DNA from: Octopus sinensis
Lineage: Eukaryota
NCBI RefSeq assembly: GCF_006345805.1
Contig: NC_043010.1
Location: 42,904,001 to 42,968,000, forward strand
Direction of reading: 5' to 3'
Length of the DNA: 64,000 bases
Made by a program: the position numbers and the translations under genes. This document shows, piece after piece, positions 1 to 64,000 of the stretch. How positions within the stretch are numbered: the stretch's first letter is position 1; every line of letters starts with the position of its first letter. The notes beneath the pieces were generated by a model that saw nothing but the letters and a program-made list of their open reading frames with translations, made no database searches and was not told the DNA's origin.

Positions 1-57
1 TTCTTTACCTAACATTGCAAACTGAGTCCACACATTAGCTTTGTCTTCCAATTACAG

Positions 58-256
58 CAGTGGTTCCCAAACTATGAGTCGCGACCCAGAGATGGGTCGC
101 GAATGGAATCTTAGTGTGTCGCAAAAAGTTATAAAATTACGCATTAGCTTTGATTAACTGCTGTCTACCGAGATAGTTCAAGTAGAGTTAAGTGGGTCGT
201 CATAAACTGGTGTGATAAATAGTGGGTTGCGACTCTAAAAAGTTTGGGAACCACTG
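58..256. mobile_element. hAT-superfamily MITE
   Basis: TIRs CAGTGGTTCCCAAACT (58-73) / AGTTTGGGAACCACTG (241-256); perfect 8-bp TSD AATTACAG (50-57, 257-264). Confidence 0.93.
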
Positions 257-1212
257 AATTACAGTATTTCAATTACTTTGTGTCTTTCACAAATATTAAT
301 CATAATTTTCTACAATGACCTAACCATTTTAACCACTGCTCTGCACAATGATTATATTGGTCATCTACGGCCTATTTTTAAAAATCTATGTATTTCTCTT
401 TGTTGAGAGTTTTAACTCAGGATCTATATTTTTAACTGATGGCTTTTAATACATTTATGCACATAGTCAAAGACATGGAAGTACTTACTTTACAGTTGAA
501 ATTAAGCTCTATAGTTTAAATCCACTCTACAGGTATCTTGTAACAAAGCGCCGGAAATGAATGGAGGCTGGAATGATTGAAAAAGTCAAGCGCAAAAGTC
601 ATTAATTTCAGAATTTTATTTTATCTGTAAATAACATAAAATTTGATTTGTAATTATAATTTCTTATTTTCATCTGCTTTATTTCTATTATTCATCATTG
701 TTTTTTTAATACATTTTTTCCAGATAACCATATCACCGATTGAACGGCTAAACCTGTTGTCAGATCAACCTGATTGTTATTCAAGACTATTATCAATGGA
801 GTTTATGAATATCTTAACATGAATTCCATTGCCATTTATAGCCAGCTTCTATATCTGGTTTGGTATTAAAATGATAATTATAAGAAATTTAGTTAAGAGT
901 CCATGAAAATGAGGCTGAAGAAGAAAATGTGTTTCAGAAAGTGATGAAGTGATGAGACAGCTACATGACAAAATTCATATACCTGACAGATTCTTCTTTT
1001 GTTATTCCGCATCAAATGAAATTTTACACATGAAGTAAGAGTCTCATAGGGGAGTTGAAGTAATTCCTCTTTCTGATGTCGTTTTATATATTCCTCTCAG
1101 AACATGTCTAACTCAACACTTGAATGCTTATCTGTATAGGTATGCATGATTGCTTACCTTCATACTTTTAAAATGTGACACCAAGTTTCACAATCTGAAT
1201 AGGGTATAATAT

Positions 1213-1428
1213 TGGTTTCAAATTTTGGCACAAGGCCAGCAATTTCAGGGGAGGAGGTAAGTTAATTACATCAGCCACAGTGCTCAATTGGTTCTTATTT
1301 TATTGACCCCTAAAAGGACGAAAGGCAAAGTTGACCTAGCAGAATTTGAACTCAGAACATGAAGACAGACAAAATGTCACCAAGCATTTTGCTTGGTGTG
1401 TTAATGATCCTGCCAGCTCTCCACCTTG
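1213..1428 (-). mobile_element. old tRNA-derived SINE copy (CpG-decayed)
   Basis: Aligns by eye to the young SINE copies at 7819 and 58990; nearly all CpGs mutated. Confidence 0.85.
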
Positions 1429-1951
1429 AATAGAGTATAATATTGATGAAAGAGTATATATGTTTATAGATTACTCTCAGTAATTATTTCTCATCCATAC
1501 ATTATTATTTTTTGTAAGATTTTATTTATATTGAAAAAATTTGTAAACATTTCTTTTTTTCATTTTTCTTTTCAAACCTTTCTCAAAATTTGATATAATA
1601 ATTACTGTTATAATATAATACTGTTATTTTCCATTGTTCCCTGTCCTGTTTTCTTTCCAATCACTAACCTAAAATAATTCAATTTAAACATTAATCATAT
1701 CCCAATCTCACTTATTATCAATATCTACAAATTTAGATGGTCCTATAAAGGATGTAGGCACTGTCTCTAGTGTCCCAAACAAGTGTAATAAAAGGAAAAA
1801 AATGTTTCAGTAACTCTTTCAACTAGATTTTAGATTTAATGAAATAACTTGTAATTGAATTTATTAGTATTACTTAAATCTTGATTAAAGCCTATATTTA
1901 GTTTTATTTCTGTTTTGTTTTAAATAATCAAATATTTCAAGAAAATTCACC

Positions 1952-3430
1952 ATGAATCATATGATACCATCAAATATTCCTAACTTTGACTTGGTTGATT
2001 CTATTCATGGTGTAGAACGGTCACATAGTTGTGAAATTTGTGGAAAAGGTTTCACTTGTTACGACAACCTTGAGCAACATAAAGGGACACACCAAATGGA
2101 TAAATCTTTTAACTGTGACACATGTGGTAAAGTTTTTAGTCAAGAGTATCATCTAAAACAACATCAAATGGTACACACGAGAGAAAAGCCTTTGAAATGT
2201 AATGTTTGTGGGAGTATCTTTTCTCGTAATGGAGACTTGACACGTCACATGCGAACTCACAGAGTTCCAATAACCACCACTTTCAGCAGTAGTAGTGTTT
2301 CTTGTAACCATCAACATACTGACAAATCTTTTAAATGTCATATATGTGGCTGTATATTTTCTCGAAATGGAAATCTTACACGCCACATGCGAACACATGT
2401 TAACACCACAACTCACTCTCGTATGAGCAATACTACTGTTTACCAACATCATCTCGCTGAGAAGAATTTTAAATGCAGTATCTGTGGCTGTGCTTTTTCT
2501 CGTAAAGGAGATCTAACAAGGCATTTTAGAAGTCATGATGCTGTCATTATTCCAAGAAGTAATGCACCTACAAATGTAAGCAGTATGCAAAAATATCAAA
2601 GTCCTAAAAACCCATTCAATTGTAAGGCTTGCTGGAAGGCTTTCACAGAGCACTCTGATGGTGAAGTACATGAACGTATACATGCGGCACTACTGCCATT
2701 CAAATGTGGAATTTGTGGTAAAGCCTTCCATGATAATAGCACACTTGAACGGCACAGAAGAACACATACAAATGAAAAAATGTTCAGCTGTGATATTTGT
2801 CTGAAGTCTTTTACTCAGAAGTCATCACTAAAGTTGCACAAACGTACTCATACTGGGGAGCGCCCCTTTAAATGCAACATATGTGGTTTTGCATTTTCTC
2901 GAAAAGATCATCTTGAGAGGCATCAGAAAACTAATAATGGTGACAGAAAACTGAGCTGTGTTCCTCAACACCTGCAGCGATCACCACGACAACAACAACA
3001 ACAGGCAATTCAATCACCCCAGAATCAACAATTCATTTCCATTGATATTCATCAGTCTCAGCTGAATGTATCCCAGTCACAAACTTCACAGCAACAATCA
3101 CAAACTCCACAACTCACAAATATATCACCTCAGCAGCAAGATCTACAAAAAAACACACAACATACAAATATGTCATCCCATCAAAACTCACAACACACAG
3201 ATATGCCACAACAATCCATATCACAACCATCTGATATGCCACAAGCTCCACAACATGCAGACCTTCCTCAGTCACAACAAGGTTCACAACATACAGACCT
3301 ACCACCACCTCAAGGTTCACAAGACTCAGATCTGACTCCATCACAACAGCCAAATTCACAAGTTCCAGACATGCCAACACCACAACCAGATTCACAACAC
3401 ACTGATGTACCACATTATATGAACATATGA
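1952..3430 (+). CDS. C2H2 zinc-finger protein ZNF-A (492 aa; 9 fingers, last one lacking the final His; Q-rich C-terminus)
   Basis: Intact ORF with C-x2-C...H-x3-H motifs and TGERP/TNEKM-type linkers; TTCACCATG start context; AG acceptor-like site at 1940-1941; AATAAA at 3837-3842. Confidence 0.95.
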   Translation: MNHMIPSNIPNFDLVDSIHGVERSHSCEICGKGFTCYDNLEQHKGTHQMDKSFNCDTCGKVFSQEYHLKQHQMVHTREKPLKCNVCGSIFSRNGDLTRHMRTHRVPITTTFSSSSVSCNHQHTDKSFKCHICGCIFSRNGNLTRHMRTHVNTTTHSRMSNTTVYQHHLAEKNFKCSICGCAFSRKGDLTRHFRSHDAVIIPRSNAPTNVSSMQKYQSPKNPFNCKACWKAFTEHSDGEVHERIHAALLPFKCGICGKAFHDNSTLERHRRTHTNEKMFSCDICLKSFTQKSSLKLHKRTHTGERPFKCNICGFAFSRKDHLERHQKTNNGDRKLSCVPQHLQRSPRQQQQQAIQSPQNQQFISIDIHQSQLNVSQSQTSQQQSQTPQLTNISPQQQDLQKNTQHTNMSSHQNSQHTDMPQQSISQPSDMPQAPQHADLPQSQQGSQHTDLPPPQGSQDSDLTPSQQPNSQVPDMPTPQPDSQHTDVPHYMNI

Positions 3431-4388
3431 AAATAGTTTAGTTGTTAATTTGAATTATCAGGAATTGTATTTGTCTATCATTTTAAAGATTCTCACCAGT
3501 TCCTTTTGCATGCATGACATGACATTAAACTGATATAGTTCATTGAATTTGGGGTATGTTGGAACATTATGGCACTTGTTTTTAACTACATTATATAGAA
3601 GACATTTATTGCAAAGTGTGATAAAAATTTCTTGAGTTATGAAGACATTTGAGATGCTTTGCTTGAGGTGCTAAGTTATTCTAAATAAGACAGAATTAAG
3701 CAAAAAATGTCACAAACATGTGAAGAGTAAATGTCATTAAAATTTACATATCATTTCTTGCCATTGGAAGATGGTAATTATGAAATAAATTGTTGGGAAA
3801 AGTTGAATATGATGAAACTTTGGTAAGATCTGTTGTAATAAACGTTAAATTTCATCACAACTATTGTTCATATTGCACCTGTTAAATTTCTGTTGTATTC
3901 ACATTTTCTCTACAGTTTTTAAATGCTTTTTACTGTGGAATAATGGAACTTGTCATCATATAGAAAATCATTGTTAAGTTTTGTTCAGCATATATTTTCT
4001 CTGTTACAAATTAGACATGATTAAGATAACATAATTTTCTATAATTCCAACCCCATATAAATTGCATGTGTGTGTATATCAGTATGTATGTATTACATAA
4101 ATGTTTTGTATTACATATATATAAATTTAAGTCACAGTATATAGATTCAAGTAATCTGGTTGCACTCATAAAAAAAGCTCCTTAATGTATCATTCTACAA
4201 AACATATAGAATATATAGTACAATACAAGGGAAAACCACAAGGAGTGTATAAAGTCATAAATGACAGAGAAATAGTTTGATGAAATTTTCATCATCATCA
4301 TCGTTTAACATCTGTTGCAGGGCAGCAATGCAATTGAATAATGGGTATGAGTGGGGGTAAAGCAGAAATTTACTTGTAATTAATAAGG

Positions 4389-4651
4389 CAAATAAGAAAA
4401 TGGAGAAGACAATGAATTGACAAACATCAGCCTGTTTCATTTGGATCTGTTTATTAATTAATTACAATCATATGTATAAGTAATCAAAATAAATAAACAA
4501 GTAAATAAATAAATTTATTTATTTACTTGTTTATTTGTTTATTTATTTTGATTAGTTATACATAGGATTGTAATTAATTTATAAATAGATCCAAATGAAT
4601 GTTTACAGGCTGATGTTTGTCAGTTGATTGTCCTCTCCATTTTCTTATTTG
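4389..4651. repeat. 263-bp zero-spacer inverted repeat (fold-back palindrome)
   Basis: Arms 4389-4513 and 4514-4651 are reverse complements, with a few substitutions and two indels (8 and ~5 nt). Confidence 0.95.
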
Positions 4652-4689
4652 TGTTATATATATATATATTATTTATATATATGTGTGTG

Positions 4690-4845
4690 TGTTTATATGT
4701 TTGTGTGTCTGTGTTTACATCCCTATAACTTAGCAGTTTAGCAAAAGAAACTGATAGAGTAAGTCCTGGGGTTGATTTGCTTGCCTAAAGGGTGGTGCTC
4801 CTGCATGGCAACAGCCAAATGAAATGAGTGAAACAAGTAAAAGAA
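4690..4845 (+). mobile_element. SINE 3' portion (...AAGTCCTGGGGTTGATT...GAAACAAGTAAAAGA family)
   Basis: Same family as 24150-24355, 24960-25115 and 60470-60670. Confidence 0.75.
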
Positions 4846-4868
4846 TATATATATATATATATATAATA

Positions 4869-5377
4869 TACGAGATAGTATCAAAAAGCTCCTGGGACTA
4901 GTTATGTTTAATAGAAAATAAGTTATTTACTTAAGAAATAGTCATCACCTTGCACAGCTATACACTGGTCCCAGTGTTCCTGCCACTTTTGGAATCCGAC
5001 TTTGATGTTGTTTTCCATAGGTCAGTCAAGGACCTTCTACGATTTGCTCTGGATTTTGACAACGGTGTTAAAACAATGACCTTTGAGCTGCCTTTTCATC
5101 TTGGGGAAGAGATGGAAGTCTGCAGGTGCTAAACCTGGCAAACAGGGCAGGCGTGGAAGTATTATCATGTTGATTTTGGTGAGAAACTCACGAGTGAGGA
5201 GAGCTCAGTGACAGGGTGCATTGTTGTGAAGAAACCAATTCTTTGCGCTCAACAGATCCAGTCAGTTTCGCTGAATGTCTTCGTGAAACTCTTCAAAACA
5301 TCACAGTAGAACTCTTGATTGATGGTCTGGCCTGGGGGATAAATTTTTGATGCACAATACCATGGATGTCAAAAAAA
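4869..5377 (-). mobile_element. mariner transposase C-terminal relic with terminal inverted repeat
   Basis: Minus-strand translation FFDIHGIVHQKFIP.GQTINQEFY...APADFHLFPKMKRQLKG...FQKWQEHWDQCI with stops and frameshifts; TA-CGAGATAGTATCAAAAAGCTCC end resembles a mariner TIR. Confidence 0.88.
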
Positions 5378-7818
5378 CTGCTGCTACTACTACTACTACT
5401 ACTAGCTTAGTAGTAGCTTAAAGTTATGTGAGGCTGCTAGTTCATTTTTTTATATCTTGAAACTTTACTTTTTAAACTTGACCATAAACTTGGATACCCT
5501 CAAAATATATTTTTGATGTTTAATATGTAACTTTGATTGTCATACTGGAAGGACTACAAAAGCCTCGGGCACTGTCTTTCAAAATTGACAAGCTTCCAAA
5601 AAAACAAAAACTTTGCTGTTCTCTCTAACTCAAAATACTTCTTTGTCCATTATTGTATCCTACCTACTTGAACTTTGAAAATGACCATTCACTTGTGGAA
5701 TTTCTTGCCATAAGATCCAAGATAAGTAAGGTGATTTCTGTATTTGGAAAAGATTTCAAGCCATAGTTCATTATAAAGTTTCAAGACTGAAGTTTCAAAG
5801 AATCTTGATCTGTGCCAAGTTAAAGAATATGGAACTGGACTGGTTTTGCAAAAATTGCTGAATGTTAAAAACTCTTTCTTTCATGCTTGTAAGTTTTCAG
5901 GATATACAGCTACAGGATCAGAAGGCCTCTTTACATTTTATTTCGATGTAAGTTACTCTAGAAAATGAAGGATATCAAAATGTAATTTCGCAAATGTTTA
6001 TAAACTACCTGGTTGTTTAGCTTTATGCCCACCCTAATCAAAACAGACCTATGATCAAAGGCCCCTATTTTTTAGATCTATATTGTCCAAGGTATTTTTT
6101 TTTTTTACCAAAGAACTTTAAGATGTTATTTATGGCAAATTTGGCTACTCTTTTCAGCCGGTTAAGTAACTACATAGAAGCTCCCAAATTTTTAGAAGGA
6201 TTTGAGTTTCAGCAATAATGCCAGTGTCAGACAAATCAGCATACTCCCAAATTCAGGTTGTCTTCAAGATTTTGCTTGTGTCTATCACTGATAAGTTTTT
6301 ATACCCTCCAAAAGTGGTTCATATCATTTGCTTATACTCATGCAGTGATTAATTGGGTGTTCTGATTGTGATTAAATTCTGGTTTGCAAATTAGTGAAGG
6401 TGATAGTAAGACAACGTTTGTAGTGAATTTGAAGATTTTTAGCTGTGTGATGTTCATGAGTAACAAGATTAGTGATATAATAATGTCAACCAGACTACTG
6501 GATGTTGTTAGGCACCACTTGTTACAATGCAATTTGCATCATTCTAGCTTTTCAATGATGTCTTCTTCCTGGCTAGGCAGCCAGGCCAACATTCCCCTTG
6601 AACAGACCATCAGCCTGTCCCAGCATTACCCATTAACTGGAGTGACATGACATGAAGTGTTTTGCTCAAGAACGCAACATACAACTGGTCTAGGAATTGA
6701 AACTACAACCTTGCAATCATGAGTGCAATACTATAACCACTAGGCTATGCACTTTAACTTGTATCAATATAAAATCCTTAAATTTTGATATATTGTAAAA
6801 TTTCACTTAAAAAAAAGTAAGATAGAATAAAAATTCCAGTCTAGATGTTTTTAGCAGAAGAAACCTTTATTTTTGACCAATGTGTGATAGAAAATACCAA
6901 ATTTAACTAAGAAGTTCTTCAATTAAATGTAAAAGGGGATTCAGTTTATAGTTTGCTCTGAGTTATTAAGAAAGTTATTCCCCTGATATCGACACAAACA
7001 TTGTTCAAATGAATCTTTTGAATGTGTTCTATTAACACATTCATCAAATAATAATGTAACACGTGTTTAAAAGATATTTTATCCCCTTGTCATTTTGTAG
7101 AACAGATTTATCTTTCTTTTCTTTTTTTGTTTACATTTCAAGGTTTTTAAGTAGAATCTGAAAGACTGGGTCCCTTTTCCGCTTCACTATACTTAGAACT
7201 TAATATTTATTTAGTGCATTACATTACACTGAATTTTAAGTAATAAGATAAAATGTTTTCTAGCTGCTCATGCTAAAGCAAATTATTCATACCAGTGTTG
7301 CTGTGGCTGCTTCAGATAGACTTATTCTATTCCAAGGAGACACATCATTGCTTATTTCTGATGAAGTTAAGTTAAAAATGTGATCCAAAATAAAAGGATC
7401 AACAAATATTTACATTTTCATGGCTTATCTCCAATAATCTTGTTGAGTTAGTTCTAAAGTGAAGCTGTTGATTGTCTTTCTTATTTTGCACAAAATATTT
7501 TATAAAAGGAACATCATCTAAAATAAATACATAAATAAAAATTTTTAGACAGTTCTGGAATAAAATAATATTTTAGAGATTCCAAATGTTTATAATTAAG
7601 TGATCAGATAGGAGAAAGTTTGAATACAACCCATTATCTATTCAGAGAGTATTTCTTTTACTGAAGACATTATGATTACATGTACCTGAATCTTTCTTTT
7701 ATTTACTGCTTATTGTTCTAATTAATTTATTGCCAGAAACCTGCAAAAAGTTTGGTTATAGCTACCTATGTCATCTGACAGGAACAACCTACTGCTACCA
7801 ACTATTCACTCCCCTTCA

Positions 7819-8051
7819 GGCGGCGAGCTGGCAGAAATGTTAGCACGCCGGGCGAAATGCGTTGCCGTATTTCGTCTGCCGTTACGTTCCGAGTTCAAAT
7901 TCCACCGAGGTCGACTTTGCCTTTCATCCTTCCGGGGTCGATAAATTAAGTACCAGTTACGCACTGGGGTCGATGTAATCGACTTAATCCGTTTGTCTGT
8001 CCTTATTTGTCTCCTCTGTGTTTAGCCCCTTGTGGGTAGTAAAGAAATATA
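7819..8051 (+). mobile_element. young full-length tRNA-derived SINE with 16-bp TSD
   Basis: GGCGGCGAGCTGGCAGAA head, GAGTTCAAATTCC B-box-like motif, TSD TATTCACTCCCCTTCA at 7803-7818 and 8052-8067; family resembles the octopus OR-type SINEs (from memory, unverified). Confidence 0.93.
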
Positions 8052-8633
8052 TATTCACTCCCCTTCATAACACATCAAGGAGATAGATTTTGGTATAGTG
8101 GTAATATAATGTGAAAATACAGACACTAAATGTATGGCTATCTACTTCATTATATAATAATATGTAGAAGTATATCCTGTATCCTGGAAGAATAACCTCT
8201 GACCAACTATATTAACTTATTGTTAATGATATGAAAGCTGGTGAAAACAATTGTAAACAACCACATTTCTTATCATTTGAGCTCTCTTAATGCAGTTATC
8301 ATGCTTTCCTTTGTCATACATATGTGGTTCCTCATTCTTGTAAAGTTCAGTAAACTAATGTTGACCTTGATATTGGCAAAATCTTCAACCAGGTGCAGCA
8401 TAAAAACCTCTTAATATTACTTTTCTATAGGCTTAATCTATATTTTATCTCTTAGTCTGATAGTTTCTTAACAAACAACTACATTACAGCATATGTCAAC
8501 AGAGTTTTTTATATTAAGCCCACATTCTATTTAACTCTAATGTGTCTTCAACGCTAGTCTAATACATGACATTTTGTATAGCACTAGTCCAGCCCTATGC
8601 CCTGTTTGATCATTCAAGATAGCTTATTAAGTG

Positions 8634-8990
8634 AAGGCATGTGGCTTGGTGGTGTTGCGCTCACAATTGCAAGATTGTGGTTTTGATTCTCAAACTGGCT
8701 GTGAAAACTAGATGTTTTTAGCAGAAGAAACCTTTATTTTTGACCAATGTGTGATGGAAAAAAACCCAAATTTAACTAAGAAGTTCTTCAATTAAATGTA
8801 AAAGGGGGTTCAGTTTATAGTTTGCTCTGAGTTATTAAGAAAGTTATTTCATTTCATTGTGTGTAGTTAAAAGTTAAGGCAAATAGTTTGATGATACAGA
8901 CTAGCATTGAAGACACATTAGAGTTAAATAGAATGTGGGCTTAATATAAAAAAACATTTCATTTCACATTACTCAGCTGTAAATGGGTAA
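8634..8990 (+). mobile_element. SINE head split by a ~255-bp insertion of locally copied DNA
   Basis: SINE 5' part 8634-8700 resumes at 8956 (CATTTCATTTCACATT..CTCAGCTGTAAATGGGT); 8708-8848 copies 6841-6979; 8898-8955 is the reverse complement of 8504-8560. Confidence 0.8.
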
Positions 8991-9899
8991 CTTTGTAATG
9001 GATTGATGTGTAAGGGTGAGATATTGATTCAGGAAAATCACCAGAGCAGAGGCCTTGCAAGTTACATTGTATATTCAGTGAGTGAGAAGATGAATTGTAT
9101 AACCTGTACTGTGAATCCTGACTGGTTGAGATTGATTGTTCAACTATAAAGATCAATCAATCAACTGAATTTTCCTGACAGCAAGTATGTTTTACCATGA
9201 CCTGTTGAACAAAGTGACTCCTTCAGCTTGAATAGTTCACAGACATTTCTATTCTAGGTATTTCTATTCATATTCTCTTCCCTTTTATGTCATAATCTAG
9301 CAAACACTCAGGACACCAGAGGCAAAACCCTCCTCTAAATCAATCTAAAATATTCTGAGCAGTTGTTCTATATCACCTACTGGAAATCTGATGTAAAATG
9401 ATTTTCAAGAGAGCAAAGGATAGTTTTATATATTGCATAGACTGAGGTATTTTCTCCTACATAGTTACAGCTGGAAACTTTGATCCCTAACTGAAAGAAT
9501 TTCTAATGACAATAGAGTTCTAGCTGTTATTTTTGAAAACAAATAGTTATGTAGACATTATTGTTGAAGATAAATATAATACATTAACTGTTCTCCAAAC
9601 ACCTTAATATATAATAATGAAATGAATTCTAATTTTTAAAAGAAAAATATCTATTACTTTAAGATAAAATTAAAGAAGATAAATTTCTCATTTTTCTTTT
9701 ATTCCTTTATTCTTTTACATGTTTCAGTAATTTGACTGTGGTCGTGCTGAAACACTACCTTGAAAGGTTTTAGTTGAACAAACTGACCCCAGGACTTATT
9801 TTTTTAAAGCCTAGTACTTATTCTTACAGTTCCTTTTGTCAAACTGCTAAGTTATGGGAGCATAGACACACTAACTGCAGTTGTCAAACAGTGATGGGG

Positions 9900-10110
9900 G
9901 GGACAAACACAGACACAAAGGCACACACAAATAGATACATTCATACATATAAACAATGGGTTTCTCTCAGTTTTCTTCGATCAAATCCACTCACAAGGCA
10001 TTGGTTGGCCTGAGGCTATAGTAGAAGACACTTGCTCAAGGTGCCTCACAGTAGGACTGAACCCAGAACCATGTGGTTGGGAAGCAAGCTTCTTACCACA
10101 CAGCCACGGC
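9900..10110 (-). mobile_element. tRNA-derived SINE (GTGGCTGTGTGGTAAGAAGCTTGCTTCCCAACCACATGGTTC family)
   Basis: Homologous to copies at 23950-24360 (+), 24610-24780 (+) and 36530-36680 (-). Confidence 0.8.
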
Positions 10111-11072
10111 TGTTTAACCTTCTCCCTTAACCAATCTGTCGTTCCCTTTTCTCAACCCTACCACCAAGCCTAGTATGTGTACTCAACCAGCACCTCTTAT
10201 ATTAATTCTCTTTGTATCTTGTTTACTCCCCTTTTCCCTTTCTCAATACTGGAGAAATCAACCAACTGACATTTATAATGAGATACATCATGTATGTGTG
10301 CAAAGTGTATGGATGTATATTTGATTAATTTGTACGGCTAATATATACATGCATGTGAGTGTGTTTGTACGTATGTGTGTGTACATGCACATACGCACAC
10401 ATATGTAGCATGTATGTGTATATGTATGTATTTAGGAATGTATATCCATATAAACTCATATGTACGGAGAGTCTCTGTAGCTCTGAGACTGAAACCAGGA
10501 GTAAGGTCCCTTGTGGTGGTCCAGTGTGCTAAACCCTTGGGGCATTGAACTTTCAGCAATTTTATGGACAAAGGCTTTCAACAATTATCAATAACATTTG
10601 AGAGTAAATAAACATAAACATTCAATTAGTTGGATAATTTATTGAAAATTTAAATACATTGATGAGAATTTAATGACTTTATTAATGTAGAATTGAGAAT
10701 CCTCATAACTAAATAGAATAAGTTTTGGAAGCCTTTCTTAACGTAAATGATTTGATGATTTCACTGAAGGCAGTTCTTCCTGCAACCTAGTCTCAATATT
10801 AAACACTACCAGGTCTATCAATCTCCTCACAAAACTTCTAATAGGTTTAGTTTATTGAAAGATCTTTCAACAGATGCAACCATAAATGGAAATATGTAGG
10901 ATGTATCTAATGTTAATGTGGGACCAAAATTTTCACTAAATTTTGATGTGTATATTTTTTTAATACTTATATAATTTTCTTAATAATTTCATCTTGCATG
11001 AATTCCGAGAAATTGAGTATTTGTCCAATAATTTTGTGGATGTAAGGTTGAATTATGCTTCAATATTAGTTT

Positions 11073-11720
11073 CAAATTTTGGTACAAGGCCAGCAGTTTT
11101 GGGGAAGGAGGTAAGTTGGTTACATCAACCCCAATACTCAACTGGTACTTATTTTATCGACCCCAAAATGATGAAAGAAGGCAGTAGAATTTGAACTCAG
11201 AATGTAAAGACGATGAAAATGCCGTGAAGCATTTTAGTAAAGGTAAGGTTATCTTCTTGAACCCTGCCAACTGGTTTCATGGTGTATAAATTCTCCATCT
11301 GGACAGGATACTGGTCCATCACAGGATTACTCATTTTTGCCAGCTGAGTGGACTTGAGCAACGTGAAATGAAGTGTTTTGCTCAAGAACACTACATTTCT
11401 GGTCCAGGGACCAAAATTACTATCTTACGATCATGAGTCTGACACCATAACCACTAAGCATTTTTTCCTGGCATGCTAACAATTCTGCCAGCTTGCCACC
11501 TTTTCATTGGTTTCAAATATTAGCACAAGGCCTTCAAGTTCAGGGAGGGGTTAAGTTGATTGCATTGACCCTGATAGTTAGATGGTTCTTATTTTATCAA
11601 TCCTGAGAGGATAAAAGGCAAAGCTGAACCTCAGTAGAATTTGAACTCAGAACATAAAGAAGGACGAAATACTGCTAAACATTTTGCCTGGCATGCTAAT
11701 GATTATGCCAGCTCACTGCC
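11073..11720 (-). mobile_element. nested SINE cluster (one SINE family inserted into another, plus an adjacent copy)
   Basis: SINE body 11073-11236 resumes at ~11461 after a different SINE; AAGCATTTT is repeated at both junctions; further copy at 11505-11725. Confidence 0.75.
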
Positions 11721-12423
11721 TTCATTTTATGCTTCAATATTGCTACGCAAAATGTAAGACAATCTAATAATTTGTGTCTGTAGCATCAAACTGATTTGAC
11801 ATACCACCATCCACCAAATCAACACAACAACGAAGACATTTCTTTGGAATTTAGATTTTGGTTCATTAGAATTATCATGAAAATTTTCTTAGATACTCTA
11901 CTTTAGTTCATTATCATCTTTAATGATAATAGTTCTTGCTTTTTTTGTTAGCTATTCTTTTTAATGTGAGAAGAGGCTCAATTTTAACTTTTCCATCTGC
12001 CAATTTTAAATTTGTGACCGCTGCCCATGCAAATCTTCAAGATCTAGAGCTCAACTTTAAGATGGACACTGTATTTCAAACATCTACATCCACTGTAGCA
12101 TGTCTCTCAAGAATGATCTTCTTTCTCCTTTTGATCTGTACATAAGGATGCAAATAAAAAATGACATATTCCATTACGCTTTAGACTTCATTAATGATTT
12201 TTGGTACAAAGCTGAAAGATAGTAGTAGTTTCTTTAGCACAAGTTAAACACCATGGAAACCAAGATAAGTTCTAACCTAATTGGCGAATAGGCTCAAGAC
12301 AGACTTTAACATTACACACATGGGCATTACACACACACATACATGCACATATCTGTGTTGTGGGCATTTTTAATACATGCAATATCTTCAGCAAACAATG
12401 ATTAAAAAATAAACTGAATAAGC

Positions 12424-12516
12424 CAAAATATTTTCGTCGCTTTAAGACCGCGACCTGTTCAGCATGGATTTTTGTCAGTGAACAGGTCGCGGTCTTAAAG
12501 CAACGAAAATATTTTG
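12424..12516. repeat. 93-nt hairpin: 38-bp arms with 1 mismatch, 17-nt loop
   Basis: CAAAATATTTTCGTCGCTTTAAGACCGCGACCTGTTCA (12424-12461) / TGAACAGGTCGCGGTCTTAAAGCAACGAAAATATTTTG (12479-12516). Confidence 0.95.
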
Positions 12517-12944
12517 ACAAATTAAACTTAAATATTGAAGTGAATCGAATGGCTTTTGTGTGTTTCTTAAATGGCTTACAAACACCTTCCACGCTGCAAT
12601 TATTTATGCATTGAACTTTTGAAAGTTTGGATTCCATTCTCGGGATAGTTCCAACTGCAGTTTCTATAGCTTTTTCTAGATGATAATGGCTGACTCTATG
12701 AAGACTATCTTGATAAGAGTTGATTACTAAGCCTTAGTAGCCAGTGTAGCATATGCTATGGGTCATACATCCTCAAGGCATCTGTGCTAAATGTATGCAA
12801 ACTGGCAATTCTGATTCCATAATTCTGCCCATGTTGTATTTTTTTTTTTTTTCTTGAGCCCTAAGACTCATAAGGCTGGTTACCCTGTTTCCATGGCAAT
12901 ATATGTGACCAAAATCACGGTATTTTCCAGAACAGAGCACTGGT

Positions 12945-13160
12945 CTATTGCAGGGCACAAGGCCAGCAATTTTTGAAGGGAGGGGATCAGTCAAGTACAT
13001 TGAGCCCAGTGCTCAACAGGTATTTTATTTTATCAACCTTGAAGGGATGAATGGTGAAATTGACCTTGGTGGGATTTCAATTCAGAATTTAGGTAACTGG
13101 AAGAAATGCCACTAAGCATTTTGTTCGATATGCTAATGATTCTACCTGCTCTCCACCAAT
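12945..13160 (-). mobile_element. old SINE copy
   Basis: Same family as 1213-1428; CpG-depleted. Confidence 0.8.
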
Positions 13161-16100
13161 ATGCTGTATTACTATAGAACTATACTGTTTCCAACTTTTG
13201 TGAATGACTGGGTGTTTAAGGTTGATCCAATACTTGGAATACTTCTGACATCCAATAAACTTTAAACAAATTGCAACAATTGAATGGCATTGGTAAATAA
13301 ACAGATATACTTAATTTTCGTTGATTGCTAATTAATATGCTTGCCATTCTATTTCTCTTTTAAATTCATACAATAATTTAATTAGGTTTAATTATTATTA
13401 TCATACAAAAATTGAAATTAATTATTTTTTCATAAATAAAATCTGTTTAATAAATCATGTTTATATTTGTATATTATAGACTCTATAATGCTAGCCATTC
13501 ATTTAAAATTAGATTGAGATTATTAAATGAGTCAGAAACATTCTATTGTGTGCAGTTTCTATTTTAACATTATGTTGTTCTATAATGCTATAGCACAAAT
13601 AAGTTTAAATTAAAATAATCACATTTTCAACATTAAAACAAACTTTCATTATATTTAGGTTAGTTTATCAGGACAATATCCAACTTGTGCATTTTAGTTG
13701 TTTTAATAACCATGATATATTTATAAGTGAATTTGTGTAGTGGAGCATTTAAGCTTTGCATTAAGTTTGGTTTGGAATGAAATAAGAATCTAGATAATTC
13801 CACAGGTAAAGGTTCATGAATTCAACATACATGAAACAATTGGTAAAGAATGTTTGCAGGTTTCATGTATATCCTGAATATTGGCAGTTAATAGCTGTTC
13901 ATTAATAAAGTTCATTCAACCTCAGATAACCTGTTCAAACATATATATTTATAGATCTTTGAGGAATGCTGCTTTTATTTTGAATTTTCTTACAGATGAA
14001 ATCCATGATGAGGGATGGAATGCTAACATAATTCACTATGTTTAAGCTATAGTTTTTCAGAGCCAACTATCAAACTGATTCAAATACATCAAGTAGTGAA
14101 TATGTATCAAATTTATAATAAACAGTGGAACCCTTTTATTAATTTTGATTACGCCCACCTCATGTCAACTGATTTGTGCACATTGTTCTTTTAAATATAC
14201 ATAAAAGTAATTATATCCACAACTGTAATAATTACATAAAAGTAATAATAATTTGGCTCATTGGTGGAATACACATATAGCAAACCAACGACCCTCACCA
14301 TTGCCACCATATGCTAGCTGAGCAACATCTATTTTTGATTAGCAGACTAAATCTGTAAATAAATTTCTAAACTAAGAGAAGTCAAAAAACTAAGTAGGTT
14401 GTGATTACTATCATGTTATTAAATAAAAGTTTAGATGCACTTTGGCTTTTATTTCAACCAAAACCTAAATATTTTATCAAATTATAATAAAGGAAAATAG
14501 TATTGACATAAAAGGTGTCTCAATCAAAGACAACAACATGAGTAGCAAGTATTGGAGTTACAACCAAAAATTAAAGAACTGAAAGGGTTGTCAAGAAGCA
14601 TTAATTTTCTCTGAATTTGGTCAAAGCCTGAGACCTTTTCCATTTCATTCTGTGTGCATAGGTTTCTTGTTCTTTTTTTACACAGGTGCTACAAAGGTAC
14701 TAAAATTAGCAAAAATTCCTATCTTATTTATTAATTCCTCCCTCTCCCAAATTAATAAGATTTTTGTAATTAACATGTAAAACTATATCTGTGGAGAAAA
14801 TTTCCAAAAAGTTAAGTGCAATATATGAAATAGCAAAGACCAAAAGCCTACACACTTTTCACTGCTTCTCTCTGTTGGCGGGATCTCTTTTATGTGGTAG
14901 TATCTGACTGTGGTGTTCACTTGACCATTGTAAAGAATATCAGATACCAGGTGGTCAGCTTGTACAGATGCAACAAAAGTACTTTTACACAGGTTTTCTT
15001 TGTACTTAAAACATGGATTAGAGGATGTTTCAAATCACAATGATTAGAAGAGGAAATGTATACAACAGGAACTACTTTGGGGACTACTTTGAGACATGAT
15101 GAAGTTGAAAACAAGAATGATGGTCATATTGTAGGATCAAGTATTGCTCCTTTGCAATATTCTGGCTATGACTGGAACACAGCTTGTGCATTTCATGAAT
15201 CTTTGGATATAATAAAGCTATGTGTGTTTTCATACTTTGAGATAAAGATCAAGAGTTTAGTTGAGTGTAAAGATTGTTGACTACAAACATGAAGAGAACA
15301 CAAGCAAAATCACAAGCATAATGAATTCAGTGGTTCTAGCATTCTTCATCCATTTGTTAAATTTCAAGCACCCTAGAAGATTAGATGCCAAACATTTCTT
15401 GCCATTTTTTATAACTTGCTTTCTGCCCTGTCAAAATGCTTGGAAGTTTATCAAAAGGTGAATAGGGAATTTAGATTCTTTTCTTAGTTACAGTGGTTTA
15501 CACCCAAAGGGATTTTATGTAAAGAGTTCACCAACTTTTGTCATACCATATTTAGAAGATTTGGAAAGAAGTCCTGAAAAAGAATTTATACTGCTTAATA
15601 AACTGTTTAATACAATTCTTTACAGGTTTGGCTTTATAAATGTAGAAAATTGCCTTATGCATCTATTTGTCACACATGGTTACCAACTGCAATGGAAAGT
15701 GTTCATTTTTAAAAATCCTAGGGATTTAAAATATATTAAGTACCACCATGGTCATATACAGATTGAACAATCTCACTAAAGAGCTTTGAACATGTCTTTA
15801 TGAGTGAAATAAGCATTTCCAGTATCACCAACAGATTTGCTTAAGTAAATCTAGAAAATGCAACATTTAGATTTGTATTTTTACTAAGCAATTAATTTGT
15901 TTTTGATTTTTAAAAAATTAAGGTTCCCTTTGTAATATATGCAACAGATTCCACTCTAGCTTAACTCAATCCTACTTTGAGCACCATTGTCTTTTGGACT
16001 GCAGTACAAAAATAATTCTAAGGTTAGATAGTATGAGTTATGTTATGACATTTTGTAGTCATCAGTGTCTTTGTTATGGACTGTTCATTATCAGCTGCAA

Positions 16101-17332
16101 TAATTCTGAGAGTTTTCCTTTGCAGTTGACTGAAGAAACTAAGTGAAGCATTCAGTCATATGTATCTGCCTATTTGCAGCTTTCTAGAGCCTGCTAACCC
16201 TTAAAAAAAAAACTTGATTAGCTGGTGAGATATAGTTTGGTGTACACCAGCTATAAACCCAAATTTTCAAGCTAATATTTTCATAGTTATTGTTAGTATT
16301 GAGATATTTAATACATAGAGCCTTAAAAATCTAACTAGAAATAATTATGTGAAAAGAAAAAAAAAGCACAAAAAAAAACAATATTAGTCAATGAATAATA
16401 TTTTAATTAATTTGGAAAATATGGGAGGCAACTCCAGGTATGTTTTGTTTTCAATGACCTCATCAGTGAAGCATAGATTTTGCCTTTCTGGCCAAAGTAG
16501 TGAGAGAAGAATCACAGATAGTGTTTCTGAGTTTGTTTATTCTCATATGGTCATAGATAATGCATTATTCAAAGACAATTTCTAAAATGCATTTTATGGT
16601 TAGAAGATGCCTTTTCTGATTGATTCAAATGTTACCTCCAGTTTTCTGCTCAAGCTTATTGCATATATAACAAATATTACAAACAAACATGCTGCATATC
16701 TTAACATAAAGCATTCTGATATTGTATATGCTTATATTTCAAACTGTATAAGGATTTCTGATAAAGGGCATTGTGATAAATAATTTTGTTCTATAAAAAC
16801 TAAAGTATAATTTCATACAAGATAACAAATTAATTTAATAAATAATACATCGTCATTATAATAGAATATCTTGTATCAGAAACATGATGTAATACAGCAT
16901 CAGAATGTTAGACAGTAATTGGAGAGAACTCTACCAAATTTTCTTGAGACAAAATCAGCAGAGTTCTGCCCAGAATTTCACATCCCAAATCAGTTTGAGT
17001 TGAGACCATTCTGCCACTTCAACAGAAATTGCAACATTAAACTTCTACTGGGGCCACCAACACCTTTGTAGTATATTATAATACAATTTCTTAATAGTTT
17101 AGCATGATAAAGTAGATTGTAGTGTTGGAGTCTGTATCACAGATAGGTTTTATCATAGATTTTGGCAGTAGCTTCCTAATAAAATACATAAGGTTGTTGT
17201 TTAGCCCAAGATCAGCATTAATCAAGTAGAGTTATGATCAAAAGCATTTAAGCTAATATCTTTCCATATATTTAGAGGTATCTAGAACAACAATATTCTT
17301 ATTCTTAGTTAAGACAGAAAAATGCGTTTTAA

Positions 17333-17552
17333 CCCTTTAACATTTAAACTGGCCAAATCCGGCCCAGATATTCTATCCATTTTATGTTTGAATTGGCCAG
17401 ATCTGGCTTCTCACACCTACCTTACAATGTCATTCTAAAAATATATATAATCACATCACTGAATTATCAAGACACAAGATAATATGTAATTAATTCAAAG
17501 CCATGTGAATAATAGGTATTACCTTTGACTAAGTAATTTGAATGCTTAAGGG
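17333..17552. mobile_element. piggyBac-type MITE
   Basis: TTAA|CCCTTTAACATTTAAA ... TTTGAATGCTTAAGGG|TTAA; TTAA TSDs at 17329-17332 and 17553-17556. Confidence 0.85.
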
Positions 17553-19206
17553 TTAAAAGCAATTTGGCTGCTATTTCTACATATTTAAGTGACTATATGG
17601 AGGCTTCCTAGTTGGCACAAATATACAAGGTTGGGTACTATAGTGTATTCTAATATAGTATCATCTACTATGAATCATGATAATATAGGGATCAGAGTAC
17701 TATGATTATTTTGATAAAGAAAATGAAACACAACATATTTCAATATAAAAACAATATTAAATATGTTTTATTGTGAAGTAAGAAATGTTGAATAGTGTTG
17801 TCATACAGTGCCCTATGTATTATAATGTCTTGAGATGTAGCTGAAAGAGGTAGTGTCTTTATGATATAAAGAGCTATCATTCAGAGCTATTTCTCCACAA
17901 GTTAAGATTATGTATTACAGTAAGTACGATAATATAATATAGGAAATGCTGGATATACTTCACGTTTTCTGCACTACTTATAATTACCCTATCATTTAAA
18001 AATAGCAGTTATTTTATAAAATCAGATTTACATGTACCTCATTATAATGTTTAACACACCATTTCAATATTCAATCCATGCTACTGGAATCAATATATTT
18101 TAAAGTGAATTAATTCCTACAGCAGTTAAAAGATTGCAAAAGCCATATTTTCAAACAAGAATTTAGAATAGTTTTTAGTTAAACAAATTGTAGATAAAAC
18201 CATGTTCTCTGGTGGCTTTCTTCATTATTAGGATATCAATTTGGGTTATATTATAATTTTAGTTTTATCTGAAACAAATGATACATAAAGACTAAATAAT
18301 TTATCCCAAATGAACAATACATTATGAAAGATGATATCTAAGTAAAATATGATAGCTGAGATGTATAACAAAGTTAAACTAAGTATCACAGTTGAGCCAT
18401 ATAACATAACACAGCTGAAAGGTTTCCACATTTTAACTAAATATGTAAGTCTGTAAATTTGTATATGAAAAAAGTATGCACATATTCATATGTGCAGTGA
18501 AATGTATACATACAAATGGTTGGCACTAGAAATAACATTCCCCCATAGGGATCACCAAAATAGATCACATTAAGTTAATAGATTACAAATTCAAAGTACT
18601 ATGCAAGTACTGTAGCCATGTCACTGGAAGAAGTTATAAAATTTAAAAAAGAAATTTATCTGTTGTATGCAAGGGATCTAAGGATAAAAATTGAAGAATA
18701 TACATCTGTGAATATAGGAAAAATTTCTACAACAATATCTGATAATTTGTAATATTTTCTGTGATAACAGTCAACATGTTATGGAGTTAGACTGGACATA
18801 TGGTCACTCAGTAATGAGAGTTGATGAAATTTAAAGCTGTTCTTTTTTTTATATCTGGACAAAATCTCATTCAACAAAAATTAGAAAATGTCACCTAATA
18901 TTCATGTCTGACTTTCAATTTATTTTGGGAGTCAAAATTGATGAAAACAAAAGTGAACTAGTTTCCTCAGCTTATTGGTAGTGATATTGTATTTAATTAT
19001 GCAACTATAATATACTACAAAGTATATTAAACCTTTTTATAAGTCAATACTCTGCTCTACTGTGTTAGCAGTGTTATTACATCACTTATTAAGGTTGTCT
19101 CTACAGATTTTCATAACAAAATCAGTGCTGGCAATAATTTCTATAGAAAATCTGGAGAGGTAACCTTAACCAGTGGTCCTCAGTTTATATGCCCACCTGT
19201 GGAACT

Positions 19207-21759
19207 TTACAAACACATATATTTACTGACAGGAGGATATTCGTCACTTGTGGATGCTGTTGCTGGAGCAATATTGCTTTTATTGTCTTGTGATCGATTA
19301 ACTAATGATCCTGTGTTTACTGCTTCTGTTGAAGTTTCATTACCTTTCTGCAATGTTTGAACATTACCACCACAGTTTTCATTACAGCTACTGCCGATGT
19401 TGTTGCTGTTGTTATTAGAATTATTATTGGAACAAATGTGAGAGGAAATATGTTCAGAATTAGAATGAATAATTTGGATAGGTTGTGATGGTAAAGATGG
19501 TACTTTTATATTATGAGTGCGTTTATGTCTTTGCAAAGCATCTCTACGGGAAAATTGCTTAGGGCAAATCTCGCAGTGATATGGTTTTTCACCAGTATGA
19601 ATTCTTGCATGAATACGCAAATAGTCTCTCTGGGAAAACTGTTTCAGACAAATCTCACAGTGGTAAGGTTTTTCTCCAGTATGTGACCTCCTGTGTACGG
19701 CTAGTGTATTTTTACGTGCAAATCTCTGCCCACAAAATTCACATTCAAATGGACGTTCACCTGTGTGAATACGCTGATGTACAACCAAATAGTCCTTTTG
19801 CACGAACTGCTTGAAGCAAATGTTACATTGATAAGGGCATATCAAAGGCTGATTCTGTTGAACTTGCAAAGTATTTTGTTGTGGGAAATGTTTTGGACTT
19901 TGGCTATGAGAGAAAGGCTTAAAACCAACGTGCGTTTGCCTATGTATCTGCATTGCAGCTTTCTGTGAAAATTGGGCAGAACAAATTTCACATTTGAATG
20001 GCTTATTTCCAGTGTGTGAACGTCTGTGTATTACTAAAGTGTCTTTCCGAGAAAACCGTTTTGGACAAAGATCACAGTGGAATGGTTTTTCCCCAGTGTG
20101 TATACGCTTATGTATGACTAGATAGTCCTTTTGTGCAAACTGCTTGAGACACACCTCACACTGGTATGGTTTCTCACCTGAATGACGTACTCTATGTATT
20201 TTGAGAGTATCTCGACGAGCAAAGCTTTTTGAACAGATGTCACAAACAAATCTCTTGATTTTTACTTTCGTCTGAGGATGATGAGACCTTTGATGAGAAA
20301 GAAGCTTATCTCGTTTTATGAAGTTCATCCCACAGAGAGAACAGCTATATGGCTTTTCAAAGGTGTGCTGAGTACGTCGGTGTATTTGAAGTGTCTCACG
20401 GCGAGAAAATTTCTGAATGCAGAAGTCACACTGAAAAGGTTTCTCACCTGTATGTGTTCTGTAGTGTATTTGAAGCTTATCCTTTTGAGAAAATTGCTGA
20501 AGACACACATCACACTGGAATTTTTTTTCCCCTGTATGTATCTTGCGGTGGATTTGTAACGTACTCTTTCTTGCAAATGATTTTGAACAAAACTCGCATA
20601 CAAATGGTCTCTCACCAGTATGGACACGTCTGTGTATCTGCAAATAGTCCCGTTGTGCAAATTTCTTCCAGCAAATATCACAGCTATGTCTCTGTTTTCT
20701 AGAACTGTGTGGATTATTGCTATGTGTTTGTTTATGACTTTCAAGTTTCTGCCGCTTAGCAAACTGCATCCCACACACATCGCATCTGAAAGAGGTTTCA
20801 CCAGTATGAGTCCTTCGATGAATCTGAAGTGTATCTCGCCGAGCAAATTTCTGAATACAAAAATCACACTGATAGGGCTTTTCCCCAGTATGACTGCGCC
20901 TGTGAATTTTCAGGTAATCTTTTTGAGCAAATGACTGAAGGCATATATCACATTGATATTTTGGTTTATGCTCTTGTGATGATTCCATTTGACAGTGTGA
21001 TTGATAGGGCACTTTGTTGTCCTGTTGTTGGTAGTATATTGTTTGTTGTTGTTGTTGAAATTTAGGCTTTTGTTGATCTTTAACACCGTCATGCTGTTTA
21101 AAATGAGTTTTCTGATGAATTTTCAATGTATCTTTTCTAGAGAACTGTTTTTGACATATTTCACAATGGTAGGGTCTTTCCCCAGTATGTAATCTTTTGT
21201 GTATCTGTAGATAGTCTTTCTGAGCAAATTTTTTTAAGCATATATCACAGTGAAATTGTTTCTCCCCAGTGTGAGTACGCTTGTGGATTCGCAAGGTATC
21301 CCTACGGCCAAAGCTTTTAGAACAAACATCACACTGAAATGGTTTCTCTCCAGTATGAATTCTTCGATGAATCTGCATTAAATATTCCTGAACAAACTCC
21401 TTTCCACAGTAACCACAGAATAGTTGCCTAGGTTTTGTAGTCATGTTAATTTTATTTGCTTCAAGTTGATGTTTCTGATCAACAGTGGCGTCCGAATAGA
21501 ATGACTTTGATGATGAAGACATTGCCAATGATAAGTTGGCTTCTGAAGTAGTCAGTTGAGGTTTTTGGTGACAGTGAGGGCTGGCTTGTTTTGCAGATGA
21601 ATTATTTGTCATAATATCTTCTGATATAGATGATGATTGTGTTGGTGGTTGTTGTGGGGATACATAACATGGTTGACTAGATGGACTGCCATACATATCA
21701 TTAAGTAAAACTGTTTCATTGACCGGAGTTAGTCGAGGTGTTTGAAGACCTGAATCCAA
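19207..21759 (-). CDS. C2H2 zinc-finger protein ZNF-B, 3' segment (20 fingers)
   Basis: 850-codon open frame with 20 C2H2 motifs and TGEKP linkers; begins at TTG rather than ATG, overlapping the end of the upstream ORF; AATAAA on the minus strand at 18919-18924. Confidence 0.95.
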   Translation of the reverse strand: MDSGLQTPRLTPVNETVLLNDMYGSPSSQPCYVSPQQPPTQSSSISEDIMTNNSSAKQASPHCHQKPQLTTSEANLSLAMSSSSKSFYSDATVDQKHQLEANKINMTTKPRQLFCGYCGKEFVQEYLMQIHRRIHTGEKPFQCDVCSKSFGRRDTLRIHKRTHTGEKQFHCDICLKKFAQKDYLQIHKRLHTGERPYHCEICQKQFSRKDTLKIHQKTHFKQHDGVKDQQKPKFQQQQQTIYYQQQDNKVPYQSHCQMESSQEHKPKYQCDICLQSFAQKDYLKIHRRSHTGEKPYQCDFCIQKFARRDTLQIHRRTHTGETSFRCDVCGMQFAKRQKLESHKQTHSNNPHSSRKQRHSCDICWKKFAQRDYLQIHRRVHTGERPFVCEFCSKSFARKSTLQIHRKIHTGEKKFQCDVCLQQFSQKDKLQIHYRTHTGEKPFQCDFCIQKFSRRETLQIHRRTQHTFEKPYSCSLCGMNFIKRDKLLSHQRSHHPQTKVKIKRFVCDICSKSFARRDTLKIHRVRHSGEKPYQCEVCLKQFAQKDYLVIHKRIHTGEKPFHCDLCPKRFSRKDTLVIHRRSHTGNKPFKCEICSAQFSQKAAMQIHRQTHVGFKPFSHSQSPKHFPQQNTLQVQQNQPLICPYQCNICFKQFVQKDYLVVHQRIHTGERPFECEFCGQRFARKNTLAVHRRSHTGEKPYHCEICLKQFSQRDYLRIHARIHTGEKPYHCEICPKQFSRRDALQRHKRTHNIKVPSLPSQPIQIIHSNSEHISSHICSNNNSNNNSNNIGSSCNENCGGNVQTLQKGNETSTEAVNTGSLVNRSQDNKSNIAPATASTSDEYPPVSKYMCL

Positions 21760-22562
21760 GGAAAGTGTTTGCTCGGGACGTTATTATGCATAGATTTTTC
21801 AGCAATATTATTTGATGGAGATGAACAAGAACTTGGCTGTTCATGAGAACTGTTTCTACTGTTGCCTTTGTGGTTTCCATCAGTGTTAGCTGCATTACTA
21901 CTATTTGAATTGTGCTGCATGTGTTTACCAATTCCATGACTAGATCTTGACATTCCTCTATTTTCTTCATTATGGAAGTGCTGACTGCTGGTACTGTTAT
22001 GGATTTGTTTATCTGGCAAATTACTTTGAGAGTTCTGAGAAAAATGTTTCTCAGAAATACTATGTGACATTCTGTGTGATGGATGGGCCACAAGGTTCTG
22101 AACATATTGTTTGCCACCACCATCACTTTGAACATGCTGCCCTTGTTGCATGCTTGACCTCTGAGAAAAATGTTTTCCAGAAACAGATGTATCATTGCTG
22201 TGGATTTGTTTTTCAGCAATATGTGATATTCTCTGTGGAGGTAAGGTGTGTCGTGGTAGAAAATCCTTGGGAAAAAGATCTGAGTGAAACACTGAATCAG
22301 TTATGTATGCCATTCTAGGTGTTTCCAAGCAATGCTTCTGAGGGAATTCCTTACCAAACATATCACAGTGAATAGGGTTTTCTGTTATATAGGTTAGTCT
22401 TGGTGTATCTAATCGCTGAGAGAGATCTCTCCCATAAATGTCACAGTAAATTGGTGTTTGATTGCGCTGGTTTATTCTGTGAGTTGCAATGCTATGTCTA
22501 GGTGAATACTGTTTACTATGAAGACTTCCATGACTGGTTCTGTCACTAACGGATCCATCCAT
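21760..22562 (-). CDS. ZNF-B 5' segment (degenerate finger-like repeats, His/Ser-rich); joins the 3' segment across a 1-nt frameshift (~1118 aa total)
   Basis: ATG at 22562; the repeat motif GKEFPQKHCLETPRMAYITD aligns without gaps to SKHFP|LDSGLQTPRLTPVNE across the junction CAC TTT CC|TTG. Confidence 0.8.
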
Positions 22563-22712
22563 ATCCACAGGATGTTTCTAGTGTCTATGTAAGAAATATA
22601 TCAGTCATTTTATTAATCATCTCAAATTGATCCAAGATTAAACTGAACCTATAACGCTCTTTTATGACAGTTCAGAATAGAAATTCTTTCTCCAAAGGCA
22701 TTATTTGAAAAC

Positions 22713-22730
22713 CTGAAAAGAAGAAAATAG
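22713..22730 (-). other. putative splice acceptor upstream of the ZNF-B coding exon
   Basis: Minus strand CTATTTTCTTCTTTTCAG|GTTTTC, ~150 nt upstream of the ATG. Confidence 0.5.
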
Positions 22731-23130
22731 TCAAATAAGTCGAGGATTGATGAGTGGTGATACATCTAAAATTAAGTAAAAGAATATAAATATAGCTGTC
22801 AACCTTATTGTTTTAATAAGTGAATATAAAATGATATTCAGAAATAAAAAGAAGCAATAATGTGACCAGCAAAAAGGGCAAAGCATCAGTCTAAATGAAT
22901 TGTCACATTCAATTTCATCGCTCTTTTGTTATGCCTCAAGTTCAAATTTCATTAGAGTTACTATTTCACATTTCTAGTCTTTCACTAGTTTCAGTCATTG
23001 AACTGTGGTCATGCTGAAGCACTACCTTCAAAGGTTTTAATTGATTACATTAACCTCCACCCACAATATTTATTTTAATTTAGTACTTATTTTATTGATC
23101 TCTTTTGGATGGCTAAGTTAACTTTTGATT

Positions 23131-23411
23131 TATCATCATCATTGTTCAACCATGGTCGAGACAATGGAATTTACTATGCTACGCCAGACATCACGGTCCA
23201 TCATAGCATTACAGAGGTCCTGTTACTGGATGCTTGTATCCCTGGAGATTACATCAGGGTAGGAGAGTGTGCGCTCTCTAGTATCATGAGCAGATGGCTT
23301 CCAGAGGAGAAGAGTAGAAATTACCTCGTTTTCAGCTCTACAACAATGTCCAGCAAGCTGGACTCTTCTACCTTTCACAAGAGATGATACAGGTGGTAGT
23401 TTCCCATACAT
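23131..23411 (-). mobile_element. RTE-clade LINE 3' end
   Basis: YGKLPPVSSLVKGRRVQLAGHCCRAENEVISTLLLWKP...YPDVISRD...AMMDRDVWRSIVNSIVSTMVEQ* followed by a (GAT)n tail. Confidence 0.8.
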
Positions 23412-23949
23412 TTGTACTTTAGTTGATTTTGGTTTATAGAGATGCAGCTTGATATACTATATTATATTGGTAAACACACACACACATTGAGTAGACTTCT
23501 GCACAGTTTACATCTACCAAATTCTGCTTGTACAGCATTGTTAAGTTCAAAGCTATGGTAACAACTACTTGCCCAAAGTGCCATGCATTGAAATCAAATC
23601 TGAAACCATGTGATAATTTCAGATTAACCACATGGCTGTGCCTTGTGCCTTAGTTATTTTGCTTTTTACTCCTAGTATTTGAAAATATATATTCATAAAT
23701 TTGGTTTGCAAGATTCTTGATTTGAAAGTGTGTGTTGAAACAGATATGACAGAATGGACTAAACAGAACAGGGGGGATACACGTGGATGGAAGAGTTGCT
23801 GAAGAGGTCACAAATGTAAGTCAAAAGATTTCCAGATAATGGACATAAGATAAAATAAGAACAATAATAAACAAGTGAAGAACAAATATATAGTGCATGT
23901 TGTTATTTGGCAAGAAGAAAAAAAAATGACCATCCCGAAATATAACAAT

Positions 23950-24785
23950 GAGGTAAAAATTTTGCTTCCCAACCACATGGTTCCAGGTTCAATCCCACTG
24001 TGTGGCACCTTGGGCAGGTGTCTTTTACTATAACCTCGGACAGAGCAAAGCCTTGTGAGTGGATTTGGTAGGTGGAAACTGAAAAAGCCCATCGTGTGTA
24101 TGTATGTATGTATCTGTGTGTACATGTGTGTGTATGTGTGTGTGTCTTTGTATCTGTTTTGTCCCCAACTTGACTACTTGACAACCAGTGTTGGTGTGTT
24201 TACTTCCCTGTACCTTCATGATTCAGCAAAAGAGACCAATAGAATAAGTACCAGGCTTAAAGAAATATACTGGGCTTGATTCATTTAACTCAAATTCCTC
24301 AAGGTGGTGTCCCAGTTTGGCCATAGTCTAATAACTGCAACAAGTAAAAGATAAAAGATATATCATCAATCAAGCTACTGTCTGTTAATTTACTGTAATT
24401 CAAAATATTATATAATTTGACAAGCACAGTATCCCATAAGTAGAGCAGAATTTACATATTACATCTTTTTTTTATCTTTTCTATTTGCTTCAGTCATTAG
24501 ACTGCAGCCATGCTGGAGCACCACCTGAATAATTTTTAGTCAAATGAATCAATCTGAGTACTAATTTTCTTTTATATGTTTGAAAAACAAATTACCAACA
24601 ATGACTAACATAGTGTGGTGAGAAGTCTGCTTCCCAACCACATGGTTCCAGGTTCAGTCCCACTGCATGGCATCTTGGGCAAGTGCCTTCTACTACAGCC
24701 TCAGACCAACCAAAGCCTTGTTAGTGGATTTAATATATGGAAACTGAAAGAAGCCCATTGTGTGTGTGTGTGTATGCACAATAGA

Positions 24786-24846
<61 letters not shown>

Positions 24847-25150
24847 ATTATAACAAAGAGGGTCTTTGCAACAAGTTGCTAGACCACGTACCGAAAGTAT
24901 TAGAAATAGCAGCCAGAGGACTGTTATTTCCTTTACTACAAAAATATGTCTCCACAGACAACAGTATTTGTAACTCACTAAGTAGTTCAGTAAAAGACAC
25001 CAACAGAATAAATACCAATCTTGGAAAAAGTTCTGGAGTTGATTCATTCAACTATAATTTCCTCAAGACGGTGCACCAGCATGGCTGCAGTTCATTGATT
25101 GAAACAAGTGAAAGAATGATACAGATGGTATTTTGACAATGTCAAATAAT
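23950..25150. mobile_element. cluster of four SINE copies or fragments with a (TA)n tract
   Basis: Recurrent SINE head and tail motifs at 23950-24360 (+), 24470-24590 (-), 24610-24780 (+) and 24960-25115 (+). Confidence 0.75.
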
Positions 25151-25599
25151 CAACAAGATAAAATCTTCAGTCAAACTTTGATCGCTATTTCATACAAAAA
25201 TTTGACAACCAGGCAATTAGCCTATTTTCCCTTGCTCAAGTATCAATTCTTTCTCACTCTTTCTCTACTCCTCCACCCATTCCCTTTCTTCTCCCAGACA
25301 AGTGCATCAAAAGCCATTAACTGCTATGGTACTTTCACTAAATATGAATTTCTGGATATAGCAACAGGGTGTTTAACCAGAAACTTCCACTGCTTGTATT
25401 GGTGGAAACTCTAGAGCTGGTTAATGAGTTAAAATGTACATTAAAGTTTTAACTGTCTTTGTAGGAATTGTAAAGGAATATATCATACAGTATGAAGGAG
25501 TATAAGTTTTTTTTATTCAATTAATCCCTTTCAATAGTTTGCCACTAGTAATTGACTAGTAAGCTAAATATTTGTCATTGTGGATTTTCCATAAGTTTA

Positions 25600-25971
25600 T
25601 TCAATTCAATTCAATTTTTATTGACTCAAAAAGCAAAAGCAAGGCCATGTAGGGGGACAGGGAGTTATGTACAGGGAAGGTGGTCATGCAAAGAGTTCAG
25701 GCCATTTCTGGTCAAGAGAGACTTTGAACTGAGCGGACGTCGGCATCTTCACTATCTCGTCCAGCAGTTTATTCCACGGATCCACAACCCGGACAGATAA
25801 AGCCCCTCTCCTTCGATTGAGATGAAATCGCCGTAGATAGAGCTTTTTGGAGTGACCCTGCAGCCCACGCTCTGGAGCAGGAGTGAAGAACAGCTCTTTC
25901 GAGAGGTTATTATTTATAATGTGAAACGAATTAAAGTGAATAGACTGAGGTGGTAGCTTCTTATGTGGCAA
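25600..25971 (-). mobile_element. CR1-clade LINE 3' end
   Basis: GLQGHSKKLYLRRFHLNRRRGALSVRVVDPWNKLLDEIVKMPTSAQFKVSLDQKW matches the CR1 ORF2 C-terminus; (ATTGA)n tail. Confidence 0.85.
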
Positions 25972-26214
25972 GAAAGATTATGAACAAAACTGCTTTTAGT
26001 CCTAGTCAAATCTTTCAGCTTAATGAAGTGATACTAAATAAAAAACTGAATGATTGTTACTATGTTTGTTAATTTTTAAACTTTCAGATTCTGATCATGG
26101 ATTGCATGAATTAAGCGCACATCACGTACGCATATCCACATTTAAGTTGTGTGTGAGTATGTGCATATATGTGCGCATGTGCATATGCATGTGTGTGCAC
26201 ATATATTTGAATGC

Positions 26215-26268
26215 ATGTATATATATATATATATATACACACACACATTTGTATACATACATATATAC

Positions 26269-26353
<85 letters not shown>

Positions 26354-26360
26354 ATATATA

Positions 26361-26405
<45 letters not shown>

Positions 26406-26414
26406 TATATATAC

Positions 26415-26445
<31 letters not shown>

Positions 26446-26454
26446 ATATATACA

Positions 26455-26499
<45 letters not shown>

Positions 26500-26560
26500 A
26501 CATATATATATATAAATATATGTATGTATGTATGTATATATACATATGTGTGGCAAACTA
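26215..26560. repeat. long compound (TA)n/(TACA)n microsatellite
   Basis: Directly visible; the YIYI ORFs here are artefacts. Confidence 0.97.
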
Positions 26561-26699
26561 ATACATCTGCTTGTTTCTACATTTATCTTCATCTTTTGTT
26601 TTTCTGTAAATTTGAACTATATATACATATATATGTATAAACACATACTTATAAATATATACACTTATATACATGTAGTGATCCCAACCTCTGTCACTA

Positions 26700-27240
26700 C
26701 CATCTTTTCAAAGTATGTTTCACCACTAGTGGTTAAGTTTTCTACTGCACCACATATCACCACTCAATATGATCCCTTATCACCTCTTTTAGGTCAGCAT
26801 TTACCACTTGTCTTCCTCAGTTTCCCTTTTCCAGGGATTCCAATAACTTGGAGTACATGACACTTCATTATGCAGCAATTATCTTCCATGTGTAGTCACA
26901 TGCCCATACTAATGAATTCCCCCTCTCTTGTGCACTACATCTGATTCCCCTTATACTCAGTTTTTCTGTCTGCTGAGTGGTACTCAAATGTTCATGCCCA
27001 CTGACATTATACATACATCTAAATGTGTTTGCTTCATTTCTTTTTAGACTTTGCAGATCTTCTGCAGTCAACACCAGTGTCTCCCTACCCTACAACATCG
27101 GTTTGAACACAAACATCATACAATCCGCCCTTCAGTCTTGGGGGTGAAGACATTTGTTGCCAGCTGCAGTAACAGCTCCTTGAACTTTTTCTAACCGGTA
27201 CTTACACTAGCTACTATACTTTACTTTCAGAACAACTACC
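26700..27240 (-). mobile_element. RTE (BovB-like) LINE ORF2 C-terminal relic
   Basis: LTAEDLQSLKRNEANTFRCMYNVS...KLSIRGIRCSAQER and an upstream KFKELL-like motif. Confidence 0.7.
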
Positions 27241-27779
27241 TCCACTGTAAAATATGTCACCTAGGCAACAGAAACCACACACACACACACACACATACAT
27301 ATTATATATATTATATACATATACACATACACACACATATATATTATTTTACAAATTCTAGAAAAATGTCAGTTATTGAAATATCCTAAAAACGATACAA
27401 TAAAATGGTAATCTTGTTGAATTCTTCAGGCATATCTAGTTCAACTACCCAGGTCATCTGAGTGGCTGGCAGTATAAATGGCATGCAGTAGACCTCATAT
27501 CCTGGAATCCCTGAGCCGTGGCAGTTGTAGGCTGCGGGTGAGGTGTGAGGGTGGGGGTCAAGAGAGGATGCATCAAGAAGGTCAATGGACATCGCTTAGT
27601 AGCCAGCCTATGTTAATGCCGAAGGAACTTTTGAACCACCTTGTGTGCATGTATGTACCTAATTGTATGTGTGTGTGTGTATATAGGAAGGAAGAGAAAG
27701 AATTAGATATACATATACATACTGTCATTTAGAAGTGTTGCGTTCAAAATGTCTAAATCCTGCTTATATACATATAGAT

Positions 27780-27925
<146 letters not shown>

Positions 27926-30669
27926 TACACACATTCATTCATACATACATACAACATTTTCTATAGAACTGGTGGATAGCATCAAGTTAATGTAAATGTA
28001 ATAGTATATTTTATTGTACATGCAGTTTGTTGTATATATTGCAGAAGTATACAGCATTCAGAATAAATTTAATATTTTAGTGAATATCTAATATTTGAAA
28101 AAAAAAAAAAATATTCATGCCAGGTAGACATATCTGAATACTAGCATACATAAGTAATGCATAATGTCCAACATTTACATGCAGAAAGAGCAGGCAGTGT
28201 TATTCCACTGAACATGTATCACTTACCATACACGACAGCATCGTCAAGAACTACCCTTTATCTTATATGGTGTCTCTTTGGTGCAATATTCTCAGTGTTT
28301 GTATATTAACACACACATCTGTATATGCTAACGTCTACTATGTATGTATATGCTTGTAATATCTATATGTGTTTTCAGAAAAGTGGGAGAGAGAGAGAGA
28401 GAAAGAGAAAGACATAGAGACAAAGGTGGAGAGAGAAGGAGAGAGAGAGAGAGAAAGAGAGAGAGATAGTGTGCGTGTGTGTGTGTGTGAAAAAGATAGA
28501 TACACTCACAGACAGAATGTATGAGTTGGAGTGTTATTCGTGAGTTTTAGTCCCACAGTAACAAACTATATTTCCAACACTGAACATTGTTTTTCAAGAT
28601 AATTTTACATTACAATGACATGCAGACGCTTCTGTTGCAAGACACCCACCCTAATTTCGTTATCCCTCCCCCACTCTGTCTGACTGCTTCTCTCTCCCTC
28701 TCTCATGTGTGTATGTGAATGTGTATGTGTGTGTGTGCGTGTAGATATATATATATATATATATATGTTTGTGCGAATGTGTCTATGTACGTATATGTAT
28801 GTGAACTATATACATATATATATATGTATTTATAAACAAACACATGTAAGCGTACATACATTCACATACACATGTGTATGCATGTACGTATGCATGTGTG
28901 TGTATTTGTGCACATACACACAGACACATACACACACACACACGCCCTTACTCAAGCATCTTTATACTCTATTACATGCACACACGCAACAAGCTATACA
29001 TTATGTTATCACGTAGTCTCTACCTCCTTGATTGTACTGCTGCTACTGCTGTTGTTCTGCCTGTTTGGTTTCCAACTTGATACAGCTGTCTCTGCTATCC
29101 CATTGCAAAAAGCTGGCCTTGTCTCTGGGAACCACATTTCATGTTTAACCCTAGTAAGCAGACACAAAATGGTGTCGTTTTATATATATGCGAATGTTCG
29201 ACTGCTGTTCTAATTGATGGTGGTAGTTATGGTGATGCTGGAGGTTGTAAAGGGTAGAAAACATGTGAGATGGTACCAGCCATTCTTTTTGACTACTGAT
29301 TGGCAATCTTTAAACTCGTTACATATATATATATATATATATATATTTTATTTGCTCGTCTTATTACAAATCCATGTCACACTTGCCGTCGTCATCGACT
29401 TTGACATTCTTATAATGGTAATGATGATGATGAAGATGATGATGATGATGATGAAAATCACTGTTGCTGCTGCCTTCACTGTTGTTATCTTTGAAAACGA
29501 CTTTACAATTTGCCCTTTTACAAGAACCAACCCCCTCAAAAAAACAAAAAAAAACAAAAACAAAACCCCCCAAAAAACAGACAGAAGATTTAAAGAATTA
29601 TTTTGCCAAATTAACTCGTACTGAATGAAGCTTGTATTTTTATACTAAAATCACAACTGACCAGCAAAGTCTCTCTTTCCCCACCCTCGCTCTTGCATAC
29701 ATGTTTTCTATCGATTTCCTGATGGAGTTATCGAAAATGTTGATGGTATTATTTTCTTTTTTAAATCACATGTCAACTCTGATCGAGCAGGTCTATGGTC
29801 AAAGGCTATGACTATCTATGACTATCCAGTCTGCTGGATATATATTATCCGATCTATCCGGTTTATTTTTTTTCATGATTGTAGTGAGACTGGTTGCTAT
29901 TTCTAGCGTATCGAGCGATCTCTTTGAGACTTCCTTGTTGGCTGGTATATTATTATGTTGATTGTAATTACAATAATTTATTGAGGCAGTGCATTTTCAT
30001 AGCTGACCGAGAGAGCATAGCACGAACGACTATGATAAACGATGTCTCTTGATTACGACTATTATTTTTTGTTTGTCAATAAAATGAGTGAGTACCAGTC
30101 AGATATTGGGGTCTGAAAGTAAACATACCTAAGTCAGAATGTTAATACAAAAAAAAAAAGTAGTTTCGACTAAAGAGAGGAAATGAAGGAAGAAGATTAT
30201 GCTGTGATTGTTGATAAGCCTTGGAGTGACCTAATCCAGATGAAATAGCATCTAAATATTCATCAATTTACACCTTACTATCTTGAAAAAACTTATAGAC
30301 CTATTAGATAACGTAGACAATACTAAACAATAGGAAGAAAAAAATCAAGATGGTTATGGATGGAAGGCTTTTGAATGTAGGGTCAGATTAATCATTGACT
30401 GGTGGTGGTGGGTTTAACAATAACGTTCCAACAGTAAACAAGTGTATTTTTTACTTTCTTTTCCAAGCTTCTGTGTAACTAGATGTGATTTACCAAAGAT
30501 GACTCGCATGTTCAAGAGGGTAGCAGGAGATTTGAGGGTTTATTGGATACTAATTATTAGCACGTCCCACGAGAATATAAACTGTTCTCATGCCGGCATG
30601 ATGCAGAGGCTGTTTTCTGCAGTTGACAAGATGGAAAAATATTTTCCAGAGATACATTACCAATATCAA

Positions 30670-30772
30670 TACATACATACATACATACATACATACATAC
30701 ATACATACATCATACATACATACATACATACAACATACATACATACATACATACATACATACATACATACAT
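30670..30772. repeat. (CATA)n microsatellite
   Basis: Directly visible. Confidence 0.95.
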
Positions 30773-31196
30773 CTGTGCGTGTGTGTTCACCCAAGAAGCG
30801 ATAAATTATAGGACTCCATACGTAAATGTAGATAGTTCTTTAACAGATTTTAGCTTAAATTTTCAAGAACTTCGAGTTTCGCGTCAGTGATCTTTCAGTT
30901 GACAATCTGTCTGAGACTATTGACTCTTAAAAATCAATGATGCTGGAATATATATTTTCAAATACTTTCATATGACATTTTTTTAATGTATTAAGATAAG
31001 CGTATCTCTAGATAGATTTCATGTATGAAAGTATGTTCAAACATCCGATGATAATTTAAAAGGCAACAGAGTCAGGTCATCAGTTGAAAGAGCGGGGACG
31101 TGAAACGCGGGGTGCTGGCATTATTGAGCGATTTGGTTTATATTTACATGATGCATAAATATCACACACACACATAGGTATATATATGTATATATG

Positions 31197-31275
<79 letters not shown>

Positions 31276-31324
31276 TAATATGTATATATATAGACATACA
31301 TGTATGTATATATGTATATATGTA

Positions 31325-31381
<57 letters not shown>

Positions 31382-31444
31382 GTATGTGTATATATATATA
31401 TACGCATATATATGTATGTATATAGATCGGTAGCCACTACGCAC

Positions 31445-31602
31445 ATTTTTTTCTCGTTTCTTTCTGTGTTCCTTTCTGTGAAAGAGCATAGGCTCGAAAC
31501 GTAAAATACCTTTTCAATTCCTGAGCGTTATACTAATACATCTGTTTGTTTTCTACACCACCTGTCTTTGTCTTTTGCTTTTTTCGTGAATTCTCCACCC
31601 CC
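31445..31602 (+). mobile_element. ~160-bp TA-flanked repeat containing a minimal hammerhead-like fold (Penelope-associated type)
   Basis: Copies at 31445-31602, 33117-33274 and 35975-36123, with a related family at 34705-34875 (-). Confidence 0.65.
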
Positions 31603-31614
31603 TATATATATATA

Positions 31615-31655
<41 letters not shown>

Positions 31656-32022
31656 TGCGTGTGTGTGTGTGTGTGTGTTTGTGTGTGTGTTTGTGTGTGT
31701 AGATACACAGCCGACAGCTGATGAAGGGTCGTTCTTTGTGTTGCTAGTCCTGTTTTCCATTTGTTTATCTCGTTGTTTGCATATTAAACTCATTTGTTTT
31801 CGTATTTCATGTTGTTTACTGTTGGTGACATCCTTTACCCATATATGCATATGTATGTATGTGTATATATATATATATATGTATAATTTATATATATGTA
31901 TACGCACGCACACATATATGCATATACATACATATATGCACTTGTATGCACACGTACACTTTCAAGAAATAGAGTTCTAGGTAATAATATGTACATGTAA
32001 GTAACGATATATGCATATATGA

Positions 32023-32620
32023 AGGCGGCGAGCTGGCAGAATCGTTAGCACGCCGAGCGAAATGCTTAACAGTATTTCGTCTGCTGCTACATTCTGAGTT
32101 CAAATTCCGCCGATGTCGACTTTGCCTTTCATCCTTTCGGGGTCGATTAAATAAGTACCAGTTACACACTGGGGTCGATATAATCGACTTAATCCGTTTG
32201 TCTGTCCTTGTTTGTCCTCTCTGTGTTTAGCCCCTTGTGGGTAGTAAAGAAATAGGTATTTCGTCTGCCGCTACGTTCTGAGTTCAAATTCCGCCGAGGT
32301 CGACTTTGCCTTTCATCCTTTAGGGGGGCGATAAATTAAGTACCAGCTACGCACTGGGGTCGATATAATCGACTTAATCCGTTTGTCTGTCCTTGTTTGT
32401 CCTCTCTGTGTTTAGCCCCTTGTGGGCAGAAAAGAGATAAGTATTTCGTCTGCCGCTACGTTCTGAATACAAATTCCGCCGAAGTCGACTTTGCCTTTCA
32501 TCCTTTAGGGGGTCGATAAATTAAGTACCAGTTGCATACTGGAGTCGATCTTATCGACTGGCCCCCTCCCCCCAAACTTCGGGCCTTGTGCCTAGAGTAG
32601 AAAAGAATATATGCATATAT
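32023..32620 (+). mobile_element. SINE trimer (full copy plus two 5'-truncated units), duplicated at 33711-34300
   Basis: Units restart at GTATTTCGTCTG directly after the AAAGA(A/G)ATA(G/A) tail. Confidence 0.9.
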
Positions 32621-33271
32621 GTAAAAATACATACACATATACATGCATAAAATAATGTACTCAAACAGTGGGTAGAAATGATATAGAGTACGCTTGCATG
32701 AAAATGTTTTAATTTGGGCATAATATGCATATATATTCGCATACACACATACGCATTCATGTATCTACACATATAGTTAGGCATTAATACATAGCTAAAA
32801 AACCAAAAAGACGAATTATATGTAACACACACTTTTCTATATACTTATACACGTACATGCTACATGTACTTATACATATTCGTGTTTTAATTACCGGAAT
32901 TTAATTATTGGGCAAAATCGAGACAGCTGTTAGAGAATATGCTGAACTTTTGCAGTTAATAAATTATATTAATGCTACTTCTCCATTTTCTGAATTTTGA
33001 TATATATATATATATTATATAAAAGGGCTTAGTAAAATAATGTATGTATGTATGTATGTGTATATATATATATACGCATATATATGTATGTATATAGATC
33101 GGTAGCCACTACGCACATTTTTTTCTCGTTTCTTTCTGTGTTCCTTTCTGTGAAAGAGCATAGGCTCGAAACGTAAAATACCTTTTCAATTCCTGAGCGT
33201 TATACTAATACATCTGTTTGTTTTCTACACCACCTGTCTTTGTCTTTTGCTTTTTTCGTGAATTCTCCACC

Positions 33272-33327
<56 letters not shown>

Positions 33328-34892
33328 TATATATATATGTGCGTGCGTGTGTGTGTGTGTGTGTTTGTGTGTGTGTTTGTGTGTGTAGATACACAGCCGA
33401 CAGCTGATGAAGGGTCGTTCTTTGTGTTGCTAGTCCTGTTTTCCATTTGTTTATCTCGTTGTTTGCATATTAAACTCATTTGTTTTCGTATTTCATGTTG
33501 TTTACTGTTGGTGACATCCTTTACCCATATATGCATATGTATGTATGTGTGTATATATATATATATATGTATAATTTATATATATGTATACGCACGCACA
33601 CATATATGCATATACATACATATATGCACTTGTATGCACACGTACACTTTCAAGAAATAGAGTTCTAGGTAATAATATGTACATGTAAGTAACGATATAT
33701 GCATATATGAAGGCGGCGAGCTGGCAGAATCGTTAGCACGCCGAGCGAAATGCTTAACAGTATTTCGTCTGCTGCTACATTCTGAGTTCAAATTCCGCCG
33801 ATGTCGACTTTGCCTTTCATCCTTTCGGGGTCGATTAAATAAGTACCAGTTACACACTGGGGTCGATATAATCGACTAATCCGTTTGTCTGTCCTTGTTT
33901 GTCCTCTCTGTGTTTAGCCCCTTGTGGGTAGTAAAGAAATAGGTATTTCGTCTGCCGCTACGTTCTGAGTTCAAATTCCGCCGAGGTCGACTTTGCCTTT
34001 CATCCTTTAGGGGGGCGATAAATTAAGTACCAGCTACGCACTGGGGTCGATATAATCGACTTAATCCGTTTGTCTGTCCTTGTTTGTCCTCTCTGTGTTT
34101 AGCCCCTTGTGGGCAGAAAAGAGATAAGTATTTCGTCTGCCGCTACGTTCTGAATACAAATTCCGCCGAAGTCGACTTTGCCTTTCATCCTTTAGGGGGT
34201 CGATAAATTAAGTACCAGTTGCATACTGGAGTCGATCTTATCGACTGGCCCCCTCCCCCCAAACTTCGGGCCTTGTGCCTAGAGTAGAAAAGAATATATG
34301 CATATATGTAAAAATACATACACATATACATGCATAAAATAATGTACTCAAACAGTGGGTAGAAATGATATAGAGTACGCTTGCATGAAAATGTTTTAAT
34401 TTGGGCATAATATGCATATATATTCGCATACACACATACGCATTCATGTATCTACACATATAGTTAGGCATTAATACATAGCTAAAAAACCAAAAAGACG
34501 AATTATATGTAACACACACTTTTCTATATACTTATACACGTACATGCTACATGTACTTATACATATTCGTGTTTTAATTACCGGAATTTAATTATTTGGG
34601 CAAAATCGAGACAGCTGTTAGAGAATATGCTGAACTTTTGCAGTTAATAAATTATATTAATGCTACTTCTCCATTTTCTGAATTTTGATATATATATATA
34701 TGAATATGAACAAAGAGAAAACACAACAACGCGAAGACATGGAACAAGTATAGTGTTATTGGACGCTCAGGAAAGGAAAGAAAGAACGAGGATTTAACGT
34801 TTCGAGCGGAGCTCTTCGTCAAAAACATAGAAAAAGGAAAGGTCCAAGGAAGGGAAGACGGAGAAAGAAAATCGCCAACGATACACACGCGG

Positions 34893-34943
<51 letters not shown>

Positions 34944-35811
34944 CACAACACACACACACACATGTATGTATGTATGTATGTATGTATGTATGTATGTATG
35001 TATGTATGTATGTATATATATATATATAAAATATATATAAAAATACAAAATGGAAGAAGAACGCAAAACATTCAAATAGACGACACAAAAAAAACAGTCA
35101 AGAACAGGATCATCCTCGCAATTTCGGCTGATTGGTCATTAAGTAGTTCATATATCCAAAAAGATGCACACTCTAAAACATTAGAGCAGTAGTATTTAGA
35201 AGTTATTTGTTATGGTCACTCTCAGAGTGACCATTGGTTTCGCACCCACAAGGCGCTTTGCTGTACAGGCGACTCGCCAGACTAAAATGACCGGAGGTAC
35301 GTAACCTCTCTAACTCTTTTCACTCAACATCAAGTCTTGCGTGAGAAGGATTTTCTTTAGATTAGTGGCCAAATACTTCACACAGATAGTGATGTTTGTT
35401 TAACAGACACAACTTAAAGAGTCTCTTTCATTTGTATACCTCACGTTAAAAAAAATATTAGTTAAGCACCACTGAACTACAAGCAGAGGCAGGTTGCCCA
35501 TGTAGTGTTAATGAGTGTCCGGTGGATGTAGTGTATGAAGCTGAAGTGGTGACCGGCACTGCTGACTGCAGCAGTGGCGTTGATGATCACAAAAAAAAGC
35601 TCCTTTCGCAAACCAGGCTATAAAACACATAGTAAACCAATGCGAAGTAAACAAATATCTGATAAGCTAGCCTTCTATCATCATACACTAAAATAAATTA
35701 TTTTCGCATGGTTTTGTTTGCGAAACGGCCGTCACACTATGGATTTCAACTGGTGAAATGAACATATCCATCTCATACCTTCTCACTATCTTTATATTCT
35801 ATATATATATA

Positions 35812-35929
35812 CAGGGCCAGCCCCAGGGTTGCTGGTGCCTCGAGCAAGTTGAACTTCGGGGGATTTGTCTTTGTCATGCTCTCCTTGGCGCCCCGGGCGG
35901 CTTCCCGTGTTGCCGGTACCTTGAGCCGC

Positions 35930-35934
<5 letters not shown>
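35812..35934. mobile_element. small hAT-like MITE inserted in (TA)n
   Basis: Imperfect TIRs CAGGGCCAGCCCCAGGG / CCTTGAGCCGCCCCT. Confidence 0.55.
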
Positions 35935-35973
<39 letters not shown>

Positions 35974-36004
35974 TTATTTTCTCTCCTTGTTTCTTTCTGT
36001 GTTC

Positions 36005-36040
36005 CTTTCTGTGGAAGAGCGTAGGCTCGAAACGTTAAAG
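36005..36040 (+). ncRNA. minimal type I hammerhead ribozyme fold (core has one mutation)
   Basis: CTTT-CTGTGGA-A-GAGC(GTAG)GCTC-GAAA-CG-TT-AAAG: stem I CTTT/AAAG, stem II GAGC/GCTC, GAAA, palindromic ACGT stem III. Confidence 0.6.
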
Positions 36041-36120
36041 ACTTTTTCAATTCCGAACGTTATACTAATACATCTGTTTGTTGTCTACACCACCTGTCTT
36101 CGTCTTTTTTTGTGAATTCT

Positions 36121-36156
<36 letters not shown>

Positions 36157-36378
36157 ATTTAGGGTAGCAAAAAATTCAATAGAATTTATCGCTATTTAAT
36201 TTAATTAAGCTAATTTAATCATTAATGACACAGAAACGTTGCAACGTCTAAAAGATGAATTAGGGTAAATGTTTTTAAATTTTCACCTAATTTCTGAATT
36301 ACTACTACTTGGCGGTGTGAGTTATGGCTGCTCTTTCTGGTGGACGAATGACCTGTTAGGGTCACTCCTAAATTGTTA

Positions 36379-36450
<72 letters not shown>

Positions 36451-36743
36451 CATACATACATACATACATACTACATACATACATACATACATACATACAT
36501 ACACACATACATACATACATACATACACGACAGGCTTCTTTCAGTTTTGTCTACCAAATCCATATACAAGGCTTTGGTTGGCCTGAAGCTATAATCGAAG
36601 ACACTCAATGTATCACACAATGGGACTGAACATCGATGAATCATGTGGTTGGGATGCAAACTTCTTACCATGCAGCCACGTACATATATACATAAATGCA
36701 TACAAATGCATGATGACAGATCAATAAAGAGATAGGTATATAT

Positions 36744-36789
<46 letters not shown>

Positions 36790-36795
<6 letters not shown>

Positions 36796-39230
36796 CATTT
36801 CTAAATATGTCAGAGAGATTTATGCAGTAGTGATACGATAAAGTAGTTGTATACTGTCAACTTAATGTGACAGTCCCATGAAGGGAATAATACTACTGCT
36901 ATTTAGCTCTAGGAAGCAGCAACACTTCCTGTCGGCCTTGACACATTTCCTGTGTCCTTATGTTTGCAAGGGGGAGATAAACACCTCCACCCAACGAAGC
37001 CTGCATCCAGAGACTAGTTTCTGAGTCTTTGCTCGTTATCAGTCTGGTGTAGCATGGCCTTATTTCTTTATTATAGGCACAATGGCCTGATTATATAGAA
37101 GGAACAATACAAAATACATGCGGGAACACAAAACGAATAAAAAAATGAGAATGAAATGAATATAAACATTATGTAAATGAGACAGCCACCTTGCCCCGCT
37201 GCGAGACGAACTGTGATTATCTCTACATAGAACTTACTTTCTTAAACTTACAACAAAAACTTTACAAAAAACATTGATTTTTACAACTGTCCTAGCTTCG
37301 CTACAATGCGAAACTGTGTCCTTTTCTTTCATTTTTTGTTCTACAGTTCGTATATGTCCTTTTACGAATTACAGTTTTTCTTTCTTTTTTCTTTTTTTTT
37401 TATAATGTAATTGTCTGTTCATCAATTTTTCATTATTACAATTTATAACGTTCATTTTTCTTTTTTCATTCGTAATTTTTCTACATCTTCCTACTTACCT
37501 TTTTCATCCTTTCCCGTTATGTTTCTCTCCGTTTTTTTTTTTGTTTGTTTTCCTCTATGCTTTTTCCTCCCTTCACCTCCTCGCCGTTCTGGTTCTTCTC
37601 TCCACTGCAACTCCACATTCTGCACTCTCTCATATTCCGGTTCATCTGTATGTCTGTTCGACTGTACTTTTCGTTCTCTCTTTGCGTACCTCTGCTGTAT
37701 CTCTCCTGGTTCCCCTGTTCCGCCTCCTCGTCACTTTGTATCTCTATTTCCTCTTCCGACATCTCTGTTGTTAGCTCTTCCATAACTTTAGTTTCGCGTA
37801 GTGTCTCCTCTTCCTCATTTTTGCTTCTTTTTATCTCTCTTACTATTGGGGATCTTTTCCTTTCCCGCTTTCTGCTTTTTATTCTGTTTTTTTCCTTCTC
37901 CGCCGGTTCCTCGGCCCATTGTCTTTGTTCTTCTGCAATACTTTCCATTACTTCCTTTGCCAATTCCTCGACTGGTTTACAGTCTTTAATTTTATGGCAT
38001 CTCATAATTATGTCTAATCTATCACCTGTTGGTAACTCTATTTTTTCTGGAACTTCTTTGTAATATTCTGGGGTTACAGCTCCGATTATTTCAATGCCGT
38101 ATCCCCAGAAATTTTTACATTCGGTTTTGCTGACTAGTTCTGTTTCCAAATCAAGGCTACCTTTTCGTAGCTTTTCTCTAAAAATGGCCACTATTACCCA
38201 TTCTGGCTCTATCGTTGGGGGCAGTCTTCCCACTATGACTCTTATTAAAGTCTTTCTCGGCGTGCTGGGTAACAGTGATCATTTTCTGCCTACTGTTACT
38301 TGTTTGCTGTTAATTACCATGTCCTCTTCTTTCTCAAAAGTTACCTCTACAGGTTGGGGACAGTCTTCCACTATGACTCTTATAAAGTCTTTCTCGGCGT
38401 GCTGGGTAACAGTGATCTTTTCTGCCTACTGTTACTTGTTTGCTGTTAATACCATGTCCTCTTCTTCTCAAAAGTTACTCTACAGGTTGGGGACAGTCTT
38501 CCCACTATGACTCTTATTAAAGTCTTTCTCGGCGTGCGGGTAACAGTGATCATTTTCTGCCTACTGTTACTGTTTGCTGTTAATTACCATGTCCTCTTCT
38601 TTCTCAAAAGTTACCTCTACAGGTTGGGGACAGTCTTCCCACTATGACTCTTATTAAAGTCTTTCTCGGCGTGCTGGGTAACAGTGATCATTTTCTGCCT
38701 ACTGTTACTTGTTTGCTGTTAATTACCATGTCCTCTTCTTTCTCAAAAGTTACCTCTACAGGTTGGGGACAGTCTTCCCACTATGACTCTTATTAAAGTC
38801 TTTCTCGGCGTGCTGGGTAACAGTGATCATTTTCTGCCTACTGTTACTTGTTTGCTGTTAATTACCATGTCCTCTTCTTTCTCAAAAGTTACCTCTACAG
38901 TTCTGTATTCTTTTCCTTTGTTCATGAACACAATTTTCTCCTCTATACTGCTCAAAATTAGTATCTCAATCTCATTTTCTGGTACTCTCTCTATCGTTCT
39001 GTTTTCATTTGAAAAGGTTCGAAATTTAACTGTTCTTTCTATTTTCTTCTTCTCTTCTTCTGGCATAGCAATTCTTCCTCAAACTTCACCATGTTGCTAT
39101 ATTTTCTTAACTTCTTTATATCCCATTGTATCTGCTGATGCTTCAGCCTTCCTCTGTTCATTGCTTCCTGCATTTCTGCCACTTTAGCATACATTTTCAT
39201 GTCATCCTTTCTCGTTATGCCCAACATGAC
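36790..39230 (-). mobile_element. non-LTR retrotransposon relic with ORF1-like (RRM-like, charged tail) coding region and no visible ORF2
   Basis: Frames RTVEVTFEKEED..VTVGRK*SLLPSTPRKTLIRVIVGRLPPTIEPEW.. resemble LINE ORF1 RRM regions; family not identified. Confidence 0.45.
38214..38901. repeat. ~5 tandem copies of a 139-bp unit
   Basis: CAGTCTTCC(C)ACTATGACTC at 38222, 38361, 38494, 38631 and 38770. Confidence 0.97.
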
Positions 39231-41374
39231 GGTGAGATTATTCTATAAATCCATCTTCAGCTTCGATGATTACTTCAATGCGGTACTGGAGCCGTCGATA
39301 TGCATGCACCAATGACTCTTATTCATTCTTGAGATCACCTGGATTAGGTGTAAAGCTATGCTATTGTGAGGATGCCAGTTAGCTTCTTTTCGAACGCAGT
39401 AGTCCTTGGGATTTAAATTTGGGGGAATTTGAAAGCCACGTGTTTGGTGTTACATGACTGTAAGGATTGTCTGACATTCATTATTGGATCACGTGGGCTT
39501 TGTGAGAAAGTGCTGTCTATATTGTGTAAAACTGTTTTATATTCATCATTGTTTTTCGTTGCCATCAGTTCTGCACATTTAAGCATGGCTCACTCAGTTT
39601 TGGTTATTATCTTTCCATTAATATTCGTGTCGGTCATTGACAAATTCATGAGGCTGTTGTCGAGCGTCCGTAAGGTGTCTTACGTGTTGAAGCATAATTT
39701 TGTGACTTATTCGGCTGTTATTCGGGCATACCATTTTGTAGTATTATTCATTGCTTGAGTTTAGGTTGTGTAGCGAGTCCTAGGATTCGGACCCCTTTTT
39801 CTAAATTATCAGTTCTCTGTCATGAGCGAACTACAATTGAAGTATGCATTTATCTCGTACATGTTTTATCTATTGACCAGTCGACTTTCAGGAGATCACG
39901 CCACAAGTTGGAACTAAAGGGAAAATCCTTGACAATCACACCCTTTTCTATAGTTAAGGAGTTCTGCGTTAAAAATCTTCGCAAAGTGTCGAAGGCAGCT
40001 GGAAGATTCACACCGCATCTCTCTCTTGTCAAGCAGGCCAGGGCAAACGCAGAGATTGAGAGACTCCACAGAGAACAGCACATGATTCTTGGTCCCTGTG
40101 CGAGCATGTTATTAAGAATCACTTGTCCCTAATGTACTTCTCTATTTAAGCACCATGAAGTCAATTTCTTCACCTCTCGCAACACATGCCGAGGACAGAG
40201 TTTCAGCCATATTCGGCGGATTTTTGTCTCTCGTCCAAGATAACTAATGGTTGAGTAAACACAGCTGAAGACATGGTATTTAACTTCTCGCCACAAGCAA
40301 GCCAGAAATGTGAGTAGAAAGGATAACTCACATCTAAATTCATTCGAAACCAATTCATTCATGTCTCTTAAGTAACCTACTAATGCCTGTTGAATTTAGA
40401 CACCGTGAAAGTCGTTCCCTTTAGCCTAAGCCTTTCTACCAGTGAATATCTGAACATTTATATATGTATAAATGTTCAGCCTTCGGCCTAAATTTATTGT
40501 TAAATGTTCGCGAGTTTTGTTCTTGTTAAAACGACAATTCGAACTCACGATAGCTGCATCGTATTCAAGTCCGTTGGAGTAACCATGTCGTACTTGCGTT
40601 TGGTTGACTTTCAGGATACCCATTCCGTATTTGTGTTACGTTTAACATGTTGAATAGTTTAATAAGGAATTATCTTCAGTAATATATATTAATAACACTA
40701 AACATTTTAATATACAGACTTCCATTGTGAAGCACAGGTCTCGGTCTCTTTGCAGAATCCAAATTGGGATATACAATTTTGTGTTTATTCTTCATAGAAA
40801 ATCTTGTGACATTTACTTTGCAAAAATAAGTCATTAAAATGGTATATCATTGGAATGGCAAAAGGCATGGACTTCTTATTGAGCCACTCATGTAAGCCAT
40901 TTGAACAAGGTGAACAGGTAAAAAGTGGTGCACATAACTTGTCCTGATCTCCAAGACGTCAATCAAAGTTTAGCTTATAAATCTTCTTGATCTCTGGTGT
41001 TATTGTACATTTTTGAGCTTTTACAATAAATTGTCCACTGACATAACAAAACACATCAGGACGATTTCTACACTATCTCGACATTGTGAACACTGTAAAA
41101 CAAGTAAAGAAATAGATACAAATGGTTATACTTATATTGAATTTGAGATGAAGAAATATTTCATCAGACCAATTATGACTGGACAATTTGAGATGTTGAA
41201 ATAACTATTTCGTCAGACAAAACTTGATTGGTTAATTTAAGATGATAAAACTATGCAGCAATGAATAATGTAGTTCATTTTAAAGGTATGTTTGCATGAT
41301 GTAAATGAAATACAGGCATCTACGTCATTAATTGGAATTTCTATATAATGCATGAGCTAAAGCCAAGAAACTTT

Positions 41375-41483
41375 CTCATCTTGAAAACTGTACGTGATGT
41401 CAAAAAACTAATTGTATATTTGAAATCAGCATCAAAAATTACACCTTGACATATGCTTGATGAAAAATACTTGTTGACCAGTG
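41375..41483 (+). mobile_element. probable right end of a Chapaev-like DNA transposon
   Basis: Ends in TTGTTGACCAGTG (CACTG.. terminus); recognised from memory only. Confidence 0.4.
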
Positions 41484-42568
41484 TAACAGATTGTTACAAC
41501 AGAAATAATCTCTTAGTAAGAAAGTCGAAGGATGAAAATTATTTCATTATAATTGGAAGCTAAAGACACATGGTCTCTGACTGCAGTTAGAAATAACCTT
41601 CAAGAGAGTTGAAATCTAGTTTTTTTTCCTTTATATATGCCCGCTGAAACGTTCTAGAATGTTCCATAAGGTCTTCAGGTGTAAAAATTAAATTTCATTG
41701 CCTATCGCTAACAGATGTAACAAATGATTGATTGACTTTTACCAAATATAATATCATTATTCGCCAGCGGCAATGTCTTTAGTCCATATTATCAAATATT
41801 AACTAAAATATCGATATTATCAAATATCAACTAAAATATTAAAAAAGTGCGAATATTATTTTTGTTGGATGCTAATTAACATCTTGTCATTCTGTTTCTT
41901 TATTTCTATGCATTAAATTTATAATAATTGATCTTAACCATCATGTTTCTCATAAATAAGACCAGCCCAGCGAATAAGATTATTTATAATATACTATGGC
42001 CACTGTAACGATAACAATCTTCGTTGAATGAAATCGGGGATTTTAAACGGATAAATAACATGTCATTTGCTATACTTGGGGATGGTAATATTTTGCCAAT
42101 TATTCTGCCGAGGTCGACTTTGCCTTTCATCCTTTCAGGGTCGATAAATTAAGTACCAGTTGCGTACTAGAGTCAATCTAATCAACTGGACCCCTCCCCT
42201 AAAATTTCGGGCCTTGTGCCTAGAGTAGAAAAGAATATTCTGCCAATTAAACATACGCACTATACATTTGGTCTTCACTTCAGCTTTATTACTATTATTT
42301 TAGTTTCGTTGTCAAAGTTCTTTCGTCACACATTCTGTGATCTCTTCACGAATTCTCTGTCCTAAGTGTCTCCTCTTGTTCCGCTTGTTCCTCTTGTTTC
42401 GCTTACTCTATTTGCTTAATTTGATGGTAGATTTCATTTAGTGGTGATTATATGTTAAACAGCTCTAGAATAGTCCTGGAGAAATATCCCATTTCACACA
42501 TTTAGTATCTTATCTGTAATATAGACTTAATTCGGGCTTATAACCAAATTCATATCTAACCTAATAAT

Positions 42569-45350
42569 ATTCATAAAATAGCTGTAACTAAACCTTTCGG
42601 ACTATTTGAATTTTTGAGGGTGTTTTTCGGTTTCCGAAATGCAGCCAATTCTTTTCAGAGATTCATTGATGAAGTTATTCGTTGTTTACATTTTAATTTC
42701 TCTTATATTGACCATTTATTCTTCCGCATCAGAACACGAAGAATATTTACAATAGCTTTTTACTTACTTGTCACACTATGGTGTTGTAATTAACCCTACT
42801 CAATGTCTTTTCCGTATTCCATCTCTAATACTCTTAGGGCATGTTATGGATAAAAGGAATCCAGCCCAAGCAAGATAAGGTGGAAGCTATGTTACAGTTT
42901 CCACCACCCAGATCTTTACAGAAATTGCAAGAATTCCTAGGGCTTCACTCCGCACTACGCTGAAACAATATATCCTTATTACACAGCTGTTATGTAACCG
43001 AAAAAAAGAAAAATACAAAAATTATTCTGACAGCAAACAAATAGTTGTAAACGATTGTTTACAGCTATTAAAAACAGGCTATTTAAAGTTACCTTATTGG
43101 CTCATATGATACCAGAGGAACCCTTATTTCTTTTTCTGGACTGCTTCTTAAGTGAGAATCAGGGAGTCTTCAACAGTTTATTCATAACTCATGGCAGCCA
43201 TTTTCATTCTTCTTAAAGCGTTTGAAACCAGCTGAAACTAGATCCAATTCTTCTGTTAGTGGACTATTGGCTGCTGATTCATTCTACTAAACACCTTTAT
43301 CATTTGCTTAAAAGACGACAATTCTTCATGTATACCAATCGTAAACTGTTGACTTACGCATTACAGTCAAAAATCAGTCAAACATTCTCCAAGAGGGATT
43401 CGGCACCTAGATTTTATATCACGATATATGAAGAAGATTAACTCTGCAGCAGAAGCTTTATCTCGGGTATATATTGATTCTTTGCATTCTCATAATGCAA
43501 GTGACTTGAAAAAAACTGCGGCTAATCATGAAACTGGTGAAGAGTTTCAACAACTAAGAAATTCATTATTTTTTTCTCAAATTTCGTCTCTTTCTACTAC
43601 TTCCTTCTACGATGTTTATATCGTGTGATACCGTGTCTTTTGTGCTAATGAACAAAAGGCCCTTTATGGCCGGCCTTTTGCTCATTCGCACAACGGACAT
43701 TGGCATTTTCTACTATTCACATCTTTTCCCATCCTGGAGTTTTTACTTCTGAAAAACTCTTTTTTTGGCTCGATTTGTTTGGTTATGAATGAAGAATAGT
43801 ATTCGAGAATAGGTTAAAATGCACACCGTGTCAGAAAACTAAAACTTCTTCCACTCCGGATACCTGCCTTCAACACATATATATATATATAGAAGTTGCT
43901 GGACGTTTATCGCCGATAAATGACGACCTTTATCTCTTAACGTGCATTGATCTTTTTCTTGAAAGCCTGAAGCCATTCCTATTCCGTACATTTCAGTTGC
44001 ACTTGAAGCAAAAGCTTTTATCTTTTTTATATTGGATCTCGTGTTTTATACTCCTACCTCAACATCTATAGATAAACATCGGCGATTTGGATCTACTCCT
44101 TTCACTGAGCTTACACAATATGCTTGGTACGAAAAAAATTCGTATGACAACATATCACCTAGCCTCAGATGGAATGATAGGTTTTATCATAATTTTAACA
44201 TAGCGGTGCTCCAACATGGCCACAGTCAAATGACTGAAACAAGTAAAAGAGTATAGCTTTTTAATCGTACGACGACACAGATAGATGGTTGAAATATCAG
44301 CCGATAATACTGATTTCAAATTTTGGCACAAGGCCAGCAATTTCGGGGAAGGTAGTACATCAACTACACCGACTCCAGTGCTGGACTGGTACTTATTCTA
44401 TCGACTCCGAAAGGATGAAAGGCAAAGTCGACCTCGGCGGAATTTGTACTCAGAACATGAAGACGGACGAAATGCCGCAAAGTATTTTGCCTGACGTGAT
44501 AACGATTCTGCCAGTTCGCCACCTTTATATCTACCGATAATATTAGTCGGTATCTAAGGGAGTGAGCTGGCAGAATCATTAGTGTGCCGGGCAAAATGCT
44601 CAGCGCCATTTACGTTCTGAGTTCAAGTTCTTTCGAGGTCCACTTTGACCTTCATCCTGTTGGAGTCGATAAAAAAGTACTAGTCGGGCACTGAGGTCGA
44701 TGTAATCGACTTGTCCCCTCATCCCAAATTACTGGCCTTGTGCCAAAACTTGAAACCAACATTTTTCGGTATCAGATCATCGGTTAAAGCGTGTTACACA
44801 TTCATATGTATGTGTTTGCGTATGCCAAACAACTCCCCACTCTTGGCACTATTTTGTTAGTGAACAGTACAACTGTGTGTAAAGTATATAATGTATCACT
44901 ACGCTCAATGTCGTCGTCCGTGTAACATGTAAAGATAATAAACACGTAAACAACAACAATGGTTTTCATTTGGTTGTCTTTCCCATTAGAACCCAAACTA
45001 CACATAACAAAGCGGGTCTTGGTTTTTAAATCCAGCAGAATTATCACATTGATTCTACTGGAGAGGTGGTTGGGAATTCCCACAAGTGAGGAGTCCAGTT
45101 TTGTGCATAACTTGCGACAGCATAAATCTAATTTGCCAGAAACAATAGCAAGGCAACAAACTGTTTCTAAAGATACGTTCCTGCTGATATTAGTGGGTTG
45201 GTCTCATGTTTACAGTACAAAGCTGTAGCGTACCGCTTATAATGGACGCTATCGTGTTTTGCATGTTAATTCGAAATATTTTGTGATTGATGTGTATAGG
45301 AAAAAGGAAACGGTCAGCATCGACAGATTAAGAAAAGCTTTTATTGATTT
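42569..45350 (+). pseudogene. old Ty3/Gypsy pol relic (RT, RNase H, integrase, GPY/F-like end) interrupted by SINEs
   Basis: KPFGLFEFLRVFFGFRNAANSFQRFIDEV; LGHV..KVEAMLQFPPPRSLQKLQEFLG; KHLYHLLKRRQFFMYTNRKLLT; YLLTCID..PEAIP; YNGRYRVLHVNSKYFVIDVYRKKETVSIDRLRKAF; many stops and frameshifts. Confidence 0.88.
44310..44760. mobile_element. two SINE copies in opposite orientation (44310-44530 -, 44560-44760 +)
   Basis: SINE head and tail motifs; most CpGs retained. Confidence 0.85.
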
Positions 45351-45513
45351 GGTCTCTTCACTCGCAAGCCAACTCGCTACTTCACATACAAAATTTCTAT
45401 TAAAATACAATTCAAAGATGCACAGAAAACTATTACTACCAGAATCAGTAGCAGAATGCATTGGCCTGCTAGACGTGTAGAAATACGTTACATACAACTG
45501 TTTATTTAAATGA

Positions 45514-45514
45514 T

Positions 45515-45566
<52 letters not shown>

Positions 45567-45621
45567 ACACACATACATACACACATACACACACACACAC
45601 ACACAGATACACACAGACACA

Positions 45622-45661
<40 letters not shown>
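45514..45661. repeat. (CA)n microsatellite
   Basis: Directly visible. Confidence 0.97.
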
Positions 45662-45662
<1 letters not shown>

Positions 45663-46194
45663 TTATATAACAGTCAATGAAGACTGAAACGATTCACACC
45701 TGAACAATTTGATAACATTACGTTTTGGTACATTTCCCATCGCTTAACGTCCGCCTTCCATGCAGGCATGGGTTGGACGGCTAGACACGTGCTGGCCAGG
45801 TAGACGACTACCTCACCAGGTTACAATGTCTCTTGTGGCAAGGTTTTTTTTACGGCTGGATGCCCCTCCTAACACCAACCACTCCGTAAATAACTATTTC
45901 TTCCAAAAACAATTTTCTAACAATCCCTAACTGAATGAACTGAAATGAAGAATTTCATTTTTCTTGATTGTTAATTGATATTCATAATTTAACAAATAGT
46001 GCTTGTTTATTGTTATATGTCATTGCTTTCACTACACACTCGAATATACACTTGCTCTAATTCCTTGGTGTCGTTCATTTGTCTTGCATGAATGCACTTC
46101 GATATGATTCCTGTAGCTTTTCTCAAATTCGAATCTGGAATGTTTAGATTTGAAAGCTAAAACCACAGGCGAATAGCACTACTGTATGTGGTAT

Positions 46195-46400
46195 TATTGA
46201 TTTCAAATATTGGCACAAGGCCAGCATTTCCGGAGTAATGCATTAGTCGATTACATTGATCCCAGTGTTCAACTGGTACTTATTTTATCGACACCGAAAG
46301 GATGAAAGGTAAAGTCGACCTTGGCGGAATTTGAACTCAGAACGTGAAGACGGAAAGAAATGCTGCTAAGCATTTTGCCCGTCTGCCAGCTCGCCGCCTT
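46195..46400 (-). mobile_element. SINE copy
   Basis: Same family as 1213-1428; CpGs largely retained. Confidence 0.85.
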
Positions 46401-46661
46401 GATATTTGGTAATATTGACCAAAGATAATCGCTGTTGGTGAATGATTATACTACATTTAGTGGTATAATCATCTGTGACGCCAGTTGGTGAATGGTGGTG
46501 ACAATCAAAAAGGAAAACTTTAATTTTTGCGTCTAAAGATCTTATGGAACATCGTAGAACGTCTTGGCGGGCTTATAAAAACCCTTGAATTCAACTCTCC
46601 TGAAGGCCCTTTCTTACTATAGTCGGAGACCAAGTGCGTTTAGACCCATGTTTAATAAATA

Positions 46662-47073
46662 GAATCTTTTCGGTTTGAACGGCAGTTTTTCTAGCGGGGT
46701 CATATGAAATTGTCACCCATAATTATGACCCTAGTATCGATCTATTGCATTTCAATCTGTTTTAGGGTGAGGATTAGGGGTGGGGGTAGGGTATCTTTTT
46801 TCTTCACAAATGTAAATAAACCCAATCTGTTTCTTAAACGAGGGACATATTCATACGGCACAGAATGTGTTCTCCTCAATAGACGTCATTGATTGGTTGA
46901 AATTGCAGAAATTGAAGAAAAACAACAAATATCTTACAAACTATAGAATTTTCTCAATAAAGCCAAGAGAAAAAGATGTTTTATAAACGACATTCTACCA
47001 GTATACGAAGTTTAAAAGTGTTTAGTTACGTGGAAATTATTTTAAAAAACTGCGGTTCAAACCGAAAAGATCC
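46662..47073. mobile_element. MITE with ~30-bp TIRs
   Basis: GAATCTTTTCGGTTTGAACGGCAGTTTTT / AAAAAACTGCGGTTCAAACCGAAAAGATCC. Confidence 0.85.
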
Positions 47074-47339
47074 ATAAAATAATCCTCATTTCTCAATTTT
47101 CTCTCAAAGAGATTATTTCTGTAGTAATTATTAATTGTAATATGAAACATTTCCTCTCTTCTGACACTTCATTATTTCTTAACTCACACACATAACATGT
47201 GTAGCAGATTTGAAACCGAATCGACAAATTGCCAAATAAAGGCCGTGGCTTAGTAACAGCCATTTCATGTGATCAGCCGCTTAACTTACCAGTTACCATC
47301 GAGACATCACATGACACAACTTTCTAGAGTCTTCTAGAA

Positions 47340-47497
47340 CAGGCTCTGCAACCTTTTTCACTAAGGGTACTCTTATACTCTTTTCAAAATTCGGCGGCAC
47401 ACCTGAACTAAAAATATAGGGAAAAAATTATATTCAGTTTACACTGCAGCACACCTAGCACACCAGTGTGCCGCGGCATATCGGTTGTGGAGCACTG
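47340..47497. mobile_element. hAT (Charlie-like) MITE
   Basis: Imperfect TIRs CAGGCTCTGCAACC / GGTTGTGGAGCACTG; 8-bp TSD TTCTAGAA (47332-47339, 47498-47505). Confidence 0.85.
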
Positions 47498-48236
47498 TTC
47501 TAGAATGTCTCCTAACCAGGCTTATAAATAAACTTTCTTTGGGTGCCATATTTTACATTATCGGAATCGCCTCTTTGAAAACCCCATTCTCAGTTTGCAG
47601 CATTTATCAGTCGTTCTAACGACTCCTTATTCAACCGAGTAGATAACAGTTATAGTTTTGCAGTCATGAATCCAGCGTGAGCCGACTTAACCAGCTATTT
47701 TGTAATAACTACAGAATTGTCTTTCCAGTATGTAAACTTTGTTGCTGTATTTTGAATTCAAGACCATCATGGAAAATATTTTGTGCAGTGAATAAAGTTT
47801 CTATAAAATTGTTCTCGATTGTTTGTGCTTATTTATATGTGACCACGACAGAATCAAAACCAACCACCAGCATATCATATCTATTATTCAATGACCTACG
47901 TGATAATTTGTAACACCACATCCTTCTGACACATACATACAATATATTGCGTATTATGTATATTTAAAGTGCTTAGTGTTGTTAATAAATATTGTTAAGA
48001 TAAGTCTTTCTCTTGCCAATTATTCAACGTGAACTGGCAGAATCACTAGTACTTTGAAGAAAATGCTTAGCAGATCAGAATACAATGCTTAAGGCTCAGA
48101 ATATAAATATTCAGAATTCAAATATCGCTGAGGTTAACGAACGACCGTGCGAAAAGGAGAAGTGACAAATGAATGACTCCTTAAACACCGCACGGTCGCC
48201 TTACAATAAAAGCCAAAATATGGATAAATGAATATG

Positions 48237-49204
48237 AGTGTCAGAATGAAATGAAAGACGACACAACCGTAAAATGTTTAAGTGAAAGGTTTTATTTAGA
48301 TGCTAACATGTGGGTAGCAGAGTGTGTGTCTGTGTGTTCGACATAAGCACATATATAATAAAAACAATAATAATAGACATGCCGTCATGCATATAATAAT
48401 ATGTATGTGTGCTAGCAGAGTGTGTCTGTGTGCGCGTCATAAGTACATATATGATAATAATAATAGACAGGCCGTCAAGCATGCAATAATGTGTATGTGT
48501 GTACAAACAAGGGTGTATGCGTGTGAGATAAAATACAGAGCATAGAAATGAGTCTATCAGGACGCTAGAAGTTCAGACAATGAAGATAAATACCAGTTCG
48601 TAGTAAGATACACAATAGTTGGTGTTCTGTACAAGAAGTTGAGGTCACAAGGCAGAACCGGTTGAACACGTCGTGTTGCGGTTGTGGCTACTATGCTGTA
48701 CCGGGTTACTTGATACAGGAAATTCTCGCAGGTTGAGCTTGCTGTTAACCATGGTGAAGTACTCACAAATAGCGCGAAGTTAAACCAAAGCAAATGGTGC
48801 TGTGTACGTAGAGATGTTGTTGGCGTCGATAAGATGAAGGCGACGGTGGTGGGGACGACGTTAAGATGAAGGCGACGTAGATGGAGGTCCTGAAATGCTG
48901 CTGGTGTTGTCTGACGCCGAAACTGGCTGAGTCGCTGGGACTGACTGTGTGTCACTCTGTGGTCATTGACTAGACCTTAGATGGTCTAGAGCCAAAGACG
49001 AGATACTGTGAATCGCTGAAGCTTTTATAGCAAATTATAGGCTCCAGCAGAGAATTTAGGAGTTTGTGTCACGAGACCTTATCAAAAGGTTGCGATTGGT
49101 TGGGTTGCACAGTGGCGCGTAATACAGCAAGAAACAAATTGCGCCAATATCAACCAAGCGACCGAAGGTTGGCTGTTATCTTCTACGTCCGTATTTGTGT
49201 TACA
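48237..49204 (-). mobile_element. solo-LTR-like element, copy A (~970 bp)
   Basis: Minus strand starts TGTAAC; flanked by TATG on both sides; CCAAT, CACGAG, TATAAAA and AATAAA motifs; homologous to copies B and C. Confidence 0.65.
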
Positions 49205-49207
49205 TAT

Positions 49208-49252
<45 letters not shown>

Positions 49253-50674
49253 TCACTAAGGGTCCGCTATACCTTTCATCTTTTCAGGATTGATAAAGTA
49301 CCAGTCAAATACTGGAGTCAACTAGCTGCCTTCCTTCGAAATTGCAGGCCCTGTGCCAAAAATTTCAAAACTAGACAGAAAGAATTAATTATTCAAAATG
49401 TTAAACATAATACAACTATAATATGTATAAAAGCAGCAAAGTATATACTTTAAATTAACTTAATCTAGTTAATTATATAAAGCAATACGTAATCATGAAA
49501 TTATCAATGTTTATCCAAATGAAACAACTGTTGAACACGACTTAAGTATGAATTACATGTGAAATGTATTCTTTACTGTTTTTATTCTAAATATGTCGCC
49601 TTATAAAATTGTTTTGATCGATTGCACAGGTCTGCGGGTAAAAAGTTGCTTCACATTTATTGGGTGAACTTGATCAATTTTTACCTACTGATGTAAAAAA
49701 ATTCCAAATAAACGATCCTATCACATATAGTTTCTTCACAAAATCGGTCATTGCATTTTATCATTATGCTCGAATTTGACTAATGTCTTTTATTATTACT
49801 ATTAATTGCGATATTTAGACTATGGCAGTATAATTAATAGGCATAATTTTGAAAACTAAGCATCTGGCAATGCTTAGACCACCTCAGCCGCACAGAGAGG
49901 TACCTGCATCACCGTAGCTTCAACCAGCCGAAAACAATAAAGAGAAAAATAAATGTTTTACAAGGTCACGTTGTTTATGTTAAAACGTATCTTTTTTTAA
50001 TTTCTGTTATTTCCTCATGCCATTTTTCAATGTATATATGCTGTATACTTTGTTTTATTGCATCGTATGTTACATTTCAATGTTTCTTTAATGGTATAGA
50101 TGGTCGGGGTCTCACGTGGTGAAACTATCTAATAACGACTCCATTCAGAAAGCTGGAATAATACATATATGTGTACCAGAAGGGAAAGGGTGAGACATAA
50201 CCGAACAAAATGTTTAAGAGAAAATTTATCGATATGTTAACATATGTGCGTCATGTATACAGAATAATAGACAGGCCGTCATGAGAAAGTATATGTGTGT
50301 GGATGTATGTGTGTGCGTTAAGTACATATAAGAATAGCAATGAAGAAATAGATAGTGAAAGAGTCTATAATGAGAAGTTAGACGAATGTTCATAGACATA
50401 AGAATGAGAAATACCAGTTCGTAGTCAATTGTACACGGTGTTGTTGTTATATATATATAGTATTGAGTATTAAAGGAAGTAGTGAGTATTTAGTATGAAA
50501 GATTAAGAAAATGAGAGAGACTGAAACAACGTGTTAACGATACAAGATACTTTATTCGACTGCCGTTGTTGTACAAGTTAATTGTTTTGGCGGGAAACAA
50601 AGTGAAAGTCCTTTTATCAAGGGAGACAATGGGCGACGTTGATTGTTCATGTTTGTTGTGATGATTATATAACA

Positions 50675-50697
50675 TCTTCCTTTTTTTTTTTTTTTTT
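50675..50697 (-). promoter_or_regulatory. polypurine tract of the Gypsy element
   Basis: A-run plus GGAAGA immediately before the 3' LTR on the minus strand. Confidence 0.85.
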
Positions 50698-50714
50698 AAA
50701 AAATTTTTTTTATA

Positions 50715-53700
50715 TCATCTGTATCTACAGGGAATAATTATTCGTCGTCCACTTTTTGTGGTTTTATTATTTTGTAGTGTTGAATTCTGTAGTTGTGCTG
50801 TTTTTGTTTTTTCATGCGTGTTTGTTGATTTTGGAAATATATTTTCATAATCTAATTCTTCTGTTATGCGAACGTGTTCGTTTGTTTTAAGAATATGTTG
50901 TCTATTTCGTTTGACTGTATTCCCTTCCTCTGTTATTACTAAGTATGAACGAGGTTGCTCTAGTTTTTTAATTATTTTGCCCCTTCTAAACCAATTGTTG
51001 TTAAACTTAATTCTAACCGTGTCGTGTGGTTTTAACTCTGGGAATTCTGTTGTAATGTTTGATTTCTTCTTTTCGTGAGGCCTGATACCAATTTTGTCGT
51101 GTAGTATGTTTGGGAGATTTGTTCGCAATGTTCTATTCATTATTTGATTTGCAGGGGATGGTGCACCATTTTGTAATTTAGTCGTGCGTAATGCTAAGAG
51201 CGCTAACTGAGGTTCTTCGTCACTTTTGAATGCCTTTTTTAGCGTCTTTTTTATTGTCTGTATATTTCTCTCAACCATGCCATTCGCTTGATGATAATGC
51301 GGGCTTGTCTTCGTGTGATGAAAATGCCAATTTTTTGCATATTTTTATGAATTCAGCCGAATTGAATTCTGGACCGTTGTCACTTACAACTGTTTGCGGA
51401 ATTCCGAATTTAGCAAAAGTTTCTTTTAATTTTTTGATTACGGTTTTTGACTGGCAATCATTTATTTCGTGTAGATCAAAAAATCTTGTTGTATAATCAA
51501 TAATTGTGACATACGAATTTCCAGACAGGTGAAATACGTCTGTACCCACTTTGGTCCATGGTGTAGTAGGTATTTCATGATTTATTAGTGGTTCGGCTGC
51601 TTGTTGATTTTTGTAGTCAATGCAGTATGAGCATGTGTTAATCATGTCTTTGATTTGAGCGTTAATGCCGGGCCAGTATATACATTCCTTCGCTCTCTCT
51701 ATGCATTTTTCGATACCCATGTGTCCGGTATGTATTTCCTGTAGAGCTTCTCTACGTAATGACTTAGGTACAATTATTCTTGAACCTTTTAGAACAAGAC
51801 CATTGACGATTGATATTTCATCACGAACGGAGACGAATGGTTTGATGTTTATTGGTATTTTGTCTTTTGGGGGCCATTCTGTTCTTGTATATGTGACGAG
51901 TGTCTGTAGAGACGGGTCGTCTGCAGTGGCTTCTTTATACTCTTTTAATTTAGTGTCGGTTATGGGGTAATTTTTTATTACTGCATGAATGTGCGATTTC
52001 ATATCTTCGTCTGATACTTCTGAGTATTTTGCTCAAGGTATGCACGTGATAGGGTATCTGCAACAATTGATTCTTTACCAGGTATGTGGTTGGTCAAAAT
52101 CATATCTTTGTAATGTTATTAGAAATCTTTGGATTCTGGGGGGGCATTTAGTGATCGATATTTTGAATATTTGCTTCAACGGTTTATGGTCATTTTCGAT
52201 TCTGAAATGAGTTCCGTATATAAACTGATGAAATTTCTTGCATGCGAAAACTATACTGAGAGCTTCGCTCTCTATCGGACAGTAGTTTTGTTCCGCTTGA
52301 GTTGTTGCACGAGATGCAAACGAAACAGGTAGCCATCTTTCGTTGTGTTTCTGCTCAAGTATCGCTCCGAGCCCATGCTTACTAGCATCTGTAGTTATTT
52401 TTATTGGTAGATCTGGATCATAAAATTGTAGCACTGGTTTTCTAGTAATCATTTCTTTTAGCTTTTTTTTGCTTCGATTTGTGGTTTGTCGAATGACCAT
52501 AACGTGTCACTCTGTAGAAGCTGGCGCAATGGTGCTGTGACTTCGGAGTAATTAGATAAAAATTTACATAGGTAATTTGTCATACCTAGGAATCTTTGTA
52601 ATTCTTTTTTACTTGTTGGCAGTGGCATGTGAATGATTGCTTGTACCTTGGTTGGATCTTGTTTTATCCTTCGCTGGTTAATATATGCCCAAGGTACTTG
52701 ATTTGGATTCATAGAAGATACACTTTGATTTATTTAACTTTAATCCGTGCTTTCGGATTCGATCGAAAACTTGTTGTAGTCTATTTGTGTGTTCTTCTAA
52801 AGTGTTGGAACAGATTATGATGTCATCCTGTGAATTTCTTGCTCCTTCTATGCCCTCTATTATTTTTGAAATTTCTTTTTGGAAAACTTCACTGGCGCTG
52901 TGAATTCCAAAGGGTAGTCGTGTGAAGCGATACCTTCCAAAGGTGTGTTGAACGTTAAAAGATGGGAGCTTTCTTCGTCAACTGGAATTTGCCAGTATCC
53001 ATTAGATGCATCGAGTTTTGAAAAATATTTAGGGTTATGCATTTGTGCAAAAATGTCCTCCGCTGTAGGGAGTTTGAAATGTTGCCTTTTTATGGCTTTG
53101 TTTGGATTCTTGGGGTCTAAACAGAGTCGGAGTTTTCCGTTGGCTTTTTCAACGATGACTAGGGAATTTACCCAGTCTGTAGGTTCACTAACAGGTTTTA
53201 TGATATCTAATTCTGTCATTCTTTTTAATTCTTTGTTGAGTTTTTCTTTTATAGAAAAAGGAACCGATCTTGGTGGATGAATTACAGGAGTTATTTGTGG
53301 ATCCACTGTGATATGATGTGTTATTGACAAAGTGCCGATTTCTCCGAAACAGTCTTCATATTTTTCTAATATGTCGTTTGTGTTCGACGAATTTATTTTT
53401 GAAATTCTCTGAATCAGGTTCAGATCTTTAGCTGTCTTTGCATCTATAACTGCGTGCGAGTTTGTTTTTGCAACAATGAATTTTATTTGCTTTGATAATT
53501 CTTTGTATTTAATGACTGCTGTGCATTTTCCTAGCACTTTTATAGCTGTGTTATTATAAGCTGATAATCGAGTTGAAGTTTTTTGCAGTTGTGGTTTTGG
53601 AATTATATTTCTATATTCTCTGAATGGCAGTACGGTTACGTCTGCTCCTGTATCTATTTTGAATGTTACATTCGAGTTGTTCACTTTTAGTTCGACCGTC

Positions 53701-54653
53701 CAAATGTCTTTTGGAGTCTTGAACTTTTCGATTTTGTGCACGCGGGAATTATTTGCAGTGATCATTTCGAGTGCATGTGTATCGTCATCTGATTCATCGT
53801 CGGTATGTATCTCTACTTTATGTACAAATTTTCTTGATTTGCACATTTTTGCATAGTGTCCTTTTTTCTTGCATTTTTCACATGTCTTGTGAAATGCTGG
53901 GCATTTATTTCTTTTGTGATTATAACCACAATAGTGACAGTTAGTGACGTAGTGTTGATTTGGCGCTTGAAACTTCGCGGGCTTTCTGTCACTTCCGCCT
54001 TGTTCGTTTTGATGTCTGGATTGCATATGGCGGGTTATTTGAGTTTTGGCGCCTTTTCTGTCGTGTTGACTATATACCCTCGAGATTTCGTTATCTCGTG
54101 TTTCGGATGTGGCATTTAGCATCCTTGATTGGAGTCGTGTTTGCTCTGCACTCTGACCTGCTTGAATTGTTTTTTGTAGGTCTAAATTTGGTTCTCTCAA
54201 TAATCTTTCTCTTAATCTCATGTCTCTGATTCCACATATCAGAATATCTTTGGTGAGACTGTCTGTGAGGTTGCCGAATTCGCACTGTTGTGCCTTTTGG
54301 CGCAACTCTACTACGTACTCATCGAATTTTTGATGTTCCGCTTGTCCACATGTGAAGAATTTGTGTCTTAGGAAAGTTATGTTTTTCCTGGGTTCACAAT
54401 ATGCATCGAATTTTTCGATTACTGTCTGAAGGTTCATTTCTTCGTCGGGTGAATCGAAATCCAGTGTGGAATGGATATCTCGGCCTTTAGAACCGATGCA
54501 AGTTAAAAACCTTGACGTTTTTACTTTGTCTGGCTTCATGTCACTTTCTGTTGCTATCAAAAAGAGATTGAATTCTTTTTTCCACTTTTTCCATGCTGCG
54601 GCTAGATTTTCCTGATTAAAGTCTAGGTCTTTTGGATGCGGTAAATTTTCCAT
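50715..54653 (-). CDS. Gag-Pol polyprotein (~1314 aa after correcting 7 small indels)
   Basis: Zn knuckle CEKCKKKGHYAKMC, protease FKIDTGAD, RT SQDD, RNase H TDAS..DHKPL, integrase H-H-C-C and D-D(35)E. Confidence 0.9.
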
Positions 54654-54720
54654 TTCGTCTTTGAAGTATGATTTCAACTTCTTTTTTCCTTTGGTTTCTG
54701 TATTTTGGGTTCTTTTAGTA

Positions 54721-54731
54721 TTCTGACACCA
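54721..54731 (-). promoter_or_regulatory. primer-binding site TGGTGTCAGAA (tRNA-Leu-like)
   Basis: Directly follows the 5' LTR; tRNA identity is from recall of tRNA-Leu 3' ends. Confidence 0.8.
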
Positions 54732-55829
54732 TGTTGTTGTTATATATATATATAGTATTGAGTATTAAAGGAAGTAGTGAGTATTTAGTATGAAAGATTA
54801 AGAAAATGAGAGAGACTGAAACAACGTGTTAACGATACAAGATACTTTATTCGACTGCTGTTGTTGTACAAGTTAATTGTTTTGGCGGGAAACAAAGTGA
54901 AAGTCCTTTTATCAAGGGAGACAATGGGCGACGTTGATTGTTCATGTTTGTTGTGATGATTATATAACACACGGTAATTGAAATACTGTATCAAGAAGTT
55001 GCTGCGATGATGCGGAGCCGGAGTTGCAGATCATGCCGTGCGAAGTTGTGGCTGTAATGCTGCTGCCTGGGTCACTTGGTACAGGAGTTTTTGCCGGTTG
55101 CATATTCTGTGTTAATCCATGGTGAAGTAATTCACAAAGAGTGCAGTATAGAAACCTGAGCGTGTTGCTGGTTACTGTGTATGTAGAGAGATGATGTTGA
55201 GGACGTTAAGATGGCGACGTTAAGAAGATGAAGATGGCGACGTTAAGAAGATGGCGACGAAGAAAGAGATTGCCGTAATGCTGTTGGACAGGTGTTGTTG
55301 TCTGGCTTGTAGGTTGTATATTTTCTGTTCATTCATGGTGAAGTAATTCACAAACAGTGCTGTGATGAAACCTGGGCGTGTTGCTGTTGGATGAATGTTG
55401 TCGTCTGGCGTTGTCGCTGGAACTGGCTGTTTTATGTGGTCAGTAGCTAGACCTTAAAAGGTCTGGAACCAAAGACCTCGAGACGAGAAGAAGGTAAGTT
55501 TTTATAAGGAACACTAGGCTCAAACTGGGCTGAGAACAGGCTGTCTCACGTGATCTTATTTAGGGGTTCTAATTGGTTATACGTTGCATATCGGAGCGAC
55601 AGAGCAAGCGGTGAATTGCGCCAATACTAACCAATCAGTGTAGTGAACACAACGGGGTCCAAATAACAGCCAAAGGCTAGCTGTTATCTGCTATGTTCGA
55701 ATGTACGTATATATAATAAAGGGGAGAGAAGAATTTCACCCGAATGTACGCTACAATGGTATTACGTATATATTTAACAAATCAAATATATGCTGTTAAA
55801 AATGTTACCTTCCCCTTTCCTTGCAGATC

Positions 55830-57310
55830 TCCACATCATTTGAAGCAAGGCTGTAACTTTTGTTACATTTGTGGCGAGTTTATGACTAGAAGACATCAGA
55901 GAAACATCACCAAACTTGTCAAAAAATATTACTATGTCTAATTTGATGTGAAATTAGGAGACCAAGATAAGAAGTGGATTCCTCAGGCATGTTCAATATT
56001 TGAAGTACAAAGACAATGGACAAAATGTACAAAAAAGTCTTTTCGTTTTAGGGTCCCAATGATGTGGAGGGATCCTACAAATCACAGTGATGACTGCTAC
56101 TTTTTCTTATGTAAGGTGCAGGGACACAATTAGAATATTGAAAAAAAATTGTTTATCTAAATGTCCCACCTGCATTGCGACCTGTTTCCCATGGACCAGA
56201 CGTTCCACTTCAATCACTAACAGGAAACCTTGGAAACATACACTTGAGTTCTGGGTCAGGAGACAGAAAGAGCGATAATGATGAAGACTTCAACAGCGGT
56301 GAAGGTGAAGAACCTCTACAATTCAATATTAGTGTGAATTAAAAGATCTAGTGAGAGACTTAGGGCTCGCAAAAGAGTCAACACAGCTTTTAGGTTCCAG
56401 ACTAAAATCGAAAAATCTTTTAGCTCGTCGCGCATCATCCTATTGATATCGTAAACCGCAAAAAAGAATTTGTTCCTTATTTTGCTCAAGAAAATGATTT
56501 GGATTGCTTGTTGATCCATCAAGATTATTAGGAAAGTAAGGCATAAGTTACAACCTTTATAAATGGAGGCTCTGTATTGGCTCTTCAAAGAAACGTCTAA
56601 AAGCTGTTCTACTGTATAACGGTTATGAATATGTTTCTATCCCTGTTGGACACTCAGTGATCACGAAGGAAAAGTATGAAAATTTAGTGTCATTCTTACA
56701 CAAGATTAAATTCAAAGGTCACAACTGGATGATTCGCGGCGACTTGGAAATAATTTGAATGTTGGCTGGACAACAATCAAGCTATACGAAACTACCTTGT
56801 TTCTTCTGTTAAAGGGGCAGTAGAGCCAGGAACCCCATTGATCTAAAAAATAAAAAAAAAAGTAGGGTTACGCTTACACCAGGAACAAAGAATATCTTTT
56901 GAGAAAGTTTAGTTGATCTGAAAAGGGCTCTTTTGCCGCCTTGACCTATAAAACTTGACCTCGTGAAGCAATTCGTAAAAGCTTAGCCACAAGGAGAGGG
57001 CTTCAAATATTTGCATAGTAAGTTTCCTGCTCAATCAGATACCAAGGTTGAAGAAGGTGTATTTGTAGAACCAGATATAAGGAAACTTGTCAAGGATGAA
57101 AATTTGAAAATTCAGTGATTTTGAAAAAGATGCATGGATTAGTTTTAAAGATGTGATAAAGAACTTCTTTGGTAATCACAAAGAACCAAACTACAAAGAC
57201 AGTGGGAAGAATTCTGGAAAGGTTCGAGGCCTTAGGATGTAAAATGAGCATTAATGTTCATTTCCTACATGAACATGTGGATTTCTTTCCTGAAAATCTG
57301 GGGGCTGTGC
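55830..57310 (+). pseudogene. degenerate DNA transposase, Chapaev3-like (CMC group)
   Basis: CNFCYICGEF, KLGDQDKKW, PMMWRDPTNHSDDCYF, LKAVLLYNG..SIPVGHS, YTKLPCFFC, KQFVKA, NFFGNH, MSINVHFLHEHVDFFPENLGAV; superfamily name from memory. Confidence 0.75.
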
Positions 57311-57321
57311 TCATGAACGAC

Positions 57322-57598
57322 GGATTTTGATAGGTTGAGGCTTTCTGCCAATTCTCGGATCGTGCAATGTGGGTTATTCTCAATTAATGACTTGATTTGG
57401 TCATCATCTGTAGTGGATGGTCTGCCTGATTGCTCTTTATCAATAAGGCTACAATCTCCAGCTCGGAACCTTGCGAACCGCTTCCGTACAATTCTTTCGG
57501 ATAAAGAAACATCACCGTAAACTGCGCATATTTCTTTGGTTGTTTGTGAGGCATTTTTCCCTTTACGGAAAAAGAAAATGAACTTTCTTATCTTCCAT
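57322..57598 (-). mobile_element. mariner transposase N-terminal (HTH) fragment
   Basis: MEDKKVHF..RKGKNASQTTKEICAVYG..FARFRAGD..SGRPSTTDDDQIKSLIENNPH. Confidence 0.88.
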
Positions 57599-58237
57599 TT
57601 TAAATGGTTACAGAATTAACACAGGTTATATATAGGAACATAAACCTTCTTCCACGAAAAGATAGCTTAAACTGTGCTCTAAATGGAGGTGTAGTCAAAT
57701 CCTATTTTATGGACTCAACCATGTTCTAAAATAAGTGGAAAGGTAAGCTACTATAAATCGGCATGAACTTTCCGGACAACCCAGTAACTTCTGGAACCAT
57801 ACGAAATGCGTATGAACAACTCAGTAAGCATTTAGGAATTCAGTGCAGTGCTAGTGACGGTTGGTTGTGGAGTTTCGGTAACAAGCATGGACTGCGTGAT
57901 ACACAGGTGAGGGGTGAGACTGGTAGGGTAGATGCGGCAAGTGCTGAGGTTTGTCGAGTTAAGCTTAATGAGCTGATTAAGAAAGAAGGTCTTCTTATGT
58001 CCCAGGTGTACAACACCGATGAAACTGGCTTATTCTGGCGCTCTCAGCCTAATAATACTCAGGCACGTAAGGATGAAGAAGTAATAAGAGGAAAGAAAAC
58101 ATCAAAGGAAAGGATTTCGGCACTTTGTTGTGCTAACACTGACGGTATGCACCAATATAAGTTGTTGGTTGTTGGTAAATCATCTCGGCCCCGTGCATTG
58201 AAAGATCACATGCACACCTTGCCAGTTCTTTATTACC

Positions 58238-58674
58238 TATTTCTTTACTACCCACAGGGGGCTAAACATAGAGGGGACAAACAAGGACAGACAAACAGAT
58301 TAAGTCGATTACATCGACCCCAGTGCGGAACTGGTACTTAATTTATCGACCCCGAAAGGATGAAAGGCAAAGTCGACCTCGGCGGAATTTGATCTCAGAA
58401 CGTTGCGACAGACGAAATAGCTATTTCTTTATTACCCACAAGGGGCTAAACACAGAGGGGACAAACAAGGACAGACATAGGTATTAAGTCGATTACATCG
58501 ACCCCAGTGCGGAACTGGTACTTAATTTATCGACCCCGAAAGGATGAAAGGCAAAGTCAACCTCGGCGGAATTTGAACTCAGAACGTAACGACAGACGAA
58601 ATACCGCTAAGCATTTCATCCGGCGTGCTAACGTAACTGCCAGCTCGCCGCCTCCTTTATTACCACTCCAGCTC
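58238..58674 (-). mobile_element. SINE dimer with 17-bp TSD
   Basis: TSD GCCAGTTCTTTATTACC at 58221-58237 and 58675-58691. Confidence 0.92.
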
Positions 58675-58989
58675 GCCAGTTCTTTATTACCACACCAAGA
58701 AAGCTTGGTTTAATGCTTCCATTTTCTCTGACTGGTTATATAAGCATTTTGTACCAGAAGTGCGAAGGTACCAGGAGGACGTGTTGAAGTTTCGCCCTGA
58801 TGATGTAAAAACTCTTGGCTTTTAGATAATGTGCCTGCCCACCCCACTGCTGTCAAGCTTGTAAGCGCTAACAACAGAATTCATGTTATGTGTTTGCCTG
58901 CAAACACCGCATCACACATTCAGTCAATGGACCAAGGTGTCATCAGTGCCTGTAAAAGAAGATACCAACGACGCTATTTAAATGAGGTT

Positions 58990-59223
58990 TAAGGTGGCGA
59001 GCTGGCAGAAACGTTAGCGCGCCATGCGAAATGCTTAGCGGTATTTCGTCTGTCGCAACGTTCTGAGATCAAATTCCGCCGAGGTCGACTTTGCCTTTCA
59101 TCCTTTCGGGGTCGATAAATTATGTACCAGTTACCCACTGGGGTCGATGTAATCGACTTAATACCTATGTCTGTCCTTGTTTGTTCCCTCTATGTTTAAC
59201 CTCTTGTGGGTAATAAAGAAATA
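58990..59223 (+). mobile_element. young SINE with 17-bp TSD
   Basis: TSD GCTATTTAAATGAGGTT at 58973-58989 and 59224-59240. Confidence 0.94.
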
Positions 59224-60221
59224 GCTATTTAAATGAGGTTATGGTGGTTCTCGAGAATGGGCAGGATATAGAAAACGACACCAGAGGACTACATACACTT
59301 CAAAACATACGGAATTACACTATTAAATCTGCCATATTTAACTTTTCTAATTTGTGGAAAGATCTGAAAATATCTACCTTAGCAAATAGCTGGAAGAAAC
59401 GCCTAATTGATGCAGAACCTGATTACGACTTCGTGTGCTGCAGCGTGCAGGTGAGAAAGATATAGCCTTGGGGGATGTTCAAGATTGGCTGGATGAAAAT
59501 GAGAGTGATCTGGGATACCAGATACTTTCAGATGAAGAGATTGTTGCAGAGATGGTCGGCACCCAGGAGAGTATCAGCAGTGACGTGGAAGACGAGGTGC
59601 CGGTAACATTGCCAAAACTGTCGGAGGTGAGTAGCTGTATGGACACCGTGCTACAGTTTGTGGAACACATCAAGAATAGAGATATCAATGTTCATTATGG
59701 AAATTTCTGAATTCTTCGAGAAGCCATAATTAAAGAATCATTTCAAAGCGGCAAGTAGTTAAAATTAGACAGCTTTTTCAAACCAGTAAAGGCTCCGCGA
59801 TCACCTGATGCACCAGGGTTACCAGCCTGTCCGCCCTCACTCTCACCTAATGAACCACCGGCCTCTACCTCACATTGTTCAAGTACTACTGATACATCTG
59901 TACCACCAGTACAGCTTACAACCAGCGGTACATCATTGGAGCTGCAAAGCTCCAGTGATTCAGAATAAATTTCTAAGGCCCCACTATACGATCACGGCAT
60001 ATCAACAGCACCTCTTCATCATCCATGGTAAGTCTGATTTTAAAATTAAAATGTTGAATTTACTGTATTATAGTGTATATTTAAAGTGTACAGGTATTTT
60101 ACACTGTCAGATTGGACAGAGCGCTTGATTAAAAATACAGTACTGTATTTATTCCTCTGTCTTTCGTAATGTAATTGTTGATATTGGCCACTCCTAACGT
60201 AACCTAACCTTAGTGTTGGTA

Positions 60222-60287
<66 letters not shown>

Positions 60288-60699
60288 AAATGGGATAATA
60301 ACGCAAAACATTCAAATAGACGATATAAAAACACGTACGGGTCATTCGAAGCATCTAATCTTCAGTCAAGACCCGGATCATCCTCGCAATTTCGGCTGAT
60401 TAATCTTGAGATTGCTCTGATCTGGCCAGCCCCAAGGAAAAACTAAGCTGTGTGTGCGCATGTATTTGTGTGTCTGTGTTTGTCTGTCTACTATCGCTTC
60501 ACAACCGATGTTGGTATGTTTACCTCCCCGTAACTTAGTTCGGCAAAAGAGATCGATAGAATAAGTACTAGGCATACAAAGTATAAGTCCTGGGGTTGAT
60601 TCGTTTGACTAAAGGCGGTGATCCAGCATGGCTGCAGTCAAATGACCGAAACATGTAAAAGTGTAAAAGAGAAAATGTGAAACGTCCCTATGTTATGAG

Positions 60700-62915
60700 T
60701 AATAGCACCAGCAGAATCCAGCAACTCAGTCAAGAGCTTAAGAGCTCGAGACAGCAGTTCAATGGGACGAGGGAGGTAGTGGAAAATACTCCACAAAGAG
60801 CTTTTAACACTGAAGAGAGCTGAGCAATATAGGAGACAGTGGAAGGAGAGAAAGAGATATCCAGGAAGCGATCGACTTTCACCTCAGAGTCGCCTTCAGT
60901 GTTATTCCAGGGACCAAGTCCACCTACTCCAACTACAGAATTTAATATGAGGGAGCTTAGTTAGAATGAGATCCAGAATGTGGTCAAAAAGCCAAGAGTA
61001 GGTTTAGCTCCCGGGCCGAGTAGGATGCTTTACAAAGTGTATAACAATAGCCTAACGGTGCTTTGCAGGCTTTTGGGGGTGATTTGGAAAAAAGTAAGGT
61101 GGTTTGGCAGTGGAGGTGCGTAGAACGGATGAGGATTCCAAAAGAAGAAGAGTCAAAGTCCATCAGTCAGTTTAGAATAATCACTTCCTTTAGTTTTGAG
61201 ACGATAATCTTCAGTATTTTGCTGCCAGGTGCCTGATGAACTACCTCCTGAAGAATTCCTAAATCTATATTTCTGTTGAGAAAGAAGGAATTTCAATGGA
61301 TTCAAGGTGTCTAGAGCACTTAGGTGTGGTCAATCGGTTAATCAAATAATCCTGAGAGAACAAGGGAGACCTAGTAGTGCTGTGGCTATGTACCCATAGG
61401 TATTCTTGCGAATGTCTAGAGGTCCATACTCTATAAGCTGGTTTAAGAGGCTCTGAAAAGGTATCATGTCCCAGACAGGTTCAGCAATCTCATTCTGGAT
61501 TACAACGTTTTCAATCTGAGAATCTCTGCAGCTTCTACATCAGAGTGACACAAGCTCAAGAAGGTCATCATCACTGAATATATCATTTAGAGACTCTTTT
61601 CACGCTCGCAATGAACATATTGGTAAAGTTAGTGGAAGTGCAACGTCGAAAGCCACTCACCATGTTTGGTGTTCGCCCTATTAGAGTCTTTATGAATAAC
61701 CTAAGTGTGACAACATTAGTCGTTAAGAACAGGAGGATCCGAAAAGGCTTTAACAGTTTGATAACATGAGCTCAAATGAATTTCAAGCTAGCTGAGTTAA
61801 GATATCTTGTGCTGAAGAAAGGCAAGGTTAGAATCAGGTTCAGCATGTCAATAGCGCTCAGATACCATCCATCATTGAGAAACCAGTGAAGAGCCTGGGA
61901 AAGGTTTTTAACATTAACCTGAGAGAAATGTCTCTCTGTGAAACCAACAAGATACTGGAGACCTGGATGTCCGCAGTGGACAAGCCATGATATCCTAGCA
62001 AGTTTAAGTCTTAGATTTACCACATAGGATCTTCTCATGGATTCTTTGGCTGCTTTTGGTATACGAGTCTCGATGTCCCTGCAGAAATGGTTGGAGCTTC
62101 CTCGGCGCCTGAACTACGTCGTCCTGTATGGAAAAAAAAAAAACAAGTTGAAAGCAGCAAATTCATGGTGATCCATGCCGGAAGGTGTTATAATGCTAAA
62201 ACTCCTGCCACCCTAAAGTCTCTCTGACTGGTATTGAAATCAAAATAGGACGGAAGTGAAGAACAATGGAGACTGTCAAGGCTGCAGAGACGCAGTTAAG
62301 GCATGAAACACTTGTGGATGTTTTACTTCGTAGAAAGGCTGGCCTGAGGAGTTCTACAATACCCCACTACGACAAGATGCAAGAAAAGAATAGGAGACTA
62401 CTGATCCGGGATGAGGTGTGAGCTTCGATTGAAGAAGAATGAGCCAGCAAGTGTGCTGGGATGCGGCGCCAAGGAGCCTGGCTAAGATGGGACCAAGCAG
62501 TGGTACGCCAAGTCTCATGGCACGGCCTTCGGAAAACGGAGCTCTACCAGATAAAATTCCTAATAACCCATTTAATTTGTTCTGCCTGGAGTGACCTGAT
62601 AAGCCCCTGTGTCCGAGGAACAGACCCCTGGAGGACATTCTAATAGGCGTCCAAAAGTCCTGAAAGAGGGATGCTACCGCTGGAGATATTGCCAGGTTAT
62701 GACGATCAAAGCAAACACTATCCGAAGCGGGATTAGCGATAGCAGTCACCTCTGCCCTCCGAAGTTTAACATGGAGAAGACGCCAGCTACTAGGCCCGCC
62801 CACCTCGGGCCTACTAGTCATGGAAAAAACTGGGAGTTGAAAATCAACCAGAAGAAACAGCTGAAGTTTCCTGAAACTGTCGCTTCAACATTACACAGAC
62901 TAGATATGGTGCTGA
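60700..62915 (+). pseudogene. degenerate non-LTR retrotransposon ORF, HERO-like (R2 superfamily; RT, CCHC and restriction-like endonuclease region)
   Basis: IPKEEESKSISQFRII, CLEHLGVV, ENKGDLVVLWL, ALKRYHVP, PIRVFM, LVLKKGKV, EKPVKSLGKVF, QGAWLRW, YRWR..QV, KQLKFPETVAST. Confidence 0.82.
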
Positions 62916-63599
62916 TAAGAATGTGTAGTGGTGATTCGAAACCGAATCTCTTGATAAGCTGTCAGACATCACGAATAAGCCGCAATAGTTTCACGCGATC
63001 GCTCTATTAAGCAACCAATCAACATCCAACCACTGCGTGGTTCAATTTTCTTGAATTTTCTTTTTGTGCCCCATATAAAAGCCACTTTTTGGCGTCTAAA
63101 ATCTTAGCAGAGTGTTGAGACTGGCCTCCCATTCACACGTCTCACCTCATAACAGGCAGAGTATTGAAAGCTGGGTGAAATGCATCTCCAATCTTGTTTT
63201 GGATATTTGCACAGATATCTTCAGGTTCTCATAAGTAAATTCTTTGAAGGTAGCGCGGTTTTTCCATCTCTACCAGTAAGTAATTGTTGCTGTTATTATT
63301 TGTAAAAGACCAATACAGTTAAAACACTATGTCCAGTAATAAAATCTTCTGTTACTTGTCGTAAGTGTAGTTACTTTTTCACGCAGTCCCAAGATACATT
63401 TTTTTTACCAGCAACAACACAGCAGCTACAATGACTACTGTACGACCAAACAACAGCTCGAAAAATCTATAGATGAGTCGGTTGTTGTCGAACCACCTAA
63501 TGTGATTCACTCAGAAGGCTGTAATAACATTTGACAGGAAATCCGGTATAAAGAAATACATGGAACAAGATGGTAACTTTAAATGTCTTTAATGCCGGC

Positions 63600-64000
63600 A
63601 ACACATATATATACACAAACTGAATGATCAATGGAAGTGGTTGATGGGCATTTATTCATATATCTACATGTATCCGCGTGGGTTGTATGTTTGCTGTTTA
63701 CCCTGGTGAGAAGCTCACGAACAACGACATGTTAGAACCTGTGCAGTGTAGTCGGGGCTGTGTAACTGTTGCTGACGACGTTGATGAGAGACATGATGGT
63801 AGCGACGAAGATGGAGGTCGCTGTAATGTGGTCAGTGTTTTGACCTTAGAAGGTCTGAAACCAACTGACTCCGAGACTTGAAGGAAGTGAATTTTTATAG
63901 CTAACGGTAGGCTCAAGTGCAGTTTAGAACAGACTGTCTCACGTGATTTATCTGGAGGCTGCGATTGGTTGGGTTGCATATTGGCGCACGATAGAGTAAG
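63600..64000 (-). mobile_element. solo-LTR-like element, copy C (runs off the window)
   Basis: Shares the GACCTTAGAAGGTC hairpin, TATAAAA, TCACGTGA and CCAAT motifs in the same order as copies A and B. Confidence 0.6.

What the first reader, a model, noticed from the sequence alone, without database searches (positions are those of the whole stretch)
4389..4651. 263-bp zero-spacer palindrome ~1 kb downstream of the ZNF-A stop codon
Seen: the centre GTAAATAAATAAA|TTTATTTATTTAC has no loop. The arms pair over ~125 bp with scattered mismatches and two indels, so the structure is old but retained. The left arm holds several AATAAA hexamers that the right arm would sequester. No TSD or MITE terminus was recognised. 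Known: long spacerless palindromes are unstable, and coleoid cephalopods have extensive ADAR A-to-I editing of dsRNA. Inference: if inside an extended 3' UTR, this is an editing or Dicer substrate, or a structural switch for poly(A) site choice (a proximal AATAAA lies at 3837).
Basis: partly seen in the sequence, partly recalled or inferred. Interest (0 to 1): 0.7.

Follow-up and report, generated by a model that had tools for sequence, protein, structure and literature searches.

The report
Solitary AT-rich quasi-palindrome near octopus ZNF gene
A real 275-bp hairpin-forming palindrome lies about 950 bp past a zinc-finger gene in the Octopus sinensis genome, but it looks like an ordinary decaying foldback repeat or local inverted duplication, of a kind known to be abundant in octopus DNA, and nothing shows that it regulates anything.

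Summary
Window 4383-4657 (CM016872.1:42,908,383-42,908,657, Octopus sinensis) is a spacerless quasi-palindrome. Its arms are 131 and 144 nt and 92% identical, with 10 substitutions and two indels. It has a perfect 46-bp AT-rich core (4491-4536) inside an (AAAT)n/(ATTT)n tract. The predicted RNA hairpin is -160 kcal/mol (z = -24).

It starts 953 nt after the ZNF-A stop. It sits where unique sequence meets a block of microsatellites, a SINE-like fragment and a dead mariner.

I found no second copy in about 95 kb of octopus DNA, no Rfam match, and no comparable hairpin downstream of two other ZNF genes. Half of the arm differences are transversions that break pairing.

Copy number, orthologous loci and transcription could not be tested, because no cephalopod genome or RNA-seq is reachable with these tools.

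My best reading is a neutral, roughly 10-My-old palindromic non-autonomous transposon copy (MITE-like). The close rival is a local fold-back inverted duplication at the AAAT tract. If it is transcribed it would be a passive ADAR target. That is unremarkable, because long dsRNA-forming loci are reported as exceptionally common in octopus and palindromic repeats are known hyper-editing substrates. There is no support for a Dicer or poly(A)-switch role. Interest is low.

The parts
4383..4513 (.). Left arm of the quasi-palindrome (131 nt)
   Evidence: It pairs with 4514-4657 at 92.4% identity. It is continuous with about 950 bp of unique sequence to its left.
4514..4657 (.). Right arm (144 nt). 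It carries a 5-nt insertion at 4600-4604 and about 8 extra nt of GTTT/ATTT repeat just outside the core.
4491..4536 (.). Perfectly symmetric 46-bp AT-rich core, axis at 4513|4514
   Evidence: Direct extension from the axis.
4487..4548 (.). (AAAT)7 followed by (ATTT)9, a microsatellite that spans the axis. It is the source of the four AATAAA hexamers in the left arm.
   Evidence: TRF; hexamer positions.
4655..4714 (.). (TA)n then (TG)n microsatellite, directly abutting the right arm
   Evidence: TRF.
4715..4845 (.). Fragment of a high-copy SINE-like repeat
   Evidence: It has 4 diverged copies elsewhere in the window and 8 more in L024 and L001.
4925..5380 (-). Decayed mariner-type transposase C-terminus with stops and frameshifts
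   Evidence: The minus-strand translations show mariner-like C-terminal motifs, for example ...FLHNNAPCH*...LPCLPGLAPADFHLFPKMK.... It has no similarity to the palindrome arms.
1952..3430 (+). ZNF-A: an intact 492-aa C2H2 zinc-finger ORF with a Q/S/P-rich tail. Its stop is 953 nt upstream of the palindrome.
   Evidence: ORF list; Pfam zf-C2H2 at 1e-44.
3524..3842 (+). Cluster of four canonical poly(A) hexamers: ATTAAA at 3524 and 3736, AATAAA at 3784 and 3837. These are the likely normal 3' end region of ZNF-A.
   Evidence: Regex scan. The window-wide AATAAA density is 0.92 per kb, so this is suggestive only.

Best explanation
The feature is a solitary, decaying, AT-rich quasi-palindrome in transposon-rich intergenic DNA. 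It is not a dedicated regulatory device.

Its most likely origin is one copy of a palindromic non-autonomous DNA transposon: a MITE whose two terminal inverted repeats meet in the middle, like the 80-bp human Made1 or the ~200-bp palindromic Harbinger repeat of Xenopus. It would have inserted at the AT-rich edge of a (TA)n tract roughly 10 My ago. Since then the arms have drifted apart by 10 substitutions and two indels.

The 8-nt asymmetry next to the 46-bp core, together with the mismatches, should suppress cruciform extrusion. That would explain why the palindrome persists without any need for selection.

If polymerase reads through from ZNF-A, or from any neighbouring promoter on either strand, the RNA folds on itself into a duplex of about 125 bp. 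ADAR would then hyper-edit it passively, as happens to such repeats generally.

Shown here: the structure, its uniqueness in the sample, its context and the mutational pattern. Inferred: the transposon origin, the age, and any editing.
For: Structure and size:
- 275 bp, non-coding, the whole length is an inverted repeat with no spacer. This is MITE-like architecture.

Flanks and neighbourhood:
- The ends are flanked by TA (or TAA/TTA). The joined flanks would read ...AATTAATA|TATATATA..., a natural target for a TA-specific (Tc1/mariner-type) or TWA-specific (PIF/Harbinger-type) insertion at the edge of a (TA)n tract.
- The neighbourhood holds a dead mariner 270 bp away, SINE fragments and microsatellites.

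Age:
- Arm divergence is JC 0.080. With the octopus calibration JC 0.09 = 25 My (PMC13282606), that gives about 11 My when split between the two arms.
- This is of the same order as the TIR-transposon burst reported at JC 0.09. Tc1-mariner is the most numerous recently active TIR group in O. vulgaris.

No signature of selection on pairing:
- There are 5 transversions against 5 transitions, plus 2 indels.
- 4 of the 5 transitions give G-U on the + strand. This is not significant.

Literature:
- Octopus has an exceptionally high fraction of loci (4.4e-3) that form long near-perfect dsRNA with nearby sequence. A palindromic Harbinger repeat is the most edited repeat in Xenopus (PMC5625713).
- Central asymmetry abolishes cruciform extrusion and instability in PATRR constructs (PMC1851657).
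Against: - No second copy of the arm was found in about 95 kb of octopus DNA (window, L001, L024, L025). The adjacent SINE-like family has 12 other copies in the same sample. This only excludes a very high-copy family, roughly above 1e5 copies.
- No diagnostic TIR motif or unambiguous TSD is present. TA is self-complementary and lies within the palindrome.
- The arms have no similarity to the neighbouring mariner remnant.
- The left arm runs on from unique sequence and the axis lies in a microsatellite. Both fit the rival origin, a local inverted duplication, equally well.
Confidence: 0.45

Rival explanations
1. A local inverted duplication. A break or stalled fork in the (AAAT)n tract let the 3' end snap back on the self-complementary AAATTT and copy about 130 nt of the adjacent unique sequence in reverse. 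Synthesis then rejoined in the neighbouring (TA)n tract. This is a fold-back or template-switch event. The result is a single-copy palindrome that has been decaying neutrally ever since.
For: - The axis lies exactly in an (AAAT)7/(ATTT)9 microsatellite with a self-complementary AAATTT centre.
- The left arm is continuous with 950 bp of unique sequence, whereas the right arm abuts microsatellite and transposon debris.
- There is no other copy in about 95 kb, and no peptide relative of the flank-plus-arm reading frame among 1.84 billion representatives.
- There is no TIR or TSD signature.
- Fold-back priming from ssDNA hairpins is an established route to inverted duplications in yeast and human (abstracts of PMC7467729, PMC10622511 and PMC3907307, listed).
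Against: - The documented fold-back events are mostly large and terminal. A neat 131-nt interstitial event needs a second switch back to the original template.
- The size and architecture are just as typical of MITEs.
- The sampling depth is far too small to show that the sequence is single-copy.
Confidence: 0.35
2. A functional RNA hairpin in an extended ZNF-A 3' UTR. It would act as a selected ADAR or Dicer substrate, or as a switch that hides distal AATAAA signals.
For: - A very stable duplex of about 125 bp forms on the + strand: -160.4 kcal/mol against -141.9 on the - strand, because 4 of the 5 transitions give G-U on the + strand.
- The palindrome is 953 nt from the stop of an intact ZNF ORF.
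- Cephalopod ADAR activity is high and acts mostly on non-coding dsRNA (PMC5625713).
Against: - Four poly(A) hexamers lie within 410 nt of the stop.
- There is no evidence that ZNF-A is annotated or expressed.
- 5 of the 10 substitutions and both indels break pairing.
- The AATAAA hexamers are microsatellite by-products.
- No similar hairpin lies downstream of two other ZNF genes, and there is no Rfam match.
- Dicer processing of long dsRNA was reported as elusive in molluscs (PMC12479628).
- The 4:1 strand bias of G-U changes is not significant (one-sided binomial p of about 0.19).
Confidence: 0.07
3. A long-read assembly artefact: a palindromic chimaeric read from a missed hairpin adapter, or a fold-back chimaera from amplification.
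For: The window comes from a long-read-era chromosome assembly, GCA_006345805.1. Spacerless palindromes are a known artefact type (my own knowledge).
Against: - Artefactual palindromes have near-identical, usually kilobase-long arms.
- Here the arms are only 131 and 144 nt and differ by 10 substitutions, half of them transversions, and two indels.
- The structure is internal to a 68-Mb scaffold, with normal sequence on both sides.
Confidence: 0.03

Closest known systems
Palindromic ~200-bp Harbinger MITE of Xenopus tropicalis, the most hyper-edited repeat of that genome (PMC5625713)
   Same: It is a non-coding element of about 200-280 bp that folds on itself into a tight hairpin with a very short loop. 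It needs no inverted partner nearby to form dsRNA, so it would be an ADAR target whenever it is transcribed.
   Different: The Xenopus element is a demonstrated multi-copy family with measured editing. Here copy number, family membership, transcription and editing are all untested. The TWA duplication expected of Harbinger is not a clean direct repeat here (TAA on the left, TTA on the right).
Human Made1 MITE (Hsmar1-derived) and the mir-548 family (PMC1784062)
   Same: It is a nearly perfect palindrome made of two terminal inverted repeats, associated with mariner activity and TA target sites. It forms a stable RNA hairpin from either strand.
   Different: Made1 is 80 bp (two 37-bp TIRs plus 6 bp), which is pre-miRNA sized. 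This element is 275 bp with no loop, which is far too long for Drosha or pre-miRNA processing. It has no similarity to the neighbouring mariner remnant and no Rfam miRNA match.
Human palindromic AT-rich repeats: PATRR17 ~190 bp, PATRR11 ~450 bp, PATRR22 ~600 bp (PMC1851657, PMC4940405)
   Same: It is a unique-sequence, spacerless, AT-rich palindrome a few hundred bp long, with its AT-richest part at the centre (88-92% AT here).
   Different: PATRR11 and PATRR22 are over 90% AT and nearly perfect. This one is 77% AT overall and 92% symmetric, with an 8-nt asymmetry next to the core. In PATRR constructs those features abolish cruciform extrusion and instability. No breakage data exist for this locus.
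Fold-back (hairpin-primed) inverted duplications in yeast and human (PMC7467729, PMC10622511, PMC3907307)
   Same: It is an inverted duplication whose axis lies at a short self-complementary sequence.
   Different: The known cases are mostly large, terminal and linked to gross rearrangements. This one is a 131-nt interstitial event, if that is its origin at all.

Membership tests
MITE (Tc1/mariner- or PIF/Harbinger-derived) | Short (under about 800 bp), non-coding | tested here: met
   275 bp. Only short chance ORFs are present.
MITE (Tc1/mariner- or PIF/Harbinger-derived) | Terminal inverted repeats | tested here: met
   The whole element is an inverted repeat, 92% identical.
MITE (Tc1/mariner- or PIF/Harbinger-derived) | Target-site duplication as a direct repeat (TA or TWA) | tested here: inconclusive
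   TA flanks 4386-4654, but TA is self-complementary and belongs to the palindrome. The TAA/TTA pair is a reverse complement, not a direct repeat.
MITE (Tc1/mariner- or PIF/Harbinger-derived) | Many dispersed copies in the genome | not testable with these tools
   There are 0 further copies in about 95 kb of octopus DNA. The metagenome 18-mer scan gave only chance hits. No cephalopod genome can be searched here.
MITE (Tc1/mariner- or PIF/Harbinger-derived) | TIR similarity to an autonomous element | tested here: not met
   No similarity to the mariner remnant at 4925-5380 or to anything else in the window. Only the elements present in the window could be compared.
Drosophila-type Foldback (FB) elements | Long inverted arms built of tandem sub-repeats | tested here: not met
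   TRF finds only the central AAAT/ATTT tract and no arm-wide sub-repeats.
PATRR (palindromic AT-rich repeat) | Several hundred bp, spacerless palindrome | tested here: met
   275 bp, with the axis at 4513|4514 and no spacer.
PATRR (palindromic AT-rich repeat) | Over 90% AT and nearly perfect symmetry (PMC4940405) | tested here: not met
   77% AT overall, reaching 88-92% only in the central ~100 bp. Arm identity is 92.4%, with an 8-nt and a 5-nt asymmetry.
PATRR (palindromic AT-rich repeat) | Breakage or translocation at the centre | not testable with these tools
   This needs population or germline data.
Animal miRNA precursor | Hairpin of about 60-90 nt with a terminal loop; match to a known family | tested here: not met
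   The hairpin is 275 nt with a loop of 0-6 nt. Rfam 15 gives no match except a chance SCARNA7 hit at E = 0.54.
hpRNA / endo-siRNA locus | Transcribed long hairpin that yields Dicer-sized small RNAs | not testable with these tools
   No small-RNA data are available here. The literature reports that such processing is elusive in molluscs (PMC12479628).
ADAR hyper-editing substrate | Long, nearly perfect intramolecular dsRNA | tested here: met
   125 base pairs at -160.4 kcal/mol on the + strand and -141.9 on the - strand.
ADAR hyper-editing substrate | Transcription and clustered A-to-G mismatches in reads | not testable with these tools
   No RNA-seq access.

The most novel reading that the evidence does not exclude
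The palindrome is single-copy, conserved among Octopus species, and included in a long 3' UTR isoform of a lineage-specific C2H2 zinc-finger gene. There its ~125-bp hairpin would act as a cis ADAR-recruiting or dsRNA-sensing element that tunes the gene's expression. It might also act as a PATRR-like fragile site that promotes rearrangement of the ZNF cluster.
Probability: 0.05. Interest if true: 0.55.

Novelty: new member of a known kind. Interest (0 to 1): 0.15.

Why it matters
As it stands, it matters little. It is one more self-folding repeat in a genome that is already reported to hold an exceptional density of dsRNA-forming loci.

It would matter only if genome-wide searches showed it to be single-copy and conserved, and RNA-seq showed it inside a ZNF 3' UTR. 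It would then be a tractable example of a structured ADAR-recruiting element attached to a member of the octopus-expanded C2H2 family. If instead it is a multi-copy palindromic MITE, its family could be a notable source of hyper-edited RNA in octopus, as Harbinger is in Xenopus.

Tried and rejected
1. Orthologous loci through the ZNF-A protein.
- The full-length search gave only paralogues of 44% identity or less.
- The non-finger C-terminal tail gave nothing.
- The exact sequence is not in the cluster collection.
- No O. vulgaris or O. bimaculoides locus could therefore be fetched.

2. Exact look-up of the 61-aa chance ORF across the left arm, as a handle on Logan or other contigs. It is not on record.

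3. Exhaustive HMMER search of the 68-aa open frame covering the left flank and arm, against 1.84 billion representatives. It gave 0 hits. I did not use the third word-indexed search, because the locus is evidently not represented in that collection.

4. Metagenome scan with an 18-mer shared by both arms. It gave 22 hits, all chance, extending only about 19-22 nt.

5. A 37-nt similarity between the right end and 32980-33016 / 34668-34701. It is a 12-nt match plus (TA)n, not homology.

6. Derivation from the neighbouring mariner. There is no similarity.

7. TSD inference. I abandoned it, because TA, TAA and TTA at the ends are part of the palindrome.

8. miRNA or other known RNA families. There is no Rfam match.

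9. A recurrent hairpin downstream of ZNF genes. None is present at ZNF-B or at the L024 ZNF.

10. Strand bias of G-U-compatible transitions (4 of 5 on the + strand). The sample is too small to mean anything.

11. Endogenous parvovirus-type terminal hairpin. I dismissed this because no viral-like ORF lies nearby. I did not pursue it further.

Full report
SOURCE AND COORDINATES

The ZNF-A product is encoded on CM016872.1 of GCA_006345805.1. A paralogue on the same 68.4-Mb record is named by NCBI as Octopus sinensis. Window position x corresponds to CM016872.1 position 42,904,000 + x. The palindrome is therefore at 42,908,383-42,908,657.

THE OBSERVATION

Reading the sequence, the repeat finder and a global alignment of the left arm with the reverse complement of the right arm all confirm a spacerless quasi-palindrome at 4383-4657 (275 bp).

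- The perfectly symmetric core is 46 bp, 4491-4536.
- The arms share 122 of 132 aligned positions (92.4%). There are 5 transitions and 5 transversions, giving JC distance 0.080.
- The right arm has a 5-nt insertion (4600-4604) and about 8 extra nt of GTTT/ATTT repeat just outside the core.
- A 34-mer from the left arm recurs only in the right arm, with none in 100 shuffles.
- Predicted folding energy is far beyond shuffled controls. RNA gives -161.4 against -47.7 +/- 4.7 kcal/mol, z = -24. DNA gives -105.8, z = -28.
- The + strand RNA (-160.4; 96 A-U, 24 G-C and 5 G-U pairs) is more stable than the - strand RNA (-141.9). This is because 4 of the 5 transitions are G-U compatible on the + strand. 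A 4:1 split is not significant.
- Overall AT content is 77%. It rises to 88-92% in the central ~100 bp and falls to 56-60% at 4408-4432 and 4608-4632.
- The centre is an (AAAT)7 tract followed by (ATTT)9. That tract is the sole source of the four AATAAA hexamers in the left arm.

CONTEXT

ZNF-A is an intact 492-aa C2H2 ORF at 1952-3430, with Pfam zf-C2H2 at 1e-44. The palindrome begins 953 nt after its stop.

Four canonical poly(A) hexamers lie at 3524, 3736, 3784 and 3837. There are none in the next 550 nt, until the palindrome's own. The background AATAAA density is 0.92 per kb, so this is only suggestive of a normal 3' end well upstream of the palindrome.

The 950 bp between the stop and the palindrome are essentially unique in the sample. 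Going rightwards from the palindrome:
- (TA)n then (TG)n at 4655-4714.
- A fragment of a high-copy SINE-like family at 4715-4845, with 12 other copies in about 95 kb.
- (TA)n at 4845-4870.
- A decayed mariner transposase C-terminus on the minus strand at about 4925-5380.
- What looks to me, by eye, like a tRNA-type SINE near 6560-6770.

The next gene is a convergent 850-aa ZNF at 19207-21759. The palindrome therefore sits at the junction between unique post-gene sequence and a transposon and microsatellite block in an intergenic region.

IS IT A REPEAT FAMILY?

BLASTN with word size 7 finds no other copy of the arm in the 64-kb window. Nor does it find one in the 8 kb upstream (L001), a second O. 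sinensis ZNF locus (L024, 21 kb) or a Logan contig (L025).

A 37-nt similarity near 32.98 and 34.67 kb is a 12-nt match plus (TA)n. It is not homology.

This sample is only about 3.5e-5 of a genome of roughly 2.7 Gb (genome size from my own knowledge). It excludes only an extremely abundant family.

None of the reachable collections holds cephalopod genomes:
- A metagenome scan with an 18-mer common to both arms returned 22 hits. That is about the number I would expect by chance for an 18-mer in a collection of this size (my estimate). None of them extends beyond about 19-22 nt.
- Routes through proteins failed. ZNF-A has no relative above 44% identity, its tail has none at all, and the exact sequence is absent from the cluster collection.
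- A 61-aa chance ORF across the arm is not on record.
- An exhaustive HMMER search with the 68-aa open frame over the flank and arm found nothing among 1.84 billion representatives.

Copy number, orthology and transcription therefore remain untested.

KNOWN RNA FAMILIES AND RECURRENCE

Rfam 15 gives no match other than a chance hit at E = 0.54.

No complex hairpin lies downstream of ZNF-B or of the L024 ZNF. In the whole window the only other short-spacer inverted repeats are (TA)n tracts. The longer inverted repeats are oppositely oriented SINE copies.

WHAT IT MOST LIKELY IS

The architecture is that of a palindromic MITE: short, non-coding, inverted over its entire length, AT-rich in the middle and flanked by TA. 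Two published examples are close.
- The 80-bp Made1 element, made of two 37-bp TIRs plus 6 bp (PMC1784062).
- The ~200-bp palindromic Harbinger repeat that is the most hyper-edited repeat of Xenopus (PMC5625713).

Removing 4386-4654 plus one TA would leave ...AATTAATA|TATATATA..., a natural TA-rich target.

On age, the published octopus calibration is JC 0.09 = 25 My. TIR transposons are reported to have expanded at that distance, and Tc1-mariner is the most numerous recently active TIR group in O. vulgaris (PMC13282606). An arm-to-arm JC of 0.080 then implies about 11 My since the arms were identical. This estimate is uncertain, because a founder element need not have had perfect arms, and gene conversion could have slowed the divergence.

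The main rival fits the local evidence about equally well. It is a fold-back or template-switch inverted duplication primed at the self-complementary AAATTT inside the microsatellite (mechanism literature listed). It is favoured by two things: the left arm is continuous with unique sequence, and there is no transposon terminus. I rate the MITE origin at 0.45 and the local duplication at 0.35.

Either way the mutational pattern looks like neutral decay. Half of the substitutions are transversions that break pairing, and there are two indels.

Only 46 bp remain perfectly symmetric, and an 8-nt asymmetry lies beside them. In PATRR constructs, a 9-nt central spacer plus four nearby mismatches abolished cruciform extrusion and instability (PMC1851657).

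Any transcript through the locus, from either strand, would form a duplex of about 125 bp and would be a plausible ADAR substrate. That is a generic property of such sequences, not a special one.
- Octopus has an exceptionally high fraction (4.4e-3) of loci that can form long near-perfect dsRNA with nearby sequence.

A Dicer role has no support. A mollusc small-RNA survey that included O. bimaculoides found evidence of long-dsRNA processing elusive (PMC12479628). A poly(A) switch has no support beyond hexamers that are microsatellite by-products.

An assembly artefact is unlikely. The arms are short and differ by substitutions, which is not what a fold-back chimaeric read would give.

VERDICT

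It is most likely an ordinary decaying palindromic repeat or a local inverted duplication. It is a new instance of a known kind, and its interest is low unless genome-wide and RNA data show that it is single-copy, conserved and part of the ZNF-A transcript.

Noticed in passing
window 1952-3430: ZNF-A is an intact 492-aa C2H2 ORF. Its last ~165 residues are a Q/S/P-rich tail with SQHTD(M/L)P-like repeats. It is absent from the 15-billion-protein collection, and its best relative there is only 44% identical. It may be an unannotated, lineage-specific or very young ZNF gene.
   Followed up: partly
window 31368-34700: Near-identical tandem duplication with a period of about 1.69 kb (copies 98-100% identical). 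Each copy holds an internal 185-bp tandem repeat, at 32005-32674 and 33877-34361.
   Followed up: partly
window 57763-59232: A pogo-like DDE_1 transposase ORF (57763-58341) is interrupted by three copies of what I recognise as an abundant octopus SINE. Two are in tandem (58229-58419, 58415-58653) and one is inverted (58992-59232). Together they give 239-nt inverted arms, 92% complementary and 338 nt apart. This is another potential dsRNA-forming locus.
   Followed up: partly
window 19207-21759 (-): An 850-aa C2H2 zinc-finger ORF (ZNF-B), with at least 15 zf-H2C2_2 matches. It is convergent with ZNF-A, and the two define the intergenic region that holds the palindrome.
   Followed up: partly
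window 50715-54677 (-): Pieces of an LTR-retrotransposon pol gene, split over several ORFs: aspartyl protease, RVT_1, Integrase_H2C2 and rve.
   Followed up: no
window 4925-5380 (-): Decayed mariner-type transposase C-terminus with stops and frameshifts. Upstream of it lies a (CTA)7 tract at 5384-5404.
   Followed up: partly
window 26200-26650 and 27765-27920: Long (TA)n tracts. They account for most of the other 'palindromes' in the window-wide inverted-repeat list.
   Followed up: no

What the first reader, a model, noticed from the sequence alone, without database searches (positions are those of the whole stretch)
19505..21420. ZNF-B's 20 fingers alternate between two recognition helices, suggesting a reader of 6-bp-periodic DNA
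Seen: helices alternate between type A, Q-[KR]-D-Y-L (fingers 3, 5, 8, 14, 17, 19; 1, 10 and 16 are Q variants), and type B, R-[RK]-[DSEN]-T-L (2, 4, 6, 9, 11, 13, 15, 18; 20 is RRDAL). Position 6 is almost always Ile or Val. Fingers 7 and 12 are K-type and end blocks, and fingers 5-7 and 10-12 are a duplicated triplet. Known: each finger reads ~3 bp, and Q(-1) prefers A while R(-1) prefers G. Inference: an AB dimer reads a 6-bp unit, the geometry needed for a dinucleotide or hexanucleotide microsatellite, in a genome packed with such repeats. (GA)n fits the -1 positions, but T3/Y3 are non-canonical for it, so the target is open. A microsatellite-binding ZNF family in octopus would be a new regulatory layer.
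Basis: partly seen in the sequence, partly recalled or inferred. Interest (0 to 1): 0.72.

Follow-up and report, generated by a model that had tools for sequence, protein, structure and literature searches.

The report
Conserved octopus zinc-finger gene, alternating helices
An octopus gene encodes 20 zinc fingers whose DNA-reading helices alternate between two rare types; a very distant cephalopod relative keeps the pattern almost unchanged, so a short repeated DNA target is plausible but unproven, and it is unlikely to be a simple dinucleotide microsatellite.

Summary
A minus-strand ORF (19207-21759) carries 20 intact C2H2 fingers at 19513-21417. Position -1 reads QRQR|QRK|QRQRK|RQRQ|QRQR. 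No two linked neighbours share the same -1 residue (permutation p about 6e-4).

The alternation is not a recent neutral duplication. Third-codon identity among fingers is about 41% whatever their type. An orthologue in another cephalopod assembly (L003) keeps 71 of 80 base-contact residues, and 20 of 20 at position 3, although synonymous sites are nearly saturated. Contact residues are more conserved than the finger scaffold in three paralogue lineages.

The gene belongs to an uncharacterised, intronless cephalopod family (relatives are named ZNF45-like, ZNF431 and ZNF28). The family has a decayed-finger N-terminus and a shared C-terminal motif. Only the window-type gene alternates this strictly.

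A periodic target is a reasonable inference but is untested. Published rules (Tyr3 prefers A; R-x-D-T-L modules read xCG) predict 5'-NCG-NAA-3', not (GA)n. Each block spans only 9-15 bp. The window holds no such repeat.

In this assembly a 1-nt frameshift separates the N-terminal ORF from the fingers.

Verdict: a new member of a known kind, of moderate interest.

The parts
19207..21759 (-). Finger ORF, 850 codons plus stop. The first in-frame ATG is at 21696. The ORF holds all 20 fingers and a C-terminal tail ending ...DEYPPVSKYMCL.
   Evidence: the same 829-aa product from the first ATG is called on GCA_006345805.1 CM016872.1
21103..21417 (-). Block 1, fingers 1-4: QEYLMQI, RRDTLRI, QKDYLQI, RKDTLKI
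20722..20952 (-). Block 2, fingers 5-7: QKDYLKI, RRDTLQI, KRQKLES (the K-type finger ends the block)
20278..20682 (-). Block 3, fingers 8-12: QRDYLQI, RKSTLQI, QKDKLQI, RRETLQI (H-x4-H), KRDKLLS (H-x4-H). Fingers 10-12 are the old duplicate of fingers 5-7.
19930..20244 (-). Block 4, fingers 13-16: RRDTLKI, QKDYLVI, RKDTLVI, QKAAMQI
19834..19929 (-). Spacer that contains a decayed finger (FSHSQSPKHFPQQNTLQVQQNQ). All four zinc ligands are lost. The L003 orthologue has an intact finger here (CNLCPRQFTQRNALQAHLRTH).
19513..19827 (-). Block 5, fingers 17-20: QKDYLVV, RKNTLAV, QRDYLRI, RRDALQR
21729..22562 (-). N-terminal ORF (277 codons plus stop, ATG at 22562, in-frame stop just upstream). It is a decayed finger array with the motif PIYxD[IM]YG[KR]..QR, homologous to the N-termini of the family's uninterrupted proteins.
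   Evidence: a profile of these N-termini matches >3000 ordinary ZNF arrays; no Pfam domain
21752..21764 (-). Site of a net 1-nt shortfall relative to L003. The window reads KHFP in the N-terminal frame and then LDSGLQTP in the finger frame; L003 reads KHFPPGSGLQTP in one frame. The shortfall puts the two ORFs in different frames.

Best explanation
SHOWN. This is an old, intronless cephalopod poly-C2H2 gene on Octopus sinensis chromosome record CM016872.1. Its 20 canonical, TGEKP-linked fingers carry two rare helix types in alternation: A = Q-[KR]-D-Y-L-x-I and B = R-[RK]-D-T-L-x-I. Lys3-type fingers cap two of the blocks. The base-contact residues are the most strongly conserved part of the protein between very distant species. 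The alternation is therefore maintained by purifying selection and is not a by-product of recent duplication.

INFERRED. The protein is a sequence-specific DNA binder. Within each block of 3-5 fingers, every A-B pair reads about 6 bp. Many fingers keep the same contact residues, so the preferred sites should contain the same two triplets repeated: one and a half to two and a half copies of a hexamer per block, and five such blocks per protein. Published residue-base rules put that unit at about 5'-N-C-G-N-A-A-3'. B reads xCG through Arg-1/Asp2/Thr3. A reads xAA through Gln-1/Tyr3. Ile/Val at position 6 adds little specificity.

The long non-canonical spacers would reset register or let the blocks bind neighbouring copies. 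The protein should then favour short tandem or clustered copies of a CpG-containing hexamer or dodecamer rather than a dinucleotide microsatellite.
For: - Fingers, helices, linkers and blocks. Pfam zf-C2H2 and zf-H2C2_2 score far above their cut-offs.
- Non-random alternation.
- Rarity of both helix types.
- Old fingers: third-codon identity is 0.41 for same-type and different-type pairs, and the same helix residues use varied codons.
- Orthologue L003 (ENA ERZ21867824) matches finger for finger.
- Identity between window and L003: contact positions (-1, 2, 3, 6) 71/80 = 0.89, scaffold 0.64, non-finger 0.48; Fisher p = 1e-5 for contact against scaffold. Synonymous sites are near saturation.
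- The same ordering holds in two paralogue lineages: 0.98 against 0.73-0.86, and 0.82-1.00 against 0.59-0.92.
- Residue-base rules: Tyr3 prefers A (PMC3668361); RNDTLTE = CCG (PMC7317221); RTDTLRD = ACG (PMC12196555); fingers bind antiparallel, 3 bp each (PMC4330361).
- Engineering precedent: an 11-finger array with repeated helices binds poly(CAG) and needs longer linkers at intervals to work (PMC5013590).
Against: - There are no binding data and no quantitative predictor. The rules for Tyr3, Thr3 and Ile6 come from few natural or engineered fingers in other contexts.
- Strict A/B typing covers 14 of 20 fingers. Paralogues with the same helix classes do not alternate strictly, so the alternation itself may not be the selected feature.
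- Outside the helix, A and B fingers do not form separate groups (scaffold identity 0.389 against 0.376, p = 0.22), so the duplication history cannot be read.
- No (YGNAA)x3 match in the 64-kb window (0 found, 0.15 expected). No excess of CGNAANCGNAA with one mismatch allowed (29 found, 22 +/- 5 expected). The window is far too small for this to count as a test.
- In this assembly a 1-nt frameshift separates the N-terminal ORF from the fingers.
- No protein more than 50% identical came back from the protein database, so expression of an intact product in O. sinensis is unverified.
Confidence: 0.4

Rival explanations
1. This is a conserved transcription factor with ordinary, non-periodic composite sites. 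The alternation is a relic of ancient two-finger-unit duplications. Each finger, or only a subset of them, is now held by selection for contacts in unique conserved target sites, and the similar helices simply give low-information, degenerate recognition.
For: - Paralogues keep the helix classes without strict alternation.
- The array is broken into short blocks.
- Ile/Val at position 6 cannot hydrogen-bond bases, so each finger carries little information.
- In B1H surveys the recovered motif length plateaus after about three fingers (PMC3668361).
Against: - After duplication, fingers that read unique sites would be expected to diverge in their contact residues. Here six fingers keep Q.DY and eight keep R..T (five of them RDT-I), across synonymous saturation.
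- No two linked neighbours are of the same type.
Confidence: 0.3
2. One reading: a reader of a dinucleotide microsatellite such as (GA)n.
For: - Arg at -1 (G) and Gln at -1 (A) alternate every 3 bp. (GA)n is the only dinucleotide repeat that satisfies this.
- The window is rich in microsatellites.
- GA-repeat and CA-repeat binding ZNFs exist: CLAMP (PMC4945028) and Zscan4 (PMC7083622).
Against: - (GA)n needs a middle A under the B finger and a middle G under the A finger. Thr3 in R-x-D-T-L modules goes with C, and Tyr3 goes with A.
- Position 6 is Ile/Val, not the Arg/Lys expected for a 5' G.
- Most arrays in the window are TA, CA/TG or ATAC. Only two are GA (28387-28466 and 49211-49249).
Confidence: 0.05
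3. The conserved helices serve a non-DNA ligand. The array would bind RNA, or mediate protein-protein contacts or oligomerisation through its Tyr3 and Ile6 surface.
For: - Hydrophobic or aromatic residues sit at two of the four canonical contact positions in most fingers, and they are rare in other arrays.
- C2H2 fingers can mediate dimerisation (PMC12774644, listed) or bind RNA (PMC5100589, listed).
Against: - All 15 within-block linkers are TGEKP-like, and the B fingers carry the classical Arg-1/Asp2 pair. Both are hallmarks of DNA-binding arrays (established knowledge).
- Tyr3 has a documented base preference.
Confidence: 0.12
4. In Octopus sinensis the locus is a recently disabled gene (pseudogene), so the pattern is a fossil with no present function in this species.
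For: - A net 1-nt shortfall at 21752-21764 puts the N-terminal ORF and the finger ORF in different frames.
- No protein more than 50% identical came back from the protein database, although other O. sinensis proteins are in it.
- One finger has already decayed (19834-19929).
Against: - 850 codons remain open in AT-rich DNA, with all 80 zinc ligands intact.
- L003 has a different 1-nt shift, in a GGGAAAA run, which looks like a long-read assembly error.
- The paralogues are uninterrupted single ORFs.
Confidence: 0.1

Closest known systems
Paralogues in the same cephalopod family: 'zinc finger protein 45-like' (O. sinensis XP_029644614.1, O. vulgaris CAI9733419.1, Argonauta hians GAB1604159.1), 'zinc finger protein 28' (O. 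bimaculoides XP_014771526.1) and 'zinc finger protein 431' (O. bimaculoides XP_014771537.1)
   Same: - Intronless CDS.
- N-terminal decayed-finger region with the motif PIYxDxYGK.
- The same rare helix classes (Q..YL..I, R.DTL..I, [QK].DKL).
- A shared motif at the extreme C-terminus (P.V..Y[LM]W.L-like).
- Contact residues more conserved than the scaffold.

   Different: - They have 13-15 fingers against 20-21.
- Their alternation is only partial, with runs of A-type fingers.
- Identity to the window protein is 41-50%.
- The names are automatic and none has a studied function.
Natural ZNFs that bind simple tandem repeats: Drosophila CLAMP on GA repeats (PMC4945028), mouse Zscan4 on (CA)n/(TG)n (PMC7083622), human ZNF524 and ZBTB10 on the 6-bp telomeric repeat (PMC10716145, PMC9958480)
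   Same: C2H2 arrays whose sites are short tandem units. ZNF524 and ZBTB10 read a hexamer repeat.
   Different: - They use few fingers (about 2-7) with differing helices.
- No alternating two-helix grammar is reported for them.
- Binding is shown for them and not for this protein.
- There is no homology beyond the generic finger fold.
Engineered poly(CAG)-binding arrays (ZF11xHunt / ZF-KOX1; PMC5013590)
   Same: Long arrays built from repeated recognition helices read a periodic DNA. They need longer linkers at intervals to stay in register. Here, blocks of 3-5 fingers are separated by long spacers.
   Different: These arrays are synthetic, use one helix type for a 3-bp period, and have designed linkers after every second finger.
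Two-finger higher-order periodicity in poly-ZNF proteins such as Xenopus Xfin (recalled from memory: Ruiz i Altaba et al., EMBO J 1987; not checked here)
   Same: Alternate fingers resemble each other more than neighbours do.
   Different: In Xfin-type cases the periodicity is read as duplication history. Here, conservation of the contact residues across synonymous saturation shows selection. A few unrelated arrays in the comparison set also show a period-2 signal (P0156, P0139, P0149).
Lineage-specific cephalopod C2H2 expansions (PMC12513265; Albertin et al. 2015, as cited in PMC10547256)
   Same: It is a cephalopod poly-C2H2 gene. The binding sites of this gene class are described as an open question.
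   Different: This gene is old and its contact residues are frozen. It is not a member of a young tandem expansion with diversifying helices.

Membership tests
Krueppel-type C2H2 poly-zinc-finger proteins | Tandem C-x2-4-C-x12-H-x3-5-H units with the conserved Phe and Leu core | tested here: met
   20 units at 19513-21417. Pfam zf-C2H2 scores 281.8 bits (cut-off 25.2) and zf-H2C2_2 scores 380.7 bits (cut-off 40).
Krueppel-type C2H2 poly-zinc-finger proteins | TGEKP-type H/C linkers between adjacent fingers | tested here: met
   All 15 within-block linkers are 5 residues long and TGEKP-like.
ZNFs with a known N-terminal effector domain (KRAB, SCAN, BTB, ZAD) | A recognisable effector domain N-terminal to the array | tested here: not met
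   No Pfam family matches the N-terminal ORF or the first 112 residues of the finger ORF. The N-terminus is a decayed finger array.
Cephalopod Q..YL / R.DTL family (ZNF45-like, ZNF431, ZNF28) | N-terminal decayed-finger motif, shared rare helix classes, shared C-terminal motif, and an intronless CDS | tested here: met
   - N-terminal alignment and tblastn of relatives' N-termini onto 21867-22499.
- Helix classes.
- C-termini.
- Single-ORF paralogues.
- The window's own CDS is interrupted by one 1-nt frameshift.
Young, lineage-specific ZNF expansions of the transposon arms-race type | Recent paralogues with base-contact residues that diversify faster than the scaffold | tested here: not met
   Contact residues are 0.82-1.00 identical against 0.59-0.92 for the scaffold in seven orthologue pairs. 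Synonymous sites are saturated against L003.
Tandem-repeat (microsatellite, telomere or satellite) binding ZNFs | Demonstrated preferential binding to a tandem repeat | not testable with these tools
Tandem-repeat (microsatellite, telomere or satellite) binding ZNFs | Helix periodicity commensurate with a repeat unit | tested here: met
   Period-2 alternation gives a 6-bp unit. It runs for only 3-5 fingers per block.
Tandem-repeat (microsatellite, telomere or satellite) binding ZNFs | Contact residues compatible with the proposed repeat (GA)n | tested here: not met
   Only the -1 positions fit. Thr3 goes with C, Tyr3 goes with A, and position 6 is Ile/Val.

The most novel reading that the evidence does not exclude
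The window-type gene, and perhaps its family, is a dedicated and anciently conserved 'repeat reader'. Five blocks of alternating A/B fingers would each grip one or two copies of a CpG-containing hexamer (about NCGNAA). The protein would then bind multivalently to tandem or clustered copies, such as a satellite or a periodic regulatory array. It could organise or mark that DNA, possibly in a methylation-sensitive way, across coleoid cephalopods.
Probability: 0.18. Interest if true: 0.65.

Novelty: new member of a known kind. Interest (0 to 1): 0.45.

Why it matters
A 2025 study calls the DNA targets of cephalopod C2H2 proteins an open question (PMC12513265). This gene is a tractable entry point for three reasons:
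- It is old.
- Its contact residues are frozen.
- Its helix grammar is simple enough to give a concrete prediction: a 6-bp unit near NCG-NAA, read in blocks of 9-15 bp. One DAP-seq or HT-SELEX experiment can test that.

If the prediction holds, it would show a natural use of the repeated-helix, interrupted-linker design that engineers reached independently for reading tandem repeats. If it fails, the gene is still a clear case of a poly-ZNF whose contact residues evolve more slowly than its scaffold. That is the opposite of the arms-race pattern usually assumed for expanded ZNF families.

Tried and rejected
1. A full-length protein search was swamped by long vertebrate ZNFs. Only five true relatives were in the top 120, and no orthologue.
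2. Searches with the N-terminal ORF and with residues 1-140 of the finger ORF gave one useful hit (P0121, which led to L003) and one generic hit.
3. Exact look-up of the window's two products found neither in the collection.
4. A profile of the family N-termini searched against 1.84 billion representatives mostly hit ordinary finger arrays. That showed the N-terminus is a decayed array. It added only P0126, P0128 and P0143 to the family.
5. A PDB sequence search with an ABAB block returned only generic finger structures (ZNF568, Aart, CTCF). None carried these helices, so there was no structural precedent for the Tyr3 or Ile6 contacts.
6. Scans of the window for the predicted periodic unit showed no enrichment. 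64 kb is too little sequence to test the idea.
7. Nei-Gojobori dS could not be computed because synonymous sites are saturated. It was replaced by 4-fold and 2-fold site identities.
8. Scaffold-only comparison failed to separate A fingers from B fingers, so an ancestral AB unit cannot be shown or excluded.
9. The telomeric TTAGGG repeat was considered by reasoning alone. Only the phase TTA-GGG fits the -1 contacts, and Thr3 and Ile6 of the B finger do not suit GG. It was rejected.
10. An intron was considered as the cause of the frame change. The only nearby GT...AG pair spans 39 nt, a multiple of 3 and very short, so it was rejected in favour of a 1-nt indel.
11. The species behind ERZ21867824 and the Logan runs could not be identified with these tools.
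Full report
WHAT IS THERE.

A mechanical scan for C-x2-4-C-x12-H-x3-5-H finds exactly 20 fingers in it, at 19513-21417. The only other fingers in the 64-kb window are eight unrelated ones on the plus strand at 2030-2851. Pfam zf-C2H2 and zf-H2C2_2 score far above their cut-offs, and no other domain type is present.

Along the protein, position -1 reads Q R Q R | Q R K | Q R Q R K | R Q R Q | Q R Q R. The bars mark non-canonical spacers of 48, 11, 9 and 32 residues. All 15 links inside blocks are 5-residue TGEKP-like linkers. Position 6 is Ile or Val in 17 of 20 fingers.

IS IT MORE THAN CHANCE?

- Thirteen of the 15 linked neighbour pairs are Q/R hetero-pairs (permutation p = 1.3e-4).
- No linked neighbours share the -1 residue (p = 6e-4).
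- With strict types (A = Q..Y, six fingers; B = R..T, eight fingers), 8 of 15 pairs are A/B (p = 0.005) and none is AA or BB (p = 0.012).
- Both helix types are rare. Asp2 occurs at 2.1%, Tyr3 at 4.1% and Ile/Val6 at 16.6%.
- Measured as identity of contact residues at lag 2 minus lag 1, the window protein ranks 9th of 255 arrays. Five of the eight above it are members of one cluster of a related protein. Three unrelated arrays also show a period-2 signal, so the phenomenon is not unique.

IS IT RECENT DUPLICATION?

No.
- Third-codon identity between fingers is 0.41 for A-A, B-B and A-B pairs alike.
- The conserved helix residues are written with many synonymous codons: Arg as CGT, CGG, CGC and AGA; Thr as ACA, ACC, ACG and ACT; Leu with all six codons.
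- The closest pair of fingers, 6 and 11, shares 80% nucleotide identity.

ORTHOLOGUE AND SELECTION.

The window's ORF is called on GCA_006345805.1, record CM016872.1. The same record encodes a protein that NCBI names as Octopus sinensis, so the window comes from that species.

A search with the upstream ORF found one protein (P0121). On its contig (ENA ERZ21867824, locus L003) a 21-finger gene lies immediately downstream. Its helices match the window's finger for finger. The K-type caps, the two H-x4-H fingers and both copies of the triplet are all present.

Between the two genes, 4-fold sites are 38% identical against 29.5% expected from base composition, and 2-fold codons are the same in 52% of cases. 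Synonymous change is therefore close to saturation. Amino-acid identity by class is as follows:
- zinc ligands: 1.00
- contact positions (-1, 2, 3, 6): 0.89 (position 3: 20 of 20; position -1: 19 of 20)
- the rest of the finger: 0.64
- outside the fingers: 0.48
- contact against scaffold: Fisher p = 1e-5

Non-finger identity of 0.48 is lower than the 0.72 seen between Octopus and Argonauta in a paralogue. The L003 species is therefore more distant from Octopus than Argonauta is. Its name could not be determined.

THE FAMILY.

Relatives share the same rare helix classes, plus a third class with Lys at position 3 ([QK].DKL). They share three further features:
- an N-terminal region of decayed, ligand-less finger-like repeats (PIYxD[IM]YG[KR]..QR);
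- a short motif at the extreme C-terminus (window PPVSKYMCL; others P.V..Y[LM]W.L);
- an intronless CDS.

At least five lineages exist:
- the window type, with 20-21 fingers;
- the 'ZNF431' type, with 13 fingers (O. bimaculoides XP_014771537.1, P0103, P0066);
- the 'ZNF45-like/ZNF28' type, with 15 fingers (O. sinensis, O. vulgaris, O. bimaculoides, Argonauta hians, P0042);
- P0128, with 10 fingers;
- P0143, with 11 fingers.

P0103 comes from the same assembly as L003, so these lineages are paralogues and not orthologues. The O. sinensis ZNF45-like gene lies on the same chromosome record, about 18 Mb away.

In every lineage tested the contact residues are more conserved than the scaffold. Strict alternation, however, is a property of the window type only. 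The others read, for example, xB|ABx|AABcAxAB or AxAAxBcAABc|xABc.

Outside the helix, A and B fingers are no more alike within a type than between types (0.389 against 0.376, p = 0.22). Two columns are exceptions:
- the residue after the second Cys is Leu in A fingers;
- the residue before the last His is Ile, Leu or Val in A fingers and Thr or Ser in B fingers.

WHAT WOULD IT READ?

Fingers bind antiparallel, three bases each (PMC4330361). Arg at -1 with Asp at 2 specifies a 3' G, and Gln at -1 specifies a 3' A (established code; PMC3668361).

For the middle base:
- a Drosophila B1H survey reports that Tyr at position 3 prefers adenine (PMC3668361);
- two widely used engineered modules with the B-type core R-x-D-T-L read CCG (RNDTLTE; PMC7317221) and ACG (RTDTLRD; PMC12196555).

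An A-B pair would then read 5'-N-C-G-N-A-A-3'. This is a lead and not a measurement.

It does, however, contradict (GA)n, the only dinucleotide repeat compatible with G and A at the -1 contacts. (GA)n needs a middle A under the B finger and a middle G under the A finger. The window is rich in microsatellites, but they are mostly TA, CA/TG and ATAC, and only two are GA arrays. The predicted unit is not enriched in the window, which is uninformative at 64 kb.

HOW IT MOST LIKELY WORKS.

Three things are shown:
- a canonical DNA-type array;
- two rare helix types in alternation;
- contact residues frozen over a very long time.

The rest is inferred. Many fingers keep identical contacts instead of diverging after duplication, so the sites probably contain the same two triplets repeated. 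Each block of 3-5 fingers would cover one and a half to two and a half copies of a hexamer. The long spacers would reset register or let blocks reach neighbouring copies. The synthetic 11-finger poly(CAG) binder uses this logic and needs longer linkers at intervals (PMC5013590).

I put this at about 0.4. The main rival, at 0.3, is an ordinary conserved factor with non-periodic composite sites in which the alternation is a retained relic. A non-DNA ligand (0.12), a recently disabled gene in this species (0.1) and a (GA)n reader (0.05) follow.

GENE STRUCTURE CAVEAT.

Upstream, 21729-22562 (minus strand) is a 277-codon ORF. It is homologous to the N-termini of the family's uninterrupted proteins. 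Its frame differs from that of the finger ORF.

At 21752-21764 the window is one nucleotide shorter than L003. The window reads KHFP in the N-terminal frame and then LDSGLQTP in the finger frame, where L003 reads KHFPPGSGLQTP in one frame. L003 has its own 1-nt shift, in a GGGAAAA run further upstream.

The paralogues are single ORFs. The 850-codon finger ORF is fully open with all 80 ligands intact. An assembly indel is therefore the likeliest cause, but a real and recent frameshift is not excluded. No protein more than 50% identical to this product came back from the database, although other O. sinensis proteins are in it.

COMPARISON WITH WHAT IS KNOWN.

ZNFs that bind simple repeats are established: CLAMP on GA repeats, Zscan4 on CA/TG repeats, and ZNF524 and ZBTB10 on telomeric hexamers. 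Two-finger periodicity in long arrays was noted long ago for Xfin (from memory, not checked). What this locus adds is a natural array whose alternating contact residues are demonstrably under long-term purifying selection, in a clade where ZNF targets are unknown (PMC12513265).

It is a new member of a known kind. The periodic-target idea is a good hypothesis that can be tested directly, but it is not a finding.

Noticed in passing
window 21729-22562 (-): The N-terminal ORF is a decayed zinc-finger array: about 28-residue repeats such as PIHCDMFGKEFPQKHCLETPRM that lack zinc ligands. Its motifs are conserved across the paralogues. A profile of these N-termini matches more than 3000 ordinary ZNF arrays. 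It could be an interaction region derived from fingers.
   Followed up: partly
window 21752-21764 (-); L003 about 10560-10640: A 1-nt frame change separates the N-terminal ORF from the finger ORF. The orthologue in L003 has a different 1-nt shift, in a GGGAAAA run. The paralogues are uninterrupted. The cause is either an assembly indel or a recent frameshift.
   Followed up: partly
window 19834-19929 (-): The spacer between fingers 16 and 17 holds a finger that has lost all four zinc ligands (FSHSQSPKHFPQQNTLQVQQNQ). The same finger is intact in L003 (QRNALQA helix). Its loss splits a 9-finger block into two blocks of four.
   Followed up: yes
window 19210-19245 (-): All family members share a motif at the extreme C-terminus (window DEYPPVSKYMCL; relatives FPSVTNYLWHTI, SPMNNYLWQL, TPVNNYLWLL). 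It may be a short linear motif for a partner protein.
   Followed up: no
window 2030-2851 (+): A second, unrelated finger array ('ZNF-A') has 8 fingers. Three consecutive fingers carry near-identical helices: RNGDLTR, RNGNLTR, RKGDLTR.
   Followed up: no
window 38214-38900: A tandem repeat of a 139-bp unit, 5 copies, 96% matches.
   Followed up: no
window 31179-36800: A 185-bp unit repeated 2.6 times occurs twice, at 32071-32559 and 33759-34246. The same flanking TA, TG and GTTCCTTTCTGT arrays recur about 1.69 kb apart. This suggests a tandem segmental duplication of a SINE-like, microsatellite-rich unit.
   Followed up: no
L005 (O. sinensis CM016872.1, 61.09 Mb) and window gene (42.92 Mb): The ZNF45-like paralogue lies on the same chromosome record as the window gene, about 18 Mb away. 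In O. bimaculoides the ZNF28 and ZNF431 paralogues share one chromosome record and have close accession numbers.
   Followed up: partly
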